DNA of 64,000 bases from NCBI GenBank assembly GCA_017524845.1, contig JAFXUU010000118.1, positions 101-64,100 on the forward strand. Direction: 5' to 3'. The DNA is from Oscillospiraceae bacterium. Lineage in GTDB: Bacteria; Bacillota; Clostridia; Oscillospirales; Oscillospiraceae. How positions within the stretch are numbered: position 1 is the first letter of the stretch; every line of letters starts with the position of its first letter. Positions 1 through 64,000 of this stretch are shown here, in pieces. The position numbers and the translations under genes were made by a program. Under the pieces are notes generated by a model that did no database searches, was not told the origin of the DNA, and worked only from the letters and a program-made list of their open reading frames with translations.

Positions 1-74
1 CACTTCTCGGGGTTGATGCGCACGGGCACGCTGGGGGTCTGCACGTTGGGGATCGCAAATACCTTCTCTGCCAT
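1..74 (-). CDS. partial CDS with only the N-terminal 24 codons (gene runs off the window start); product unassignable, positioned as downstream partner of the flavoprotein gene
   Basis: ATG at 72-74 (minus) lies 17 nt after the stop of 92..2035 and is preceded by an AAAGGAGGAG Shine-Dalgarno. It reads MAEKVFAIPNVQTPSVPVRINPEK with no stop to position 1. Confidence 0.5.
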   Translation of the reverse strand, partial: MAEKVFAIPNVQTPSVPVRINPEK

Positions 75-91
75 TGCTTTCTCCTCCTTTC

Positions 92-2035
92 TCACTTTTC
101 CGGCTTCCACACGCCGGTATAGTCGCCGTTGCGGGCCTCGTATTCTTCCTTCATGTTGCCCCAGTAGCGGATGGGAACGCGCTCGAACTTCACTTCGCCG
201 TCCTCCTGACGGAGCACCAGGTAATTCTTCAGCTCCTCCGGATCGGCCTCGGGGTAGTCCACCCGCTCCAGGCCCAGGGCGGGGCTGCTGAGCTTCCGCT
301 CCTTCATGGCCCGGAGCATGATCTTGGCGTGCTCGATGAGGCTCAGGTCCTCCAGGCAGCGCATGAGCTTATGGGGATCCAGGGCGTAGAGCTGGGGCAC
401 GGCGTATTTCTCGATGCGCCCGATCTCCTCCAGCGCCAGGTCCAGGGTCGCCTCGCTCTTGAATTCCCCGGCGAAATACTGCATGGCGCGGCTGAGGCCG
501 TTGTGCAGCTCCTTCCATTCGATGCCGCCCTTGCGGGTGGTGGGGGCGAGGACACGGGCCTTCTCCCTGTCGATCTGCTCCCGGCAGACCTTGCCCGCCT
601 CCGTGCTCCTGGCGTAGGCGGCGGCCTTGCGGCCCGCGTAGCGTCCGGTGGCCGCGGCGTAGCTGTGGTCCCCCGGCTGGAAGGTGGCGGTGCCGGCGGC
701 ATAGAGGCCGTCCAGGTTCGTCTTCAGGTCCCAGTCCGTCATCAGGCCGCCCCGGCCGGGCTCGCGGTATTGCTGGGAGCCCTGGAATTCCATGAGGGAG
801 TAGTTCATGATCTGGTCCCGCTTGTAGTCGAAGCCGCCCTCGGTCATGGTCTTCACCATGATCTTTGTGGTGGATTCCTCGTTCAGCATGAGGTTCCAGG
901 TGGCGTTGGCCTCCTTGGGATCGGTGCCCGCGAAATCCGCGTAGAAGGGAAGGACGTATTCCCCGCTCTTCACGCCGGCGCGCATCTTCGCCCCGTCGGA
1001 GAACATGGCGCCGCCGTCCTCCCAGCCCTGGGTGGCGTAGGGGAGCCTGGTGCCCTTGGAGTCCACCATGGGGATGTTCTCGTAGCTGGCGTCGCCGCCG
1101 CCGGTATACCACTTGTGCTTCAGGCCCGTGGCGATGCGGTAGGGAGAGCTGGATTCCATCATGGTGAGCTTCGCCCCGGCCCGCCAGGCCATGGCGGTGC
1201 CGTCGCTGCTGTCGTTGCGGGGGTACATGGAGGAATAGCCGCCGTGCTCCATGTCCATGAACCACATGTTGCCGGAGCCGCCGGCGGAGATGATGGTCGC
1301 CTTCGCCTTCACGATGACGAATTCACCCGTGCGCACGTTGATGCCCGTGGCGCCCACGATGCGATTGCCCTGTCTGCCGTCCTCGTTCAGCAGGCCGGTG
1401 GCCATCACCCGGTCCATCACGTTCACGCCCAGGCGCAGGCACTCTTTCTTCAGGGCGGGCTTGAAGGTGCTGCCCCAGATGCGGATGACCATGTTGTTGC
1501 GCGTCTCGGGGGGATTGAAATTCGGCTTGCCGTAGCCCTCGGGGAGACCCAGACCGGCCCCGGCGCTGTAGCGGGGGGAGATCATGAGCTTCGTGGCGTC
1601 GTCCCGGCCCTCCACGCCCACGAACTCGTCGTCCGTGTCCCGGATCTTGCCGCCGATCTGCTCCATTTCCAATAGGGTGTCCCAGTCCTCGCGGCACTGG
1701 ATCTGGATGCCGATGCCGTTGGAGAAATCGCCGCCCGCCTTCATTTCCTCGATGGCCCAGGTATCCGGGTCCACCCGGGAGAGCGGATTGCCGGGGACGT
1801 TGCACCAGTGGTCGCAGCCGGGACCGCCCGCGCCGCTGCGGCGCACGTCGCCCTTCTCCAGGATGGTGACCTTCGCCCCCTGCCGCGCCGCGCTGATGGC
1901 GGCCCAGCAGCCGGCGATGCCGCCGCCCAGGATGAGCACGTCGGTCTCCAGCTCCTTTTCCTCCCCGAACTTGATCGGATAGGGCCATTCCGGGGGCTGT
2001 CCCTCGGTCATAAGGTAATCATGCCAGGTTCCCAT
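92..2035 (-). CDS. FAD-dependent oxidoreductase, AprA / FrdA-SdhA flavoprotein superfamily (647 aa)
   Basis: N-terminal dinucleotide-binding fold TDVLILGGGIAGCWAAISAARQGAKVTILEKG followed by RSGAGG. AAGGAGG RBS before ATG 2035. The long overlapping ORFs are Arg/Gly/Pro-rich shadows. Confidence 0.8.
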   Translation of the reverse strand: MGTWHDYLMTEGQPPEWPYPIKFGEEKELETDVLILGGGIAGCWAAISAARQGAKVTILEKGDVRRSGAGGPGCDHWCNVPGNPLSRVDPDTWAIEEMKAGGDFSNGIGIQIQCREDWDTLLEMEQIGGKIRDTDDEFVGVEGRDDATKLMISPRYSAGAGLGLPEGYGKPNFNPPETRNNMVIRIWGSTFKPALKKECLRLGVNVMDRVMATGLLNEDGRQGNRIVGATGINVRTGEFVIVKAKATIISAGGSGNMWFMDMEHGGYSSMYPRNDSSDGTAMAWRAGAKLTMMESSSPYRIATGLKHKWYTGGGDASYENIPMVDSKGTRLPYATQGWEDGGAMFSDGAKMRAGVKSGEYVLPFYADFAGTDPKEANATWNLMLNEESTTKIMVKTMTEGGFDYKRDQIMNYSLMEFQGSQQYREPGRGGLMTDWDLKTNLDGLYAAGTATFQPGDHSYAAATGRYAGRKAAAYARSTEAGKVCREQIDREKARVLAPTTRKGGIEWKELHNGLSRAMQYFAGEFKSEATLDLALEEIGRIEKYAVPQLYALDPHKLMRCLEDLSLIEHAKIMLRAMKERKLSSPALGLERVDYPEADPEELKNYLVLRQEDGEVKFERVPIRYWGNMKEEYEARNGDYTGVWKPEK

Positions 2036-2212
2036 AATCCTGCCTCCTTTATGATTCAGTGTCTATAAACAGAATGATATACCCTTTCCCCCGGAATTAC
2101 AACTGCAAATCCCGGCCGGTCCCGGTTGACATTCCGCCGCGAAGTGTTAATATCGTCTCCGAGGGCCGCCGCCGGGAAGGCGCGCCGCCCACCGGACAAA
2201 GGAGAGATTCCC

Positions 2213-3334
2213 TTGAAAAAGCTCACGGCCCTTCTTTTTGCCGCAGTCCTGCTCGTTCTCACGGTCCTGCCCGCCCGGGCGGCGGAGGTGCGCCGCAGCA
2301 CCCAGGCCCTGCGGGTGGACGGCGCGGAGGCGGAATGCGATATGTACAACGTGGACGGCGCCAATTATTTTCGCCTCCGGGATCTGGCGCTCCTGCTCAG
2401 CGGGGGCGACAGCCGCTTTTCCGTGACCTGGGACGCCGGGGCGAACCGGGTGGACATCGTCACGGGGGAGGACTACGTGCCCGTGGGAGGCGAGCTGACC
2501 CACGGGGAAGACGCCTCCGCCACCGCCCGGCCCTCCGGCCAGACCATCCGCATCAACGGCCGGACTAACGGCAGCCTCCCCGTCTACAACATCGGGGACA
2601 GCAATTATTTCCGCCTCCGGGACCTGGGCCGCGTGCTGGGCTTCCGCGTGGGCTACGAGGCGGAGACCCACACCGTCCTGGTGGACAGCATCCCCGGGGG
2701 GAAGCCGCCCACCCGCCTGGGGGAGACGGAGGACGCCGGGCGGGAATACCTGGACCGCATCGTCTTTCTGGGGGACAGCACCACCTACGGCATCGGCTAC
2801 TATTACCGCCACGGGTATACGGACCTCTGCCCGCCCGCCCAGGTCTGGACCCCCTCCAGCGGGACGATGAGCCTCTCGGAATACGCGAAGGCCCTCATCG
2901 TCTATCCGGAAACGAAGGAGCAGATCACCATCGTGGAGTGCGCCCGCCGCGCCCAGCCGGATATCCTCTTCATCACCCTGGGGGTCAACGGCATCTCCTA
3001 TATGGACCGGGACTGGTTCCTGCGGGATTACGAGGCCCTGGTGAAGAGCGTCTGGGAGGTGAGCCCCGACACCCGGATCATCCTCAATTCCATCTATCCG
3101 GTGGCGGACAGCTGGGAATACCAGGGCAGCATCAACAACGACAAGATCCGCACCGCCAACGGCTGGATCGAGGAGCTGGCGGAGACCCTGGGGGCCCGCT
3201 ACCTCAGCAGCTTCGACGCCCTGGAGGTGGACGGAAAGCTGCCGGAGAGCGGCCAGAACGGCGACGGGCTCCATCTCACCGGGGAATCCTTCGGCCAGGT
3301 GATGAAATACATCTGCACCCACGCCTGGCAGTGA
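2213..3334 (+). CDS. secreted SGNH/GDSL-type hydrolase with two N-terminal copper-amine-oxidase-like stalk repeats
   Basis: TTG 2213 follows GGAGAG and gives signal peptide MKKLTALLFAAVLLVLTVLPARA. The motif NYFRLRDL(A/G) occurs twice. The catalytic block is IVFLGDSTTYG. The track ORF starts at 2126, but the first 29 codons lack an RBS. Confidence 0.75.
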   Translation: MKKLTALLFAAVLLVLTVLPARAAEVRRSTQALRVDGAEAECDMYNVDGANYFRLRDLALLLSGGDSRFSVTWDAGANRVDIVTGEDYVPVGGELTHGEDASATARPSGQTIRINGRTNGSLPVYNIGDSNYFRLRDLGRVLGFRVGYEAETHTVLVDSIPGGKPPTRLGETEDAGREYLDRIVFLGDSTTYGIGYYYRHGYTDLCPPAQVWTPSSGTMSLSEYAKALIVYPETKEQITIVECARRAQPDILFITLGVNGISYMDRDWFLRDYEALVKSVWEVSPDTRIILNSIYPVADSWEYQGSINNDKIRTANGWIEELAETLGARYLSSFDALEVDGKLPESGQNGDGLHLTGESFGQVMKYICTHAWQ

Positions 3335-3362
3335 ACCCTGGCGGGCTGCGTCAACAATCGGC

Positions 3363-3408
3363 GCGGGCCTGCTGCATCGAAAGCAGCAGGCCCGCGAGTG
3401 TGTTTTTT
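3363..3408. terminator. bidirectional rho-independent terminator between convergent genes
   Basis: Perfect 13-bp stem GCGGGCCTGCTGC/GCAGCAGGCCCGC followed by GTGTTTTTTAA. Confidence 0.75.
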
Positions 3409-4384
3409 AACCCCGGCCCCGGCGGATCGTGCGCAGCTGCTCCGCCACCAGGCCCAGCTGGGATTTCCGCTTCCCCGAGGCGAGCTCGTGGGTCAGGTAG
3501 CGGGGCTCCGCCAGGTCGATGAGGGAGACGCAGGAGGGCTCCGTCCAGGGGCGGTGCCGGTCGATGCTCTGGATGTGGCCGTAGGAGCGGGCGAAGGCCG
3601 CGAAGTATTCCGTGGGAAAATCCGGGGGCATTTCCCCCACGGTCTTCCGGCAGTAAGCGCCGCTGACGCTCTGGTGGAAGTGCATGCCCAGGATGCTCCT
3701 CCTGAGGTCCCCGTGCTTCTCCACCATGCGCCGGATGTAGGCGATCCCGTCCTTCTGGCTGCGGATGCGCCACTCGGTGTTCATCAGGTGTCCCGTATCC
3801 AGCATGATCCCCACCCGGGGATAGTCGATGCGGGAGAGGAGGTATTCCGTCTCCGCCGGGTCCGTGAAGGTGAAGCCGGGCCACCACTGGTTTTCCACCA
3901 GGAAATCGAAGCCGGGCTCCACGCCCTTCAGGAGGACGTTGATGAACTCGACGGCCCCGTCGAGCACCTCCCGGCTGCTGTGGAGCCAGCGGTAGGTATA
4001 GCCCTCCTCCAGGGAGACGTCCGCCACGTGGAAGACCATGTAGGGCGCGCCCAGACTCACGCCCAGGGCCAGGTCCGCCCGGAACTGCTCCATCAGCTCC
4101 TCGGGGCGGGTGCAGCGGTAGACCTTCTCCACCTCCGCCCAGCTGCCGAACTTCCGCAGCAGGGCCTTTTCGTCCTGCCGCCAGAAATCCAGCCAGTCGG
4201 GATAAAAGGTCAGGTGGTAGCCGGAGACCAGGGAGAGGGGGATGCCCTCCGCCATATCGTCCGGGTCGGCGATGGCCTCCACCCCGTCCAGGCCCAGGGC
4301 CCGGACCCGGGCGGCCAGGGCCTCCCAGCCGCCGAAGGGCTGCAGACAGTAGGCGGAGAGGGGAAAGTTCATGCTCTGTATCAT
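3407..4384 (-). CDS. sugar phosphate isomerase/epimerase (xylose-isomerase-like TIM barrel)
   Basis: Family-typical blocks GLDGVE, MVFHVAD, LVENQWWPG and MLDTGHLMN. ATG 4384 has a GGAAGGAAG RBS. An alternative upstream ATG at 4408 (track start) lacks one. Confidence 0.75.
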   Translation of the reverse strand: MIQSMNFPLSAYCLQPFGGWEALAARVRALGLDGVEAIADPDDMAEGIPLSLVSGYHLTFYPDWLDFWRQDEKALLRKFGSWAEVEKVYRCTRPEELMEQFRADLALGVSLGAPYMVFHVADVSLEEGYTYRWLHSSREVLDGAVEFINVLLKGVEPGFDFLVENQWWPGFTFTDPAETEYLLSRIDYPRVGIMLDTGHLMNTEWRIRSQKDGIAYIRRMVEKHGDLRRSILGMHFHQSVSGAYCRKTVGEMPPDFPTEYFAAFARSYGHIQSIDRHRPWTEPSCVSLIDLAEPRYLTHELASGKRKSQLGLVAEQLRTIRRGRG

Positions 4385-4494
4385 GGCGGAGACTTCCTTC
4401 CGCTTCATTTCACGGGCCGGACAGGCCCTGTTTTGATTTTACCCCCTTTTGTCCGCCGATGCAAGAGGGAAGGGGGCGGCGGGCAGAGGCGCGC

Positions 4495-4524
4495 TTGACA
4501 CCGGGGGCCGCGGGGGCTTATGAT
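4495..4524 (+). promoter_or_regulatory. sigma-70 type promoter candidate for the 4568 gene
   Basis: TTGACA (4495-4500), 18-nt spacer, TATGAT (4519-4524), about 45 nt upstream of the ATG. Confidence 0.45.
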
Positions 4525-4567
4525 GGACGCATAAAACCTATAAAACACTGAGAAAGGAAGGAAAACC

Positions 4568-5539
4568 ATGGCTGAGAACAACGAATTCCTGTTTGACCTG
4601 AAGACCCCCGAGATCACCTGGAAGGGCGTGAGCCACGGCGGAGCCTCCGACGTGGGGTCCATCACCGACGCGGAAGGGGAGCACGGCCTCTACTGGTGCC
4701 TGGACACCGTGATGCACAAGAACGGCGAGGAGGGTCAGGAGAAGACCCCCATGCCCCACTTCCACTGGCGGGGCTACGAGACCTTCTTTGTGGACAGCAA
4801 CTACCTCTGGCTCTACATCGACGGCATGAAGGCCAAGGCCACCAAGGGGGACATCGTCCACCTGCAGGCGGGCCAGTCCCAGGGCATGCTCTTCCTGGAG
4901 GATGTGAAGTGGCGCGGCACCTACCACGACTTCGACACCTATCCCGAGGCCGCGGACGTGGGCCGGGTGAAGCGCATGCTGCCGGACCTGGCGGACGATC
5001 CCGAGCTCAACGCCCTCTCGCCCCGGGGCTTTATGGATTCCAATCCCATGGAGCCCTTCCTCTGCCGGGAGGTGCCCACGGAGCAGTGCCCCGCCATCAA
5101 GAACATCTCCCGCCCCCACGCCTCCTATGAGTTCCCCGGCTGCAGCATGAAGATCGTGGTGGAGCGCTGGGAGAACGGCGGCATCAAGGAGCTGGACTGC
5201 GCGGTGATGGAGCCGGGCTTCACGGCGAAGTGGGTGAAGTATCCGCCCCTCAGGGAGCTCTTCTACCTCCGCAGCGGCAAGGTGAAGTTCAACATGGGCG
5301 GCAAGGAGTTCGTCGCGGACGACGAGTGCGTGATCAACGCCCCCCGCTTCCTGCCCCGGAGCATCGAGGTGCTGGAAAAGGCGGAGATGTACGACCTGGG
5401 CGGCCAGCCCTACTGGTCCCTCTTCCTGCAGAGCTACGCTTCCATCAAGCACTACGAGCCGGAGCGCCTCACGGCGGAAACCCTGGACGCCCTGAAAAAG
5501 AGGTTCAAGATCCAGATCGAAAGCATCGGCATGAAGTAA
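4568..5539 (+). CDS. cupin-domain protein (two cupin-like halves)
   Basis: GAAAGGAAGG RBS. Cupin motif region HFHWRGYETFFV...GDIVHLQAG, with a second beta-barrel-like half ending in RFLPRSIEVLEKAEMYDLG. Confidence 0.7.
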   Translation: MAENNEFLFDLKTPEITWKGVSHGGASDVGSITDAEGEHGLYWCLDTVMHKNGEEGQEKTPMPHFHWRGYETFFVDSNYLWLYIDGMKAKATKGDIVHLQAGQSQGMLFLEDVKWRGTYHDFDTYPEAADVGRVKRMLPDLADDPELNALSPRGFMDSNPMEPFLCREVPTEQCPAIKNISRPHASYEFPGCSMKIVVERWENGGIKELDCAVMEPGFTAKWVKYPPLRELFYLRSGKVKFNMGGKEFVADDECVINAPRFLPRSIEVLEKAEMYDLGGQPYWSLFLQSYASIKHYEPERLTAETLDALKKRFKIQIESIGMK

Positions 5540-5550
5540 GAACAAAAATC

Positions 5551-5581
5551 TCGGGCGGGGAAGCGCTGCTTTCCCGCCCGA
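5551..5581. terminator. bidirectional terminator hairpin between convergent genes
   Basis: TCGGGCGGGGAA...TTCCCGCCCGA inverted repeat flanked by A/T runs. Confidence 0.65.
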
Positions 5582-5585
5582 TTAC

Positions 5586-6653
5586 TTATCCCCGGTATTC
5601 CCGATACCATTCGGCGAAGCGCCGCAGTCCCTCCCGGATGCCCACGGAGGGGCGGAAGCCGTAGTCCCGCTCCAGGCCGCTGCTGTCCGCGTAGGTGACG
5701 GGCACGTCCCCCGGCTGCATGCCCACCAGCTCCCGGTGGCCTTCGAAGTCGTAGTCCGCCGGGAGGACCCCGGCGCGCACCAGCTCCTCCTGGAGGACGG
5801 CCACGAAATCCAGCAGGTTCTCCGGGGCGCCGCCGCCGATGTTGTAGACCGCATAGGGCGGGAGGGGCAGCCCGTCCTCCCCCCGGGAGCGCTCCGGCGC
5901 GCCCTTCATCACCCGGAGGACGCCCTCCACGATGTCGTCCACGTAGGTGAAGTCGCGCATGCAGTTGCCGTAGTTGAAGATCTGTATCGTCTTTCCCGCC
6001 GCCAGCTTCTCCGTGGCGCTGTAGTAGAACATGTCCGGCCGCCCGGCGGGACCGTAGACGGTGAAGAAGCGCAGGCCGGTGACGGGGATGTCGTAGAGCT
6101 TGGCGTAGCTGTGGGCCAGGAGCTCGTCGGCCTTCTTCGTGGCGGCGTAGAGGCTCACGGGGCTGTCCACCCGGTCCTCCGTGGAGAAGGGCACCTTTTT
6201 GTTGCCCCCGTAGACGGAGGAGGAGGAAGCGTAGACCAGGTGCTCCGCGCCGTGGTGACGGCAGGCCTCCAGAATGTTGAAGAAGCCGACGATGTTGGCC
6301 TCGATGTAGGCGTCGGGATGGTCGATGCTGTAGCGCACCCCCGCCTGGGCGGCCAGATTCACCGTCACCGCCGGGGCGTATTCCCCGTAGACCCGCTCCA
6401 CCAGCGCCCGGTCCGCGATGGAGCCCCGGACGAACACGTGCTTCACCGGGGATTCCGCCGCGGCCCTTTCGATGAGCCCCAGTCGGTATTCCTTCAGGGC
6501 CGGATCGTAGTAGTCGTTCATGCTGTCCAGGCTGACCACGGTCCCGCCTTCCATCTCCCGCAGCAGCCGCAGCACCAGATTGGCCCCGATGAAGCCGGGG
6601 GAGCCGGTGACGAGGACGGTCTTCCCCTTCAGCTCGACCTTCGATTTGCCCAT
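5586..6653 (-). CDS. NAD-dependent epimerase/dehydratase, UDP-glucuronate 4-epimerase-like
   Basis: Rossmann motif VLVTGSPGFIGANL. SDR catalytic region SSSSVYG...YAATKKADELLAHSY. GGAGGGA RBS. Starts 4 nt after the ugd stop. Confidence 0.85.
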   Translation of the reverse strand: MGKSKVELKGKTVLVTGSPGFIGANLVLRLLREMEGGTVVSLDSMNDYYDPALKEYRLGLIERAAAESPVKHVFVRGSIADRALVERVYGEYAPAVTVNLAAQAGVRYSIDHPDAYIEANIVGFFNILEACRHHGAEHLVYASSSSVYGGNKKVPFSTEDRVDSPVSLYAATKKADELLAHSYAKLYDIPVTGLRFFTVYGPAGRPDMFYYSATEKLAAGKTIQIFNYGNCMRDFTYVDDIVEGVLRVMKGAPERSRGEDGLPLPPYAVYNIGGGAPENLLDFVAVLQEELVRAGVLPADYDFEGHRELVGMQPGDVPVTYADSSGLERDYGFRPSVGIREGLRRFAEWYREYRG

Positions 6654-6657
6654 GGCC

Positions 6658-7881
6658 TCAGTCCCTCCGGAACAGGTCGCGGGTGTAGACCTTGTCCCTG
6701 ACGTCCTCCAGCGCGGCCGGATCGAAGCGGTTGGCCAGGATCACGTCGCTCTCCCGCTTGAAGCGCGCCAGATCGTTCACGACGCGGGAGCGGAAGAACT
6801 CGGAGCCGTCCTCCAGGGTGGGCTCGTAGATGATGATGGGGATGCCCTTGGCCTTGATGCGCTTCATCACGCCCTGGATCGCGGAGGAGCGGAAGTTGTC
6901 GGAATTGCTCTTCATGGTCAGCCGGTAGACGCCCACGGTGCCGGGGTTGCGGGCGATGATCTGATCCGCGATGAAATCCTTGCGGACGCTGTTGCTCTTG
7001 ACCACCGCCTCGATCATGGTCTGGGGCACGTCCCGGTAGTTGGCCAGGAGCTGCTTCGTGTCCTTGGGCAGACAGTAGCCCCCGTAGCCGAAGGAGGGGT
7101 TGTTGTAGTGCCCGCCGATGCGGGGATCCAGGCACACGCCGTCGATGATCATCTGCGTGTCCAGCCCCTTGGTCTGGGCGTAGGTGTCCAGCTCGTTGAA
7201 GTAGCTGACGCGCACGGCCAGATAGGTGTTGGCGAAGAGCTTGATGGCCTCCGCCTCGGTGAGGTGCGTCAGAAGGATCGGGATATCCTGGGGGGCCTGC
7301 CCGCTCCGTTCCTCCTCCGCTCTCACGCCCTCCGCCAGCAGGTCGGCGAACATCCGCGCCTCCTCCTTCTGGTCGTCGTCGCCGCCCACCACGATGCGGG
7401 AGGGATGCAGGTTGTCGTACAGGGCCTTGGACTCCCGCAGGAACTCCGGGCTGAACAGGATGTTCCGGACGCCGTACTTCGCCCGGACGGATGCCGTGTA
7501 GCCCACGGGGATCGTGGACTTGATCACCATCAGGACGCTGGGATTGACCTTCAGCGTCCATTCGATGGCGTCCTCCACGGCGGAGGTGTCGAAGAACTGA
7601 TTGACGTCGTCGTAATTCGTGGGCGTGGCGATGATCACCAGCTCCGCGCCGCCGTAGGCGGCCGCCTTGTCGGTGGTGGTATGCAGGTTCAGGGTCCGCT
7701 TTCCCTCCCGGGCTTCCCGGAAGAAGCGCTCGATCTCGTCGTCCTGGATGGGACTGACGAAGCGGTTGAGCTGCTCCGCCTTCTTCTCCGTCGTGGTGAT
7801 GGCGGTAACTTCATGCTTCTGCGCCAGAAGGACGGCCAGAGAAAGGCCGACGTAGCCGACGCCTGCGACAGTGATCTTCAT
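6658..7881 (-). CDS. ugd: UDP-glucose 6-dehydrogenase
   Basis: [17 protein letters not shown] fold and catalytic [24 protein letters not shown] before ATG 7881. The track ORF extends to 7962 without support. Confidence 0.9.
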
Positions 7882-7958
7882 GTTCCGTTGCTCCTTCGTT
7901 TCAGTCGTTTTTATGATAAGATCGGTCCCGCCCGGACCGGCCGCCTGGGGCAGTTCCC

Positions 7959-8699
7959 TCATTTCCGGCGGCCCCGGTAGCTCCGGCGGGCTTCTTCATA
8001 GCTCTGTATGTCGCCGATGTCCCAGCGCCTGCCGGGCATCTCCATGCTGTACATCGGCGTATGGCGGCACATCCAGGCCGCCAGGCTCCCCGGGGCGTCC
8101 ACGGCGCAGCCGTCCGCGACGGCCTCCCGGATGCGCCGGGCGTCCTCCCGCCGGTAGTAGTAGAAGGGGGGCGTGCACCAGTGGGAGCGGGGCTCGGCCG
8201 GCTTTTCCTCCAGGGAGAGGAGACGGCCGCCCTCCCCGATCTCCGCGACGCCGCTCTTCCGCAGGCGGCTTTCGTCCGCCTCCCGGTAGCGCATGGTGCA
8301 GGAGGTCCCCTTCTCCGAAGCGTAGCGGAGGAAAGCGCCGAGAGAGAAATCCAGCAGGTTGTCCCCGGCGAGGATCAGCAGATCGTCGTCCAGACCGAGG
8401 GCGTCCACGGCGAAGAGGATGTCCCGCACGGCACCCAGCCGGGTCTCGTTAGCTTCCGTCCCGTCGTCCGCCACGGCGACGGGGCAGCTTTTTTCCGCCG
8501 CCCAGGCCCGGAAATGGGGGGCATAGCGGCGGTTCGTGACGACGACGGCCCCCGGATCCCCGCCCGTGAGGCCGCAGAGGTCCTCCAGCAGCCAGTCCAG
8601 GATGGTCTTCCCCCCCACCTCCAGCAAAGGCTTGGGGAAGTTCTCCGTCAGGGGATAGAGGCGGGTGGCGTAGCCCGCAGCCAGAAAAATGCTCTTCAT
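7959..8699 (-). CDS. sugar-1-phosphate nucleotidylyltransferase (NTP_transferase family)
   Basis: N-terminal signature [44 protein letters not shown]. Starts 6 nt after the kinase stop. Confidence 0.8.
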
Positions 8700-8705
8700 A
8701 GGCCC

Positions 8706-9878
8706 TCACAGCTGCGCCCCGTCGGCGCTTTCGCAGAAATATACGGCGTATTTCCCCTCCAGGGCGGGAAAAGCCTTCAGGTATGCTTCGGTGACCTCCC
8801 GGGCGATGCGCTCCCGGAAATCGGGGTCGATCAGGGCGATGCAGCTGCCCTTGAAGCCCGCCCCGGAGAAGCGGCCCCCGTAGACCCCTTCCGTCCGGCG
8901 CAGGATCTCGTAGAGGCGGATCTGCTCCGGCGCGCCGGATTCCCAGTTGTCGATGCTGCTCCGGCCGGACTCGAAGGAGAGACGGCCAAATTCCTCCACG
9001 TCCCCCCGCCGCCAGGCCTCGGCCCCGGCCTCCACCCGGCGGAACTCCCCGTACCAATGCTCGCAGCGCCGGGCCCAGGGGGCGGGGAGCCGGTCCTTAT
9101 ACGCTTCGAAGACCTGGAAGGGCACGGCCCGGGCGTTCGTTTCGGCGAAGCTGCCGTGCTCCAGACCGGCGAAGGCCTGCAGGGCGTAGACCCCGGCCCG
9201 CAGCTCGTCCACCCTCGTGTTGTATCCGGAACCGGCCAGGCTGTGCTCCAGCCCGCTGAAGAACACGGCGATCTGCCAGGGCTTCATGCCCGGACCGGCG
9301 GGGATGCGCTCGTAGCTGCCGTCCGCCGTATCCAGGTACAGCAGGCAGTCCTTTTTCCCCAGGACCTCGCAGCTCTGGTCCAGCGTTCCCACGCTGACGC
9401 CCACGTAGTTTTTCTCCGCGTCCCAGGCCGTGTCGATCAGCTCCCGGGGGGAGAGGCTGAGGCCGTTCACCCGGCAGAGGGCGGAGAGAAAGGCCAGGAT
9501 CACCGCAGCGGAGGAGGAGAGCCCGCCGATGGGGAGAGAGCCCTCGATCACGCCCCGGAGGCCCCTGCGGAGGGGGAAGCGTTTTCCCAGGGCCCGGCAC
9601 GCGCCCCGGAGGTAATCCGCCCAGTCCCCCCTCGGCGCTTCGGGGACGGCGGCGATATCCCAGCGAGCGGGGGCGGGGAACTGGAGGCTGACGACCTCCA
9701 CCCGGCCGTCTTCCCCGGGCCCATAGGCGATATGGATGCCCCTGTCGATGGCGAAGCCGGTGATCTTCCCCAGGTTGTGGTCCGAATGGGCGCCGATGGG
9801 GCAGACCCGGTAGGGGCAGAAGGCCAGGCCCTCCGGCTCCCTGCGGAAAAGTTCGAAATAGCGTTTCTCGCAAAGCAC
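8706..9878 (-). CDS. GHMP-family sugar 1-kinase (galactokinase-like)
   Basis: Galactokinase-type N-terminal signature RVCPIGAHSDHN. GHMP ATP motif PIGGLSSSAAVILAF. GTG start with GAGAGGTGG RBS. Confidence 0.8.
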   Translation of the reverse strand: MLCEKRYFELFRREPEGLAFCPYRVCPIGAHSDHNLGKITGFAIDRGIHIAYGPGEDGRVEVVSLQFPAPARWDIAAVPEAPRGDWADYLRGACRALGKRFPLRRGLRGVIEGSLPIGGLSSSAAVILAFLSALCRVNGLSLSPRELIDTAWDAEKNYVGVSVGTLDQSCEVLGKKDCLLYLDTADGSYERIPAGPGMKPWQIAVFFSGLEHSLAGSGYNTRVDELRAGVYALQAFAGLEHGSFAETNARAVPFQVFEAYKDRLPAPWARRCEHWYGEFRRVEAGAEAWRRGDVEEFGRLSFESGRSSIDNWESGAPEQIRLYEILRRTEGVYGGRFSGAGFKGSCIALIDPDFRERIAREVTEAYLKAFPALEGKYAVYFCESADGAQL

Positions 9879-9888
9879 GGTCCACCTC

Positions 9889-11388
9889 TCAGTCCCGGCG
9901 GAACAGGTCCCGGGTATAGACCTTGTCCCGCACGTCGTCCAGGGCGCTGTCGTAGCGGTTGGCGATGATGCAGCCGCACATTTTCTTGAATTTCCGGAGA
10001 TCGTTTACCACCAGGCTCCCGAAAAAGGTGCTGCCGTTCTCCAGGGTCGGCTCGTAGATCACCACGGAGGCGCCCTTGGCCTTGATGCGCTTCATCACGC
10101 CCTGGATGGAGGACTGGCGGAAATCGTCCGAATCGGCCTTCATGGTCAGGCGGTAGACCCCCACCGTGACCTCCTGCTGCCGCTTTTCCCGGTCCCGGGA
10201 ATAGGCCTCGCTGCTGCCGTAGGTCCCGGCCAGCTCCAGCACCCGGTCGGCGATGAAATCCTTGCGGGTGCGGTTGCTCTCCACGATGGCCCCGATCAGG
10301 TTCTCCGGCACGTCCCGGTAATTGGCCAGGAGCTGCTTCGTGTCCTTGGGGAGACAGTAGCCCCCGTAGCCGAAGGAGGGGTTGTTGTAGTAGTCCCCCA
10401 CCCGGGGGTCCAGGCAGACGCCCCGGATGACGGCGGCGGTGTCCAGCCCCCGGACCTCCGCGAAGGTGTCCAGCTCGTTGAAATAGGAGACCCGCAGGGC
10501 CAGGTAGGTGTTCACGAAGAGCTTGACGGCCTCGGCCTCCGCGTACCCCATGAAGAGGGTCTCCGCCGGAGCCCGCAGGGCGCCCCGGCGCAGCAGGGCG
10601 GCGAAGCGGCGGGCGGAAGCCTCCGTGCTCCCGTCGCAGCCCACGACGATGCGGCTGGGATAGAGGTTGTCGTACAGCGCCCGGGATTCCCGCAGGAATT
10701 CGGGGCTGAACAGGAGGTTCGGGATTCCCAGGCGCTCCTTCGCCGCGGCGGTATAGCCCACCGGCACGGTGGAGCGGATGACCACCGCGGGCTGCGTCTC
10801 CCGCCCGGCCGCGGCGCGGCGCACCTCCTGCAGCACGCTTTCCACCGCGCTGCAGTCGAAGAAATTGCGCCGGGGATCGTAGCTCGTGGGGACGGCGACG
10901 ACGACGACGTCCGCCTCGGCGTAGGCGGAAGCCCCGTCCGTCGCGGCGCTGAGGTCCAGCCGCCGGGTCCCGGCCCTGGCCTCCGCCAGATATTTTTCAA
11001 TGTATTCGTCCCGGACGGGGGATTCCAGCCGCCGGAGCTTTTCCGCCTTCTCCGGGAGCACGTCCACCGCCGTCACCCGGTTGTGCCCGGCCAGGAGCAC
11101 GGCCAGGGAGAGCCCCACGCGGCCGATCCCGGCGACGGCGACGCGGCAGGGCGGGGCCGGGTCCTTCTCCGCCTCCTTCTCGGCGAAGACCTCCTCCGGG
11201 CGGAAGCCCAGGGCCTCCGACAGGGCCAGGAGCTGGTCCACGGAGGGCGTGAAGCCCTGTCCCTCCAGCCGGGACAGGAGCGCCCGGTTGATGCCGGTGA
11301 GCTCCGCTAGCCGGGCCTGGGTGAGCTTCGCCGCCTTGCGGCGGGCGGCCACCGTTTCGGCCAGCAGGGGGACGGAAAGATGTTTCAT
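9889..11388 (-). CDS. XRE-type HTH domain fused to a UDP-glucose/GDP-mannose 6-dehydrogenase-family enzyme (499 aa)
   Basis: Residues about 10-65, [46 protein letters not shown], form a Cro/C1 HTH. They are followed by [12 protein letters not shown] and catalytic [25 protein letters not shown]. Confidence 0.85.
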
Positions 11389-11474
11389 GGCTGCGGCCTC
11401 CTCGGAAGCGGCGATGGGGAAATGTTATTATCAGAAACAAAGACCTGCCTGAGACCCGGGAAAAACCCGGGAGC

Positions 11475-11504
11475 ATTATAGCAAAAGAAGCAGAGAGCCG
11501 TCAA
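11475..11504 (-). promoter_or_regulatory. promoter candidate for the minus-strand nucleotide-sugar operon
   Basis: On the minus strand: TTGACG, 18 nt, TGcTATAAT (extended -10), followed by a CCCGGGTTTTTCCCGGG leader hairpin. Confidence 0.5.
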
Positions 11505-11627
11505 GAAGCAAATCGGAGCTTCTTCCGCCGCCCCGGGGAAGGGCGGGGAAGGAGGGCCTGCGCGGCGCGTCCGGCGGGCGGATCGGGGCCTCCGGAGCCG
11601 GGAAACGGAGAAAAAGCGGAAATCCGG

Positions 11628-11656
11628 TTGATTCTGTGCAAAGTATCTGATATAAT
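11628..11656 (+). promoter_or_regulatory. promoter candidate for the 11711 gene
   Basis: TTGATT, 17 nt, TATAAT. Confidence 0.55.
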
Positions 11657-11710
11657 GCATGACAATGGAAACAAAAACATACCCTTTGAACAAAGAAAGG
11701 AAGATTGACC

Positions 11711-12166
11711 ATGGCTGACGAGAAGTTCGATCCCAGCAAGATGCCTCCCTTCGATCCCAGCAAGTTCGACCCCAGCAAGATGCCTCCCTTCGACCCCAGC
11801 AAAATGCCCGCGTTCGATCCCAGCAAGATGCCTGCCGGCGGCTTCCCCGGCGCCCCCGCGGACAGCGGCGAGGAAGAGGAGACCACGGCGGAAAACAACA
11901 TCCTTCGCCAGCCCGACCCGGCCAAGTGGCTGCGGCAGCCCCCGAAGAAGATGCGGGGCGACATGCGGCGCGCCATGAAGCTCGGCAACGAGGCGGAGAA
12001 ATACAACTGCACCTGCTGGAACAAGAACTGTCCCTTCTACGGCAACTGCCGGAAGTGCATCGTGTTCCACATGGCGCTGAAGCAGATCCCCACCTGCCAG
12101 CGCGAGATGGTCATCGAGATGTACACCGAGGGCTACCTGCCCAAGGAGCTCTACATCGAGGACTGA
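11711..12166 (+). CDS. hypothetical protein with FDPSKMP tandem repeats, an acidic linker and a C-terminal Cys-rich domain
   Basis: AAAGGAAG RBS. MADEK(FDPSKMPP)x5-like repeats are followed by C-x-C-x5-C-x5-C-x2-C-x3-H-x9-C (CTCWNKNCPFYGNCRKCIVFHMALKQIPTC). Confidence 0.7.
   Translation: MADEKFDPSKMPPFDPSKFDPSKMPPFDPSKMPAFDPSKMPAGGFPGAPADSGEEEETTAENNILRQPDPAKWLRQPPKKMRGDMRRAMKLGNEAEKYNCTCWNKNCPFYGNCRKCIVFHMALKQIPTCQREMVIEMYTEGYLPKELYIED
11726..11833 (+). repeat. in-frame tandem repeat of about 24 nt (one 15-nt short unit), about 5 copies
   Basis: ttcga(t/c)cccagcaa(g/a)atgcc(t/c)(c/g)c(c/g) is repeated head to tail. Confidence 0.9.
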
Positions 12167-12183
12167 GCGGAATCGGGACTACA

Positions 12184-12214
12184 GGCGCGGCCCTTCCGGG
12201 GGCCGCGCCTTTCC
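12184..12214 (+). terminator. terminator hairpin after the 11711 gene
   Basis: GGCGCGGCCC-TTCC-GGGGGCCGCGCC followed by TTTCC. A second GC hairpin follows at 12215-12233. Confidence 0.55.
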
Positions 12215-12303
12215 GCGGCCCTTCCGGGGCCGCGGCATGAGATCACCGCGCCCGTCCGCCGGGAAGCGCCGGCGGCGGAGCGGGGGAAGAGGGAGGGATC
12301 GAC

Positions 12304-12939
12304 GTGGGCAACGCGAAATTCGGCATGAACGCGCTGCTGCTGATCATTATCATCTTTTCCGCCATCGCTTTTCTGATCACCGTGAAGCTGGCGGGCCTGA
12401 GCGGCGGCTATCCCGTGAACGAATACTATCCCATCGAGGGCACGGATCTCAGCGTGCGCTACAATTCCGTCTATCCCAACGGGCTCTGCCGAGGCAGCCG
12501 GAACGCCGCCGTGCTGCTGCTGGAGGGGGATTTCGGCCACGACTGGGGCGCGGCTGCGGAGGGGAAGAACCTCTATTTGAACGAATACACCTCCACCACC
12601 CTGGGCCTCGTGCGCAGCCAGGTAGACCTGGTGGATACGGAGACCGTGACAAAGCGGGTGCTGCTGAAGGACACGGTGCTCCTGGGCCGCTGCGCCTCCG
12701 GGGAGCTGGTGTGCCTGGGCAGCTGCGTCCTCCCCGCCAACAGTCCCAAAACCAGCGGCTTTGCCCGGCTCTACGCCCTGTCCGCCCGGGACCTGCGCCC
12801 GGAGAGCGACGGGGCCCTGGTGATCTTCCTGGATCCGGCGAGCGGGGAGGTCCTTTGGTCCCGGTGGGATGAGAAGGCCCTGGAGGAGGGCTTTGAGGAG
12901 CGGTGGCTGGGGAAGACCCTGGCGGAGGTGAGGGGATGA
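12304..12939 (+). CDS. membrane-anchored hypothetical protein
   Basis: GTG start. N-terminal TM helix NALLLIIIIFSAIAFLITV followed by a soluble domain. Stop overlaps the next start (ATGA). Confidence 0.6.
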   Translation: MGNAKFGMNALLLIIIIFSAIAFLITVKLAGLSGGYPVNEYYPIEGTDLSVRYNSVYPNGLCRGSRNAAVLLLEGDFGHDWGAAAEGKNLYLNEYTSTTLGLVRSQVDLVDTETVTKRVLLKDTVLLGRCASGELVCLGSCVLPANSPKTSGFARLYALSARDLRPESDGALVIFLDPASGEVLWSRWDEKALEEGFEERWLGKTLAEVRG

Positions 12940-13442
12940 AATTCGGCGTCGCCGTCCGCAACAAGCTCACCGGCGCGGGGCTTTACGTCCGGGCCATGCA
13001 GGTCTCGGCCCTGCTTCCCGCGCTGTATATCTTCGTGGCGTCAGGCTATCCGGGCCTCCTTCGCTCCGCGAACGTCCTCACATTCCTCTTCGGCCTGGGC
13101 TGCTCTCTGCTGCCCCGGGGAGAGACGCTGGCCGTCTCCTCCCTCTACCGGGCGACCGGGAGCGAGCTCTGGGTCTATTTCGCCCTTCTGTGCTTCGCCC
13201 TGGCCTTCGGCCTCCTCGCGGACGCGCTCCTTAGGAGCCGTACCGCCGGCCGCCCGGCCCGGCTGGCCTTCGCCGCCCTGGTCACCGCCGACCTTCTGCT
13301 GCGGCTCGTTCCCCTGCGCTTCAACCTGGCCTTCGGCTGGCCCTGCGCCGTCCTCGGCTTTCTGGGCAGGGGCGTCTGCCTCGCCCTGATCCTGCTGGAC
13401 CTCCGGGCGGAGAAAAAGGCGGCGGAGAAGAAGGCGGAATAG
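12936..13442 (+). CDS. multi-pass membrane hypothetical protein
   Basis: ATG 12936 overlaps the preceding stop (translational coupling). Four to five hydrophobic segments and a Lys/Glu-rich tail EKKAAEKKAE. Confidence 0.6.
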   Translation: MKFGVAVRNKLTGAGLYVRAMQVSALLPALYIFVASGYPGLLRSANVLTFLFGLGCSLLPRGETLAVSSLYRATGSELWVYFALLCFALAFGLLADALLRSRTAGRPARLAFAALVTADLLLRLVPLRFNLAFGWPCAVLGFLGRGVCLALILLDLRAEKKAAEKKAE

Positions 13443-13459
13443 AGTGTGGCATACAGCCG

Positions 13460-13525
13460 CCCCGCTGCGAGCTTGCGCGGCGGGGCGACAGACTGTAAAA
13501 GACGCAAAAACAACATTTCGGCAAG
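13460..13525 (+). repeat. copy of the dispersed intergenic module: GC hairpin followed by ACAGACTGT(C/A)AAAG
   Basis: Hairpin 13460-13485 is followed by cgacagactgtaaaagacgcaaaaacaacatttcggcaag. The same order is seen at 36432, 39083 and, inverted, 57347-57379. Confidence 0.6.
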
Positions 13526-13774
13526 CGCGCTTGGCTTCCCCTCCGGGGAAGCTGTCGCCGAAGGCGACTGATGAGGTGAAGCGCGCGCGTCTCTCCGGCA
13601 GAGCCGGAGAAATAGGCCCCTGCTTCTCCCGCCATCCTCTGCGCGCCGCCTCTCATCCGTCAGCCGCCTGACGGCGTCTGCCGCCTTCCCCCAGGGGAAG
13701 GCATGTCGGTCCCGGCGGAAGCGAAACCCCGCCGCAGCGGAATTAAAAACTGTCCCCGAAGGGGACACCGCAAT

Positions 13775-13802
13775 TCTTCATTATTCATTCTTCATTCTTC
13801 AT
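13775..13802 (+). repeat. heptamer tandem repeat (TCTTCAT-like, 4 copies)
   Basis: tcttcat tattcat tcttcat tcttcat lies in an AT-rich patch just before a GC hairpin. Confidence 0.8.
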
Positions 13803-13827
13803 TTTTAAGTCTTCAATCCAGAATCAT

Positions 13828-13861
13828 CCCCGTCCCTGCGGCGGCCGCCGCAGGGACGGGG
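13828..13861. terminator. strong GC hairpin downstream of the minus-strand cupin gene (terminator-like)
   Basis: CCCCGTCCCTGCGGCGGCCGCCGCAGGGACGGGG is a perfect palindrome 10 nt after the stop at 13872. No clean U-tract. Confidence 0.4.
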
Positions 13862-13871
13862 AAAGCCGTGC

Positions 13872-14768
13872 TCAGTGCCTGCCCAGGGTGATGAACACGG
13901 AGGGGCCGGTCACGTTGCGGTAGGTGAGGGGAAGGTGCGGGGTGCCCTTGGTCATGGCCATGACGGTGGCCTTGGTGAGGATACAGTGCTCCTGCTCCTC
14001 CCCGTCCGCGCCGACGCAGTAATCCGCCTCGCAGTGGAGGTCGGTGAGGTTATCCAGGTCCATGCTCAGGAAGATGAGGGCCTCGTCGTAATCCTCGTGG
14101 GCGTGGGGGTGGTGCTTCCCGTCGGGTCCCCAGGGCCCCAGGTTGTGATCCCGGCAGACGGTGGACCAGGCCATGGTCACGTCCAGGCCGGAGAGGTCGC
14201 TGCCGAAATAGGTGGAGTAGCCCCCGGAGGGCTGGCTCCGCTCGGAGCCGTAATGGTAGGGATCGTTGGCGGAGAACTTCAGGGCCTGCACGTTGCGCAT
14301 GAAGGGGCCGAAGAAGCGGCTCCAGGGGCCGGAGGCCGGCTGGAGGCTTTCGTTCGCGACGGCGGCGGCCAGCTTTCCGGTGAGGTTGACGGACACGAAG
14401 AAGAAGGGGCGGTCCGCCTTCAGAACGATGGGGGAGAAGTGGGGCATGCCCTTGGGGATCACCACGGCATGGGGGATGGCGATGCGGTGCCGCACGGCCT
14501 CCTCGCCCAGGTCCACCTCCAGCTCCGCGCCCAGATGCAGCATGTCCTCCGCGTCGGCGCTGAGGAACCAGAGGAGCTGATCGTAGTCGTGGGTGTGCTG
14601 CTTTTCGGTCTCCTCCGGGATCATGCCGGGGCCGTCCACCAGGCAGTAGCGCAGGGAGAAGCTGTCCCAGCCGAAGAAATCCTCCTCCATGAGGGACCAG
14701 AGCTTTACGTTGCCGTTCCGCCCCCGGATGGGGATCTCCTTCCGGAGATCCGCGTATTTTCCGCTCAT
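13872..14768 (-). CDS. double cupin-like hypothetical protein
   Basis: Two halves, each with an H-x-H...D(E/Y)...(L/I)F(L)...beta-barrel pattern (QHTHDYDQLLWFL; HPHAHEDYDEALIFL). GGAGG RBS. Lies 92 nt downstream of the NifK-like gene. Confidence 0.7.
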   Translation of the reverse strand: MSGKYADLRKEIPIRGRNGNVKLWSLMEEDFFGWDSFSLRYCLVDGPGMIPEETEKQHTHDYDQLLWFLSADAEDMLHLGAELEVDLGEEAVRHRIAIPHAVVIPKGMPHFSPIVLKADRPFFFVSVNLTGKLAAAVANESLQPASGPWSRFFGPFMRNVQALKFSANDPYHYGSERSQPSGGYSTYFGSDLSGLDVTMAWSTVCRDHNLGPWGPDGKHHPHAHEDYDEALIFLSMDLDNLTDLHCEADYCVGADGEEQEHCILTKATVMAMTKGTPHLPLTYRNVTGPSVFITLGRH

Positions 14769-14859
14769 ATTAACCTCCGTTCCGGCCCGGGTCTCCGGGC
14801 CTCGTTTTTTTCAATCATAGCAGGATCGCAGACTGCGGGCAACAGGGAAAACGCAGCTC

Positions 14860-16203
14860 TCAGATCCGGGACATGAGGCCGTTGACGGTCTGCTCCGTGA
14901 GGAATTGGGCCCCCGTCAGCCCAAGGTGGGTCTTGGGGACGATGTCCACGTAGCCCATGCCGGGGAGGCTGATCTCGATGCCGCTGAAGGCGTCGTTCCT
15001 GGTCATGAGGGCGGCGATGGTGTTGGCGTCGGCGTACACCAGCTCGGCGGAGGTATCCAGGATGTCCTTCGTTTCCGCGTCCCCGGCCCCCAGGGAGCGC
15101 AGGAGGGCGCGGAGCTTTTCCCGGCATTCCGGGACGGGGCTCCCGTTCAGGGAAACGCAGTCCGGCGTCATGCCCAGGTAATCCGTGAGGAAGCGGGTAT
15201 AGGCCCACACGGCGGAATCCGGCCCCTCCACGGCGAAGGCCAGGCGGGAGGAGAGGAAATTCTGCTGATCCAGGCCCCGGAGCTTGAACCAGCATTCCGC
15301 CCGCTTCCGCTCGCTCTCCTCCAGCACCGGGTCGGGGGAGACGTCCAGCCGGGCGCAGACCGCGCGGATCATCTCCTCCGTGGCGGCGAAGCCCACGGGG
15401 GGGCCGTCCAGGGTCAGGCAGGGGGTGCCGAAGCGCTTTTCCAGCAGGGCGGCGGTCTCCCGGCCCATCTCGGGGTAGAGCAGGAGGTTCAGGTCCGCCT
15501 CCGGCAGGGAGAAGATGTCCTCCACGGTGCTGTCGGCGCAGAGACAGCAGCCCACCCGGATGCCGCAGGCCTCCAGCAGCCGCGTCAGCTCCGCCTTGTC
15601 CCCGTCCCAGTAGCGCTGCCACACGGAGAGGCCCAGGAGGTTCACCCGGGGCTGCGCGCCGGGCTTCGGGCCGGGGGAAAAGCGGTCCGGCAGCTGGCGC
15701 AGGATCTCCGCGGCGGCCCGGTCGTAGCCGTCGGCGTAGTGCTCGGAGTAGCCGGGGGATTCCAGCACCGCCGTGGGCTTCCCCGGCAGGACCCGGGCCG
15801 CCAGCTCCTTCAGCTCGTCCCCGATGAGGGAGGCGCCGGGGGAATCCACGATCACCAGCAGGTCGAAGCGGAACTTTTCCCCGAAATAGCGCATGGCGGC
15901 CTCCGCCTTCTCCGCCGTGCCGTAGACGTAGTCGTCCCCGTCCAGCCAGGTGCAGGGCACCCGGGGCTGGCGGAAGAACCAGTTGTTGAGGATGTCGTAT
16001 TCCACCTGCCCCTTCTCCGCGCTGCGCCCGGCGGCGTCCCGCAGGGGCGAATGCTTCGTCAGGAAGGCGGAGGTGGTGCTGTGGTAGAATTTGCAGCCCA
16101 TGGGGCCGTTGAGCAGCACGATGACGTTTTTGATGCCCTCGGCGGCGAAGATCATGCCGGTGATGCTGTCAGGCGAAATACTTTTCGAAGAGAGCTTCGT
16201 CAT
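14860..16203 (-). CDS. nitrogenase component-1-type oxidoreductase, NifK/NifN-like subunit
   Basis: Blocks [17 protein letters not shown] and [16 protein letters not shown] align with NifK/N/BchB-type motifs. The start overlaps the upstream ORF by 35 nt. An alternative ATG is at 16155. Confidence 0.8.
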
Positions 16204-18406
16204 CTCTCCATGCGCCTCCTTTTCCTTGGCGTTTTCCCAGCTTCTCCCGCTCCCGCAGCAGGGCCGCCCAGCGCTCCAGCACCGGGATGGCCGAGCCGAA
16301 GAGGGCCAGGGGCGAGGAGGGCACGGCGTCCGTGAGCAGGCCCTCGGCCGCCTCCCCTCCGGCGTAGTTCGTGAGGAGCAGGTCCGGCTTCAGGGCCTGC
16401 ACCTTCTCCCGGATGCGCCCGGCCGAGCTGACCTCCTCCGTCACGGCCAGGACCTCCGGGTCCCGGCTCACCCGCAGGGGGGTGCGCAGATAGTTCATGA
16501 CGCCGATCCACCCCAGGCGCATGCCCGCGTCCCGGGCCGCGCCGATGAGCCAGTCCACGTCGTCGTTGATGGTGGTAAGGGCCAGGGTCTTCCCCTCCAG
16601 AGCGGGCCGCAGGGCGTTTACGGCCGCGCGGTAGTCCGCCATCTCCCGGGCGATCAGGGCCTCCGCCCGCTCCCGGCAGCCGTAGAATTCCGCCAGCTCC
16701 GTGAGCCAGGCCGCGGTGGCCGCCGGGCCCACGGGCAGGGGCCGGGGATGGAAGCGGCAGCCGTAGCGCTCCGTGAGCCAGTCCCGCAGGGCCAGGTTGT
16801 CCGCGCTCTCGGAATCCAGGATGTTCAGGGGGGCCTTCAGGAAGCCCCGCAGCTCCTCGCAGGTGGCGTCCCCCAGCAGGCGGCAGTTCAGCCGGAGGCC
16901 CATGGCCTCCAGCAGCCGCCGGAGGGAGCGGACGTTGGGCTCGTTGTTGTAGGAGATGGCCAGCTCACCCACCAGGTTCACGCAGTCGCTCTCCGGCTTT
17001 GCGTCCCGGTCGATGAGCTTTTCGCAGAGGATGTGGAGGCAGTCCCGGATGCCGGCGGAATAGTCCCCGGTGATGTCCCCGTCGGCGGGGACGGCGATCA
17101 CCGGCGTTTCCGGCGTGGACAGGGCCTCCAGGGAGCGGATGTCGTCCCCGATGATGCCGCTGACGCAGCTGGAGATCACCACCACCGCCCCCGGTTTCCG
17201 GGCCACGGCCTCCGATACCTGGGCGCGCAGCTTTTCCATGCCGCCGAAGACCGCCTCGGCGTGGGTCATGTCGCTGCACTCGAAATGGGGGCTGATGGCC
17301 GAGGGCATGAGGATGCCCCGGTTGAAGAGGTTTTTCCGCCCGGGGGAGGAGATGTTCTGCCAGGTGTAGAAGGCGCAGGCCCGGGGGCTGTGGGCGATGA
17401 CCAGGGCGTCCGTCAGGTGCACGGCGGCGGTGGCCGCCCCGTTGAAGGCGCAGCCGTAGAGGGGCGGGCGGCTGAGGGCGCTTCCCGCCTTCCCGGCGGG
17501 CTGGGGCGCAGCGCTTCCCGCCGCCGCGGCCACAGCCTTCGCCGTCTCCCGCGCTTTCGGCGCGGACGGGCGCAGCTCCGTGCCCAGCACCAGGCTCTCC
17601 AGCGCCTCGTCCGTGAGGGGGCGGGCGGGATAGAGGGCCGGGCCCCGGAGGACGTGCTGCGCCAGGCCGGAAAACACGGCCTTTTCCTCCCCGCAGCCGG
17701 GGAGCTCCATCAGCGTGCGCCGGGCCTCCTCCGCCTGGGAGAAGGCGTCGGAGCGGGGCACGTCGGCCACGATGGGGAGGCCCGCGGCCTCCGCGAAGCG
17801 GCGCACCCGCCCCTCCTCGTCGGTGAGGCTGCGCCGGTTGAGGATGATGCCCGCCACCCGGGCGTGCTCGTCCCCGTCGAAATTGCGGATGCCCCGCAGG
17901 ATGTTGTTGGCGGCGTAGATGGCCATGTATTCCCCGCTGGTGACGAGGAAGATGGCGTCGGCGTATTCCCGCCGCACGGGGACGGCGAAGCCGCCGCAGA
18001 CCACGTCTCCCAGCACGTCGTAGATCACGAGGCCGTAGCGCTCCTTCACTCCGTGCCTGTCCAGGAACTCGAAGGCGGTGATGATGCCCCGCCCGGCGCA
18101 GCCCACGCCGGGCCTGGGGCCGCCCGCCTCGATGCAGCCGATGCCGAAGGCCCCCTCCCGGAGGACCTCGGCCGGGTCGGCCGCCGCCGCGTCCCTGCCC
18201 CGGAGGTAGTCCAGCACCGTGGGGATCAGCTCCCCGTGGGTGAGCAGACGGGTGGAATCGTGCTTCGGGTCGCAGCCGATCTGCAGCACCCGGCTCCCCG
18301 CCATGGCCAGCGCGGCGGAGAGGTTGGCGCTGACGGTGCTCTTGCCGATGCCGCCCTTGCCGTAGACCGCGATCTCCAGCGGCTGCGGCGTCTTGATTTT
18401 TTCCAT
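16169..18406 (-). CDS. fusion protein: NifH/BchL/CfbC-type Fe-protein ATPase plus NifD/NifE-type component-1 subunit (745 aa)
   Basis: NifH-type motifs: [11 protein letters not shown]-loop, [16 protein letters not shown] and GDVVCGGF cluster ligands. An Ala/Pro linker follows. NifD/E-type motifs: [33 protein letters not shown] 18406 has a GAGAAGGGA RBS; the track start 18475 is unsupported. Confidence 0.85.
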
Positions 18407-18465
18407 AGGCGTATCCCTTCTCCCGGCGGACCACCGGGGTTTTATGCTCCAGCTCCCGAATATTG

Positions 18466-18494
18466 ATTCTACCACGGAACCGGCGCGATGGAAA
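18466..18494 (-). promoter_or_regulatory. promoter candidate for the nitrogenase-like operon
   Basis: Minus strand: TTTCCA, 17 nt, TGgTAGAAT (extended -10), about 55 nt upstream of ATG 18406. Confidence 0.4.
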
Positions 18495-18533
18495 GCATTT
18501 CCCGGGAAATGGGGAGACGCCCGCCGCCGGGGC

Positions 18534-18562
18534 TTTCCAAATCCCCGGGTCTGTGCTATACT
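18534..18562 (+). promoter_or_regulatory. promoter candidate for the divergent membrane-protein gene
   Basis: TTTCCA, 17 nt, TGcTATACT. Confidence 0.4.
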
Positions 18563-18606
18563 CGGGCCAAACGGTCCCGGCGGGGAGAAGGGAGGAGGCC
18601 CGGGGA

Positions 18607-19518
18607 ATGGAACAGATCCTCAACGAAAACCGGCGGCAGTGCAAATACGCCCTCACCAGCGCGGTGGTGGTGGTGCTCTGCGTCATCGCCGGGGTCACCA
18701 TGAACCTGACCACCGTCAACGACGAGAATTTCGACAACATGGGGCTGCGCACCTTCTGCATGTTCACGGTCAACTCCAACCTCTTCGCGGGAGCCGCCCT
18801 GGCCCTGGTCTTCCCCTTCACCGTGGAGGGCATACGGAAGCACAACTACCATATGCCCAACTGGGTGGTGGACCTGGTCTACATGGGCGTCACCGCCGTC
18901 ACCCTCACCTTCCTCATTTCCCTCTTCGTCCTGTCCCCGGTGAAGGGCTTCCGGCTGATCTTCACCGGCTCCCGCTTCTTCCTCCACGGCATCTGTCCCA
19001 TCCTGGCGGCGAACGCCTTCTGCTTTTTCATCAGCGACCACCGCGTCGGCATAGGGGAATCCTTCCTGCCCCTGATCCCCGTGTCCGTCTACGCCGCGCT
19101 CTACTACGTCATGGTGGTGGTGATCGGGGAGGAAAACGGCGGCTGGCGGGATTTCTACGGCTTCGCCACCTTCGTCCCCGTCTGGATCCCCATGGCCCTG
19201 ATCCTTCCCCTGACCTACGCCATCGCCACCTTCCTCCGGCTGCTGCACAACCGCCTGTACGACCGGCGGCGGAAGGAGGAGGCGGAGCTCTACACCCGGG
19301 AATTCGGCGGGAAGGACATCCGGGAGAGCGTGGCGGCCCTGGCCCGGGCCCAGGCGCGGGTGCACCGGCTCTCGGTGATCCCGGTGCCCATCCGGATCAT
19401 CAGCCTCATGGTGGAGCGCAGCGGGGGCGACTGCTCCGTGGAGGAGGCCTGCGACCGCTATATGGAGGCCTACCTGGCGGACCGGCGGAAGGCCCTGGAG
19501 GCCTCCCTGAAAAAGTAG
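18607..19518 (+). CDS. multi-pass membrane protein with a cytoplasmic helical tail, function unknown
   Basis: [12 protein letters not shown] before ATG 18607. At least 6 hydrophobic helices, then a charged C-terminal region [14 protein letters not shown]... Confidence 0.65.
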
Positions 19519-19519
19519 G

Positions 19520-19990
19520 CTACCGTTTCCCGTACCGGTCCCCCAGGGCATCCCGGGCGGCGGCGGCAAAGCGCCGCCAGAAGGAGCTCACGTTCTGCCG
19601 GGTGCAGCCCAGGGTCCGGGCGATGTCCGTGAAGCTGCGCCCCCGGAAGACGTGGAGCTCGATGACGGCGAGGGTCTCCGGGGTCTGGGAAAGCAGCAGG
19701 CTCTGCAGGGTCGGGTCTTCGATCTCCTCCAGCCAGCCCAGACGCACCCCGGCGGGCATGCCGTCCGCCTCCGGCGCGGGCTCCTCCGGGGCCGCCTCCG
19801 GATCCAGACCGCCGATCAGCAGGGGCTGGTTGTGCACGTAAAAGCGCCGGTCGCTCCGCAGGACGGCCGCGTCGAATTCCTTCATGGCGGCGATCTGCTC
19901 CTCCGTCATCCCCGCCCGCCGCCAGGCCTCCGCCTGCTTTTCCTGCCGGGCTTCAAAATCCCTCCGTTTGTTTCCGTTGTTCCAGGACAT
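19520..19990 (-). CDS. small sigma-70 region-4-like HTH protein (mobile-element-type regulator)
   Basis: GGAGGAAAC RBS before ATG 19990. C-terminal LAVIELHVFRGRSFTDIARTLGCTRQNVSSFWRRF resembles sigma70 r4. Confidence 0.65.
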   Translation of the reverse strand: MSWNNGNKRRDFEARQEKQAEAWRRAGMTEEQIAAMKEFDAAVLRSDRRFYVHNQPLLIGGLDPEAAPEEPAPEADGMPAGVRLGWLEEIEDPTLQSLLLSQTPETLAVIELHVFRGRSFTDIARTLGCTRQNVSSFWRRFAAAARDALGDRYGKR

Positions 19991-20034
19991 GGGTTTCCTC
20001 CTTCGCGTTTCCCGGCCCTGCCCGGCCGGAGGAC

Positions 20035-20108
20035 GCAAAAAGCCGCCTGATCTGCGTCGGAGCGGGGCCGTGCGTGAGCACGGTCCTTTTCTCTGCAAAT
20101 CAGGCGGC
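20035..20108 (-). terminator. long stem-loop plus U-tract (terminator or attenuator) between the zinc-ribbon and sigma-like genes
   Basis: Minus strand: GCCGCCTGAT...(inner hairpin CCGTGC-TCAC-GCACGG)...ATCAGGCGGC followed by TTTTTGC. Confidence 0.35.
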
Positions 20109-20211
20109 ACATGGGAAGCGTCGCGTTTCCGCGGTTCCGGGGCACGAGCCTGGGTCGATGCTGTTCAGTTGTTTTTCCGGCTGCGCCGAAGCCCGGCGGG
20201 CCGGATTTTTG

Positions 20212-20457
20212 TTATGCGCCGGTGCGGTTCCTGCGGAAGGACACCGGCGGGAAGACGACCTCCTCCCCGCAGACGGGGCATTTCAGGCTGCTGGGGCCGT
20301 GGCTCCCCCGGTAGAGGATCTCCACCTTGTGGTCGCAGAAGGGACAGATCCGCGCCAGGGTGTACTGGCCGCAGCACTGCTCCCTCAGCCGGCTCTGCTC
20401 CTCCATGGCCCGGGCGTATCGGGCCGGGTCCTGCTCTTTTGCGTTGTATTTCGGCAT
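20212..20457 (-). CDS. small zinc-ribbon protein (81 aa)
   Basis: MPKYNAKEQ... with CPFC-x22-CPVC. Not listed separately in the track; it is the 3' part of a longer shadow-extended ORF. The start overlaps the ImmA-like gene end by 73 nt. Confidence 0.5.
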   Translation of the reverse strand: MPKYNAKEQDPARYARAMEEQSRLREQCCGQYTLARICPFCDHKVEILYRGSHGPSSLKCPVCGEEVVFPPVSFRRNRTGA

Positions 20458-21137
20458 GCGTTTCCCTCCAGAACGGCGTAGTCTTCCTCGTCCATGAGGA
20501 CGTCGGGCGGGGAACGGCGGCCGGGCTCCCGCACTGAAAGACCCAGCTGCTTCAGCCGGATGCCCAGAGCCTGCCGGGAGACCCCCAGGGCCTCCGCCAG
20601 AGCGCCGAAGCGGCCCCAGCTCTCCGGGTCCAGCCGCGGGTCCAGGTACTGCCGGGGCGCGGGAAAGCCGAATTCCGGCAGCCGCCGGGCCAGCAGGGGC
20701 CTGGGCATCAGCAGGGCGGCGGCCAGGGCGTCCGCCCGCCGCTCCTCCGCCCGGCAGAGGCAGGACCGGGCCGGGCCCGTCTCCGGGCGTCGGCGGGCGA
20801 GCAGCAGATGGCTCACCTCGTGCATCAGGGTGAAGCGGCAGCGGCCGGGACTGGCCCAGGGGGAGAAAAGCGCCGGGTCCAGCAGGACGGTGCGCCCGTC
20901 CAGGTAGTAGTGGCAGAGCTGCCCGGCGTAGTTCCACACGGGGACGCCCACGGGCGACGCCGCCGTGAGCCCCAGCAGGGCCCCGCCGGGGCTGAGGCGG
21001 CGGCAGACGATCCGCAGCCCCAGCAGCTCCCGGGCCAGCCTTTCCGGCTCCACCCGGCCCTCCGGGATCCCGGGCAGGGCCAGATAGGCCCGGTAGACCT
21101 CCTCCGCCAGGCGCTCCAGCGCCTCCCGTTCCTCCAT
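20385..21137 (-). CDS. ImmA/IrrE-family zinc metallopeptidase
   Basis: HEXXH motif in FTLMHEVSHLLL. C-terminal HTH-like LAEALGVSRQALGIRLKQLG. ATG 21137 (MEEREALERL). Confidence 0.75.
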   Translation of the reverse strand: MEEREALERLAEEVYRAYLALPGIPEGRVEPERLARELLGLRIVCRRLSPGGALLGLTAASPVGVPVWNYAGQLCHYYLDGRTVLLDPALFSPWASPGRCRFTLMHEVSHLLLARRRPETGPARSCLCRAEERRADALAAALLMPRPLLARRLPEFGFPAPRQYLDPRLDPESWGRFGALAEALGVSRQALGIRLKQLGLSVREPGRRSPPDVLMDEEDYAVLEGNACRNTTQKSRTRPDTPGPWRSRAG

Positions 21138-21173
21138 CCGTTTCGACCTCCGTTCCCTTGCTGCCCAAGAATA

Positions 21174-21222
21174 GCACCCCTGATACGGGTTGTAAATACC
21201 GCATTTGCACCCCTGATAAGGG
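21174..21222. promoter_or_regulatory. direct 16-bp repeat in the divergent control region (candidate operator pair)
   Basis: GCACCCCTGATACGGG (21174-21189) and GCACCCCTGATAAGGG (21207-21222), 33 bp apart, abut the -35 of the repressor promoter. Confidence 0.45.
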
Positions 21223-21232
21223 CGGTTCTTCC

Positions 21233-21262
21233 TTGACAGGGCCGCGCCCGGCGGAGTATAAT
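21233..21262 (+). promoter_or_regulatory. consensus promoter for the S24-repressor gene
   Basis: TTGACA, 18 nt, TATAAT, 34 nt before ATG 21296. Confidence 0.6.
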
Positions 21263-21295
21263 CCTTCAAAGAAAGCAGCGGAAGGAGAGCGCGCG

Positions 21296-22105
21296 ATGGC
21301 AGGGCAGGGAAAAAAGACGCCGGAGCGTCTGTATCCGGGGGATTACGACGCCGGGGCGGCGGCCGCCGCCAACACCGTGGGCCGCCGTCTGGCGGAGGGC
21401 CGGCGGCGGCTGGGGCTGAACCAGGCGGCCTTCGCCCGGCGTCTGGGGGAGCTGGGGGTGGAGATCGGCCTCCGGGGCTACGCCAAGTGGGAAACGGGGG
21501 AAACGGTGCCGGGGGCCTATCAGCTGCTGGCCGCCGCCCGGCTCCTGGGGGAGGATTCCCTGGATTATTTCACCGGGGCCGCGCCGGAGCTCAACGAAGA
21601 GGGGCTCCGCCGCCTGCGGGACTACCGGGAGGACCTGGTGGCCTCCGGGCGCTATCGGCCTTTCCCGGCGGCGAAGGAGGCCGTCCCCCTGCGGGAGATG
21701 CTCTTCAGCCGCCTCCGGCCCTCCGCCGGGCCGGGGAACACGCTGGACGAGGAATTTTTCGAAAAGCGCCTCTTCCCGGCGGACGCCGTGCCCCCCGGGG
21801 CGGATTTCGCCGTCTGCGTGGACGGGGACAGCATGGAGCCCGTCTACCGGGACGGGCAGCTGGTGTGGGTGCAGCGCTGCGCCCGCCTCCGCCCGGGGGA
21901 AACGGGCCTCGTCTGCTACGACGGCAGCAGCTACGTCAAGGTCTACGGGGAGCGGGAGCCCCCCGCCGGGCTCCGGCCGCTGTTCACGGATTCCGAGGGC
22001 GTCGTCTATCCCCAGCCGGTGCTGATCTCCTGCAACCGGGAGAAATACCCGCCCGTGCCCGTCCATCCGGAAAAGGGCTTCGCCGTGGTGGGCCGGGTGC
22101 TGTGA
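21296..22105 (+). CDS. CI/LexA-like repressor: XRE HTH plus S24 self-cleaving peptidase domain
   Basis: HTH region RRLAEGRRRLGLNQAAFARRLG. S24 Ser motif VDGDSMEPVYRDGQLVWV and the downstream Lys in SSYVKVYGE. GGAAGGAGAG RBS. Confidence 0.85.
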   Translation: MAGQGKKTPERLYPGDYDAGAAAAANTVGRRLAEGRRRLGLNQAAFARRLGELGVEIGLRGYAKWETGETVPGAYQLLAAARLLGEDSLDYFTGAAPELNEEGLRRLRDYREDLVASGRYRPFPAAKEAVPLREMLFSRLRPSAGPGNTLDEEFFEKRLFPADAVPPGADFAVCVDGDSMEPVYRDGQLVWVQRCARLRPGETGLVCYDGSSYVKVYGEREPPAGLRPLFTDSEGVVYPQPVLISCNREKYPPVPVHPEKGFAVVGRVL

Positions 22106-22275
22106 AACCGTGGTCATCCTGCACAGAGGAGAAGCCCGGCGGGGGAAATAACTGTGCCATTTCCCGGAAAATGAAATTGATACTTCCGTTTTGCGCGTTT
22201 TCAGAGTAGAATATCCGATATTCATTGCCGGGACCCGGCGGCCGCCGCCGGGGCATATGGGAGCCTAGAGAGAAA

Positions 22276-23544
22276 ATGTCAGCAGAATTCACCAAAGAAA
22301 TGAAGCGCGGCTACACCATCATCGCGCCGGATATGTTCCCCACCCACATGGAGCTGCTCCAGGCCATTTTCCGCCTCAGCGGCTACAACGTGGAGGTGGT
22401 GCGCTACGAGGGGAAAAAGGTCATCGACACGGGCCTGAAATACCTGCACAACGACGTGTGCTATCCCGCCGTCTGCGCCCTGGGCCAGCAGATCTACGCC
22501 CTCACCTGCGGGGACTACGATCCCCGGAGAAGCGCCCTCATCATGTTCCAGACCGGGGGCGGCTGCCGGGCCTCCAACTACATCATGCTTCTTCGCAAGG
22601 CCCTGGAGAACATGGACATGGGCTACGTGCCCGTCATCTCCCTGAGCCTGGGGGGCGTGGAGAAGTCCTCCGGCTTCCGCTTCACCCCCTTCATGCTTCT
22701 GGCGGGCATCCGGGCCGTCCTCTACGGGGACATGCTCCTCCTGCTGAAGAACCAGACCCTGCCCTACGAGGTGAACCCCGGGGACACGGAGGCCGTGGTG
22801 AAGAAGTGGATCGGCCGGCTGACGGAGCAGTTTGCCCGCCGCCGGGGCCTGAGCGGCCGGGCCGTGCGCCGGAATCTCCGGGCCATGGCGGAGGATTTCC
22901 ACCGCATTCCCCGGGAAAAGCGGGAGGTCACCAAGGTGGGCATCGTGGGGGAGATCTACGTGAAATACGCCGCCTTCGGCAACAACGGGCTGGAGCGCTT
23001 CCTGCTGAGCCAGGGCTGCGAGGTCATGGTCCCCGGCGCCCTGGGCTTCTTCCAGTACTGCTTTGCCAACATGGAGACGGACCACGCCTACTACGGCGCG
23101 CCCCGGCGGAACGTCTGGGCGGGGAACCTGGCCCTGCGCATCTCCGAGCGCTGGGAGAAGGAGATGCTGAAGGCCCTGGAGGACTATCCCGAATTCGTGC
23201 CCCCCGTCTCCTTCGACCGGGTGAAGGAGCTGGCCGACGAGGTCATCGACCGGGGCGTGAAGATGGGGGAGGGCTGGCTCCTGCCGGGGGAAACGGCGGC
23301 CCTCATCGAAAAGGGCTATACCAGCGTCGTCTGCGCCCAGCCCTTCGGCTGCCTGCCCAACCACATCGTGGGCAAGGGCACCGTGCGGCGGCTGCGGGAG
23401 AAGTATCCGCGGGCCAACATCTTCCCCGTGGACTACGACGCCGGGGCCTCCCGGGTCAATCAGGAAAACCGGATCAAGCTGATGCTGGCCATCGCCAGGG
23501 ACGGGGAAGCCTTCCCCGCCGGGGCGGCGGCCGGGACTACATAA
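22276..23544 (+). CDS. 2-hydroxyacyl-CoA dehydratase / BcrC-BadD-HgdB-family subunit-like protein
   Basis: YTIIAPDMFPTHMELLQAIF...NDVCYPAVCALGQ...FQTGGGCRASNY...VVCAQPFGCLPNH is typical of proteins paired with BcrAD/BadFG activases. Confidence 0.7.
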   Translation: MSAEFTKEMKRGYTIIAPDMFPTHMELLQAIFRLSGYNVEVVRYEGKKVIDTGLKYLHNDVCYPAVCALGQQIYALTCGDYDPRRSALIMFQTGGGCRASNYIMLLRKALENMDMGYVPVISLSLGGVEKSSGFRFTPFMLLAGIRAVLYGDMLLLLKNQTLPYEVNPGDTEAVVKKWIGRLTEQFARRRGLSGRAVRRNLRAMAEDFHRIPREKREVTKVGIVGEIYVKYAAFGNNGLERFLLSQGCEVMVPGALGFFQYCFANMETDHAYYGAPRRNVWAGNLALRISERWEKEMLKALEDYPEFVPPVSFDRVKELADEVIDRGVKMGEGWLLPGETAALIEKGYTSVVCAQPFGCLPNHIVGKGTVRRLREKYPRANIFPVDYDAGASRVNQENRIKLMLAIARDGEAFPAGAAAGTT

Positions 23545-23555
23545 AGGGATATCGC

Positions 23556-26495
23556 ATGATGAAACTTGGCATCGACGTCGGGTCCACCACCCTCAAGTGC
23601 GCCGTACTGGATGAAAACGGCGCGCTTCTGTATTCCGAATACATGCGCCACTATTCCCGCATCGCGGAGAACCTGGGGCAGATGCTGGGCAGGCTGGCGG
23701 AGCGCTTCCCCGGGGAAGAACCGGCCCTGTCCCTCTCCGGCTCCGCGGGGATGGGGCTGGCGGACGAGCTGGGCCTCCCCTTCGTGCAGGAGGTCTACGC
23801 GGAGCGCGTCGCCGTGCGGAGGCTCATGCCGGGGACGGACGTGGTCGTGGAGCTGGGCGGGTAGGACGCGAAGATCCTCTTCCTCACCGGCGGCTTCGAG
23901 ATGCGAATGAACGGCACCTGCGCCGGGGGCACCGGCGCCTTCATCGACCAGATGGCCTCCCTGATGCAGGTCTCCGCCGAGGAACTGAACGCCCTGGCGG
24001 AGAAGAAGGAAAAGCTCTATACCATCGCCTCCCGCTGCGGCGTCTTCGCGAAGTCCGACGTGCAGCCCCTGCTGAACCAGGGGGCGCGGAAGGAGGACGT
24101 GGCCGCCAGCATCTTCTACGCCGTGGTGAACCAGACCGTGGCCGGTCTGGCCCAGGGCCGGGAATTCAAGGGGAACATCCTCTATCTGGGCGGGCCCCTC
24201 ACCTTCCTGGGCGCCCTGCGCGCCGCCTTCGACGACGTGCTGGACACCGTCGGCGTCTGCCCGGAAAACTCCCTTTACTACGTGGCCATGGGGGCCGCTA
24301 TGGCGGGGGTGGGCACGGCCCGGAGCCTCCCGGCCCTCATCGAGCGGCTGAAAAAGGGCACCGGCAGCGGCAATTACGTGGCCTGCGAGCCGCTTTTCAC
24401 CTCGGAGGAGGAATACGCCGCCTTCCTTCGGCGGCACCGCCGCGCCTCCGAGGGGATCGTCGAGATCCCGGCCCCCGACGGCCCCATGTACCTGGGGGTG
24501 GACGCGGGCTCCACCACGGTGAAGGCCGTCCTCTGCGACGGCGAGGGCCGCCTCTTCCGCCCCTTCTACGCCTCCAACCACGGGAATCCCGTGCCCCTGA
24601 TCCGGGGCTATCTGGAGGCGCTCTACCGGGATTTCCCGGCGATCGACATCGCCGGGAGCGCCGTCACCGGCTACGGGGAGGAGATCATCAAGGCCGCCTT
24701 CCGCCTGGACCGGGGCCTGGTGGAGACCGTGGCCCACTACACCGCGGCGAAGCGTTTCCGGCCCGACGTGGACTTCATCCTGGACATCGGCGGCCAGGAC
24801 ATCAAGTGCTTCCAGATCCGGGGCGGGGCCATCGACAACATCTTCCTCAACGAAGCCTGCTCCTCCGGCTGCGGCTCCTTCCTGCAGACCTTCGCCGAGG
24901 CCCTGGGCTATACCGTGGAGGAATTTGCCCGCCTGGGCCTCTGCGCGAAGAAGCCCGTGGACCTGGGCTCCCGCTGCACCGTCTTCATGAACAGCTCCGT
25001 GAAGCAGGCCCAGAAGGACGGGGCCACCGTGGAGGATATCGCGGCGGGCCTCTCCATCAGCGTGGTGAAAAACGCCCTGTACAAGGTCATCCGCTGCGCG
25101 AGCGGAGACCGGCTGGGCAAAAGCATCGTGGTGCAGGGCGGCACCTTCCTGAACGACGCCGTGCTCCGGGCCTTCGAGCGGGAGACGGGGGCGGAGGTCA
25201 TCCGCCCGGCCTTCGCCCCCCTCATGGGAGCCTACGGCGCGGCCCTCCACGCCCTCAGCCGGGGGCGGGACGGGAGCCTGCCCGGGGTGCTGAAGGCCCC
25301 GGAGCTCATGGCCTTCACCCATAAGGTCGCCGCCGTCTCCTGTCAGGGCTGCACCAACCGCTGCAGCCTCACGGTCAACGATTTCGGCGACGGGCGGCGC
25401 TACGTGGCGGGCAACCGCTGCGAGCGCCCCGTGAGCGGGAAAAAGGGCGGGGAGGCCCGCAATCTCTACGACTATAAGCTCAGCCTCCTCTCCGCCTGCA
25501 TGAAAAACGAGCGGGAGCCCGGGAAGCGCACCGTGGGCCTCCCCATGGGCCTGAATTTCTACGACCTGCTGCCCTTCTGGCACGCCTTCTGGAAGGCCCT
25601 GGGCTTCAACGTGCTGGTAAGCCCCCTCTCCACCCGGGACCTCTACCTCAGAGGCCAGCATACCATCCCCTCCGACACGGTCTGCTACCCGGCCAAGCTC
25701 ATGCACGGGCATATGGAATGGCTCCTGGAGCAGAAGCCGGACGCGGTGTTCTACCCCAACATGAGCTACAACACCGAGGAGGGCCTGGGGGTCAACCACT
25801 TCAACTGCCCCGTGGTGGCCTACTATCCCCAGGTGCTGAAGATGAACATGCCCAACCTGCGCGACGCGGTCTTCATCGACGATTTCGTCAGCGTGGCGGA
25901 GGAAAAGCAGTTCGTCCGCCGCATGGGGGAGATCCTGCGGAAGACCTGGCCGGACCTGGACCGGAAGCGGATCAAAGCCGCCGCCGGGGAGGCCTACAGG
26001 GCCTACGGGGAATACTTCGCGGCCCTGCGGGCGAAGGGGGAGGAATACCTCCGCTCCGCCCGGGCCGAGGGGAAGCCGGTGATCGTCCTTGCCGGCCGCC
26101 CCTACCACGCGGACCCGGAGATCAACCACGGCATCCACGAGCTCATCGGCCGCCTGGGGGCCGCCGTGATCACGGAGGACAGCGTCAGCCATCTGGTGGA
26201 GCCCTTCCCCGTGGCCGTGCGCAACCAGTGGACCTACCACGCCCGCCTCTACGCGGCGGCGAAGTGGGTGGCCGCCGCGGATCCCGACGTGAACCTGGTG
26301 CAGCTGGTGTCCTTCGGCTGCGGGGTGGACGCCATCACCACCGACGAGGTGCGGTCCATCCTGGAGCGGGCGGGGAAGATCTACACCCAGATCAAGATCG
26401 ACGAGATCTCCAATATGGGCGCGGTGAACATCCGCCTGCGGAGCCTTTTCTCCGCCGTGGAGGATAAGGCGAGGGCGGCGAAGGCCGAAGGATGA
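23556..26495 (+). pseudogene. activase-type protein (two BcrAD/BadFG ATPase domains plus a C-terminal dehydratase-like domain), a single 979-codon frame interrupted by an in-frame TAG at 23862-23864
   Basis: Fragments 23556-23864 (MMKLGIDVGSTTLKCAV...VVELGG*) and 23901-26495 are in the same frame. The stop sits where the second domain has IGGQDIK. Downstream motifs are MNGTCAGGTGAFID, GVDAGSTTVKAV and LNEACSSGCGSFL. Confidence 0.8.
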
Positions 26496-26516
26496 GGGCG
26501 CCGTGCAGTTCCGAAC

Positions 26517-26668
26517 CGGACAGGACGGGGTGACCGCAAGAGAGCAAGCGCACCAGGACCGGGCGGACACCCCGCCATGACCTCAGGCGGGCAACCGCGG
26601 CGACCCCCCGGCGGACACCCCGTCATGCCCCCCGGCGGACAGGACGGGGTGACCGCAAGAGGGCAAGC
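26517..26668 (+). repeat. pair of 33-nt direct repeats 119 nt apart, enclosing a second shorter direct repeat
   Basis: cggacaggacggggtgaccgcaagag(a/g)gcaagc occurs at 26517-26549 and 26636-26668. ggcggacaccccg(c/t)catg occurs at 26562 and 26610. Confidence 0.85.
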
Positions 26669-26871
26669 ATCCTTCCCCCTAATTAAAACTATATAATAAA
26701 AACAAAAGATCTATCAGGAAGGAAAAATAGAAACAGGCTTTTCCCGCCCCGGCTTCTCCGAAGCCGCCTGCCTGAGCAGAGCGTTTTTTCTTTGGGGAAC
26801 GGACGGGGGCTCTCCGTCCGCCCGCAGGCGGCGCAAAAGCGCGGGCCCCCGGGATCGGCCCGGGGACCGAC

Positions 26872-26909
26872 GAACGAAAACTCCCGACCGGCGGCTTGCC
26901 GGTCGGGAG
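26872..26909 (-). terminator. rho-independent terminator of copA
   Basis: Minus strand: CTCCCGACCGG-CAAGCCG-CCGGTCGGGAG followed by TTTTCGTTCG. Confidence 0.8.
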
Positions 26910-26929
26910 TTCAGCGTGTTTGCCGGGGC

Positions 26930-29509
26930 TCAGCCCGCAGCGATGCGCAGGACCTTGTAGTCCTTGGCCTCCACGGCGCTCTTCAGGGCTTCGTCGGCCA
27001 CGGGGGCAGCCAGGGTCACCACGGCGGTGCCGGCGCTGTGGCTGACCTCGGCTCCGCTGACGCCCTCCAGGGCCTCCAGGGCCTTCTTCACCGTGTTCTC
27101 GCAGTGATTGCACATCATGCCTTCGATGGTCAGGGTCTTCTTCATTTCCGTTTCTCCTTTCGTTTCGCTGCCGTTTTCCTTCTGCCCGCCCGGGAGCGTT
27201 CCGTCCGCCGCCGGGGTCAGGGCGTTTTTCAGCTTCCGGTCTCTGGAAGCGTCGTGTACGTTCATCAGATTCAGGCGCAGGGCGTTCGTCACCACGCAGA
27301 AGCTCGAGAGGCTCATGGCGGCGGCTCCCAGCATGGGGTTCATGGTGATGCCCAGCCCTGTCAGGACCCCGGCCGCCAGGGGGATCAGAAGCGTGTTGTA
27401 AATGAGGGCCCAGAAGAGGTTTTCCACGATGCCCCGGTAGGTCCTGCGGCTGAGGCGCACCGCCGCCGCCGCGTCCGTGAGGGAGCTCTTCATCAGCACG
27501 ATTCCCGCCGCGTCGATGGCCACGTCCGTCCCCGCGCCGATGGCAATGCCGATGTCCGCCCGGGTGAGGGCGGGGGCGTCGTTGATGCCGTCGCCCACCA
27601 TGGCCGTCCTGCCGTGCTCCTTCAGGGCGCGGATCACCCGCTCCTTCCCCTCGGGCAGGACCCCGGCCACCACCTCGTCCACCCCGGCGGCCCGGCCCAC
27701 CGCCCGGGCGATGCGCTCGTTGTCCCCGGTGAGCATCACCACGCGGATGCCCATGTTCCGCAGCTGCCGGATGGCCTCCGCACTGTCGGGCCGGATGGCG
27801 TCCGCCACGGCGATGATGCCCAGCAGAGCCCCGTCCCGGGTGAAGAAGAGGGGCGTTTTGCCCTCCTCCGCCAGGCGGCGGGAGGTCTCCTCCAGGGCCG
27901 GGGAGACGGAAGCCCGCTCCCGGATGAAGCGGCCGCTGCCCCCCGCCAGGGAAAGCCCGTCCCGGGAGGCGGTCAGCCCGCCGCCGGGCACGGCCCGGAA
28001 GTCCTCCACGGCCCGGGGCTCGTATCCCCGCTCCCGCGCGTGCCGGAGGACCGCCTTGGCCAGGGGATGCTCGCTCCTCTGCTCCAGATCGGCGGCCAGG
28101 GCCAGCAGCTCCTCCGCCCCCACGCCCTCCGCGGGGAGCACGTCCGTCACCTCAGGCTCTCCGGCGGTGATGGTGCCGGTCTTGTCCAGGGCCACGATCT
28201 GCACCTGCCCGGCCTCCTGCATGACCTCCGCGTTCTTGAAGAGGATGCCGTTTTTCGCGCCCATGCCGTTGCCCACCATGATGGCCACGGGGGTGGCGAG
28301 ACCCAGGGCGCAGGGGCAGGAGACCACCAGCACGCAGATGCCCCGGGCCAGGGCGAAGCCCAGGGGCCGTCCCAGCAGCAGCCAGACGGCGACGGTGACG
28401 GCGGCGATGCCGATGACCACCGGGACGAAGACGCCGGAGATGCGGTCGGCCAGCTTCGCCACGGGAGCCTTCGTCGCGGCGGCGTCGCTCACCATCCGGA
28501 TGATCTGGCTCAGGGTGGTGTCCTCGCCCACCCGCGTGGCCCGGCAGGTGAGGAAGCCGGACTGGTTCAGGGTGGCGGAGGAAACGGTATCCCCCGGTCC
28601 CTTGTCCACCGGCAGGCTCTCCCCGGTGAGGGCGGCCTCGTTCACGGCGCTTTCCCCCTCCGTCACCACCCCGTCCACGGGGATGTTCTCCCCGGGGCGC
28701 ACCGTGAAGAGATCGCCGATGGCCACGTCCTCCACGCTGACGGTGACCTCCCGCCCGTCCCGGAGGACCGTGGCGGTTTTGGGGGCCAGCTTCATGAGCC
28801 CCTTCAGGGCGCTGGTGGTCTTTCCCTTGGAATAGGCCTCCAGCATCTTCCCCACGGTGATGAGGGTGAGGATCATGGCGGCCGACTCGAAGTAGAACTC
28901 CATCATATAGGACATCACGGCCTCGCCGTCCCCGTCCAGCTGGGCGCGGGTCAGGGCGAAGAGCATGCAGACGGAATATACGAAGGCCGCGGCGGAGCCC
29001 AGGGCGATGAGGGTGTCCATGTTGGGACTGCCCCGGAAGAGGCTGCGGAAGCCGCTTGTGAAGAAGCGCTGGTTGATCACCATCACGGCGGCGGCCAGCA
29101 GCAGCTGTACGAGCCCCATGGCCGCGTGATTGCCGTCGAAGAAGGCGGGGAGCGGCCAGCCCAGCATCCCGTGGCCCATGGAGAAATACATGAGCACGAT
29201 CAGGAAGCCGAGGGAGGCCAGCAGCCGCCGGCGCAGCTTCGGGGTCTCGTGGTCCTCCAGAGCCTCCTCCTGCTCCGCCAGGCGCGCCAGGCTGCCGGAG
29301 GCGGCGGAGGCCCCCTTCAGGGAGGCGCCGTAGCCCGCGTCCGTCACCGCCCGGATGATCTCGGCGGGCTTCGCCGTCCCCTCCACGCCCATGGAATTGG
29401 TCAGCAGGCTCACGCTGCAGGCGCTCACCCCCGGGACCTTCGAGACCGCCTTCTCCACCCTCGCCTGACAGGCGGCGCAGGTCATCCCCGTAACGATATA
29501 CTGTTCCAT
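26930..29509 (-). CDS. copA: copper-translocating P1B-type ATPase with N-terminal and C-terminal heavy-metal-associated domains
   Basis: [12 protein letters not shown] (N-terminal HMA). Core motifs [18 protein letters not shown] and GDGINDAP. C-terminal second [19 protein letters not shown]. Confidence 0.95.
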
Positions 29510-29530
29510 CTTTTCACCTCGCGCTCCGGT

Positions 29531-29848
29531 TTATTTCATCAGCCTCTGCAGGGTGTTCACCAGCTCCTCCAGCTTGTCCTCCCGCCCCTCGCGGACGTCC
29601 TCCGCCACGCAGCTGCGGATGTGGCTGGCCAGAAGCACCTTCGTGAAGCTGTTCAGGGCGTTCCCGGCGGCGGAGACCTGGTTCAGGATGTCGATGCAGT
29701 AGGCGCTGCGCTCCACCATCCCCCGGATGCCCCGGATCTGCCCCTCGATGCGGCTGAGCCGGTTCAGCAGATCCCGGTATTCCTCCTCGCCGCGTTCCTT
29801 GCTCCGCTCGCAGCAGGCCGCCGCTTCGGCGGGTCTGTCCCTGTCCAT
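29531..29848 (-). CDS. csoR: CsoR-family copper-sensing transcriptional repressor
   Basis: RLSRIEGQIRGIRGMVE...YCIDILNQ...ALNSF...LLASHIRSC is the CsoR W-X-Y-Z Cys/His/Cys pattern. Lies 21 nt upstream of copA. Confidence 0.9.
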   Translation of the reverse strand: MDRDRPAEAAACCERSKERGEEEYRDLLNRLSRIEGQIRGIRGMVERSAYCIDILNQVSAAGNALNSFTKVLLASHIRSCVAEDVREGREDKLEELVNTLQRLMK

Positions 29849-29867
29849 GACCTGTCCTCCCCTCCAT

Positions 29868-29923
29868 ATACCCCCGGGGGGTATTTACGCCTATAATATA
29901 CTCCCCGGGGTGTATGCTGTCAA
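29868..29923 (-). promoter_or_regulatory. csoR-copA promoter with two CsoR-type GC-core palindromes
   Basis: Boxes ATACCCCCGGGGGGTAT (29868-29884) and ATACTCCCCGGGGTGTAT (29898-29915). Minus-strand TTGACA (29918-29923), 17 nt, TATATT (29895-29900). The second box fills the spacer. Confidence 0.75.
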
Positions 29924-30054
29924 GAGGGAAGCCCGTATTTTTCTTCCGGGGAGAGAAGAGCCTTTTCCGGAGGCCCGGAAAGGCAAAGTTCCGAAAACGA
30001 GCAAAAATCCAAGGATATCCAATACAAAAAACGAAAAAAGTTATGGAAAACCGC

Positions 30055-30083
30055 TTGTAATTCCGAAAAGCCTTAGGTATAAT
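30055..30083 (+). promoter_or_regulatory. promoter candidate for the cps regulatory operon, followed by a 138-nt AT-rich leader
   Basis: TTGTAA, 17 nt, TATAAT. Confidence 0.5.
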
Positions 30084-30221
30084 GAGTAAGATTCGAGATA
30101 GTATGTACTCAATGATAAAATCAGGTATGCTATCCGGTTTTGCGGATGCCGGGAAAAAACAGGTCCCCGGGCCGCTCCGAGGCAGACAATCCCGCCGCCC
30201 GGCGTATCTATGGAGAGAGCT

Positions 30222-31067
30222 ATGACCGAAAAAACGGAAAACATGGAAATAGACCTGAGAGAGATGCTCGGTGTCCTTCTGCACCGCATCTGGCTCATCG
30301 CCCTCGCCGCCGTGGCGGGAGGCGTCATTGCCCTGGCATATACATATTTCATGATCGACCCGCTGTATAAGGCCAGCGCCCTGATGTACGTCAACAACTC
30401 CGACATTTCCCTGGGCAGCACCAGCTTCAGCATCTCCAACGCGGATCTGTCCGCCGCGCAGAAGCTGGTCAACACCTACGTGGTCATCCTGAAATCCCGC
30501 ACCGCTCTCAACGAGGTCATCGAGAAGGCCGAGCTGCCCTACACCTATGATAAGCTGAAGAGCATGATCTCCGCCAACTCTGTGAACTCCACGGAGGTGT
30601 TCGAGATCGTGGTCACCAGCACCAGCCCCACGGAGGCGGAGAAGATCGCCAACACCATTGCCAACGTGCTGCCGGACAAGATCGCCGACATCGTCAGCGG
30701 GAGCGACGTGCGCATCGTGGACTACGCCGTGGTCCCCTCCCATCGGGCCTCCCCCAGCTACACCCGCAACACCGCCATCGGCATCCTCCTGGGCATCATC
30801 GTCAGCGCCGGCGCGCTGATCCTGGCCTATATCTTCGATGAAAACATCCACTCCGAGGATTACCTTACCCAGGCCTACCCCGATATCCCGCTGCTGAGCG
30901 TCATTCCGGACATGGCGGCGGCGCGTCAGCGCTCCGGCGGCTACGGATACGGATACGGCTACGGCTACGGATACGGATACGGCTACGGGCACCATCGGAA
31001 GCAGAGCGCCGCGTCGGAGGGCGCCGCCGGGGAGGCCGGGTCCGGTGAAGGGAGGGCCGCGGGATGA
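30222..31067 (+). CDS. Wzz/CpsC/YwqC-type polysaccharide chain-length modulator (BY-kinase transmembrane activator) with a C-terminal (Gly-Tyr)8 tract
   Basis: Two TM helices flank a Wzz-like domain (YKASALMYVNN...TYVVILKSRTALNEV). GGAGAGAG RBS before ATG 30222; an alternative ATG is at 30210. Confidence 0.85.
   Translation: MTEKTENMEIDLREMLGVLLHRIWLIALAAVAGGVIALAYTYFMIDPLYKASALMYVNNSDISLGSTSFSISNADLSAAQKLVNTYVVILKSRTALNEVIEKAELPYTYDKLKSMISANSVNSTEVFEIVVTSTSPTEAEKIANTIANVLPDKIADIVSGSDVRIVDYAVVPSHRASPSYTRNTAIGILLGIIVSAGALILAYIFDENIHSEDYLTQAYPDIPLLSVIPDMAAARQRSGGYGYGYGYGYGYGYGYGHHRKQSAASEGAAGEAGSGEGRAAG
30939..30986 (+). repeat. hexanucleotide coding microsatellite (GGN-TAC)x8 with 24-nt higher-order periodicity
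   Basis: ggctac ggatac ggatac ggctac, repeated twice. Confidence 0.95.
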
Positions 31068-31882
31068 AGCTCTTCAGCCGCTCCGTTTTCCGGCGCTTCG
31101 GCAGGGCCAATGAAAAGAGAAAAAGCGGCAGCCGTCTGGACAGCGGGACCGAGCGCGAGTTCATGATCGGCCCCAGCATGAATTTCGCCTCCTCCGAGGC
31201 GTACAAGCTGCTGCGGACGAATCTTCTCTTTTCCTTTTCCGGCTCCTCGGAATGCCGCATCATCGGCATCACCAGCTCCTTCAGCTCCGAGGGCAAGAGC
31301 CTGACCTCCATCAACCTCTCCTACACCATGGCGGTGGCGAAGAAGAACGTCCTGCTGATCGAAGGGGACATGCGCCTTCCCACCATGAACAAGCGCCTCG
31401 ACCTCCGGGCCAGCCCGGGCCTTTCCAACATGCTGGTGGGCATGAACACCGCCGCCGAGGCGATCCAGACCTACAGCGCCGTGGGCGAGGACGACATCCG
31501 CGTCAATATGGACGTGCTGGTCTCCGGCGATATCCCGCCCAACCCCTCCGAGCTGCTGGGCAGCGAGCGGATGCAGTCGGTGCTGGAGGTGCTGCGGCAG
31601 CACTACGATTTCATCATCCTCGACCTTCCCCCCGTCACGGCGGTGACGGACGCCCTGGTGGCCTCCAAGCTGGTGGACGGGATGGTGGTGGTGGTGCGCA
31701 GCGACCACGCCATCCGCGGGGCCCTGGCGGAAACGATCCGGCAGCTCCGCATGGTGGAGACCCGCATCCTCGGCTTCGTGTTCAACGGCGCCCAGGAGGC
31801 CGGCGGCGGCTATTACCGCGGCAAGGGCTATTACAAAAAGCATTACAAGTACAACTACTACTACAAAAAGAAGGAAGACTGA
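31064..31882 (+). CDS. CpsD/CapB/YwqD-type bacterial tyrosine kinase (BY-kinase) with a C-terminal Tyr cluster
   Basis: Walker A ITSSFSSEGKS, Walker A' VLLIEGDMR and Walker B DFIILDLPP. The tail GGGYYRGKGYYKKHYKYNYYYKKKED carries 9 Tyr. The ATGA start overlaps the preceding stop. Confidence 0.9.
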   Translation: MKLFSRSVFRRFGRANEKRKSGSRLDSGTEREFMIGPSMNFASSEAYKLLRTNLLFSFSGSSECRIIGITSSFSSEGKSLTSINLSYTMAVAKKNVLLIEGDMRLPTMNKRLDLRASPGLSNMLVGMNTAAEAIQTYSAVGEDDIRVNMDVLVSGDIPPNPSELLGSERMQSVLEVLRQHYDFIILDLPPVTAVTDALVASKLVDGMVVVVRSDHAIRGALAETIRQLRMVETRILGFVFNGAQEAGGGYYRGKGYYKKHYKYNYYYKKKED

Positions 31883-31890
31883 AAAGAAGG

Positions 31891-32586
31891 ATGACTGATT
31901 TCCACGCGCACCTTCTTCCCGCCATAGACGACGGGAGCGACAGCGTGGAGACCTCTCTGGCCATGCTGGACATCTGGCGCGCCCAGGGAATCGACCGGGT
32001 CTGCGCCACCCCCCATTTCTACGCCGAGCGGACGACGCCGGAGAGATTCCTCAGCCGCCGCGAGGCGGCCCTGCAGGCGCTGAAGGCCGCGGGGGGCGGC
32101 GGATCGAAGGGACCGGAGATCCGCTGCGGCGCGGAGGTCCGCTTCTTCGACGGAGTCGGCGCGGCGGAGGCCCTGCCCGCCCTCTGCCTGGAGGGCAGCG
32201 ACCTGCTCCTGCTGGAGATGCCCTTCACCCGCTGGACAGACCGCATGCTGGGCGAGGTCGCCGAGATCCGGCAGCGGGGCCTTCGCCCCGTAGCCGCCCA
32301 TCTGGAGCGCTATCTCGACCTGAATCCCGGGCAGACGATCCGCCGCTTCCTGGATATGGACGTGCTCATCCAGTGCAACGCGGAGTTCTTCCTCTCCCGC
32401 CGCACCGCCCGCAGGGCGCTGCGGATGCTGCGGGAGGAGCGCATCCACTTCCTTGGGTCCGACGCGCACAACGTGAGCTCCCGGGCGCCCGACCTGGGAC
32501 CGGCTCTGGACCTGATCGAGAGAAAGCTGGGTCCCGCCGCGATCGACCGGCTCCTGGCCCTGGAGCGGCTGGCAGAAGCGCGATAA
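31891..32586 (+). CDS. CpsB/YwqE-type PHP-family protein-tyrosine phosphatase
   Basis: MTDFHAHLLPAIDDGS...CATPHF...GSDAHN metal-binding His/Asp pattern. Confidence 0.85.
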   Translation: MTDFHAHLLPAIDDGSDSVETSLAMLDIWRAQGIDRVCATPHFYAERTTPERFLSRREAALQALKAAGGGGSKGPEIRCGAEVRFFDGVGAAEALPALCLEGSDLLLLEMPFTRWTDRMLGEVAEIRQRGLRPVAAHLERYLDLNPGQTIRRFLDMDVLIQCNAEFFLSRRTARRALRMLREERIHFLGSDAHNVSSRAPDLGPALDLIERKLGPAAIDRLLALERLAEAR

Positions 32587-32600
32587 GAGGTAAGCAAGCA

Positions 32601-33413
32601 ATGAAAAAACGGCTGCCGCTGATCATCTGCGGCATTCTCCTGCTGGCGGGCGGCCTGTTCTTCGCGGTGAAGGCCATCATGGCCAGCTATGCGCCCCGGG
32701 GCGAACGGACGGAGGCCCTGGCCCCCACGGCGCCGCCCCCTCCGGCGACGGCGCGTCCCGTCGAGACCCCGGCGCCCGCCACGGCGGCGCCCGCCACGGC
32801 GACGCCGGAGCCCACGGCGACCCCGGAGCCCTACGTGAGCCCCGTGGATTTCGAGGCCCTCTGGGAGCTCAACACGGACATCTACGCCTGGCTGGAGATC
32901 GAGGGCACGGACATCAGCTATCCCATGCTCCAGAGCAGGGAGGACGACGCCTTCTATCTGGACCACAACAGCGACAGGCAGTATTCCGCCAACGGCTCCA
33001 TCTACTCCGAATCCGCCTACAACGGCACGGACATGAGCGACCCCGTGACCATCCTCTACGGGCACCATATGAAGTCCGGCGCCATGTTCGGCAACCTGCA
33101 GATGCTTTTTTCCGATCCCGCCTTCTTTGAGGAGGATCACATCCTCCGGGTCTATACCCCCACGGCCACCCTGGAATACGGCGTTTTCGCCGCCGTGCCC
33201 TATCCCGGAGAGCACATCCTGTATTACCACGATTTCAACGACGAAGCGGTTTTCGAAAAATTCTTCGCGGACATCCTCAAGACCCGGGACCTCAGCGCCC
33301 GCTTCAACGAGGAATACGCGCCGGAGCCGGGGGACAAGGTGCTGATCCTCTCCACCTGCCTCATCGGCTACAACAAGAATCGCTTCCTGGTCATGGGGAC
33401 TCTGCTTCCCTGA
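32601..33413 (+). CDS. srtB: class B sortase
   Basis: N-terminal TM anchor and a Pro/Thr/Ala linker. Motifs ILYGHHM (His), LILSTC (Cys) and NRFLVMG (Arg). Confidence 0.85.
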   Translation: MKKRLPLIICGILLLAGGLFFAVKAIMASYAPRGERTEALAPTAPPPPATARPVETPAPATAAPATATPEPTATPEPYVSPVDFEALWELNTDIYAWLEIEGTDISYPMLQSREDDAFYLDHNSDRQYSANGSIYSESAYNGTDMSDPVTILYGHHMKSGAMFGNLQMLFSDPAFFEEDHILRVYTPTATLEYGVFAAVPYPGEHILYYHDFNDEAVFEKFFADILKTRDLSARFNEEYAPEPGDKVLILSTCLIGYNKNRFLVMGTLLP

Positions 33414-33457
33414 CCGTTCACATAGAGGCGAAATATGAAGGAAAGGAGGTTATTCCG

Positions 33458-34105
33458 ATGAAGAAATTTCTTGCCATCGCGGCTGTGCTCATCTTGCTTT
33501 TGACGCTGAGCGTTCCCGCCTTCGCTGCGCCTTCTCCCGAGTATAACGACGAACAGGAGACCGTTGCGGAGGACGGCACCGATGTCCTGGTGAAGGAGGG
33601 CACTGCCCCCGAGGGTGTCGATGGAGAGACTCTGCAGGACGCCATGCGTGAGGATGGTCGCCTTGAGAACGCGGAGGTCAGCGGCTATGATTTCTTTGAA
33701 ATGGTCGCTCTCGACGAGAACGGGAATCCCGTGAACCGCGATTACCCCATTGCGTTCACCTTCTATTACGCCAAGGCTGCGCAGGTCATTGCTGCCTACG
33801 TGCAGAACGGAGACCGGTCCTGGTCCAAGATCGATTTCAAGAACCTTGGAAACGGGATTCTGTGGCTGGGCGCTCTGCACCTGACTCCCGTGACGCTGGT
33901 GCTCGGCACCGCTACCGAGGAGCCCGCGCCTGCTGACACCACTCCTGCGCAGGGCGGCGTCACCCCCGGCGGCACCACCCCCGGCGGTTACGTTCCCTCT
34001 CCCCAGACCGGCTACAGCATCGCTCTTTGGGCGATTCTTGCGGTCGCGATGGTCGCCTGCGCCGGCTACTGCTTTGTCAGTGCCCGGAAAAAGACTGCCG
34101 AGTAA
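33458..34105 (+). CDS. secreted surface protein with an SPQTG cell-wall sorting signal (probable sortase B substrate)
   Basis: Signal peptide MKKFLAIAAVLILLLTLSVPAFA. C-terminal SPQTG, a hydrophobic helix and SARKKTAE. Confidence 0.8.
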   Translation: MKKFLAIAAVLILLLTLSVPAFAAPSPEYNDEQETVAEDGTDVLVKEGTAPEGVDGETLQDAMREDGRLENAEVSGYDFFEMVALDENGNPVNRDYPIAFTFYYAKAAQVIAAYVQNGDRSWSKIDFKNLGNGILWLGALHLTPVTLVLGTATEEPAPADTTPAQGGVTPGGTTPGGYVPSPQTGYSIALWAILAVAMVACAGYCFVSARKKTAE

Positions 34106-34118
34106 TTCGGCCGTTCCT

Positions 34119-34161
34119 GATGGGTATCCGGCCTTATGACTGGATACCCATCTCTTTATAT
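34119..34161 (+). terminator. terminator-like hairpin after the sortase substrate gene
   Basis: GATGGGTATCC...GGATACCCATC followed by TCTTTATATT. Confidence 0.5.
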
Positions 34162-34204
34162 TCTCACGGCTCCGGTCCCGTCGGCCGGGAGGGAGGTGCG
34201 GATC

Positions 34205-35251
34205 ATGCATGAGCATCGCGGCAGAGCCCGGCGGCTGGCGCTGACGGTGATCGTCCTGGCGGCTGCCGCGGCGCTGGTCGTCGGCGGACTGCTCTTTTTT
34301 TCCTGGCTGGAGAAAAAGAACGACCCCGTGCCGGCGGGAGCCGGCGAAGCGCCGACCCGTATCGATCCCGGGGAGGAACCGGGCGGGGACGGGGGTCCCG
34401 AGCTCCCGGCCCTCTTCTACGGGGGGAAGCGGTACGTCTACAACGACAGCCTCGAAACGCTGCTGATCCTGGGCATCGACGACGATACGCCCACCGACAG
34501 CGGCAAGGGCCGCAACAGCGGCCAGTCGGACTTTCTCCTGCTGGCGGTTTTCGACCCGGCTTCGGAGAGCTGCACCCTTCTGCAGCTGGACAGGAACACC
34601 ATGTGCGAGATACCCGCGCTGGATTACTACGGCGCGGAGATCGGCACCGAATACGCCCAGCTGGCGCTGGTCCACACCTACGGCAACGGTCTGGAGCGGA
34701 GCTGCGAGAACACGGCGGCCGCCGTGTCCAGGCTGCTGTACGGCATTGAGATCGACAATTACTTCGCCCTCACCATGAACGCCATCCCGATCCTGAACGA
34801 TCTGGTCGGGGGCGTGACGGTCAGGATTGAGGACGATTTTTCCGGTATCGACGACAGCCTCGTAAAGGGGGAGACCGTCACACTCACGTCGGAAAACGTG
34901 GAGCATTACGTCCGCTCCCGCATGCGCATGAGCGACGATCCCACCAACCGCGCCCGGATGCGCCGGCAGCGCACCTACATGACGGCGCTCTTCTCCGCCC
35001 TCTCCGCGGCGATGCGCCGGGATTCGGCCTTCGCCCTGGACGCCTATGCCGCCGTCGCCGATTCCCTGGTCACGGACTGCAGCGTCGATGGGCTGACCGA
35101 TTACATGCAGCGCCTTTCCGACTATGCGCTCTCCGGCGTCGTCACCCCCGAGGGGGAGACCGTGCTCGGGGAAAAGCACGAGGAGCTTTACCTGGACGAG
35201 GCGGAGCTGCAGCGCCTCGTCATCGAGACCTTCTACCGGGAGGAGCCCTGA
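34205..35251 (+). CDS. LytR-CpsA-Psr (LCP) family glycopolymer transferase
   Basis: N-terminal TM helix. Motifs LLILGIDD...[15 protein letters not shown]...LLQLDRNT...[27 protein letters not shown]. Confidence 0.85.
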
Positions 35252-35252
35252 T

Positions 35253-36376
35253 TTGAAGAGAGTGATGCTGGTCTTCGGCACCCGGCCGGAGGCGATCAAG
35301 ATGTGCCCCCTGGTGAAGGAGCTGCGGTCCCGGCCCGGCCTGGAGACCCTGGTCTGCGTCACCGGGCAGCACCGGGAGATGCTGGATCAGGTGCTGCGCA
35401 CCTTCGACGTGACGCCGGACTACGATCTGGACATTATGAAGGAGGGGCAGACCCTCTTCGACATTACGACCGCCGTGCTGTGGGGCCTGAAGCCCGTTCT
35501 GGAGGAGGCGAAGCCGGACGTGGTGCTGGTCCACGGGGACGTGAGCACCGCCTTCGCCGCCGCCCTCTGCTGCTTCTATATGCAGATCCCCGTTGGCCAC
35601 GTGGAGGCGGGGCTCCGGACCTACAACGTGGACTCCCCCTATCCGGAGGAGTTCAACCGGGAGGCCATCGGCATCCTCAGCCGCTATAACTTCGCCCCCA
35701 CCCCCTGGCGGCGGCGAATCTCCTGCGGGAGGGGAAGGACCCGGCCTCCGTCTGCGTCACCGGAAACACGGTGATCGACGCCATGCGGCACACGGTGCGG
35801 GCGGACTACAGCCATCCGGAGCTGGACTGGGTGGGGGAGGACCGGCTCATCTTCATCACCGCCCACCGGCGGGAGAACCTGGGCGCGCCCATGCACCGCA
35901 TGTTCCGGGCCATCCGCCGGGTGCTGGAGGAGCACCCGGACTGCAAGGCCGTGTATCCCATCCATATGAACCCCGCCGTGCGGAAGGCGGCGGAGGAGGA
36001 GCTGGGGGATTTCGACCGCATCCACATCATCGAGCCCATCGGCGTGTTCGACTGCCACAATTTCGAGGCCCGCTGCTATCTCTGCCTCACGGATTCCGGC
36101 GGCATCCAGGAGGAATGTCCCTCCTACGGGAAGCCCGTGCTGGTCATGCGGGACACCACCGAGCGGCCCGAGGGCCTGGCGGCGGGGACCCTGCGACTGG
36201 TGGGCACGGAGGAGGAGAGCATCTACCGGAATTTCCGGGAGCTGCTGGAGGATCCGGCGGCCTACGAGCGCATGAGCCGGGCCTGCAACCCCTTCGGGGA
36301 CGGGCGCGCCTGCGAGCGCATCGCGGACGTGCTGGAGAAGGGGAGCTGCAGCCCCTGGGAGCCCGAAGGGGCCTGA
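35253..36376 (+). pseudogene. wecB: UDP-N-acetylglucosamine 2-epimerase (non-hydrolysing), frameshifted in a C-tract near 35695-35705
   Basis: The first frame gives (M)[16 protein letters not shown]...HVEAGLRTY...RYNFAPT and then runs out of frame to a stop at 35774. The -1 frame continues [28 protein letters not shown]...FITAHRREN...LTDSGGIQEE. Confidence 0.85.
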
Positions 36377-36431
36377 CGGACGCTCTTCCCCCGACCGTCA
36401 GATCACTACGATAACGACATAACGACACGCA

Positions 36432-36522
36432 GGCGGCGGGGCCGAAAGGCCCCGCCGCCTCAGACTGTCAAATCCGTACGGTAACGATCTGACGACACTC
36501 CGGCGGGGCCTTCGGCCCCGCC
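36432..36522 (+). repeat. copy of the dispersed intergenic module (GC hairpin, CAGACTGTCAAA, second GC hairpin)
   Basis: GGCGGCGGGGCC-GAAA-GGCCCCGCCGCC, then tcagactgtcaaatccgtacgg, then GGCGGGGCC-TTCG-GGCCCCGCC. Confidence 0.6.
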
Positions 36523-36536
36523 CTCCGTTTCCGCTC

Positions 36537-36565
36537 TTGAACGGCGGCGAAGCCTGTGGTAGAAT
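36537..36565 (+). promoter_or_regulatory. promoter candidate for the FAD-oxidoreductase gene
   Basis: TTGAAC, 17 nt, TGgTAGAAT. Confidence 0.5.
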
Positions 36566-36613
36566 CATGGCATAATAATATACGGAGGCAGAGCCTCCCC
36601 TGGAGGGAAACGT

Positions 36614-38134
36614 ATGAACGCGAAGACCTATCTGGAACCGGAAACCCTGGTGCCCGTATACGACGAATGCGACGTGCTGGTGGTGGGCGGCGGCAGCGCC
36701 GGCCACAGCGCGGCGGTGGCCGCGGCCCGGGCGGGCTGCAAAAACGTGATCCTCATGGAGCGCTACGGCTACTGCGGGGGCGACGTCACCGGCGGCTACG
36801 TGCTGCTGATCCCCAGCCTCTCCTTCCATGAGAAGACCTACGTGCGGGGCATCCAGGAGGAATGGTACACCCGCCTGTCGAAGATCCCCGGGGCCGTCCG
36901 GGGGCCGGACGCCTCCCTGGCCGGCATCACCGATCCCGAGGAGGTGCGCAAGTGGGCCGACGTGGGCGGCGCCACCCACATCCCCCCCGCCCGGGTGGAG
37001 CACGGCTTCATGCTGGATCCCACCCAGCTGAAGATCGAGATGGACATCATGCTGGACGAGCTGAAGGATTCCATCCGGGTGCTGTACCACTCCTGGGGCG
37101 TGAAGCCCATCATGGAGGGCAATGTGTGCAAGGGCGTCCTCTTTGAGAGCAAGGAGGGGAGAAAGGCCATTCTGGCCAAGGTGGTGATCGACGCCACCGG
37201 CGACGCGGACCTCTGCCGCCTCTCCGGCGCGCCCACCTCCTCCGCCATCGACGACGACTGCCGCTGCTCCTCCACCGCCCTGGTCTACCGCATCGGCGGC
37301 TTCAGCAAAAACGCCTACAACGCCTGGAACTTCTCCCACCGGGAGGAGGCCCAGAAGCTCAGCGAGGCCCTCTACAAGCTCCACGGCTTCCGCACCGGCA
37401 TGATCACCGGCCCCACGGACGACGTGAGCTGGGTCAACAACTGGCAGCCCAAGCGGGACTGCTCCAAGATCGCCGATCAGACCGCCACGGAGATGGGCAC
37501 CCGCCTGGTGCTGCGCCAGGTGCTGGAGGCCTACAAGACCTACGCCCCCGAGATCTTCAAGGACGCCTTCCTCTACGACGTGGCCCCCCAGCTGGGCACC
37601 CGGGGCTCCCACCGCATCGTGGGGGAATACGTCATCTCCTCCAACGACTGGGCTTTCCCCGTGGAGCATGAGGACTGCATCGCCTGGCACTGCACGGTGG
37701 ACACCCTCAACGACAACGCCCCCATCGAGATCCCCTACCGCTCCATCCTGCCCCAGAAGGTGGAGAACCTCCTGGCCCCCGGCCGCCACATCTCGGCGGA
37801 CCGCATCGCCATCGACAACGTGAACCTCATCCCCCAGTGCGTGGGCACCGGGCAGGCCGCGGGCGTGGCGGCGGCCGTCGCCGTGGCCGACGGGAGCAGC
37901 ACCCACACCGTGAACGTGGCCAAGGTGCAGGACATCCTGGCCGGGGAGCAGGACGTGCCCCTGCCCCGCAACGCCCATACCGACAAGAGCTACACCGAGT
38001 GCCTGGTGGAGCACGAATACGGGCTCTATACCCCCGCGGCCAAGGCCGCCCGCGCCTCCGGCGACGCGGCGGGCTCCTACCGCCACTGGACCCTCAGCAA
38101 GGGCGCGGGAGACCCCTCCAAGTCGGGGAAGTAA
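36614..38134 (+). CDS. FAD-dependent oxidoreductase (FAD_oxidored-type)
   Basis: CDVLVVGGGSAGHSAAVAAARAGCKNVILMERYGYCGG dinucleotide fold. GGAGGGAAAC RBS. Confidence 0.8.
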   Translation: MNAKTYLEPETLVPVYDECDVLVVGGGSAGHSAAVAAARAGCKNVILMERYGYCGGDVTGGYVLLIPSLSFHEKTYVRGIQEEWYTRLSKIPGAVRGPDASLAGITDPEEVRKWADVGGATHIPPARVEHGFMLDPTQLKIEMDIMLDELKDSIRVLYHSWGVKPIMEGNVCKGVLFESKEGRKAILAKVVIDATGDADLCRLSGAPTSSAIDDDCRCSSTALVYRIGGFSKNAYNAWNFSHREEAQKLSEALYKLHGFRTGMITGPTDDVSWVNNWQPKRDCSKIADQTATEMGTRLVLRQVLEAYKTYAPEIFKDAFLYDVAPQLGTRGSHRIVGEYVISSNDWAFPVEHEDCIAWHCTVDTLNDNAPIEIPYRSILPQKVENLLAPGRHISADRIAIDNVNLIPQCVGTGQAAGVAAAVAVADGSSTHTVNVAKVQDILAGEQDVPLPRNAHTDKSYTECLVEHEYGLYTPAAKAARASGDAAGSYRHWTLSKGAGDPSKSGK

Positions 38135-38236
38135 AAGCAGACGAACGGCGCCGGGAGCTTTTCCCGGCGCCGTAGACCGTTATGAAGGAATATGAGCGCC
38201 GTCCTTCCGGGCGAAGGACGGCGGAACGGAGGAAGC

Positions 38237-38863
38237 ATGAAGATCCATTCGGTTTTCGACCCTGAGTTCAGGCCCTACGGCAAGGTGCTTGCGGGCTACG
38301 ATACGGCGGAGCTCCTCTCCGCCATGGCCGCCGTTCCTCTCCCCGCGGCGGGCACCGCCTACGAGCCGGCCATCCCGGCCCTGGAGGCCTGCGCCGTCTT
38401 CGCGGAGCTGGGGGAGCGGGCCTACGGGGGCATGCCGGTGCAGTTGGGCATGTGCTGGGGGCGCAACACCCGCCTCAACTGCCTGGAGTACCACCGGGAC
38501 AGCGAGATCAATATCGGCGCGGAGGATTTCATCCTCCTGCTGGCCCGGCAGGAGGAGATCGAGGACGGGGCGCTGGACACGGCGAAGGTGCGGGCCTTCC
38601 GGGCCCCTGCCGGGGCGGCGGTGGAGGTCTACGCCACCACCCTGCACTACGCCCCCTGCCATACGGACCCTTCCCGGGGCTTCCGGGTGGCGGTGGTCCT
38701 CCCCCGGGGCACCAACACGGAAAAGCCCGCCATCCGGGAAAAGGATCCCGAGGACCGGCTCCTGCGGGCCCGGAACAAGTGGCTCCTGGCCCACCCCGAG
38801 GCCTCGGAGGCGGCCGACGGGGCCTACGTCGGCCTTCGGGGAACTAACATCGACATCGGCTGA
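38237..38863 (+). CDS. DUF4867-like protein (ureidoglycolate-lyase-like fold), function unknown
   Basis: MKIHSVFDPEFRPYGKVL...CLEYHRDSEINIG...LHYAPC...VVLPRGTNTEKP matches my recollection of that family. GGAGGAAG RBS before ATG 38237. Confidence 0.65.
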   Translation: MKIHSVFDPEFRPYGKVLAGYDTAELLSAMAAVPLPAAGTAYEPAIPALEACAVFAELGERAYGGMPVQLGMCWGRNTRLNCLEYHRDSEINIGAEDFILLLARQEEIEDGALDTAKVRAFRAPAGAAVEVYATTLHYAPCHTDPSRGFRVAVVLPRGTNTEKPAIREKDPEDRLLRARNKWLLAHPEASEAADGAYVGLRGTNIDIG

Positions 38864-38987
38864 GAAAGACGGTTTCCGGGTTTTTCATAAAAATTTTCCC
38901 GAATTCTGAGTGTTGTCCGGTTTATCGGACAGCCTTCCCGCTAGGATGGAGACATCAAGACAAGCAAGGCTTGGGGAGGTGCTCGGA

Positions 38988-39074
38988 ATGAAGAAAAAGT
39001 GGTATGCCGCGGGGCTGGGCTTCGTGCTCTTCCTCTGCGTGTCCGCAGAATCCATCGTGAACCTGCTTTTCTGA
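38988..39074 (+). CDS. possible small hydrophobic peptide (28 aa)
   Basis: GGGGAGG RBS 7 nt before the ATG. Sequence MKKKWYAAGLGFVLFLCVSAESIVNLLF, followed by a GC hairpin. Below the track size cutoff and unverified. Confidence 0.3.
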   Translation: MKKKWYAAGLGFVLFLCVSAESIVNLLF

Positions 39075-39082
39075 TCCCCGTT

Positions 39083-39240
39083 CCGGGGCCGGGACCATTC
39101 GGTCCCGGCCCCGGACAGACTGTCAAAAGCTCAAAAAACAGAGTTTCGACAAGCCTGGGGGGATTGTGCGGGGGGACGGGAATCCCCCCGCACGTTCAAT
39201 CCGTGCAAATCGGAAAACACTTTCTGATTTTTCCGCCGCC
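39083..39240 (-). repeat. inverted copy of the dispersed intergenic element that flanks galE
   Basis: Hairpin 39083-39114 and acagactgtcaaaag. The reverse complement of 39146-39240 aligns with 56027-56120 (aaaatcagaaa..ttctgatttt, gtgc(a/g)gggggattcccgtcccccc(t/g)cac). Confidence 0.7.
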
Positions 39241-39298
39241 TTGCCGAAATGGGGTAGGAACGGCCCGGAAAAAACAGGTATTTCGTGCAAGTTTGCGG

Positions 39299-39327
39299 TT
39301 TACAGCTTGCATCGGGCATGATATCAT
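39299..39327 (+). promoter_or_regulatory. promoter candidate for nifJ
   Basis: TTTACA, 17 nt, TATCAT. Confidence 0.4.
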
Positions 39328-39391
39328 TATGGCTATCTATCGAATAAAATCGCCATCAATGCTCCGGGCAAATAATTAAGGAGGTCCCTCT

Positions 39392-42300
39392 ATGGCACGC
39401 AAGCTGAAAACCATGGACGGCAACACCGCCGCTGCACACGTGGCCTACGCATTCACCGAGCTCGCCGCGATCTATCCCATCACCCCCTCCTCCGTTATGG
39501 CCGAGCTGGCGGACGATTGGTCCGCCCACGGCCGGAAAAACATCTTCGGCCAGCAGGTCAAGCTGGTGGAGATGCAGTCCGAAGCCGGCGCGGCCGGCGC
39601 GGTCCACGGCTCCCTGCTCTCCGGCGCCCTGACCACCACCTTCACCGCATCTCAGGGCCTGCTCCTCATGATCCCCAATATGTACAAGATCGCCGGCGAG
39701 CTCCTTCCCTGTGTCATCCACGTTTCCGCCCGCACCGTGGCGTCCCACGCCCTCAATATCTTCGGCGACCACAGCGACGTGATGGCCTGCCGCGGCACCG
39801 GCTTCGCCATGCTGGCCTCCGCCAATCCCCAGGAGGTCATGGACCTCTCCGCCGTGGCCCATCTCAGCGCCATCAAGGGCAGCCTGCCCTTCATCAGCTT
39901 CTTCGACGGCTTCCGCACCTCCCACGAGATCGCCAAGATCGAGACCTGGGATTACGACGAGCTGAGGGAAATGCTGGATATGGACGCGGTCCGCGCCTTC
40001 AAGGACAGGGCCAACCTGCCCTCGCACCCCGTCCTCCACGGCTCCGCCCAGAACCCCGATATCTTCTTCCAGAACCGCGAAGCCTCCAACACCTGGTTCG
40101 ACAATCTGCCGGACATCGTGCAGGGCTATATGGACGAGATCAACCGCCGCAACGGCTCCCACTACAAGCTCTTCAGCTACTTCGGCGCGCCGGACGCGGA
40201 ATACGTCATCGTGGCCATGGGCAGCGTGTGCAACACCGCCCAGGAGATCATGGAATACCTCAACGCCCGGGGCGAGAAGGTGGGCTGCATCAACGTGCAC
40301 CTCTACCGGCCCTTCAGCGCGAAGCACCTGATCTCCGTTCTGCCCGACACCGTGAAGAAGATCGCCGTGCTGGACCGCACCAAGGAATCCGGCGCCCTGG
40401 GCGAGCCCCTGTATCTGGACGTGGTGGCGGCGCTCCGGGGCTCGAAGTTCGACGCCGTCCCCGTCTACGGCGGGCGCTACGGCCTGGGCAGCAAGGACAC
40501 CACCCCCGGCAGCGTCATTTCCGTCGTCCGCAATCTGCAGCGGGACGAGCCCGTGAACGGCTTCACCATCGGCATCGTGGACGACGTGACCCACAAGAGC
40601 CTGCCCATCGAGGAGGAGCCGGACACCACGCCGAAGGACATCAAGTCCCTGAAGTTCTGGGGGCTGGGCTCCGACGGCACCGTGGGCGCCAACAAGAACA
40701 GCATCAAGATCATCGGCGACCATACGGACATGACCGTGCAGGCCTATTTCCAGTATGACTCCAAGAAGTCCGGCGGCGTCACCATCTCCCATCTGCGCTT
40801 CGGCAAGAGCCGCATCAAGTCCAGCTACTACGTCACCAAGGCCGACTTCGTAGCCTGCCACGCCCCCTCCTATATGGAGAAGTACGACGTGGTGCAGGAC
40901 GTGAAGCCCGGCGGCGTGTTCCTGCTCAACTGGCCCTGGGGAAAGGAGACCCTGGACGAGCGCCTGCCCCGGGCCGCCAAGAAATATATCGCCGACAACG
41001 GCATCCGCTTCTATATCGTGGACGCCGTCCACAAGGCCCAGGAGCTGGGCCTGGGCGGCCGGACCAACACCATCCTCCAATCCGCTTTCTTCAAGCTCAG
41101 CGAGATCCTGCCCATCGAGGACGCCGTGAAGTATATGAAGCAGGCCATCGTGGATTCCTACGGGCGCAAGGGCGAGAAGGTCGTCAACATGAACTACGCC
41201 GCCGTGGACGCGGGCCTGGATTCCTATGAGGAAGTGACCGTGCCCGAGAGCTGGCATGATCCCGCTCCCGACGAGCCTCCCGTGCGCCTTCCCTGCGACC
41301 GGCCCGAGCTGCTGGATTTCCTGCGGCGCGTCATGAAGGACACCGACCTCCTCCGGGGCGACAGCATCCCCGTCTCCGCCTTCGTGAAGAATGCCGACGG
41401 CTCCATGTCCCTGGGCACCGCGGCCTATGAGCGCCGCCACAGCGCCGTGGATATCCCCAGGTGGGTCCCCGAAAACTGCATCCAGTGCAACCGCTGCTCT
41501 CTCGTCTGCCCCCATGCCGCCATCCGCCCCTTCGTCTACGACGCGGAGGAGCTCAGCAAGGCCCCGGAGGGCACCGTCACCGTGAAGATGACGGGCAAGG
41601 GCTGCGAGGGCTACGCCTTCGGCATCCAGGTGGACCCGGCGGACTGCCTGGGCTGCGGCAGCTGCGTGAACGTCTGCCCGGCCAAGGAAAAGGCCCTGGT
41701 CATGGCCCCGGCGGATCAGCAGCCGAAGCAGCAGGCCGCCTACGACTACGCCTACCGCCACGTCTCCGCCAAGGAGACCCCCTTCGATCCCAGGAGCGTG
41801 AAGGGCAGCCAGTTCGTGAAGCCCCTCTTCGAGTATTCCGGCGCCTGCGCCGGCTGCGGCGAGACCCCCTACGCCAAGCTCATCACCCAGCTCTTCGGCG
41901 AGCGGATGCTCCTGGCCAACGCCACGGGCTGCTCCTCCATCTGGGGCGGCAGCTCGCCCATCGCCCCCTACACCGTCAGCAAGGCCGGCCGCGGCCCCGC
42001 CTGGTCCAATTCCCTCTTTGAGGACAACGCGGAGTTCGGCTTCGGCATGCTGAACGCCATGAAGCAGCGCCGCGCCCTCATGGCCGGGAAGGTCACCGCC
42101 CTGCTGGACGAGCCCGCCCTGGCCGACGCCGCCCGGGGCTGGCTGGACGCCATGAACGACAGCGCCAAGGCCCAGGCCGCGGGGGACGCCCTGGCGGAAG
42201 CCTGCAAGGGCAGCAGCCGGGAGGAAGCCAGATTCGTCCTGGAGAACACCGATCTCCTGCCCAAGCCCAGCTTCTGGTGCTTCGGCGGCGACGGCTGGGC

Positions 42301-42931
42301 CTACGACATCGGCTACGGCGGCCTGGACCACGTCCTGGCCTCCGGGGAGAACATCAACGTCTTCGTCTTCGATACCGAGGTCTATTCCAACACCGGCGGT
42401 CAGGCCTCCAAGGCCACGCCCATCGGCGCGGTGGCCCAGTTCGCCGCCGCGGGCAAGTCCGTGAAGAAGAAGGACCTGGCCCAGATCGCCATTTCCTACG
42501 GCTATATCTACGTGGCCCAGGTGGCCATGGGCGCTGACTACAACCAGTGCATCAAGGCCCTGGCGGAGGCCGAGAGCTTCGACGGGCCCTCCCTGGTCAT
42601 CGGCTACGCGCCCTGCATCAACCACGGCGCCCGGGCCGGCATGGGCAAGAGCATGAGCATCATGAAGGCCGCCGTGGACGCGGGCTACTGGAACCTCTTC
42701 CGCTACGATCCCCGGCTGGAGGCCCAGGGCAAGAACCCCCTGAGCATCGACTCCGGGGCTCCCTCCGGCAAGTATGAGGACTTCCTCATGAGCGAGGTGC
42801 GCTATTCCTCCCTGGCCCTGTCCTTCCCCGAGCGGGCGAAGGTGCTCTTCAAGGAGGCCGCCGAGAACGCCGAGGTAAAGTATAAGAAGCTGCTGCTCCA
42901 GAAGCAGATGTACGATCTGGAAAGCAAGTAA
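39392..42931 (+). CDS. nifJ: pyruvate:ferredoxin (flavodoxin) oxidoreductase, single-polypeptide form
   Basis: 1179 aa. MDGNTAAAHVAYAFTELAAIYPITPSS. Two ferredoxin CxxCxxCxxxCP motifs (CIQCNRCSLVCP, CLGCGSCVNVCP). TPP region GGDGWAYDIGYGGLDHV. AAGGAGG RBS. Confidence 0.97.
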   Translation: MARKLKTMDGNTAAAHVAYAFTELAAIYPITPSSVMAELADDWSAHGRKNIFGQQVKLVEMQSEAGAAGAVHGSLLSGALTTTFTASQGLLLMIPNMYKIAGELLPCVIHVSARTVASHALNIFGDHSDVMACRGTGFAMLASANPQEVMDLSAVAHLSAIKGSLPFISFFDGFRTSHEIAKIETWDYDELREMLDMDAVRAFKDRANLPSHPVLHGSAQNPDIFFQNREASNTWFDNLPDIVQGYMDEINRRNGSHYKLFSYFGAPDAEYVIVAMGSVCNTAQEIMEYLNARGEKVGCINVHLYRPFSAKHLISVLPDTVKKIAVLDRTKESGALGEPLYLDVVAALRGSKFDAVPVYGGRYGLGSKDTTPGSVISVVRNLQRDEPVNGFTIGIVDDVTHKSLPIEEEPDTTPKDIKSLKFWGLGSDGTVGANKNSIKIIGDHTDMTVQAYFQYDSKKSGGVTISHLRFGKSRIKSSYYVTKADFVACHAPSYMEKYDVVQDVKPGGVFLLNWPWGKETLDERLPRAAKKYIADNGIRFYIVDAVHKAQELGLGGRTNTILQSAFFKLSEILPIEDAVKYMKQAIVDSYGRKGEKVVNMNYAAVDAGLDSYEEVTVPESWHDPAPDEPPVRLPCDRPELLDFLRRVMKDTDLLRGDSIPVSAFVKNADGSMSLGTAAYERRHSAVDIPRWVPENCIQCNRCSLVCPHAAIRPFVYDAEELSKAPEGTVTVKMTGKGCEGYAFGIQVDPADCLGCGSCVNVCPAKEKALVMAPADQQPKQQAAYDYAYRHVSAKETPFDPRSVKGSQFVKPLFEYSGACAGCGETPYAKLITQLFGERMLLANATGCSSIWGGSSPIAPYTVSKAGRGPAWSNSLFEDNAEFGFGMLNAMKQRRALMAGKVTALLDEPALADAARGWLDAMNDSAKAQAAGDALAEACKGSSREEARFVLENTDLLPKPSFWCFGGDGWAYDIGYGGLDHVLASGENINVFVFDTEVYSNTGGQASKATPIGAVAQFAAAGKSVKKKDLAQIAISYGYIYVAQVAMGADYNQCIKALAEAESFDGPSLVIGYAPCINHGARAGMGKSMSIMKAAVDAGYWNLFRYDPRLEAQGKNPLSIDSGAPSGKYEDFLMSEVRYSSLALSFPERAKVLFKEAAENAEVKYKKLLLQKQMYDLESK

Positions 42932-42938
42932 AAACGGA

Positions 42939-42970
42939 CCGGGGACGGCGGCAGTCGTCCCCGGGTTTTC
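42939..42970 (+). terminator. rho-independent terminator of nifJ
   Basis: CCGGGGACG-GCGGCAGT-CGTCCCCGG followed by GTTTTC. Confidence 0.75.
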
Positions 42971-43049
42971 ATGCCTCCGAATCGGACAGAGCGGCGGGCA
43001 TGGCAGAGCCAAACCTTGAATACACGTCCTTTCGGAAAGGAGCATCAGC

Positions 43050-43565
43050 ATGGCATTGGAAAAAAAGAGCTTCGTGTTTGAGACGCTGCCCGGGAGCCTG
43101 GAGGAGCTGAAGGCTCGGCCGGAGGCGGCGCTGAAGGACCCCTTCGCCGTGGCGGCCCTCTTTGCCGCCGTCCTCTGCGTGTATCCCGGAGACCGGGACG
43201 CGGCCCTGGAGATGATCGATTTCCTGCGGGGCCCCCGGCCCCAGTCCCCCATGGACAAACAGTTCATCCGCGACCGGTTCTCGGACGGGAAGGACTACCT
43301 GGGCCGCTCCTACTTCGCCGGGGCCCTGCCCTCCAACGACTATACCCCCGCGGAGCCCTGGACCGTGACGGTGGAGGAGCAGGCCCACAGCCGGGACCAG
43401 TTTTCCGAGGGCTACCTGCGCCTCGCCCTGGTCTCCGGCGGCGCGGACAGCCCCCGCCCCATCACCCTGCGCACCAAGCCCAGCACCGGGGAGTGGTTCC
43501 TCTGGGAGTATTCCGGCCTCCTGGCCGGGATCCGGGTCCCCGCGTCCCGGGACGACTGGGCCTGA
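43050..43565 (+). CDS. hypothetical cytoplasmic protein
   Basis: AAAGGAG RBS and a coding-like composition. No motif that I can assign. Confidence 0.6.
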   Translation: MALEKKSFVFETLPGSLEELKARPEAALKDPFAVAALFAAVLCVYPGDRDAALEMIDFLRGPRPQSPMDKQFIRDRFSDGKDYLGRSYFAGALPSNDYTPAEPWTVTVEEQAHSRDQFSEGYLRLALVSGGADSPRPITLRTKPSTGEWFLWEYSGLLAGIRVPASRDDWA

Positions 43566-43569
43566 GACC

Positions 43570-44346
43570 TTGTCGGAGGAAAAACGTCTGGCCGCCCTGC
43601 GCGCCTTCCTGCCGGAGGGCCGGGGCGGCCTTCTCCGCTGGCCGGAGGAGCTGGCTTCCACCAACGCCGCCCTGAAAAAGCTGGCGGCGGCGGGAGCCCC
43701 GGCGGGCTCCGCCGTGCTGGCGGAAAGGCAGACGGCGGGGCGGGGCAGGCTGGGGCGGCGCTTCGAGTCGCCCCCCGGCGGCCTCTATCTCAGCTTTCTC
43801 CTGCGGCCGGAGGAGGCCCCGGAGGCGCTGGGAACCGTGACGGCCCGGGCGGCGGTGGCCGTCCGCCGGGCCGTGGGCCGCTGCTGCGGCCTTTGGCCGG
43901 AGATCAAGTGGGTGAACGACCTTCAATGGCAGGGGCGGAAGCTCTGCGGCATCCTCTGCGAGGCCGTGCTCCTGGGCGGCCGGGCGGAAAGCCTGGTGAT
44001 CGGCGTCGGCGTCAACGTCCGTACCCCGCCGGAGGCCTTCCCCCCGGCGCTGCGGGCGAAGGCCGCCTCCCTGGGGGACTTCTGCCGTCCCCCGGAGAAA
44101 ACGAAGCTGGCGGCGGAGCTGCTCCTGGCCCTGGACGGGCTGGCCCGGCAGCAGCCGGCGGAGCGGGCGGCGTATTGGGAGGAATACCGCGCCTGCTGCG
44201 TCACCCTGGGGAAGACCGTCACCCTCCCCGACGGGAGGGAGGCCCTGGCCGAGGGGCTGGGAGAGGATTTCGCCCTCCTGCTGCGCCTGCCGGACGGCAG
44301 CCGCCTCCGGCTGCAGAGCGGGGAAGCGACGCTGCACGGGGAATGA
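43570..44346 (+). CDS. birA: biotin--[acetyl-CoA-carboxylase] ligase (class I, no N-terminal HTH)
   Basis: QTAGRGRLGRRFESPPGGLYLS, KWVNDL and GRKLCGILCE. TTG start 4 nt after the preceding stop. Confidence 0.85.
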   Translation: MSEEKRLAALRAFLPEGRGGLLRWPEELASTNAALKKLAAAGAPAGSAVLAERQTAGRGRLGRRFESPPGGLYLSFLLRPEEAPEALGTVTARAAVAVRRAVGRCCGLWPEIKWVNDLQWQGRKLCGILCEAVLLGGRAESLVIGVGVNVRTPPEAFPPALRAKAASLGDFCRPPEKTKLAAELLLALDGLARQQPAERAAYWEEYRACCVTLGKTVTLPDGREALAEGLGEDFALLLRLPDGSRLRLQSGEATLHGE

Positions 44347-44348
44347 AC

Positions 44349-44376
44349 GCGGGCCGCTGCGAGATGCAGCGGCCCG
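44349..44376. terminator. bidirectional terminator hairpin between convergent genes
   Basis: GCGGGCCGCTGC-GAGAT-GCAGCGGCCCG. Confidence 0.6.
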
Positions 44377-44391
44377 TACGGTTTCTCGGTT

Positions 44392-45300
44392 TCAGCCCCA
44401 GAGGGTCGGGGGATAGACGCCCGTTTCGTGGAGGTGGGCGATCTCCGCCTGCACCAGGGGATGGTCCTCCTTATAGGTCATGCCGAACCAGCGGGCGTCG
44501 GTTCGCAGCACGTCCACGATGAGCTGCCCCGCCCGGATGCGCTCGTCCACCAGGGCGGGCAGCAGGCACTCGCTCTTCATATCGTCCGGCTTGAGGCCCT
44601 TCAGGAAGCGGGTGAGATAGTCCTCCAGCGTCCCGAAGACGGAGGGGTGGAAGCCCCAGAAATTCATGCTCACGGGGCTTTCGGGATCCAGCAGCCGCCC
44701 GGCGGGATCGTCGGCAGTGTCCCGGATGCTCCCGTCGGGGAAGACGGCGATCTTGTAGGTTTCCGTCACGCTCCGGAGCGTGCCCGCCTCCACGGCGCAG
44801 ACGCCCCGGGTCACGGTGCCGTTTTCGCTGACGGTGTTGCGCAGCTTGTAGCCCACCATGCAGGCCCGGCGCTCGTCCAGCCCGGCCAGGGCGCCGAAGA
44901 TGGCGGAAAAGGCCTCCGTCCCGTAATAATCGTCGGCGTTGATGACGGCGAAGGGCTCCTGCACGGCCCCGGCGGCGCAGAGCACCGCGTGGGCGGTGCC
45001 GTAGGGCTTCACGCGGCCCTCGGGCACCTTATGGAAGGCGGGCAGGGAGGAATAGTCCTGCACGGCGCAGACCGCCTCCACCCCCCGGCGGGCCAGGGCG
45101 TCCCCGAATTTCTCTTTGATCCCCTCCGCCAGGGCGGCGGTGACGATGAACACCACCTTGTCGAAGCCGGCGCGGAGCGCGTCGAAGATCGCGTATTCCA
45201 TCAGGATCTCGCCGTGGGGGCCCACCCCGGCGATCTGCTTGACGCCGCCGTAACGGGAACCCATCCCGGCGGCCATGATGACCAGACTGGCCTTGGACAT
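44392..45300 (-). CDS. sugar-phosphate nucleotidyltransferase-family protein
   Basis: MSKASLVIMAAGMGSRYGGVKQIAGVGP...KPYGTAHAV...INADDYYG. GGAGG RBS before ATG 45300. The track extension to 45396 covers the prs promoter. Confidence 0.8.
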   Translation of the reverse strand: MSKASLVIMAAGMGSRYGGVKQIAGVGPHGEILMEYAIFDALRAGFDKVVFIVTAALAEGIKEKFGDALARRGVEAVCAVQDYSSLPAFHKVPEGRVKPYGTAHAVLCAAGAVQEPFAVINADDYYGTEAFSAIFGALAGLDERRACMVGYKLRNTVSENGTVTRGVCAVEAGTLRSVTETYKIAVFPDGSIRDTADDPAGRLLDPESPVSMNFWGFHPSVFGTLEDYLTRFLKGLKPDDMKSECLLPALVDERIRAGQLIVDVLRTDARWFGMTYKEDHPLVQAEIAHLHETGVYPPTLWG

Positions 45301-45389
45301 AGCATATGCCTCCATCGATCGTTTTCCCCAGCATCCTACCATATCCGACCGGGCTCCGCAAGGAAAATCGGCAAAAACCGCCCCCGTTC

Positions 45390-45419
45390 TTGACAAGCTG
45401 TGCCAAAGACCGCTATAAT
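45390..45419 (+). promoter_or_regulatory. consensus promoter for prs
   Basis: TTGACA, 18 nt, TATAAT. Confidence 0.6.
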
Positions 45420-45460
45420 GCGTATGCCTGAAATTTGCGCTTGTGGAGGTAAGGTAGAAA

Positions 45461-46600
45461 ATGGAAGCTGAACAGCTGTTTCACACCGGTAATTACTTCG
45501 ATAAGCTCGGCCTCATCCCGCTGCCCGGCTCTGAGGAGCTGACCGCGAAGATCGACCGCTGGCTGGTCAACTGGGCCGCCATGGGCCCGGAGGCGAGGGA
45601 CACCTTCGTGATCCCCGCCGAATGCCCGCGGTTTCAGTCCGGGGACGGCAAGGCCCTGATCCACGACAGCGTCCGCGGCATGGACATCTACATCATCGCC
45701 GACGTCTACAATTACAGCTGCACCTACACCCTCTTCGGTTACGAGAACCACATGAGCCCGGACGACCATTTTGCCAACCTGACCCGCATCATTCAGGCCA
45801 TGGGCGGCAAGGCCCACAGCATCACCGTCATCATGCCCCAGCTCTACGGCGGGCGGCAGCACCGCCGCAGCGGCCGGGAGAGCCTGGACTGCGCCTGCGC
45901 CCTGCAGGAGCTGCAGGCCATGGGGGTGGACAACATCGTCACCTTCGACGCCCACGACGACCGGGTGCAGAACGCGGTGCCCCTCATGGGCTTCGACAAC
46001 CTGATGCCCCACTACCAGGTGCTGAAGGCCCTTTTCCGCAAATACCCGGACATCAATCCCAGCAAGGACGGCTTCATGGTGGTGAGCCCGGACGAGGGGG
46101 CCATGAACCGCAACATGTACTATTCCTCCGTGCTGGGGGTCAACCTGGGCATGTTCTACAAGCGCCGGGACTATTCCCGGGTGGTGAACGGCCGCAACCC
46201 CATCGTGGCCCACGAGTACCTGGGCGAGAGTGTGGAGGGGAAGACCGTGCTGGTGGCGGACGACATCATCGCCTCCGGCGAGAGCATGCTGGACATCGCC
46301 CGTTATATGGCGGATCACGGGGCGGAGCGCTTCTTCGCCACCGCCACCTACGCCCTCTTCACCTCCGGCTTCGCCTCCTTCGACAAGGCCTACGAGGAGG
46401 GGAAGATCACCGGCGTTCTGGGCACAAACCTGACCTACGTCAGCCCCGAGCTGCGGCAGAAGCCCTGGTTCGTGGAGGTGGACTGCTCCAAGTATATCGC
46501 CTATATCGTGGCCTCCATCAATCACGACGTGTCCGTGTCCATCCTGCTGGATCCCCACGACCGCATCATGAAGCTGCTGGAGCGCTACGGGAAGAACTGA
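45461..46600 (+). CDS. prs: ribose-phosphate diphosphokinase (long-form PRPP synthetase)
   Basis: DIYIIADV...ITVIMPQLYGGRQHRR...TFDAHD...VLVADDIIASGESMLD (PRPP-binding loop). Confidence 0.78.
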   Translation: MEAEQLFHTGNYFDKLGLIPLPGSEELTAKIDRWLVNWAAMGPEARDTFVIPAECPRFQSGDGKALIHDSVRGMDIYIIADVYNYSCTYTLFGYENHMSPDDHFANLTRIIQAMGGKAHSITVIMPQLYGGRQHRRSGRESLDCACALQELQAMGVDNIVTFDAHDDRVQNAVPLMGFDNLMPHYQVLKALFRKYPDINPSKDGFMVVSPDEGAMNRNMYYSSVLGVNLGMFYKRRDYSRVVNGRNPIVAHEYLGESVEGKTVLVADDIIASGESMLDIARYMADHGAERFFATATYALFTSGFASFDKAYEEGKITGVLGTNLTYVSPELRQKPWFVEVDCSKYIAYIVASINHDVSVSILLDPHDRIMKLLERYGKN

Positions 46601-46616
46601 GCCTTCGGCCAACGCC

Positions 46617-46650
46617 AACACCGCCCGCCGATTTCCGGCGGGCGGTGTTT
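46617..46650 (+). terminator. terminator hairpin after prs
   Basis: AACACCGCCCGCCG-ATTTC-CGGCGGGCGGTGTT followed by T. Confidence 0.6.
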
Positions 46651-46674
46651 GAGAATACCATAAAGGAGAAACGG

Positions 46675-47664
46675 ATGGAGATCATCGTTTTCGGCAGCGG
46701 CGCCTGGGGCACGGCCCTGGCCCTGCTGCTCCACGCCCGGGGCCACCGGGTGACCCTGTGGAACCGGGATCCGGCCCGGGCCGCGGCCATGGCGGAAACG
46801 AGGGAGAACCCCCGGCTGGCCGGGGCCGTGCTGCCCCCGGGCCTCGCCGTCACGGCGGAGGCCGCCGCGGGAGCGGAGGCGGAGCTGGCGGTCTTCGCCG
46901 TGCCCAGCTACGCGATGCGCGCTGCGGCGGAGGCGGTGGGACCCTTCCTGAAGCCCGGCTGCCTTTGCGTGTCCGTATCCAAGGGCCTGGAGGCGGGGAG
47001 CCTCCTGCGCATGACCCAGGTGCTCGGCGGGGTCCTGGGGGAAGGATACCCCACGGCGGCCCTCTCCGGCCCCTCCCACGCGGAGGAGGTGGCCCTGGGC
47101 ATGCCCACCGGCGTGGTGGCCGCCGCGGAGGAACGGGAGACCGCCCTGCGGGTGCAGGACGCCTTCATGGGCCCCGCCTTCCGGGTCTATACGAATCCGG
47201 ACGTGGCGGGGGTGGAGCTCTGCGGCGCGCTGAAAAACGTGGTGGCCATCGGCAGCGGCGTGGCCGACGGGCTGGGCTTCGGGGACAACGCCCGGGCCCT
47301 GCTGATCACCCGGGCCATGAACGAGGCCGCGGCCCTCTGCCTGAAGGCCGGGGGGCAGAGCGCCACCTGCTCCGGCCTGGCGGGGACCGGGGACCTGATC
47401 GTCACCTGCTCCTCCCGCCATTCCCGCAACCGGCGGGCCGGGCTGCTGCTGGGCCAGGGCCTGGGGGTGGAGGAGACCCTCCGGCAGGTGGGGGCCGTGG
47501 TGGAGGGCTACTATGCCGCCGCCGCCATGCGCAGCCTCTCGGAAAAGCTGGGGGTGGAGATGCCCATCTGCCACGGCATCTACGAGGTGCTCTACGAGGG
47601 CCTGCGGCCGGAGGCGGCCATCCGCCGTCTCATGGAGCGGGACCGGCGGGAGGAGTTTTCCTGA
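46675..47664 (+). CDS. gpsA: NAD(P)H-dependent glycerol-3-phosphate dehydrogenase
   Basis: MEIIVFGSGAWGTALA...LSGPSHAEEV...CGALKNVVAIGSG...LAGTGDLIVTC. AAGGAGAA RBS. The track ORF is a fused upstream shadow. Confidence 0.92.
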   Translation: MEIIVFGSGAWGTALALLLHARGHRVTLWNRDPARAAAMAETRENPRLAGAVLPPGLAVTAEAAAGAEAELAVFAVPSYAMRAAAEAVGPFLKPGCLCVSVSKGLEAGSLLRMTQVLGGVLGEGYPTAALSGPSHAEEVALGMPTGVVAAAEERETALRVQDAFMGPAFRVYTNPDVAGVELCGALKNVVAIGSGVADGLGFGDNARALLITRAMNEAAALCLKAGGQSATCSGLAGTGDLIVTCSSRHSRNRRAGLLLGQGLGVEETLRQVGAVVEGYYAAAAMRSLSEKLGVEMPICHGIYEVLYEGLRPEAAIRRLMERDRREEFS

Positions 47665-47693
47665 CGGCGCGCCCCGGACGCCGTAGATCGCCG

Positions 47694-47742
47694 AAAAAGA
47701 AACCCGCGCCGGGAACGCAGCTGCGTTCCCGGCGCGGGTTTG
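47694..47742. terminator. bidirectional terminator (18-bp stem flanked by A- and T-runs)
   Basis: AAAAAGA-AACCCGCGCCGGGAACGC-AGCT-GCGTTCCCGGCGCGGGTT-TG. Confidence 0.85.
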
Positions 47743-47757
47743 CGTTAAGAGTTCGGG

Positions 47758-49437
47758 TTATTTGAGGATCGTCATGGTCAGGGTATCGGTGCGCACGGAA
47801 TTGCCCAGGGCGTCGGTGATGACGCAGTAGACCTGATTGCCGTCGCGGGCGGCGGTGAGCTGCACGCTGTAGGTGTCGCCGGTGATGGAGGATTTCGAGA
47901 ACTTTCTGGCGGTGGGCTTCTTCACATACCACTGATAGGTGAGCCCTTCGCCCTCGGCCACCACGGAGAAGGAGGCGGTGCTGTCCTCCGCGCCGAAATA
48001 GTCCTCAGGCTCGGAGAGGATGGTGGGCGCAGGGACGGACATGGTGACGGTATCCGTCCGGGCGGTGTTCCCGTAGGCGTCGGTGACGACGCAGTAGACC
48101 TGATTGCCGTTGCGGGCGGCGGTGAGCTGCACGCTGTAGGTATCGGTGGTGATGGAGGATTTCGAGAACTTCCTGGCGGTGGGCTTCTTCACGTACCACT
48201 GATAGGTGAGCCCTTCGCCCTCGGCCACCACGGAGAAGGAGGCGGTGCTGCCCAGGGCGCCGGAGTAGTCCTCAAGGGTGCTCGTGATGACGGGGGATTC
48301 CTCGGCGGTCAGGGTGACGGTCGCGGTCTTCTTCTTGTTGCCGTACTGGTCCTTCACCAGGCAGTAGAGCTGGCGGCCGGCGCTCTTGCTCGTGACCTTC
48401 GTGCTGTATTCGGGCGTCTGCACGCTGCTCTTGGTGAAGACGGTCGCCGTGGTGTTCTTCACGTACCACTGGTAGGTGAGCCCGGCGCCCTCGGCCTCCA
48501 CGGAGAAGGTGGCGGTGCTGCCCATGGGGCCGCTGAAGTCCTCGGGCTGCTCCAGGATGGTGAGCTCCTCGGCATAGACGAAGGTGACGGCATAGATCAG
48601 AGCGCTGTACCAGGAAGCGTCATAGGGGGTCTGCACCAGGACGTAGTCGATCACCCCGTCCGCCGGGAGAGATTCTGTGCCGTAGTCCAGGGGGCACTCC
48701 GCAGTCAGGGCGCCGGTCATGTACGTATCGCCGGGATAGAATCCGTACAGATAATTGCCCTCTGAATCGTAGTTGTAGGCCAGCCGGTTCTCGGCGAAGG
48801 TGAGGAGCACGCTCTCCGTGCCGGCGGGGACGGTGACCACGTAGAGGTCCGCCGGGAGCGGGCCGGGCACGTAGGGATTGTCGGAAGTGTAGCCGCCCTC
48901 GATCAGCTCGATGTCCTCCGCGGGGACCACGTAATCGCCCACGGACACGGAGAAGGTGCGGTCGTACTCCACGGGGGCCTGTTCGAATTCATAGACGACG
49001 AAGAAGGTTTTGGCTTCATAAGACTGGTCCCAGATGCAGAACCCGTAGCAGTTTTCAAAGGCGTAATCGGCATAGTTTGCATTAAGCTCCAGGTTTTCCT
49101 CATCGATGTCGTGTTCCGCGTCCTCCGCCGTGTAGACAAAGAGATCGCTGAAGGGGGCGACGGTGGTGTCGGAGAGCGCGGTGTTGGTTCCCGTCATCGA
49201 CGTGATCATGCTGATATCTTCCACTGCAAAGTCCTCAAAAAGCACCTGCAGGGTTCCCTCGGGAACGGTCCCCTCATAGAGGTAGGCGGGCCCGTACATG
49301 TATTCGCCGATCACGACGCAGTCGTCGGCGCTCAGCGCGAACACGTCGTCCGTCGCTCCCGCCGCCATGGGCGCCAGCCCCAGGACAAGGGTCAGCGCCA
49401 GCAGCAGCGTCAGCAGCTTTTTCGTTTGCTTCTTCAT
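47758..49437 (-). CDS. secreted protein: about 270-aa N-terminal domain of unknown function plus three C-terminal Ig-like repeats
   Basis: Signal peptide MKKQTKKLLTLLLALTLVLGLAPMAAGA. Repeats of about 88 aa contain GLTYQWYVK...Y.C.VTD..GN....T.T. AAAGGAG RBS. Confidence 0.85.
   Translation of the reverse strand: MKKQTKKLLTLLLALTLVLGLAPMAAGATDDVFALSADDCVVIGEYMYGPAYLYEGTVPEGTLQVLFEDFAVEDISMITSMTGTNTALSDTTVAPFSDLFVYTAEDAEHDIDEENLELNANYADYAFENCYGFCIWDQSYEAKTFFVVYEFEQAPVEYDRTFSVSVGDYVVPAEDIELIEGGYTSDNPYVPGPLPADLYVVTVPAGTESVLLTFAENRLAYNYDSEGNYLYGFYPGDTYMTGALTAECPLDYGTESLPADGVIDYVLVQTPYDASWYSALIYAVTFVYAEELTILEQPEDFSGPMGSTATFSVEAEGAGLTYQWYVKNTTATVFTKSSVQTPEYSTKVTSKSAGRQLYCLVKDQYGNKKKTATVTLTAEESPVITSTLEDYSGALGSTASFSVVAEGEGLTYQWYVKKPTARKFSKSSITTDTYSVQLTAARNGNQVYCVVTDAYGNTARTDTVTMSVPAPTILSEPEDYFGAEDSTASFSVVAEGEGLTYQWYVKKPTARKFSKSSITGDTYSVQLTAARDGNQVYCVITDALGNSVRTDTLTMTILK
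47761..48552 (-). repeat. three tandem coding repeats of about 265 nt (Ig-like modules), related to those at 62020-63344
   Basis: For example, 47941-48000 and 48211-48270 are nearly identical. Confidence 0.9.
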
Positions 49438-49502
49438 GTTTTTTCTCCTTTCGTTTTTTGTTTTCTTCTTTTGCTCGGAAGCGGGCAGGTCCCGGCCGCT
49501 TC

Positions 49503-49539
49503 CGGAATAAACAAGGCTGCGACCTCATCGGTCGCAGCC
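49503..49539 (-). terminator. intrinsic terminator forming the riboswitch expression platform
   Basis: Minus strand: GGCTGCGACC-GATGA-GGTCGCAGCC followed by TTGTTTATT, 65 nt upstream of ATG 49437. Confidence 0.75.
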
Positions 49540-49860
49540 GTTATTCCTGCGCAATGCGCCACGGACCCGGCGTTTCCATGCCGGGTCTGGGCAGCGAATG
49601 CCGATCAGTCTTCTGGCTCATGCGGTCCCGCGTCCCAAAGGGACGCCGCGCCCGGCTCCCAGCCTTCTCAGGTTTCCCCAATGACCGGCTTGCGCCGCGG
49701 GGGACGGGCTCCCGCATATACAGCTTCGGGTAAAGCGCCGGATTCGCACCGGCTTCCTCCATGCCCGCCTCCGGCGTTCGGAGGGGGGCAATCGGCCTCG
49801 CGGATTCAGTTTTCGGACGCCGCGGCCCTCCACCCTTCGCGAAGTCGGCCGCGGGCACTG
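49540..49860 (-). promoter_or_regulatory. probable cobalamin (B12) riboswitch
   Basis: Minus strand GGAGGAAGCCGGTGCGAATCCGGCGCTTTACCCGAAGCTGTA (plus-strand coordinates 49735-49757 core) resembles the GGGAAGCCGGTGAGAATCCGGCACGGTCCCGCCACTGTA core. A B12-box-like AGCCAGAAGACTGATCGG lies at 49601-49618. Recognised by eye only. Confidence 0.6.
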
Positions 49861-49862
49861 TG

Positions 49863-49891
49863 ATTATAATCCGGTCTGCATAAAAATGCAA
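49863..49891 (-). promoter_or_regulatory. promoter for the riboswitch-led transcript
   Basis: Minus strand: TTGCAT, 17 nt, TATAAT, starting 11 nt after the HAD gene stop. Confidence 0.6.
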
Positions 49892-49901
49892 CTCATTTTG
49901 C

Positions 49902-50573
49902 TCAAAAACGAGAACTCGGTGTGCACAGGGCCCGGATCAGCGCCGGCAGCGCCTCCGGCGTCTCCGCCAGGGCCCCGGCCCCCGCCGCCGCCAGCTCCTC
50001 CCGGCTGCCGTAGCCCCAGAGGACGCCGACGCAGGGGAGCCCCGCCTGCTTCGCCCCCAAGACGTCGTGCTCCCGGTCCCCCACCATGAGGACCTCCGCC
50101 GGGGAAGCGCCCAGGGAGGCCAGGGCGTAGCGGATGACCTCCGCCTTGTCCGTGCGCGTTTCGTCCATGGCGGCGCCGAAAACGCCCTCGAAGCAGGGCG
50201 TGAGACCGAAGCGGTCTGCGATCTGCCGGGAATAGAGCTCCGGCTTGGAGGTGGCCACGGCCAGGCGCAGCCCGTCGCTCCGAAGCGCCGCCAGGGCCTC
50301 CGGGACGCCGGGATAGACCGCGTTTTCAAACATGCCCCCCGCCGTGAAATACTCCCGGTAGCGGCGGACGGCCTCCTCGCACCGGGCCTCGTCAAAGCTG
50401 CAGTACCGCCGGAAGCTCTGCTTCAGGGGCGGACCGATGAAGCGGAGCAGCCCCTCCGGCGGCAGGGGCTCCGCCCCCATTTTCTCCAGGGCGTAGGCCA
50501 CGGAGCGGGTGATGCCGGGGGCGGAATCCGTCAGCGTCCCGTCCAGATCGAAGAGGACGAGGGAAATGCTCAC
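49902..50573 (-). CDS. HAD-superfamily hydrolase, phosphoglycolate-phosphatase-like
   Basis: LVLFDLDGTLTDS (motif I), ATSK (motif II) and MVGDREHDVLGA (motif IV). Confidence 0.85.
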   Translation of the reverse strand: MSISLVLFDLDGTLTDSAPGITRSVAYALEKMGAEPLPPEGLLRFIGPPLKQSFRRYCSFDEARCEEAVRRYREYFTAGGMFENAVYPGVPEALAALRSDGLRLAVATSKPELYSRQIADRFGLTPCFEGVFGAAMDETRTDKAEVIRYALASLGASPAEVLMVGDREHDVLGAKQAGLPCVGVLWGYGSREELAAAGAGALAETPEALPALIRALCTPSSRF

Positions 50574-50583
50574 GCCGCCCTGC

Positions 50584-51147
50584 TTACTTCTTCCAGGCGT
50601 CGTCCTGCCAGTCGGCCTCCATGCAGGCGCGGCAGGAATCGCACTTCTTGCCGGGGAAGAGCTTGCACTGGATGGGGCCGTTGTACCACATCTCGCGGCT
50701 GCCGCCGGGGAAGTCGTAGATGCCGCCGAACATGCCCTGCATCAGGGCGGCCTGGAAGAACACGGGCTTGTTGATCTCCATGAAGTTCAGGGGACAGTGA
50801 TAGACGCCGGCGGGGACCCGGATGATGGTGGGCTCCTCGATGACGAAGGTCTCGGCGTCCTTGCCGATCTCGCCCAGGGTGAACTCGATGTGGGCGTCGA
50901 AATCGAAGAGGTTGGGGAAGGAGCCGCCCAGGAAGATCAGGTACTCGTCCACCTTGTGGCGATGGGGGAACCGGTCGAGGAAGAAGGGCTTTACGAAGAT
51001 CTGGAAGCCCACGTTGTACTGGGCGCCGGGGAGCTGGCAGGCGCCGCGGAAATAGGCCTGGGGGGATACGACGAAATCGGCGTCGGCGTTTTCGGGCTTG
51101 GCCTCGTTGTATTCGGGCTCGAACTTGTGGATCAGCTTCTCGTACAT
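50584..51147 (-). CDS. single cupin-like protein with a C-terminal four-Cys cluster, related to the 13872 gene
   Basis: FPHRHKVDEYLIFLGG...IIRVPAGVYHCPLNF, then CKLFPGKKCDSCRAC. ATG 51147 has an AAAGGA RBS. Confidence 0.65.
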   Translation of the reverse strand: MYEKLIHKFEPEYNEAKPENADADFVVSPQAYFRGACQLPGAQYNVGFQIFVKPFFLDRFPHRHKVDEYLIFLGGSFPNLFDFDAHIEFTLGEIGKDAETFVIEEPTIIRVPAGVYHCPLNFMEINKPVFFQAALMQGMFGGIYDFPGGSREMWYNGPIQCKLFPGKKCDSCRACMEADWQDDAWKK

Positions 51148-51266
51148 GTTTCGACATCCTTTCTGTTGTTTGGTTTTTCCGTTTGCCTCATTATACACGC
51201 TTTTCCCGGCCATTACAACGGAGACTTTGCCGCGTTGACAAAATACCGGAATGGGATATACTGATT

Positions 51267-51300
51267 GAAAAAGCGCACCGGCCGCGCTGTCCGCGGCCGG
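51267..51300 (-). terminator. rho-independent terminator of the MATE gene
   Basis: Minus strand: ACCGGCCGCG-GACAG-CGCGGCCGGT followed by GCGCTTTTT. Confidence 0.8.
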
Positions 51301-51310
51301 TTCTGCGAAA

Positions 51311-52702
51311 TCACACGAGGGCCGCGCGCTTCTTCCAGAAGCCCCCGTAGTAGTAGATCATGCTGATGGCGGTGTTCACGTAGGCGGCCATGCCGTAGCC
51401 GAAGAACCAGCCCATGAGTCCCAGGCGGAAGCCGTAGGCCAGGATGAGGCTGATGGCGATGCGGCTCACGAAGCCGTCCAGCAGGGCGATGATCAGGGTC
51501 AGCCGGGCGTTGCCGATGCCCTCGATGAAGCTCTGATAGGGCCCCATCATGGAGGTGGCGGGGATGGAGCAGGCCAGGGCCAGCATGAATTTCGGGCAGA
51601 GCTCCAGCACGTCCGCGTCGGTGGTGAAGAGGGAATAGATCTGCCGGGGGAAGACGAGGAAAAGGGTCACGACCACCGCGGCGGTGACGGCGCAGATGAG
51701 CGCCCCCACGGTGACCACCCGGCGCATGCGGTCCGGCTTTCCGGCCCCCATGTTCTGCCCCACCATGGTGGCGGAGGCCACCATGATGCCGTTGATGATG
51801 ATCCAGGGAAATTCCTCGATGCGGGTGCCGGTGCCGAAGGTGGCGGAGGCCGTGACGCCGTAGGAATTGACGAAGCGGTTGACGAAGAGCATGGAGATGG
51901 AGATGGCCGCGTTCTGGAAGGCGAAGGGCACGCCCAGGCGCACCAGCCTGTGCAGGTTCTCCCGGTCGAAGCGGAAGCTCTCCCGGCGGAAATCGAAGCC
52001 GAACTTGTCCCGGTGCCGGTAGAGGTAGCCGGAGGAGATCACCAGGCTCACCGCCTGGCCGGAGACGGTGGCCAGGGCCGCTCCCGCCACGCCCATGCGG
52101 AGCACCGCCACGGCCAGCAGGTCCAGCACCAGGTTCACCGAGGCCGCGATGGCCACGAACATGAGGGGATGGCGGCTGTCGCCCATGCCCCGGAACATGG
52201 CGGAGACCAGATTGTAGCCGAAGGTGAAGACCGTGCCGATGAAGGTGATGGTGAGATACTGCACCGCGCCGGGGTAGGATTCCGGCGGCGTGCTCAGCAG
52301 GCGGAGGATGGGCTTCGTCAGGCTCAGGCCGAAGACCGTGACGAAGAGGGCCACGCAGAGCACCGTGAGGATCAGGGTGCCGATGGTCTTCTGCAGCTCC
52401 TGCCGCTTCCCCGCGCCCACCAGCTGGGCGATGAGGATCTGCCCGGCGTTGGTGAAGCCCATGCACAGGGCCGTGGTCATCCAGGTGACCTTGGTGGAGA
52501 TGCTCACCGCGCTGAGGCCGGCGGAGCCCACCACCTGGCCCACCACCATCATGTCCACCATGCCGTAGGCCGTCTGCAGCAGGGTGGAGAGCATGAAGGG
52601 CAGGGCAAAGGTCAGCAGCTTTTTCGGAACGCTGCCCACCGTCATGTCGTTGATGATTTCCCGGGATCCTGCCATTTGCAATCGTTCAACTCCGTTTCTC
52701 AA
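51311..52702 (-). CDS. MATE-family multidrug/efflux transporter
   Basis: Twelve hydrophobic segments. N-terminal LTFALPFMLSTLLQTAYGMVDMMVVGQ is typical of MatE. TTG start at 52702, or ATG at 52675. Confidence 0.9.
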   Translation of the reverse strand: MRNGVERLQMAGSREIINDMTVGSVPKKLLTFALPFMLSTLLQTAYGMVDMMVVGQVVGSAGLSAVSISTKVTWMTTALCMGFTNAGQILIAQLVGAGKRQELQKTIGTLILTVLCVALFVTVFGLSLTKPILRLLSTPPESYPGAVQYLTITFIGTVFTFGYNLVSAMFRGMGDSRHPLMFVAIAASVNLVLDLLAVAVLRMGVAGAALATVSGQAVSLVISSGYLYRHRDKFGFDFRRESFRFDRENLHRLVRLGVPFAFQNAAISISMLFVNRFVNSYGVTASATFGTGTRIEEFPWIIINGIMVASATMVGQNMGAGKPDRMRRVVTVGALICAVTAAVVVTLFLVFPRQIYSLFTTDADVLELCPKFMLALACSIPATSMMGPYQSFIEGIGNARLTLIIALLDGFVSRIAISLILAYGFRLGLMGWFFGYGMAAYVNTAISMIYYYGGFWKKRAALV

Positions 52703-52746
52703 TCACGCTAACCTTTACTATATCAGTTCGCAGGGAGAGGTGCAAG

Positions 52747-54393
52747 ATGGAAAAAGCCGTTCCTCTGGAGATCGAACGCCGTTATCTGATCCGTCTGCCG
52801 GACGAGGGCCTGCTGGACAGCCTGGCCCGGCGGCGGGACTGGATCGAACAGACCTATCTCAGCGCGGAGGCGGGGGTCGCCGAGCGCGTCCGCGTCCGCC
52901 GTCCGCCGGGGGGCGAGCCGGGCTATACCCACACGGTGAAGCGCCGCCGCTCCGCCCTGGTGCGGGAGGAGACGGAACGGGAGATCGGCCCGGAGGAATA
53001 CGCCGCCCTCCTCCTCCGCCGGGACCCCGAGCTGCGCACCGTGGTCAAGACCCGCTGGTGCGTCCCCTTCGCCGGACACACCCTGGAGATCGACCGCTTC
53101 CCCTTCTGGAGCGACCGGGCCCTGCTGGAGGTGGAGCTGGGGGAGGAGGGGGAGAGCGTGACCCTGCCTCCCTGGCTGGAGGTCCTGCGGGAGGTGACGG
53201 AGGACGGGCGCTACACCAACAGGTCCCTGGCCCGGGAGGTCCCCTGGGAGGCCCTGCCCGGCAGTCTCCTCACCGGCACCGCCGATCCCATGAAGCGGAG
53301 CTGGGCGGAGATCCGCCTGGACAACATCGAGCACAATTATCGCGCCCTGGCCGGCAGGCTGCCGGCGGGCACGATCTGCCTGGGGGTGGTGAAGGCGGAC
53401 GCCTACGGCCACGGCGCTCTGCCGGTGGCCCGGCGGCTGCAGGCCCTGGGCTGCGGCTATCTGGCCGTGGCCACCCCCGACGAGGCGGCGGAGCTGCGCC
53501 GGGGCGGCGTCTCCCTCCCCGTCCTCATCCTGGGGCCCAGCCCCGCCGAATGTGCGCCGGACCTGGCGGCCCTGGGGGTGACCCAGGCCGTGGGCAGCCT
53601 GGAGCAGGCCCGGGCCTTCGCCTCCCGGCTGCGCCCGGGGCAGCTCCTGCGCTGCCACGCCAAGCTGGAGACGGGCATGGGCCGCACCGGCTTCCCGGCG
53701 GTGGGGGAAGGGGTGAAGGACCTGGTGACCGCCATGGCCCTGCCGGGGCTGGACTTCGAAGGGGTATTCACCCACTTTGCCATGGCGGACGTCCCCGGCG
53801 ATCCCTGGACGGCGGAGCAGTACGCCCGCTTCCGGGCCGCGATCGCCGTGGCGGAGCGGGGCAGCGGCAAGCGCTTCCGCCTGGTGCACTGCGCCAATTC
53901 CGGGGCGGTGATCCACACCCCCGCGGAATACGCCGAGGACATGGCCCGGCCCGGCATCGCCCTCTACGGCTCCTTCCCGGACGAGGTGACGGAGGGCATG
54001 GACCTGCGCCCCGTCATGGCCCTGAAGAGCCGGGTGGCCGCCGTCACCTTCCATAAGAAGGGCGACACCGTCGGCTACGGCCGCACCTACACCTGCCCCC
54101 GGGACATGCGGATCGCCGTGCTGCCCCTGGGCTACGCCGACGGGCTGCGCCGAAACCTCTCCAACCGGCTGGAGGTGGAGCTCTGCTCCCGGCGGGTGAA
54201 GCAGCTCGGCCGCATCTGCATGGACCTCTGCATGCTGGACGTGACGGACGTGCCGGAGGCGGACGTGGGCAGCGTGGCCACGGTCTTCGGCGGTCTCGTC
54301 TCCGTGGACGAGCTGGCGGCGGCGGCGGGCACCATCTCTTATGAGCTCTGCTGCGCCGTGAGCCCCCGGATCCCCCGGGTGTACCTGGGCTGA
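52747..54393 (+). CDS. alr: CYTH-like domain fused in frame to alanine racemase (548 aa)
   Basis: N-terminal LEIERRYL (ExExK-like) and LEVELGEE CYTH strands. From residue 182, MKRSWAEIRLDNIEHNY...VVKADAYGHG (PLP Lys)...YGRTY. No stop between the two parts. Confidence 0.85.
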   Translation: MEKAVPLEIERRYLIRLPDEGLLDSLARRRDWIEQTYLSAEAGVAERVRVRRPPGGEPGYTHTVKRRRSALVREETEREIGPEEYAALLLRRDPELRTVVKTRWCVPFAGHTLEIDRFPFWSDRALLEVELGEEGESVTLPPWLEVLREVTEDGRYTNRSLAREVPWEALPGSLLTGTADPMKRSWAEIRLDNIEHNYRALAGRLPAGTICLGVVKADAYGHGALPVARRLQALGCGYLAVATPDEAAELRRGGVSLPVLILGPSPAECAPDLAALGVTQAVGSLEQARAFASRLRPGQLLRCHAKLETGMGRTGFPAVGEGVKDLVTAMALPGLDFEGVFTHFAMADVPGDPWTAEQYARFRAAIAVAERGSGKRFRLVHCANSGAVIHTPAEYAEDMARPGIALYGSFPDEVTEGMDLRPVMALKSRVAAVTFHKKGDTVGYGRTYTCPRDMRIAVLPLGYADGLRRNLSNRLEVELCSRRVKQLGRICMDLCMLDVTDVPEADVGSVATVFGGLVSVDELAAAAGTISYELCCAVSPRIPRVYLG

Positions 54394-54394
54394 A

Positions 54395-55141
54395 TCAGAG
54401 ATAGGCCAGGGCCTCCACGGCGATGCGCACGGCGCCGTCCGTGTCCGGGGCGTTTTCCTCCCGGATGCCCAGGGCGGCCCGTTCCTGGTTCCACACCGTG
54501 TGGAGCACCGTACCGCAGCGGACGCCCAGGTGGGCGGCGGCCACGAAAAGGGCGGCGGACTCCATCTCGCTGGCCAGGACCCCCAGCCGCTTCCAGGCCT
54601 CCCAGTATTCCAGGAGCCTTCCGGCCACGGGCATGGCCTCGGGACGGTGCTGCCCGTAGAAGGAATCCTTGCACTGCACCACCCCCACGCGGCAGGGGAT
54701 GCCCAGGGCCTCCGCGGCTGTTTTCAGGGCCAGGGTCACGCCGAAATCCGCCGCGGCGGGAAACTCGATGGGGGCGTATTCCCGGCTGGTGCCCTCGAAG
54801 CGCACGGCGGCGGAGGCGATCACCGCGTCCCCGGGGCGGACAGACCGGGTGATGCCGCCGCAGGTGCCCACCCGCAGGAAGGTGTGGGCCCCCAGCTCCG
54901 CCAGCTCCTCCATGGCGATGGCGGCGGAGGGGCCGCCGATGCCGGTGGACACGGCGGACACCGTCTTGCCGTGCGCCCGGCCGGTGACGATGCGGTATTC
55001 CCGGTTCTGCCCGATGAGCCGGGGCTCCTCCAGATAGCGGGCGATCGCGTCGCAGCGGGCGGGATCCCCGGGCAGGAGGCAGTAGTCCCCCACGTCCCCC
55101 TTCCCGCAGCGCAGGTGGTATTGCAGTCCGTTTACCAGCAT
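54395..55141 (-). CDS. udp: uridine phosphorylase (PNP/UDP-1 family)
   Basis: [10 protein letters not shown]...[17 protein letters not shown]...FLRVGTCGG...YAPIEFPA...EMESAALF closely parallels E. coli Udp motifs. Confidence 0.85.
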
Positions 55142-55179
55142 TTTCCTTCTCCTTTTCCGGTATGACGCGGAATTTATGG

Positions 55180-55208
55180 TTGCATTCTCCGGCGGGACGG
55201 GTTATGAT
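55180..55208 (+). promoter_or_regulatory. promoter candidate for the 55298 gene
   Basis: TTGCAT, 17 nt, TATGAT. Confidence 0.45.
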
Positions 55209-55297
55209 ACCCGTACTTGGGGAATGGAGGCATTCCCCGCGCGTTTTTGCGCGATCACGGAGGGCCGCCGGTCCCTTCGGACACACGCGAGGTCGAA

Positions 55298-55939
55298 ATG
55301 AAAAAACAGCTGATGAATCTGGTCTGTCTGCTCCTGGGCGTCCTCCTGGGGGTGGGCGGCTGCCTCCTGGTGCTGGCCCTGTCGGACGGGGCGGCCCGCC
55401 GCAGTTCGCCGGAGCCGGTCTCGGTGACCGGGGCGGACCCGGGCCGGGAGGATCTGGCGAAGCTGGCCGTTTCCGTGGCCGACTGCCTGGCCGCCGGGGA
55501 TTACGAAGCCCTGGCCGCCTGCGTCCATCCCGGCTACGGTCTGGTCCTTTCCCCGTATTCTACCATCAACCTGGGCGCCAATCAATGCTTCACGCCCCAG
55601 CGGGTGGCCGTGACGGCGAAGGACCGGACGGTGTACGTCTGGGGCGTGAAATACGGGACGGACGAGCCCATCCAGCTCACCGCGAAGCAGTTCTTTGAGG
55701 AATACGTCTACGACAGGGACTATGCGAGGGCCCCGGTGATGGGCTTCAACACCGTGCTCCGCAGCGGGAACGCCCTGGAGAACGTGACGGCGATCTTCCC
55801 GGACGGGCAGTTCGTGGACCTCTGCTTCCCCGCCGCCTCGGCGGAGGCCGACGACTGGCGCATCCTGCGCATGGTCTTCGAGGAATACGAGGGAGAGCTG
55901 AAGCTCAGCGCCCTCATCCACAGCGAATACACGGAATAA
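55298..55939 (+). CDS. membrane-anchored or lipoprotein-like hypothetical protein
   Basis: MKKQLMNLVCLLLGVLLGVGGC signal/anchor followed by a soluble domain. Confidence 0.65.
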   Translation: MKKQLMNLVCLLLGVLLGVGGCLLVLALSDGAARRSSPEPVSVTGADPGREDLAKLAVSVADCLAAGDYEALAACVHPGYGLVLSPYSTINLGANQCFTPQRVAVTAKDRTVYVWGVKYGTDEPIQLTAKQFFEEYVYDRDYARAPVMGFNTVLRSGNALENVTAIFPDGQFVDLCFPAASAEADDWRILRMVFEEYEGELKLSALIHSEYTE

Positions 55940-55964
55940 GTAATAAGTAATAAGTAATAAGTAA
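55937..55964 (+). repeat. heptamer tandem repeat (TAAGTAA)x4 starting at the stop codon
   Basis: taagtaa x4 gives stop codons in all three forward frames. Confidence 0.9.
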
Positions 55965-55965
55965 C

Positions 55966-56120
55966 GGCGGCGCTTCCCGGAGGGGAGCGCCGCCGCTCAG
56001 CGTGTCGACAAAGTGTCGGCACGCTGAGCGGCAAAATCAGAAAATGTTTTCTGATTTTGCATGGATTATAACGTGCAGGGGGATTCCCGTCCCCCTGCAC
56101 ACATCCCCCATGCGCGTCGA
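55966..56120 (+). repeat. dispersed intergenic element, copy downstream of galE
   Basis: GC hairpin 55966-55994, then cagcgtgtcgaca..tgtcggcacgctga, ggcaaaatcagaaaatgttttctgattttgc and gtgcagggggattcccgtccccctgcac. Aligns with 57193-57330. Confidence 0.8.
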
Positions 56121-56159
56121 GGCCCTGAATCATAGGTTTGTCTAGCTGCGTTTTTGTTT

Positions 56160-57173
56160 TCAGTCCTGCTTCAGCGCGTTTTGCTGCCAGCGCCAGGAAT
56201 CCCGGCACATGTCCGCCAGGCTCTTTTCCGCCCGCCAGCCCAGGACGGCTTCGGCCTTGGAGGCGTCGGCGTAAAACTCCGGCAGGTCCCCGGGCCGCCG
56301 GGGCGCGAACTCGAAGGGGACGGGCTGCCCGGTGGCTTCCCCGAAGGCGCGCACCACCTCCAGCACGCTGAAGCCCCTGCCGGTGCCCAGGTTGAAGATC
56401 TCCGTTCCCCGGTGCGCTTCGGCGAAGCCCAGGGCGGCCAGGTGGCCCCTGGCCAGGTCGGTGACGTGGATGTAGTCCCGGACGCAGGTGCCGTCCCGGG
56501 TGGGGTAGTCGTTCCCGAAGACGTTCAGCCGCGGCCGCAGGCCCGCCGCCACCTGGGTGATGTAGGGCATCAGGTTGTTGGGGATCCCGCTGGGCTTTTC
56601 CCCGATGAGGCCGCTTTCGTGGGCGCCGATGGGATTGAAATAGCGGAGGAGCACCACGCTGAGGCTGCCGTCCGCCGCCGCGGCGTCCTTCAGGATCTCC
56701 TCGATCATGTATTTCGTCCGGCCGTAGGGGCTGGAGCAGTCCCCGGCGGGCATATCCTCCCGGTAGGGGACGGGGCAGCGCTCCCCGTAGACCGTGGCGG
56801 AGGAGCTGAAGATGAAGCGGCGGCAGCCGAATTCCGCCATGGTTTCCAGCAGGCTCAGGGCCGAGTCCAGGTTGTTGCGGTAGTAGGCCAGGGGCCTGGC
56901 GGCGGATTCTCCCACCGCCTTGAAGCCCGCGAAGTGGACGACCGCCTCGATATCCCAATCCAGGAACACCCGCCGCAGGGCGCGCCGGTCCGCCGCGTCC
57001 GCCCGGACGAAGGGCGGCTGCCGCCCGGCGATCCGGCCGATGCGCTCCGCAACGCCCGCCTCGCTGTTGGACAGATCGTCCAGCAGCACGACGTCCCGCC
57101 CCGCCAGCAGCAGCTCGACCGCCGTGTGGGAGCCGATGAAGCCGGTGCCCCCGGTGAGAAGAACAGATCCCAT
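56160..57173 (-). CDS. galE: UDP-glucose 4-epimerase
   Basis: VLLTGGTGFIGSHT...SSSATVYG...YGRTKYMIEEIL...NYFNPIGAH. Confidence 0.93.
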   Translation of the reverse strand: MGSVLLTGGTGFIGSHTAVELLLAGRDVVLLDDLSNSEAGVAERIGRIAGRQPPFVRADAADRRALRRVFLDWDIEAVVHFAGFKAVGESAARPLAYYRNNLDSALSLLETMAEFGCRRFIFSSSATVYGERCPVPYREDMPAGDCSSPYGRTKYMIEEILKDAAAADGSLSVVLLRYFNPIGAHESGLIGEKPSGIPNNLMPYITQVAAGLRPRLNVFGNDYPTRDGTCVRDYIHVTDLARGHLAALGFAEAHRGTEIFNLGTGRGFSVLEVVRAFGEATGQPVPFEFAPRRPGDLPEFYADASKAEAVLGWRAEKSLADMCRDSWRWQQNALKQD

Positions 57174-57192
57174 TTTCTTTCCCCTTCCTTCC

Positions 57193-57379
57193 GCGGCGCT
57201 CCCGCGCCGTTCAGCGTGTCGAATGTCGACGCGCTGAACGGCAAAATCAGAAAATGATTTCTGATTTTGCGTGGATTCGACGTGAAGGGGGATTCCCGTC
57301 CCCCTTCACGGATCCCCCGTGCTTGTCGGAACGCCGCCATCGTACTTATTTGACAGTCCGCGCGGCGCTCCCGCGCCGC
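57193..57379 (+). repeat. dispersed intergenic element, copy upstream of galE, bracketed by a duplicated 17-nt hairpin
   Basis: GCGGCGCTCCCGCGCCG occurs at 57193-57209 and again at 57362-57379. The core matches 55995-56120. The inverted gactgtcaaa module lies at 57347-57359. Confidence 0.8.
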
Positions 57380-57656
57380 TTCGTCCAGTATACGGGAAAA
57401 CCCGGGCCCGCGCAAGTAAAACCGCCGCCGCAGAGCCCTTCGGCTTCTGCGGCGCAGCGATTCGGGAAGAAAAGGAGTGATACGCGGCCCTCACCACTGC
57501 CGCGAACCGGTGTTCCGGCCCGTTCCGCACCCCATATGGAACGCCCGGAACTTTATTCTGAAATGAGAATAACACAGGGCGGAAAGGGTGTCAAGCGTTT
57601 TTTCGTTTTTCAATGGATTTCTCAGCCCCGGCAGCGCATATTTCCCGGCGCGGGCA

Positions 57657-57685
57657 TTGACCGGGGCGGCGGCGGGGGGTATAAT
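57657..57685 (+). promoter_or_regulatory. consensus-like promoter for the flavodoxin gene
   Basis: TTGACC, 17 nt, TATAAT. Confidence 0.55.
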
Positions 57686-57749
57686 CATACAATCAGGAAA
57701 AACGGGGGACCCGTCGGCGCGCCGTGCGCCGGGAGAGGAGGCGCGCCGC

Positions 57750-58232
57750 GTGCCCACAGCCATCGTATATTTTTCCCTCACCGGAAACACCGCCTGGGCC
57801 GCCGGGCGAATCGCCGAAGCCCTGGGAGCGGAGACGCTGCGGCTCGAGCCGGAGAAGGCCTATCCCGCCCGGGGCGCCGCGAAGTTCCTCCTGGGGGGTA
57901 AGAGCGCCGTTTTCGGGGAAGCGCCGCCCCTCCGGCCCTACAGCTTCGATCCGGACGCCTTCGACCGGGTGATCTTCGGCTTCCCCGTCTGGGCCGGGAG
58001 GCCGGCCCCGCCCCTCCGGAGCTTCCTGAAGGCGGAGGGAAAGGCCCTGAAGGGAAAGACCTTCGCCGCCTTTGCCTGCCAGAGCGGCGCGGGGGGAGAA
58101 AGGGCCCTCCGGCAGCTGGAGGAAGCCCTGGGGGCGGAGCTGAAGGCGAAGCTCATCCTCATCGACCCGGGGGACAGGCCCTCGGAGGGCAACGAAGCGC
58201 GCATCGCGGCCTTCTGCGGGGCCTGTCGCTGA
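57750..58232 (+). CDS. flavodoxin-family protein
   Basis: GTG start after a GGAGAGGAGG RBS. FMN-loop AIVYFSLTGNTAWAA, FGFPVWAG. Confidence 0.75.
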   Translation: MPTAIVYFSLTGNTAWAAGRIAEALGAETLRLEPEKAYPARGAAKFLLGGKSAVFGEAPPLRPYSFDPDAFDRVIFGFPVWAGRPAPPLRSFLKAEGKALKGKTFAAFACQSGAGGERALRQLEEALGAELKAKLILIDPGDRPSEGNEARIAAFCGACR

Positions 58233-58274
58233 GAAGCATGCGTCCCCGCCGCCGGCGGGACGGGAGGTAATCGT

Positions 58275-59363
58275 ATGGCAAACAAGATCATCAAGGGGCT
58301 GTGGGACTGCCCCTACTGCGGCCAGAAGGGCATCGACGGGCTGGTCAAGAGCTGCCCCAACTGCGCCCATCCCCAGGACGCGGGCACCAAGTTCTACCTG
58401 GGGGAGAAGAAGGAAGTCCTGGACGAGGAGAAGGCGAAGAACTACGGCAAGGGAGCCGACTGGACCTGCGCCTTCTGCGGCAGCCTGAACCGCTACGGGG
58501 AAGCAAACTGCGTCAACTGCGGCGCGGAGCGGGCGGATTCCTCCGGGGATTATTTTGAAAACCGGCGGAAGGAGGAGGCCGCGGCCAAGCCTCCCGAGCC
58601 TGCCCCCCGGCCCCCGAAGAAGAAGCGGACGGGGCTGATCGTCGGCATCCTCATCGCCCTGATCGCCGTCGTCGTCTTCGCGGTGCTGCCCCGGAGCCGG
58701 GCCACCACCGTGACGGACAAGACCTGGCAGCGGACCGTCGCCGTGGAGGCCCTCACCACCGTGCGGGAATCCGGCTGGTCGATCCCCTCCGGCGGCACGA
58801 TGACGGGCAGCAGCCAGGCCATCCACCACTACGATCAGGTGCTGGACCACTACGCCGAGGAGGAGTATGAGGTCCCCTACCAGGTGCTGGACGGCTACGA
58901 TACCCAGACGGATTACAAGGACAACGGGGACGGGACCTTCACCGAGGTGGAGACCGAGATCCCCCGCTACCGCACGGAATACCGCACGGAGACGAGGACC
59001 GTGCCCGTCTACCGGCAGGAGCCGGTCTACGCCACGTTCTACGAATACGATATCGACCGGTGGGTGCCCCAGCGGCAGGAGGCGGCCCGGGGCAGCGGCT
59101 ACGAGCCGAAGACCGAGGGCCTGAGCCGGGACCTCCCCGTGGACCCGGAGCCCTACTGGCCCGATACCCGCCTGGGCGGCAATGAGCGGGAGAGCGGCCG
59201 CAGCGAGGAATACGTCCTCTGGTTCACCGACGCCAAGGGCAACGTCTACTCCGCCGCCGTCAGCCAGGAGGTCTGGACGAAATACGCCCGGGGCGACGCC
59301 GTGGAGCTGGAGGTCCAGGGCCGCCGCGTCGTCACCCTGGACGGCATGCGGATCTACGGATAA
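58275..59363 (+). CDS. membrane protein with two N-terminal cytoplasmic zinc ribbons, one TM helix and an extracytoplasmic domain
   Basis: CPYCGQ...CPNC and CAFCGS...CVNC. A Pro/Lys linker. TM helix LIVGILIALIAVVVFAV. GGGAGG RBS. Confidence 0.75.
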   Translation: MANKIIKGLWDCPYCGQKGIDGLVKSCPNCAHPQDAGTKFYLGEKKEVLDEEKAKNYGKGADWTCAFCGSLNRYGEANCVNCGAERADSSGDYFENRRKEEAAAKPPEPAPRPPKKKRTGLIVGILIALIAVVVFAVLPRSRATTVTDKTWQRTVAVEALTTVRESGWSIPSGGTMTGSSQAIHHYDQVLDHYAEEEYEVPYQVLDGYDTQTDYKDNGDGTFTEVETEIPRYRTEYRTETRTVPVYRQEPVYATFYEYDIDRWVPQRQEAARGSGYEPKTEGLSRDLPVDPEPYWPDTRLGGNERESGRSEEYVLWFTDAKGNVYSAAVSQEVWTKYARGDAVELEVQGRRVVTLDGMRIYG

Positions 59364-59372
59364 AAATGTGCA

Positions 59373-59416
59373 CGCTCTCCCCCGCCGCCCTGGGCGTCGG
59401 GGGAGCGCCGTTTTTG
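59373..59416 (+). terminator. rho-independent terminator
   Basis: CGCTCTCCCCCG...CGGGGGAGCG stem (one bulge) followed by CCGTTTTTGG. Confidence 0.65.
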
Positions 59417-59459
59417 GTGCCCCGCCGCCCCGGCGGACCCGGGCGGGCAATGGTAACGG

Positions 59460-59488
59460 TTGCCAGGGGCCGCCCGGCGTGGTATAAT
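59460..59488 (+). promoter_or_regulatory. consensus promoter for the large repeat protein
   Basis: TTGCCA, 17 nt, TGgTATAAT (extended -10). Confidence 0.6.
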
Positions 59489-59555
59489 CGGGACAGGAAC
59501 CGGGATCCGCGGGATCCTTCGACCGGGAATCATCAGAATAAAGGAGAGTGCGACC

Positions 59556-62500
59556 ATGAAGCGAAGCAAGCGGCTGCTCAGCCTGCTCCTCGTCCTGCTG
59601 CTGGCCCTGGGCCTGCTGCCGGGCGCCGTCCTGGCGGACGAGGGCGAAGAGTACATCACTTCTCTCAACGTCACCTACGATACCTCCGTGCTCGAGCTGC
59701 TCAACACCCAGGTCACGGGACGTCAGGTGAGCGAGGCCCTCTTCCGGGCCGTCACCTGTCCCAAGACGGGTGCGTTCGCGGATGAGGACGACTGGTACGT
59801 CACCGGCACCCCGGGCGACGTCAGCGATTTCGTCAGCATCTGCTTCCGGACCGGCGAAGATCTGGATCCCGAAGACTACGCCGTGGGATTCAATTCGATG
59901 TATAACGACGTAACTCCGATTCCCGCCGACGGGGAATACTATTTCTGTTTCCTGATCACCGCGTGCGCGAAGAGCTTCGACCCGGACGCCCTCCCCGCCG
60001 TCACGGTGAACGGGGAAGCGGCGGACTACGTCTACCGCTGGGAAAACGCCGTCATGGTCTATCAGCGCGTGGAGGTAGCCCAGGTGGAGGATTTCTGCGC
60101 CGTTCTCCGCCAGCCCATTGATTTCAAGGGCGAAATAGGCGCCACGGCGAGCTTCCGGGTGGAGACCCTGGGCACGGTGAAGGCCTGTCAGTGGCAGGTG
60201 AGCACCGACGGGGGCGAGACCTGGGCGAATTCCTCCTCCTCCGGCAACAAGACGGACACCCTCCGCGTCGGCATCACGGAGACCCGGCTGGCCTACCGCT
60301 ACCGCTGCAGGATCACCGCCTTCGACGACCGCCTGCTGTATACCGTCCCGGTGCGCATGATCTCCATTGCCCCCGTGGACGGCGTTCTGAACGCTGCGGG
60401 CGGCGCGCTGCATTTTGTGAACGATTCCGTCTATCCCTGGACGCCGGAAACGGAGAACGGCGTTTCCTTCGCCAGGAGCGGCAACGGCGGCGCGCACTGT
60501 ACCGAGTCCGCCCTCACCCTCTCCTGCACGCTCACGGAGACTGCCGTGCTGTCCTTTGAATACCGCGTCTTCGGCGAGGGCGGCATGTACGACTACGGCT
60601 CGTTCCTGGTGGACGGGGAGGAGATGTTCGAATGCGCCCATAAGGAAGAATGGGAACTCTACGCCACGGACCTGGAGGCCGGGGAGCACGTCCTGACCTG
60701 GGTCTATCAGAAGGACGTCAGCGTCAGCCAGGAGGGCGACTGCTTCGAGGTGCGGAACGTGGCCCTGGGCGCGAGCGTCTTCGCCGTGACGGAGCAGCCG
60801 GCGGATTTCACCGGCGCCGTGGGCGAGGACTTCATCTTCCATACGGAAGCCATGGGCACGCCCTCCTTCCAGTGGGAGGTGAGCACCAACGGGGGCAGCA
60901 CCTGGAAAAACAGCGGCCACGCCGGGAACGCCACCGACACCCTGACGGGCGAGATCACTGTCGCCCGCCTCGGCCATCTTTTCCGCTGCCGGATCACGGG
61001 CGACGACGGCACCGTGATCTATACGAATACCGTGCGCATCCTGGAGATGGAGCCGGTGATCGTCGAATGGCCCGAGGACGCGTCCGCCCTTCCGGGAGAG
61101 AGCTTCACCTTCCAAATAGAGGCCTACGGCAGCAATCTCAGCTATCAGTGGCAGATCTGGGACGACTCGGCCTGGGCGGACTGCACCCTGGACGGCGCGC
61201 AGACCGACACCCTCACCGGCGTCGCGACGGAGGATATGATAGGCAGCTCCTTCCGCTGCGTCGTGACGGACCGGCTGGGCCGCACGGTGGACGCCGAAGT
61301 GAATCTGTGGTGTCCGCCGCCGGAGATCGTCAGCCAGCCCCGCCCCTTCGCCGGCGCGCTGGGGGACGCCTTCACCCTCGGGATCGAAGCCACGGGCTAC
61401 CGGCTGAGCTACCAGTGGAAGGTGAGTACAGACGGGGGAGAGAGCTGGACAAACAGCGGCCACAGCGGCAATAAGACCCCCGTCCTCACCGGCAGCATCA
61501 CCGACGCCCGCCTGGGCTATCTCTACTGCTGCGAGGTGACGGACGGCACAGGTTCTGTGCTCACCTCCGACGTCACGTTCCTCTGCCTGACCGGGGCTGT
61601 GGACGGCGCAGTCAACGCTCCCGGCTGCCGCCTGACGTATGAAAACGACGGGGATTATCCCTGGGTCATCGCCAAGCTCGACGGGGAGTTGGCGGCCAGG
61701 AGCGGCAATTCGGGGATCGACAGCTCTACCTCCGTGCTGGAAGCCGCCGTCACCCTTACGGAGAGCACGACCCTCAGCTTCGACTATTTCGTGGAGGCCG
61801 AAGAAAACTGGGATACCGGGTACTTCTTTGTGGACGGAGAGACGGTATTCTCCACCAGCAAGACCAGCGGCTGGGAGCACATGGAAACGGAACTTTCCTC
61901 CGGGGAACACCAGCTCAAGTGGCGGTTCAGTAAGGACACCAGCTACAGCAAAGGCCTGGACGGCTTCTATATCAAAAACCTGATGGTGGACCTGGGCGCG
62001 CCGCTGACCCTCGACGCCGACCTGGAGGACTACGCGGGTCCCCTGGGCAGCACGGCCGCCTTCACCGTGGAGGCCTCCGGCGAGGGGCTTACCTATCAGT
62101 GGTACGTGAAGAACCGCACGGCGTCGAAGTTCTCGAAGAGCAGCGTCACGGGGCCGACCTACAGCGTGGCGCTGACGGAGGCGAATTCCGGCCGCCAGCT
62201 CTACTGCGTGGTGACGGATTCCCACGGCGAGACCGTCCGGACGAGCACCGTCACCATGAGCATCGCCCAGTCCCTGGTCATCTTGAATGATCTGGAGGAC
62301 TACGCCGGGCCCGAGGGCAGCATGGCGGCCTTCACCGTGGAAGCCTCCGGCGACGGGCTCAGCTACCAGTGGTGGGTGAAGAACCGCACGGCGTCGAAGT
62401 TCTCCAAGAGCAGCGTCACGGGGCCGACCTACAGCGTGGCGCTGACGGAGGCGAATTCCGGCCGCCGGCTCTACTGCGTGGTGTCGGACGCCCGCGGCAA

Positions 62501-63347
62501 TACGCTCCAGACGAACACCGTGAGCATGTCGATCTTCAAACCGCTCACCGTTCTCAACGACCTTGCGGATTACGTGGGTCCCCTAGGCAGCACGGCCTCC
62601 TTCACCGTGGAGGCGGAGGGCGACGGGCTCAGCTACCAGTGGTGGGTGAAGAAGCCCTCGGCGTCGAAGTTCTCGAAGAGCAGCATCACGGGGCCGACCT
62701 ACAGCGTAACGCTGACGGAGGCCCGGGACGGAAATCAGATCTACTGCGTGGTGTCGGACGCCCACGGCAGCACCGTGCAGACGAATACCGTGAGCATGAC
62801 CGTCGGCATGGAGCTGAGCGTCGCCGAGCTGGAGGACTACGTGGGCGCCGAGGGCAGCACGGCCTCCTTCACCGTGGATGCCCTTGGCGACGGGCTTACC
62901 TACCAGTGGTGGGTGAAGAAGCCCTCGGCGTCGAAGTTCTCCAAGAGCAGCATCACGGGCCCGACCTACAGCGTGACGCTGACGGAGGCCCGGAACGGAA
63001 ATCAGATCTACTGCGTGGTGATGGACAGCCACGGCAACGCCGTGCAGACGAATACCGTCACCATGAGCATCGCCGAGCCTCTGGTCATCACCGCCGAACT
63101 TGCGGATTACGTGGGTCCCCTGGGCAGCACGGCCTCCTTCACCGTGGCGGCCGAGGGCAGCGGGCTCAGCTACCAGTGGTACGTGAAGAAGCCCAGCGCG
63201 ACGAAGTTCTCCAAGTCCTCCGTCACCAGCCCCACCTACGCCGTGGAGCTGACGGAGGCCCGGAACGGGAATCAGGTCTACTGCGTGGTGACCGACGCCC
63301 TGGGCAATACCGAACATACGAACACCGTCACCATGAGCGTCGGATAA
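59556..63347 (+). CDS. large secreted multi-domain protein (1263 aa): N-terminal domain, four Ig-like modules interleaved with two jelly-roll-like inserts of about 125 aa, five C-terminal Ig-like repeats, no recognisable wall anchor
   Basis: AAGGAGAG RBS. Signal peptide MKRSKRLLSLLLVLLLALGLLPGAVLA. Repeats carry (S/T)YQW(W/Y)VK...Y.CVV.D..G. The protein ends VTMSVG with no LPXTG- or SPXTG-type signal. Confidence 0.9.
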   Translation: MKRSKRLLSLLLVLLLALGLLPGAVLADEGEEYITSLNVTYDTSVLELLNTQVTGRQVSEALFRAVTCPKTGAFADEDDWYVTGTPGDVSDFVSICFRTGEDLDPEDYAVGFNSMYNDVTPIPADGEYYFCFLITACAKSFDPDALPAVTVNGEAADYVYRWENAVMVYQRVEVAQVEDFCAVLRQPIDFKGEIGATASFRVETLGTVKACQWQVSTDGGETWANSSSSGNKTDTLRVGITETRLAYRYRCRITAFDDRLLYTVPVRMISIAPVDGVLNAAGGALHFVNDSVYPWTPETENGVSFARSGNGGAHCTESALTLSCTLTETAVLSFEYRVFGEGGMYDYGSFLVDGEEMFECAHKEEWELYATDLEAGEHVLTWVYQKDVSVSQEGDCFEVRNVALGASVFAVTEQPADFTGAVGEDFIFHTEAMGTPSFQWEVSTNGGSTWKNSGHAGNATDTLTGEITVARLGHLFRCRITGDDGTVIYTNTVRILEMEPVIVEWPEDASALPGESFTFQIEAYGSNLSYQWQIWDDSAWADCTLDGAQTDTLTGVATEDMIGSSFRCVVTDRLGRTVDAEVNLWCPPPEIVSQPRPFAGALGDAFTLGIEATGYRLSYQWKVSTDGGESWTNSGHSGNKTPVLTGSITDARLGYLYCCEVTDGTGSVLTSDVTFLCLTGAVDGAVNAPGCRLTYENDGDYPWVIAKLDGELAARSGNSGIDSSTSVLEAAVTLTESTTLSFDYFVEAEENWDTGYFFVDGETVFSTSKTSGWEHMETELSSGEHQLKWRFSKDTSYSKGLDGFYIKNLMVDLGAPLTLDADLEDYAGPLGSTAAFTVEASGEGLTYQWYVKNRTASKFSKSSVTGPTYSVALTEANSGRQLYCVVTDSHGETVRTSTVTMSIAQSLVILNDLEDYAGPEGSMAAFTVEASGDGLSYQWWVKNRTASKFSKSSVTGPTYSVALTEANSGRRLYCVVSDARGNTLQTNTVSMSIFKPLTVLNDLADYVGPLGSTASFTVEAEGDGLSYQWWVKKPSASKFSKSSITGPTYSVTLTEARDGNQIYCVVSDAHGSTVQTNTVSMTVGMELSVAELEDYVGAEGSTASFTVDALGDGLTYQWWVKKPSASKFSKSSITGPTYSVTLTEARNGNQIYCVVMDSHGNAVQTNTVTMSIAEPLVITAELADYVGPLGSTASFTVAAEGSGLSYQWYVKKPSATKFSKSSVTSPTYAVELTEARNGNQVYCVVTDALGNTEHTNTVTMSVG
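62020..63344 (+). repeat. five tandem coding repeats of about 265 nt with stretches of about 100 nt of near-identity
   Basis: For example, 62101-62205 and 62371-62475 are almost identical. Related to 47761-48552 on the opposite strand. Confidence 0.9.
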
Positions 63348-63369
63348 AGGCGCGGGACGGAAAGCATAC

Positions 63370-63410
63370 GCCGCCGGGAGCAGTTTCGTCTGCTCCCGGC
63401 GGCTCTTTTC
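63370..63410. terminator. terminator between convergent genes
   Basis: GCCGCCGGGAGCAG-TTTCGT-CTGCTCCCGGCGGC followed by TCTTTTC. Confidence 0.75.
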
Positions 63411-63512
63411 ACCGGCCCCTCCGTCCGCCCGGAAGGGAAAAAGCGCGAAAACCGCACATCTGCGCTTCCTATTCCGGGCGGGAATGTGGTAGAATAAAAA
63501 TGGCGGGTCCCG

Positions 63513-64000
63513 TCAGCCTTCCTTCCGCTTTTCCTCCAGCCAGGCCAGCACGTCGGCCCAGACCCGGGCCTTGTCCTTCTCGTTGAGCACCTCGTGCCGG
63601 TCCCCGGCGTAGAGCTTCAGGCTGACGTCCCGGAGCCCCGCTTTTCTGAAGGCTTCGCAGCTCTGCTTCACGCCCCTGCCGCAGGAGCCCACCGGGTCCC
63701 GGTCTCCGGCGATGAAGAGCACCGGCAGGTCGGGCATCTTCGCCAGGTTCTCCTTCCGCTGGTTGCGGCCGAGGCCCTCCAGCATGGCCAGGACCAGGCC
63801 CGTGGAGGGGACGAAGCCGCAGAGGGGGTCTTCCCCGTAGCGCGCCACCACCGCCGGATCGGAGCAGATCCAGGCGTCCGGGGAGGTCTCCCCGGGAAAC
63901 TGCTTCCCGTAGGCCCCGAACATCAGCTGCTGCAGCTTCGGGCTGGGCTCGTCCGCCCCCTGCTTTTTGATCTCCCGCCTTGTCAGGAGCTTCCCCGCCG
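63513..64000 (-). CDS. alpha/beta hydrolase (lysophospholipase / monoacylglycerol-lipase-like), C-terminal part; gene continues past the window end
   Basis: The frame stays open from 64000 through the track start at 63923. LFIAGDRDPV (Asp) and YAGDRHEVLNE (His) are the C-terminal catalytic-triad blocks. Confidence 0.75.
   Translation of the reverse strand, partial: AGKLLTRREIKKQGADEPSPKLQQLMFGAYGKQFPGETSPDAWICSDPAVVARYGEDPLCGFVPSTGLVLAMLEGLGRNQRKENLAKMPDLPVLFIAGDRDPVGSCGRGVKQSCEAFRKAGLRDVSLKLYAGDRHEVLNEKDKARVWADVLAWLEEKRKEG

Follow-up and report, generated by a model that had tools for sequence, protein, structure and literature searches.

The locus described here lies in a 64,000-nucleotide stretch of DNA (the window) from an Oscillospiraceae bacterium and, judged from its sequence, probably encodes a self-contained two-gene nitrogenase-like (NFL) reductase of the fused type. 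The two products would be HD, in which a NifH-type reductase module (H) is tethered to a NifD/E-type module (D), and a K-type partner, with a single [4Fe-4S] cluster as relay. The source genome is one of gut or rumen Clostridia. Three ORFs, encoding HD, K and a bicupin, all on the minus strand, lie where the original prediction had placed them (Table 1). That prediction of a complete Fe-protein module, a linker and a component-1 module within a single ORF was borne out, every quoted motif being found, and the Pfam borders (PF00142 at aa 11-276, PF00148 at aa 319-714) set both modules in the same frame. The HD start is ATG; since a GGGAGAAGGG Shine-Dalgarno sequence precedes it, a GTG farther upstream, at 18475, is the less likely start. 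A 99% identical relative of the HD protein (P0001) was found, and no further copies of H, D or K are present in the 64-kb window.

Table 1. Features of the HD-K locus and its flanks (positions are those of the window)
Feature	Position	Strand	Basis or remarks
Promoter-like site, TTTCCA-17-TAGAAT with TG extension	18466-18494	-	Upstream of HD; consensus scan, pattern match only
Fused HD gene, 745 aa	16169-18406	-	NifH-type module, linker and NifD/E-type module in one frame; Pfam and NCBIfam searches
H module, aa 11-275	17582-18376	-	PF00142, E 7e-88; alignments to NifH and MarH
H Cys103	18098-18100		[4Fe-4S] ligand
H Cys137	17996-17998		[4Fe-4S] ligand
Linker, predicted flexible, Ala/Pro-rich, aa 276-312 (37 aa)	17471-17581	-	Family alignment and AlphaFold2
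D module, aa 313-745, component-1 alpha/NifE-like	16172-17470	-	PF00148, E 7e-66; residue-level alignments to NifE and NifD
D Cys319	17450-17452		Cluster ligand
D Cys344	17375-17377		Cluster ligand
D Cys414	17165-17167		Cluster ligand
Overlap of HD stop and K start, 35 nt	16169-16203	-	K Shine-Dalgarno AAGGAGG within last HD codons
K gene, 447 aa, component-1 beta/BchB-like	14860-16203	-	PF00148 at aa 16-369, E 3e-45
K Cys37	16093-16095		Single conserved ligand
Promoter-like site, TTGCCC-17-TATGAT, TG	14814-14842	-	5' of bicupin gene; consensus scan, pattern match only
7-bp all-GC hairpin in 91-nt spacer	14784-14801	.	T-run on + strand only
Predicted bicupin gene, 298 aa	13872-14768	-	AlphaFold2 fold and Foldseek; judged a neighbour, outside the system
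Terminator-like hairpin with T-run	13751-13767	-	3' of bicupin gene

The fusion that joins H covalently to D is real and conserved. It is common to at least 160 independent database proteins, and in the survey of relatives that had been proposed the fused form was present in 67 of 71 related loci, three of the exceptions being ended by a contig end and the fourth (L064, from a related MAG) carrying a frameshift within the linker. This frameshift, and an in-frame TAG in locus L055, are what might be expected if the fusion were a sequencing or assembly artefact concealing a stop or frameshift between separate nifH-like and nifD-like genes. The likelihood of this is, however, negligible: independent assemblies give the same single ORF, with at least 120 close clusters and 59 of 149 representatives at 50% identity showing it, and the linkers differ in length and sequence yet the frame is kept, so that an artefactual origin is effectively refuted by the independent fused homologues. 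The K gene is next to HD in 68/71 loci, the three misses being contig ends, and the K-type partner is thus obligatory for HD. An H-H-D variant also exists within the family and indicates that the D module needs a complete H dimer. Among the hosts of the fused family, Acetitomaculum ruminis DSM 5522 is available in culture, and so is Lachnospiraceae bacterium TWA4.

The H module carries P-loop K22, switch I D46 and switch II D134, which together with the ligands Cys103 and Cys137 show little or no variation in 169 sequences (each Cys in 169/169 fused proteins), and it aligned equally well to NifH (9haz, 228 bits) and MarH (9fmg_D, 227 bits). The linker had been put at about 40 aa; its Ala/Pro-rich character stands, although the length is 37 aa. 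Across the family linkers range from 16 to 83 aa (median 34), are rich in A/P/E/K/S and show a column conservation of 0.27, against 0.74 for H and 0.61 for D. In the AlphaFold2 model aa 278-316 have a pLDDT of 31-37 and no secondary structure, and the linker is accordingly modelled as a disordered, flexible tether; its end lies six residues ahead of the first cluster Cys in the D module. The D module finds its best solved and curated relatives in NifE and NifEN (MarD gave only 77 bits). Its cluster ligands Cys319, Cys344 and Cys414 are conserved in 96, 100 and 99% of the 169 fused proteins respectively. At the alphaCys275 position it has Asp531/Ser532, the commonest residues there in the family being A/D/S/T, and a His442-type ligand is absent from the module, in which H339 is the sole invariant or near-invariant His and the C-terminal half holds no conserved His.

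The predicted overlap of a K-type gene with HD was found to be exactly 35 nt, with PF00148 present in K, and gene calls compared for seven loci show the identical overlap in six. Cys37 was found in 60/60 K partners, whereas the other two beta-Cys positions are occupied by Ser13 and Pro122, the latter conserved in 62/62. In hhalign, K C37 pairs with D C344 and K P122 with D C414, which sets Cys37 at the alphaC88/betaC95-type position. Cys84 of K is conserved at 87%, and this or other residues could contribute extra cluster ligands. The best PDB relatives of K are the MAR chain 9d9u_C and ChlB 2ynm_D, its similarity to DPOR ChlB being as great as that to the MAR K-type chain.

Taken together, H contributes two Cys, D three and K one, a tally conserved across the 169 fused proteins and the 62 K partners. 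The Cys of D and K stand where nitrogenase and DPOR bind their inter-subunit cluster. The original prediction had read an asymmetric Cys complement as pointing to a DPOR-type cluster, and the ligands proved to be conserved on alignment. Because this asymmetry is family-wide and no FeMo-co Cys accompanies it, the three Cys of D and one of K predict a DPOR-like single inter-subunit [4Fe-4S] relay rather than a P-cluster, a cluster type that we infer from Cys positions only. The NB-cluster of DPOR has the same 3+1 arrangement of ligands (PMC13474568). When the locus was compared with that cluster the geometry was present, with Cys37 and not Asp as the B-type residue; the presumed equivalence of K Cys37 and BchB Asp36 is drawn from the xGPxG[C/D] motif and alpha/beta pseudo-symmetry, the HMMER alignments beginning after residue ~80.

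A mechanism may be proposed on this basis. Two H modules would dimerise around one [4Fe-4S], and ATP binding would dock the H dimer onto the D/K interface. In each cycle one electron would pass to a single all-Cys [4Fe-4S] between D and K, of DPOR NB-cluster geometry with Cys replacing Asp. This cluster would hand the electron on to an organic substrate in a cofactor-less pocket. Since each DK unit brings one H protomer, one reductase dimer would have to serve two catalytic sites, and the tether would hold the reductase local where it might otherwise diffuse off.

The third gene had been labelled a double cupin and was suggested to act on the product or substrate of the reductase. The label is upheld. 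There is no Pfam or NCBIfam match for this ORF, but its AlphaFold2 model (pLDDT 94.2) matches OxdC, MncA, YxaG and vicilins in Foldseek (E about 1e-11, TM 0.5-0.6), and its family (63 clusters) has the invariant His/Glu sets H58, H60, H110 and H222, H224, E229, H278. On the model, the product appears to be a true bicupin with two tandem cupin beta-barrels bearing His/Glu metal motifs. The suggested role was not supported. A three-gene system would be consistent with the shared strand, the 91-nt spacer lacking a canonical terminator on the coding strand, the repetition of the arrangement in a 99%-identical genome and the bicupin homologue that lies ~4 kb from HD-K in L009. It is nonetheless improbable: that genome, of the same species, is the only other place where a bicupin adjoins HD-K, the count over related loci being 0/71, and in its place locus L006, which is 79% identical, has an opposite-strand DUF308 gene, beyond which come genes of 168 and 212 aa, equal in size to the next ORFs of the window. 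Homologues lie away from HD-K in three of four contexts, those of L010-L012 having no HD-K nearby. The spacer is 91 nt and not 92 as first given, and the original statement that no terminator lies in it overlooked a GC hairpin and a separate promoter-like site. The bicupin gene is judged an unrelated, lineage-specific neighbour and not a conserved partner.

The surroundings of HD-K offer few further clues to its substrate. As predicted, no nifB/E/N/V, bch, cfb or mar-type genes occur within ~10 kb in the Pfam table of the 99%-identical genome, and no accessory gene is conserved over the 71 loci, the most frequent family reaching 10/71. No radical-SAM gene recurs in these loci or lies near that of the window, and no riboswitch is conserved around HD-K, the riboswitch and T-box evidence favouring neither a sulfur nor a tetrapyrrole/metal-chelate substrate. 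The only recurrent hint is cysK: in 6/71 loci, in differing arrangements, a gene that passes the curated equivalog cut-off for it adjoins HD-K, where 0.3-1 would be expected; perhaps three independent events are involved (P about 0.004-0.07), and no cysK is found in this 64-kb window. This weakly suggests sulfur salvage, and by analogy with MAR and ISR the substrate might, with low confidence, be a small organosulfur compound that is reductively cleaved. We tentatively propose, at somewhat less than even likelihood, that HD-K represents a distinct NFL class, abundant in rumen and gut Clostridia, with a permanent tether, turnover without dissociation, one dimer for two sites and a new reaction such as the salvage of diet-derived organosulfur. 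The same tether and [4Fe-4S] relay could instead act on a tetrapyrrole or other metal chelate in a ring reduction like those of DPOR, COR or CfbCD, on a cofactor intermediate or on chlorophyll or haem derivatives from the diet in rumen or gut. This is rather unlikely. It would fit with the findings that BchB/ChlB are among the best curated-model and structural relatives of K, that the 3+1 ligands are those of the DPOR NB-cluster, that MAGs from herbivore gut and rumen are the main source of the family, that URO-D family genes stand near HD-K in L001 and L006 and that the H-H-D variant sits in a cluster of Peripla_BP_2, two FecCD and an ABC ATPase (an iron-chelate/haem/B12-type importer). The assembly bearing on this last point (L078) appears error-prone, however, with K fragmented; the URO-D neighbours are confined to those two loci and may be methyltransferases; no tetrapyrrole biosynthesis gene recurs in the 71 loci; and the curated DPOR, COR and Cfb cut-offs are all missed widely. 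It is very improbable that HD-K is a cofactor-maturation scaffold of the NifEN-plus-NifH kind and not a substrate reductase: the relationship of the D module to NifE and NifEN would fit such a role, but the L-cluster/FeMo-co Cys (alphaC275 position) and any conserved His in the C-terminal half are missing, and neither nifB, nifDK nor a radical-SAM partner lies nearby.

The fused architecture is not new. Fusions of nifH-like and nifE-like genes followed by nifN-like genes were reported as "data not shown" by Dos Santos et al. (2012; BMC Genomics 13:162, PMC3464626), who left them out of their tree and assigned no function, and a 'fused nifH/nifE' has been noted in Ca. Methanomassiliicoccus intestinalis (PMC4153887). 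The form has thus been known since 2012, and databases hold hundreds of such proteins, although a 2026 review of NFL systems (PMC13474568) makes no mention of it. That review raises the question of whether turnover in some NFL systems requires the Fe protein to dissociate, on which a natural H-D tether and the H-H-D variant bear directly, and counts functions for uncharacterised NFL clades among the greatest challenges of the field. A fixed 1:1 H:DK ratio would also constrain stoichiometry. In addition, rumen and gut metagenomes of livestock commonly contain the family, and its H module would count there as 'nifH' and lead to overestimates of diazotrophs (compare PMC8597730).

The P-loop, switch I/II and pair of bridging Cys of a NifH-type ATPase, together with alpha-type and beta-type PF00148 subunits adjacent in 68/71 loci, place HD-K in the nitrogenase superfamily; within it HD-K is a distinct family, because none of the curated models for nitrogenase, DPOR, COR and Cfb reaches its cut-off. 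It is not a true nitrogenase (Nif/Vnf/Anf): the FeMo-co ligands alphaCys275 and alphaHis442 are missing, three of three alpha but one of three beta P-cluster Cys are kept (Ser13, Cys37, Pro122), nifH scores 292 against a cut-off of 394 and nifD 103 against 654, and nifK (TIGR01286) is absent from the hits of K, the fused protein itself reaching 26.9 against 427. With DPOR (BchL/ChlL and BchNB/ChlNB) it would share an ATP-dependent H-type reductase, the lack of a heterometal cofactor, a BchB-resembling K and a predicted inter-subunit [4Fe-4S] held by three Cys of the alpha-type and one residue of the beta-type subunit. The DPOR reductase is, however, a separate gene and its fourth ligand Asp where here it is Cys, the HD-K locus has no bch/chl context, and the equivalog scores fall short (BchL 210 against 345, BchN 33 against 420, BchB 101 against 490). 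CfbCD, the Ni-sirohydrochlorin a,c-diamide reductive cyclase, resembles HD-K in that H scores highest with the CfbC model (295 bits, cut-off 402) and a [4Fe-4S]-only catalytic component is predicted here; it differs in that CfbD forms homodimers from a single type of subunit while HD-K has two distinct PF00148 subunits in bacterial, non-methanogenic hosts, and methan_mark_13 reaches only 26.5 against 268. CfbC and CfbD are reported to stay together in a persisting complex (PMC13474568), so that non-dissociating NFL reductases have precedent, and the premise that the reductase of characterised members always dissociates had already been questioned for this enzyme. MarBHDK (PDB 9FMG, 9D9U) supplies the best solved relative of K, its MarH is as near to H as NifH is, and both it and IsrBHDK are NFL enzymes of non-diazotrophic physiology whose sulfur-salvage role fits the cysK neighbours. 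MAR, however, has a P-cluster and an L-type cluster and requires the radical-SAM protein MarB, whereas here the pattern is 3+1, H is fused, K is short of two beta Cys, D is without a C275-type Cys and no radical-SAM gene recurs in 71 loci. IsrD has one Cys and IsrK three, with IsrB besides (PMC11423573), of which HD-K, with three in D, one in K and no radical-SAM neighbour, is the mirror image. HD and K belong to the fused NifH-NifE-like plus NifN-like class of Dos Santos et al., with identical gene architecture and Firmicutes occurrence included; K keeps only the betaC95-type Cys, as in the unfused Firmicutes and Archaea clades of that study (PMC3464626), and where its unfused 'red' clade keeps two Cys the present D module keeps three of alpha type.

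The three consecutive ORFs described in the original prediction are present on the minus strand, and all the motifs quoted there were found in the sequence. In HD, the protein in which a NifH-type (H) module is fused to a NifD/E-type (D) module, aa 11-276 match the NifH family of Pfam (PF00142, E 7e-88) and aa 319-714 match nitrogenase component 1 (PF00148, E 7e-66), both within the one ORF. K, the NifK/N/BchB-type partner, matches PF00148 as well (aa 16-369, E 3e-45). K begins before the HD stop, the overlap being exactly 35 nt as had been predicted. The spacer said to precede the third gene exists but measures 91 nt rather than 92 nt, and within it lie an all-GC hairpin and a promoter-like site (a pattern match). 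The observation itself is thus confirmed with trivial corrections, and its interpretation as a whole is partly supported. Within the 64-kb window no further copies of H, D or K were found.

Features of the HD-K locus, of the surrounding window and of related loci
Feature	Position	Strand	Length
HD fused ORF	window 16169-18406	minus	745 aa
K ORF	window 14860-16203	minus	447 aa
Bicupin (two-cupin) ORF	window 13872-14768	minus	298 aa
K ribosome binding site and start codon	window 16169-16223		
M78 peptidase and S24 repressor, divergent	window 20385-22105		
Weak isrK match	window 21310-21369	minus	
DUF2229 gene, then BcrAD_BadFG + DUF2229 gene	window 22225-26495	plus	
Similarity to bicupin N-terminal cupin	window 50734-50964	minus	
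cysK directly after K	L038:10478-11461		
cysK directly after K	L047:10497-11459		
cysK upstream of HD-K	L004:7869-8819		
cysK upstream of HD-K	L006:2-562		
cysK upstream of HD-K	L014:1-390		
cysK divergent from HD-K	L052:5851-6762		
H-H-D gene	L078:6001-9246		1081 aa
URO-D family gene downstream of HD-K	L001:13866-14918		
URO-D family gene downstream of HD-K	L006:6634-7632		
In-frame TAG within H module	L055:2342-2344		
Frameshift in linker	L064:~6520-6664		

The Shine-Dalgarno sequence of K lies inside the last codons of HD, so that its ribosome binding site and start codon fall within the codons of the HD C-terminal tail ([16 protein letters not shown]). Across the family this tail follows the consensus GGWxxDxxxFxKY, in which Trp733 does not vary. 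HD and K occur together in 68 of the 71 related loci, the three misses being at contig ends, and the 35-nt overlap is kept in six of the seven loci whose gene calls were compared. This recurrence in most relatives suggests translational coupling, which would fix the HD:K ratio.

The predicted covalent fusion of H to D is shared by a large family. Among 5.8 billion proteins searched, at least 120 clusters are 55-99% identical, all with the PF00142+PF00148 architecture and nearly all of 727-793 aa; where a source is named, it is an Oscillospiraceae, Lachnospiraceae, Ruminococcus or Eubacteriales MAG. The D module alone has 1180 relatives in an exhaustive HMMER search. Of the 149 representatives (50% identity) that were new in this search, 59 had an H module, even where the D modules were only ~25% identical. 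A Deltaproteobacteria-type occurrence of the fusion was confirmed in Desulfococcaceae MAGs. A genome scan that used closer D sequences, and that samples only the PLYGCAFN / CAF[YF]TWQ clade, gave 65 loci in species-representative genomes. With six loci fetched earlier these make a set of 71, in 67 of which H is fused in frame. Three of the four exceptions begin at a contig end and the fourth, in an uncultured Clostridia MAG (L064), is frameshifted in the linker. A further locus (L055, a Ca. Apopatocola equi MAG) carries an in-frame stop within the H module, at a position that is not a ligand; the codon is TAG and lies in a variable loop, which rules out selenocysteine. This stop and the L064 frameshift are probably MAG errors or pseudogenes.

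The linker varies in sequence and in length (16-83 aa, median 34) across the family, and its frame is always kept. Together with the at least 120 clusters and the 67 in-frame loci, this comparison led to the rejection of a hidden frameshift or stop between the modules. Independent fused relatives with linkers that vary yet stay in frame mean that, as judged from sequence, an artefact is effectively excluded. In a rough neighbour-joining tree of the D module, built without bootstraps, fused forms dominate one large clade within which a few unfused representatives are nested, and a basal group is unfused. This topology would fit a fusion of early origin that was later split on occasion, or that looks split through gene-calling artefacts.

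The H module could be aligned over its full length with NifH (228 bits) and, at 227 bits, with MarH of methylthio-alkane reductase (MAR), and PDB 9FMG was confirmed to be methylthio-alkane reductase. The P-loop Lys, the switch I/II Asp, Cys103 and Cys137 show little or no variation among 169 fused proteins. Ala, Pro, Glu, Lys and Ser are abundant in the linker (aa 276-312), and six residues separate its end from the first D ligand. The linker is poorly conserved (column conservation 0.27, compared with 0.74 in H and 0.61 in D), and in the AlphaFold2 model it has a pLDDT of 31-37 and no secondary structure between two confident domains; this monomer model of HD (pTM 0.59) carries no inter-domain geometry. 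In an alignment to NifE and NifD, Cys319, Cys344 and Cys414 of D fall on alphaCys62, alphaCys88 and alphaCys154 and are conserved in 96%, 100% and 99% of the 169 proteins, respectively. The alphaCys275 position is Asp/Ser in the HD of the window and most commonly Ala, Asp, Ser or Thr in the family, and H339 is the only invariant or near-invariant His of the module; D therefore has no FeMo-co or L-cluster site.

In K only Cys37 (NGPMGC) is invariant (60 of 60 sequences), with an invariant Pro122 at the betaCys153 position and Ser or Gly at that of betaCys70. Profile-profile alignment to the D family pairs Cys37 with the alphaCys88-type Cys and Pro122 with the alphaCys154-type Cys. The equivalence of Cys37 is drawn through the D family, HMMER local alignments to BchB, NifK and the MAR K-type chain beginning after residue ~80. 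Three Cys in D and one in K support, at the level of sequence, the prediction of a single [4Fe-4S] rather than a P-cluster between the two subunits.

Every cut-off of the curated NCBIfam models was missed by a wide margin, both by the fused protein (CfbC 295 vs 402, nifH 292 vs 394, BchL 210 vs 345, nifE 121 vs 505, nifD 103 vs 654) and by K (BchB 101 vs 490). Among solved structures, NifEN (98 bits), NifD (82-88) and MarD (77) are about equally close to D. For K the MAR K-type chain (9d9u_C, 74 bits) and ChlB (73) are equally close, and these two values rise to 112 and 109 bits with the family profile.

The third gene had been called a double cupin and was thought perhaps to act on the product or substrate of HD-K. 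It has no Pfam match and its family has neither a Pfam nor an NCBIfam model. The label holds, however: a confident AlphaFold2 model (pLDDT 94.2) matches the bicupin folds of oxalate decarboxylase, MncA, quercetin dioxygenase and vicilins (E about 1e-11, TM 0.5-0.6), and each barrel has strictly conserved His or His/Glu residues. With ~63 clusters (the window ORF, P0121-P0183), whose named sources are Oscillospiraceae and Papillibacter, it is a candidate new cupin family. The proposed link to HD-K does not hold. The gene follows K only in a 99%-identical genome and is next to HD-K in none of the 71 related loci. In the 79%-identical locus L006 its slot is occupied by an opposite-strand DUF308 gene, followed by 168- and 212-aa genes that match the sizes of the next two ORFs of the window. 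Homologues occur without HD-K nearby in L010-L012, and 4 kb from it, across four genes, in L009. A partnership of the bicupin with HD-K was therefore rejected. Elsewhere in the window a weak tblastn similarity to its N-terminal cupin (E 5e-5, 27% identity over 77 aa) probably marks another cupin-domain gene.

The reported absence of accessory genes was borne out by all-vs-all clustering of flanking ORFs, in which no family occurred in more than 10 of the 71 loci. MatE (10/71) is the most frequent, and histidine kinase, ABC ATPase, Na/H antiporter, cysK, an aldo-keto reductase with Fer4 domains, an OYE-type reductase and M42 peptidase also recur; MatE and the first three of these are generic. 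Neither the window nor 16 diverse loci had a riboswitch or T-box upstream. BcrAD_BadFG and DUF2229 proteins are activase-type ATPases of benzoyl-CoA reductase and 2-hydroxyacyl-CoA dehydratase. A pair of such genes lies ~4 kb upstream of HD-K, according to Pfam assignments made on the 99%-identical genome, and would give the neighbourhood a second ATP-dependent low-potential electron-transfer system. Also present are genes for an M78 (ImmA/IrrE-like) peptidase and an S24 (LexA-like) repressor in divergent orientation, close to a small HTH gene; prophages and integrative elements typically carry regulatory modules of this kind. An Rfam isrK match (27.9 bits, gathering score 50) is most likely due to chance.

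The one functional hint in the context of HD-K is cysK (cysteine synthase A), which adjoins it in six of the 71 loci in differing arrangements and scores 379-456 bits against a curated cut-off of 351. By chance, 0.3-1 loci of this kind would be expected; if the six amount to about three independent events, P for the link is roughly 0.004-0.07. There is no cysK within the 64-kb window. L004 has an Rrf2 regulator and AzlCD as well as cysK. A competing hint comes from a single example (P0222, on an ENA contig of 143,712 bp) in which two tandem NifH-type modules are fused to a D module. Its gene lies inside a cluster of Peripla_BP_2, two FecCD and ABC-ATPase genes, which points to an importer of iron-chelate, haem or B12 type. 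The K-like gene downstream is split into small ORFs and this assembly may therefore contain errors. Sulfur salvage by reductive C-S cleavage is ranked slightly ahead of reduction of a tetrapyrrole or chelate, each with low confidence. URO-D family (uroporphyrinogen decarboxylase/methyltransferase family) genes were seen 0.3-2 kb downstream of HD-K in two loci.

The tethered architecture is not a new one: nifH-nifE-like fusions followed by nifN-like genes were noted, and left out of the phylogeny, by Dos Santos et al. (2012; PMC3464626), and a 'fused nifH/nifE' of Ca. M. intestinalis is named in a table of a Methanomassiliicoccales genome paper (PMC4153887). Neither 'fusion' nor 'fused' occurs in the text of a 2026 Chem Rev review of nitrogenase-like systems (PMC13474568), and targeted literature searches found no biochemical study of the fused form. 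The window therefore holds another member of a known but unstudied kind. The present analysis adds how large and deep the family is and that it centres on rumen and gut Clostridia. It also contributes the ligand pattern across the family, statistics on the linker, the exclusion of the bicupin, and two leads, cysK and H-H-D. For the question of whether the Fe protein has to dissociate, the fusion is a natural experiment that has been overlooked, and there are cultured hosts in which to test it.

By its sequence, HD-K has a 3+1 Cys site between D and K but no cofactor site, and its Fe-protein module is complete and joined by a disordered tether that is anchored at the docking face of D. Two H modules may dimerise around one [4Fe-4S] and, by ATP-driven docking, pass single electrons to the all-Cys inter-subunit [4Fe-4S] and from there to an organic substrate. 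As each DK unit brings one H protomer, one reductase dimer would have to serve two catalytic sites; the H-H-D variant may represent another way of supplying a full H dimer. The shortest linkers (16-20 aa, extended to at most about 60-70 A) would imply docking close to the chain's own D. CfbC is reported to stay bound to CfbD (PMC13474568, section 61), which makes a non-dissociating cycle plausible for HD-K by analogy. The predicted cluster site of three Cys from D and one from K has the same geometry as the NB-cluster of DPOR (BchL/ChlL with BchNB/ChlNB), in which Asp serves as the fourth ligand (PMC13474568, section 16). Isethionate reductase shows the mirror-image pattern, D of IsrDK having one Cys and K having three (PMC11423573).
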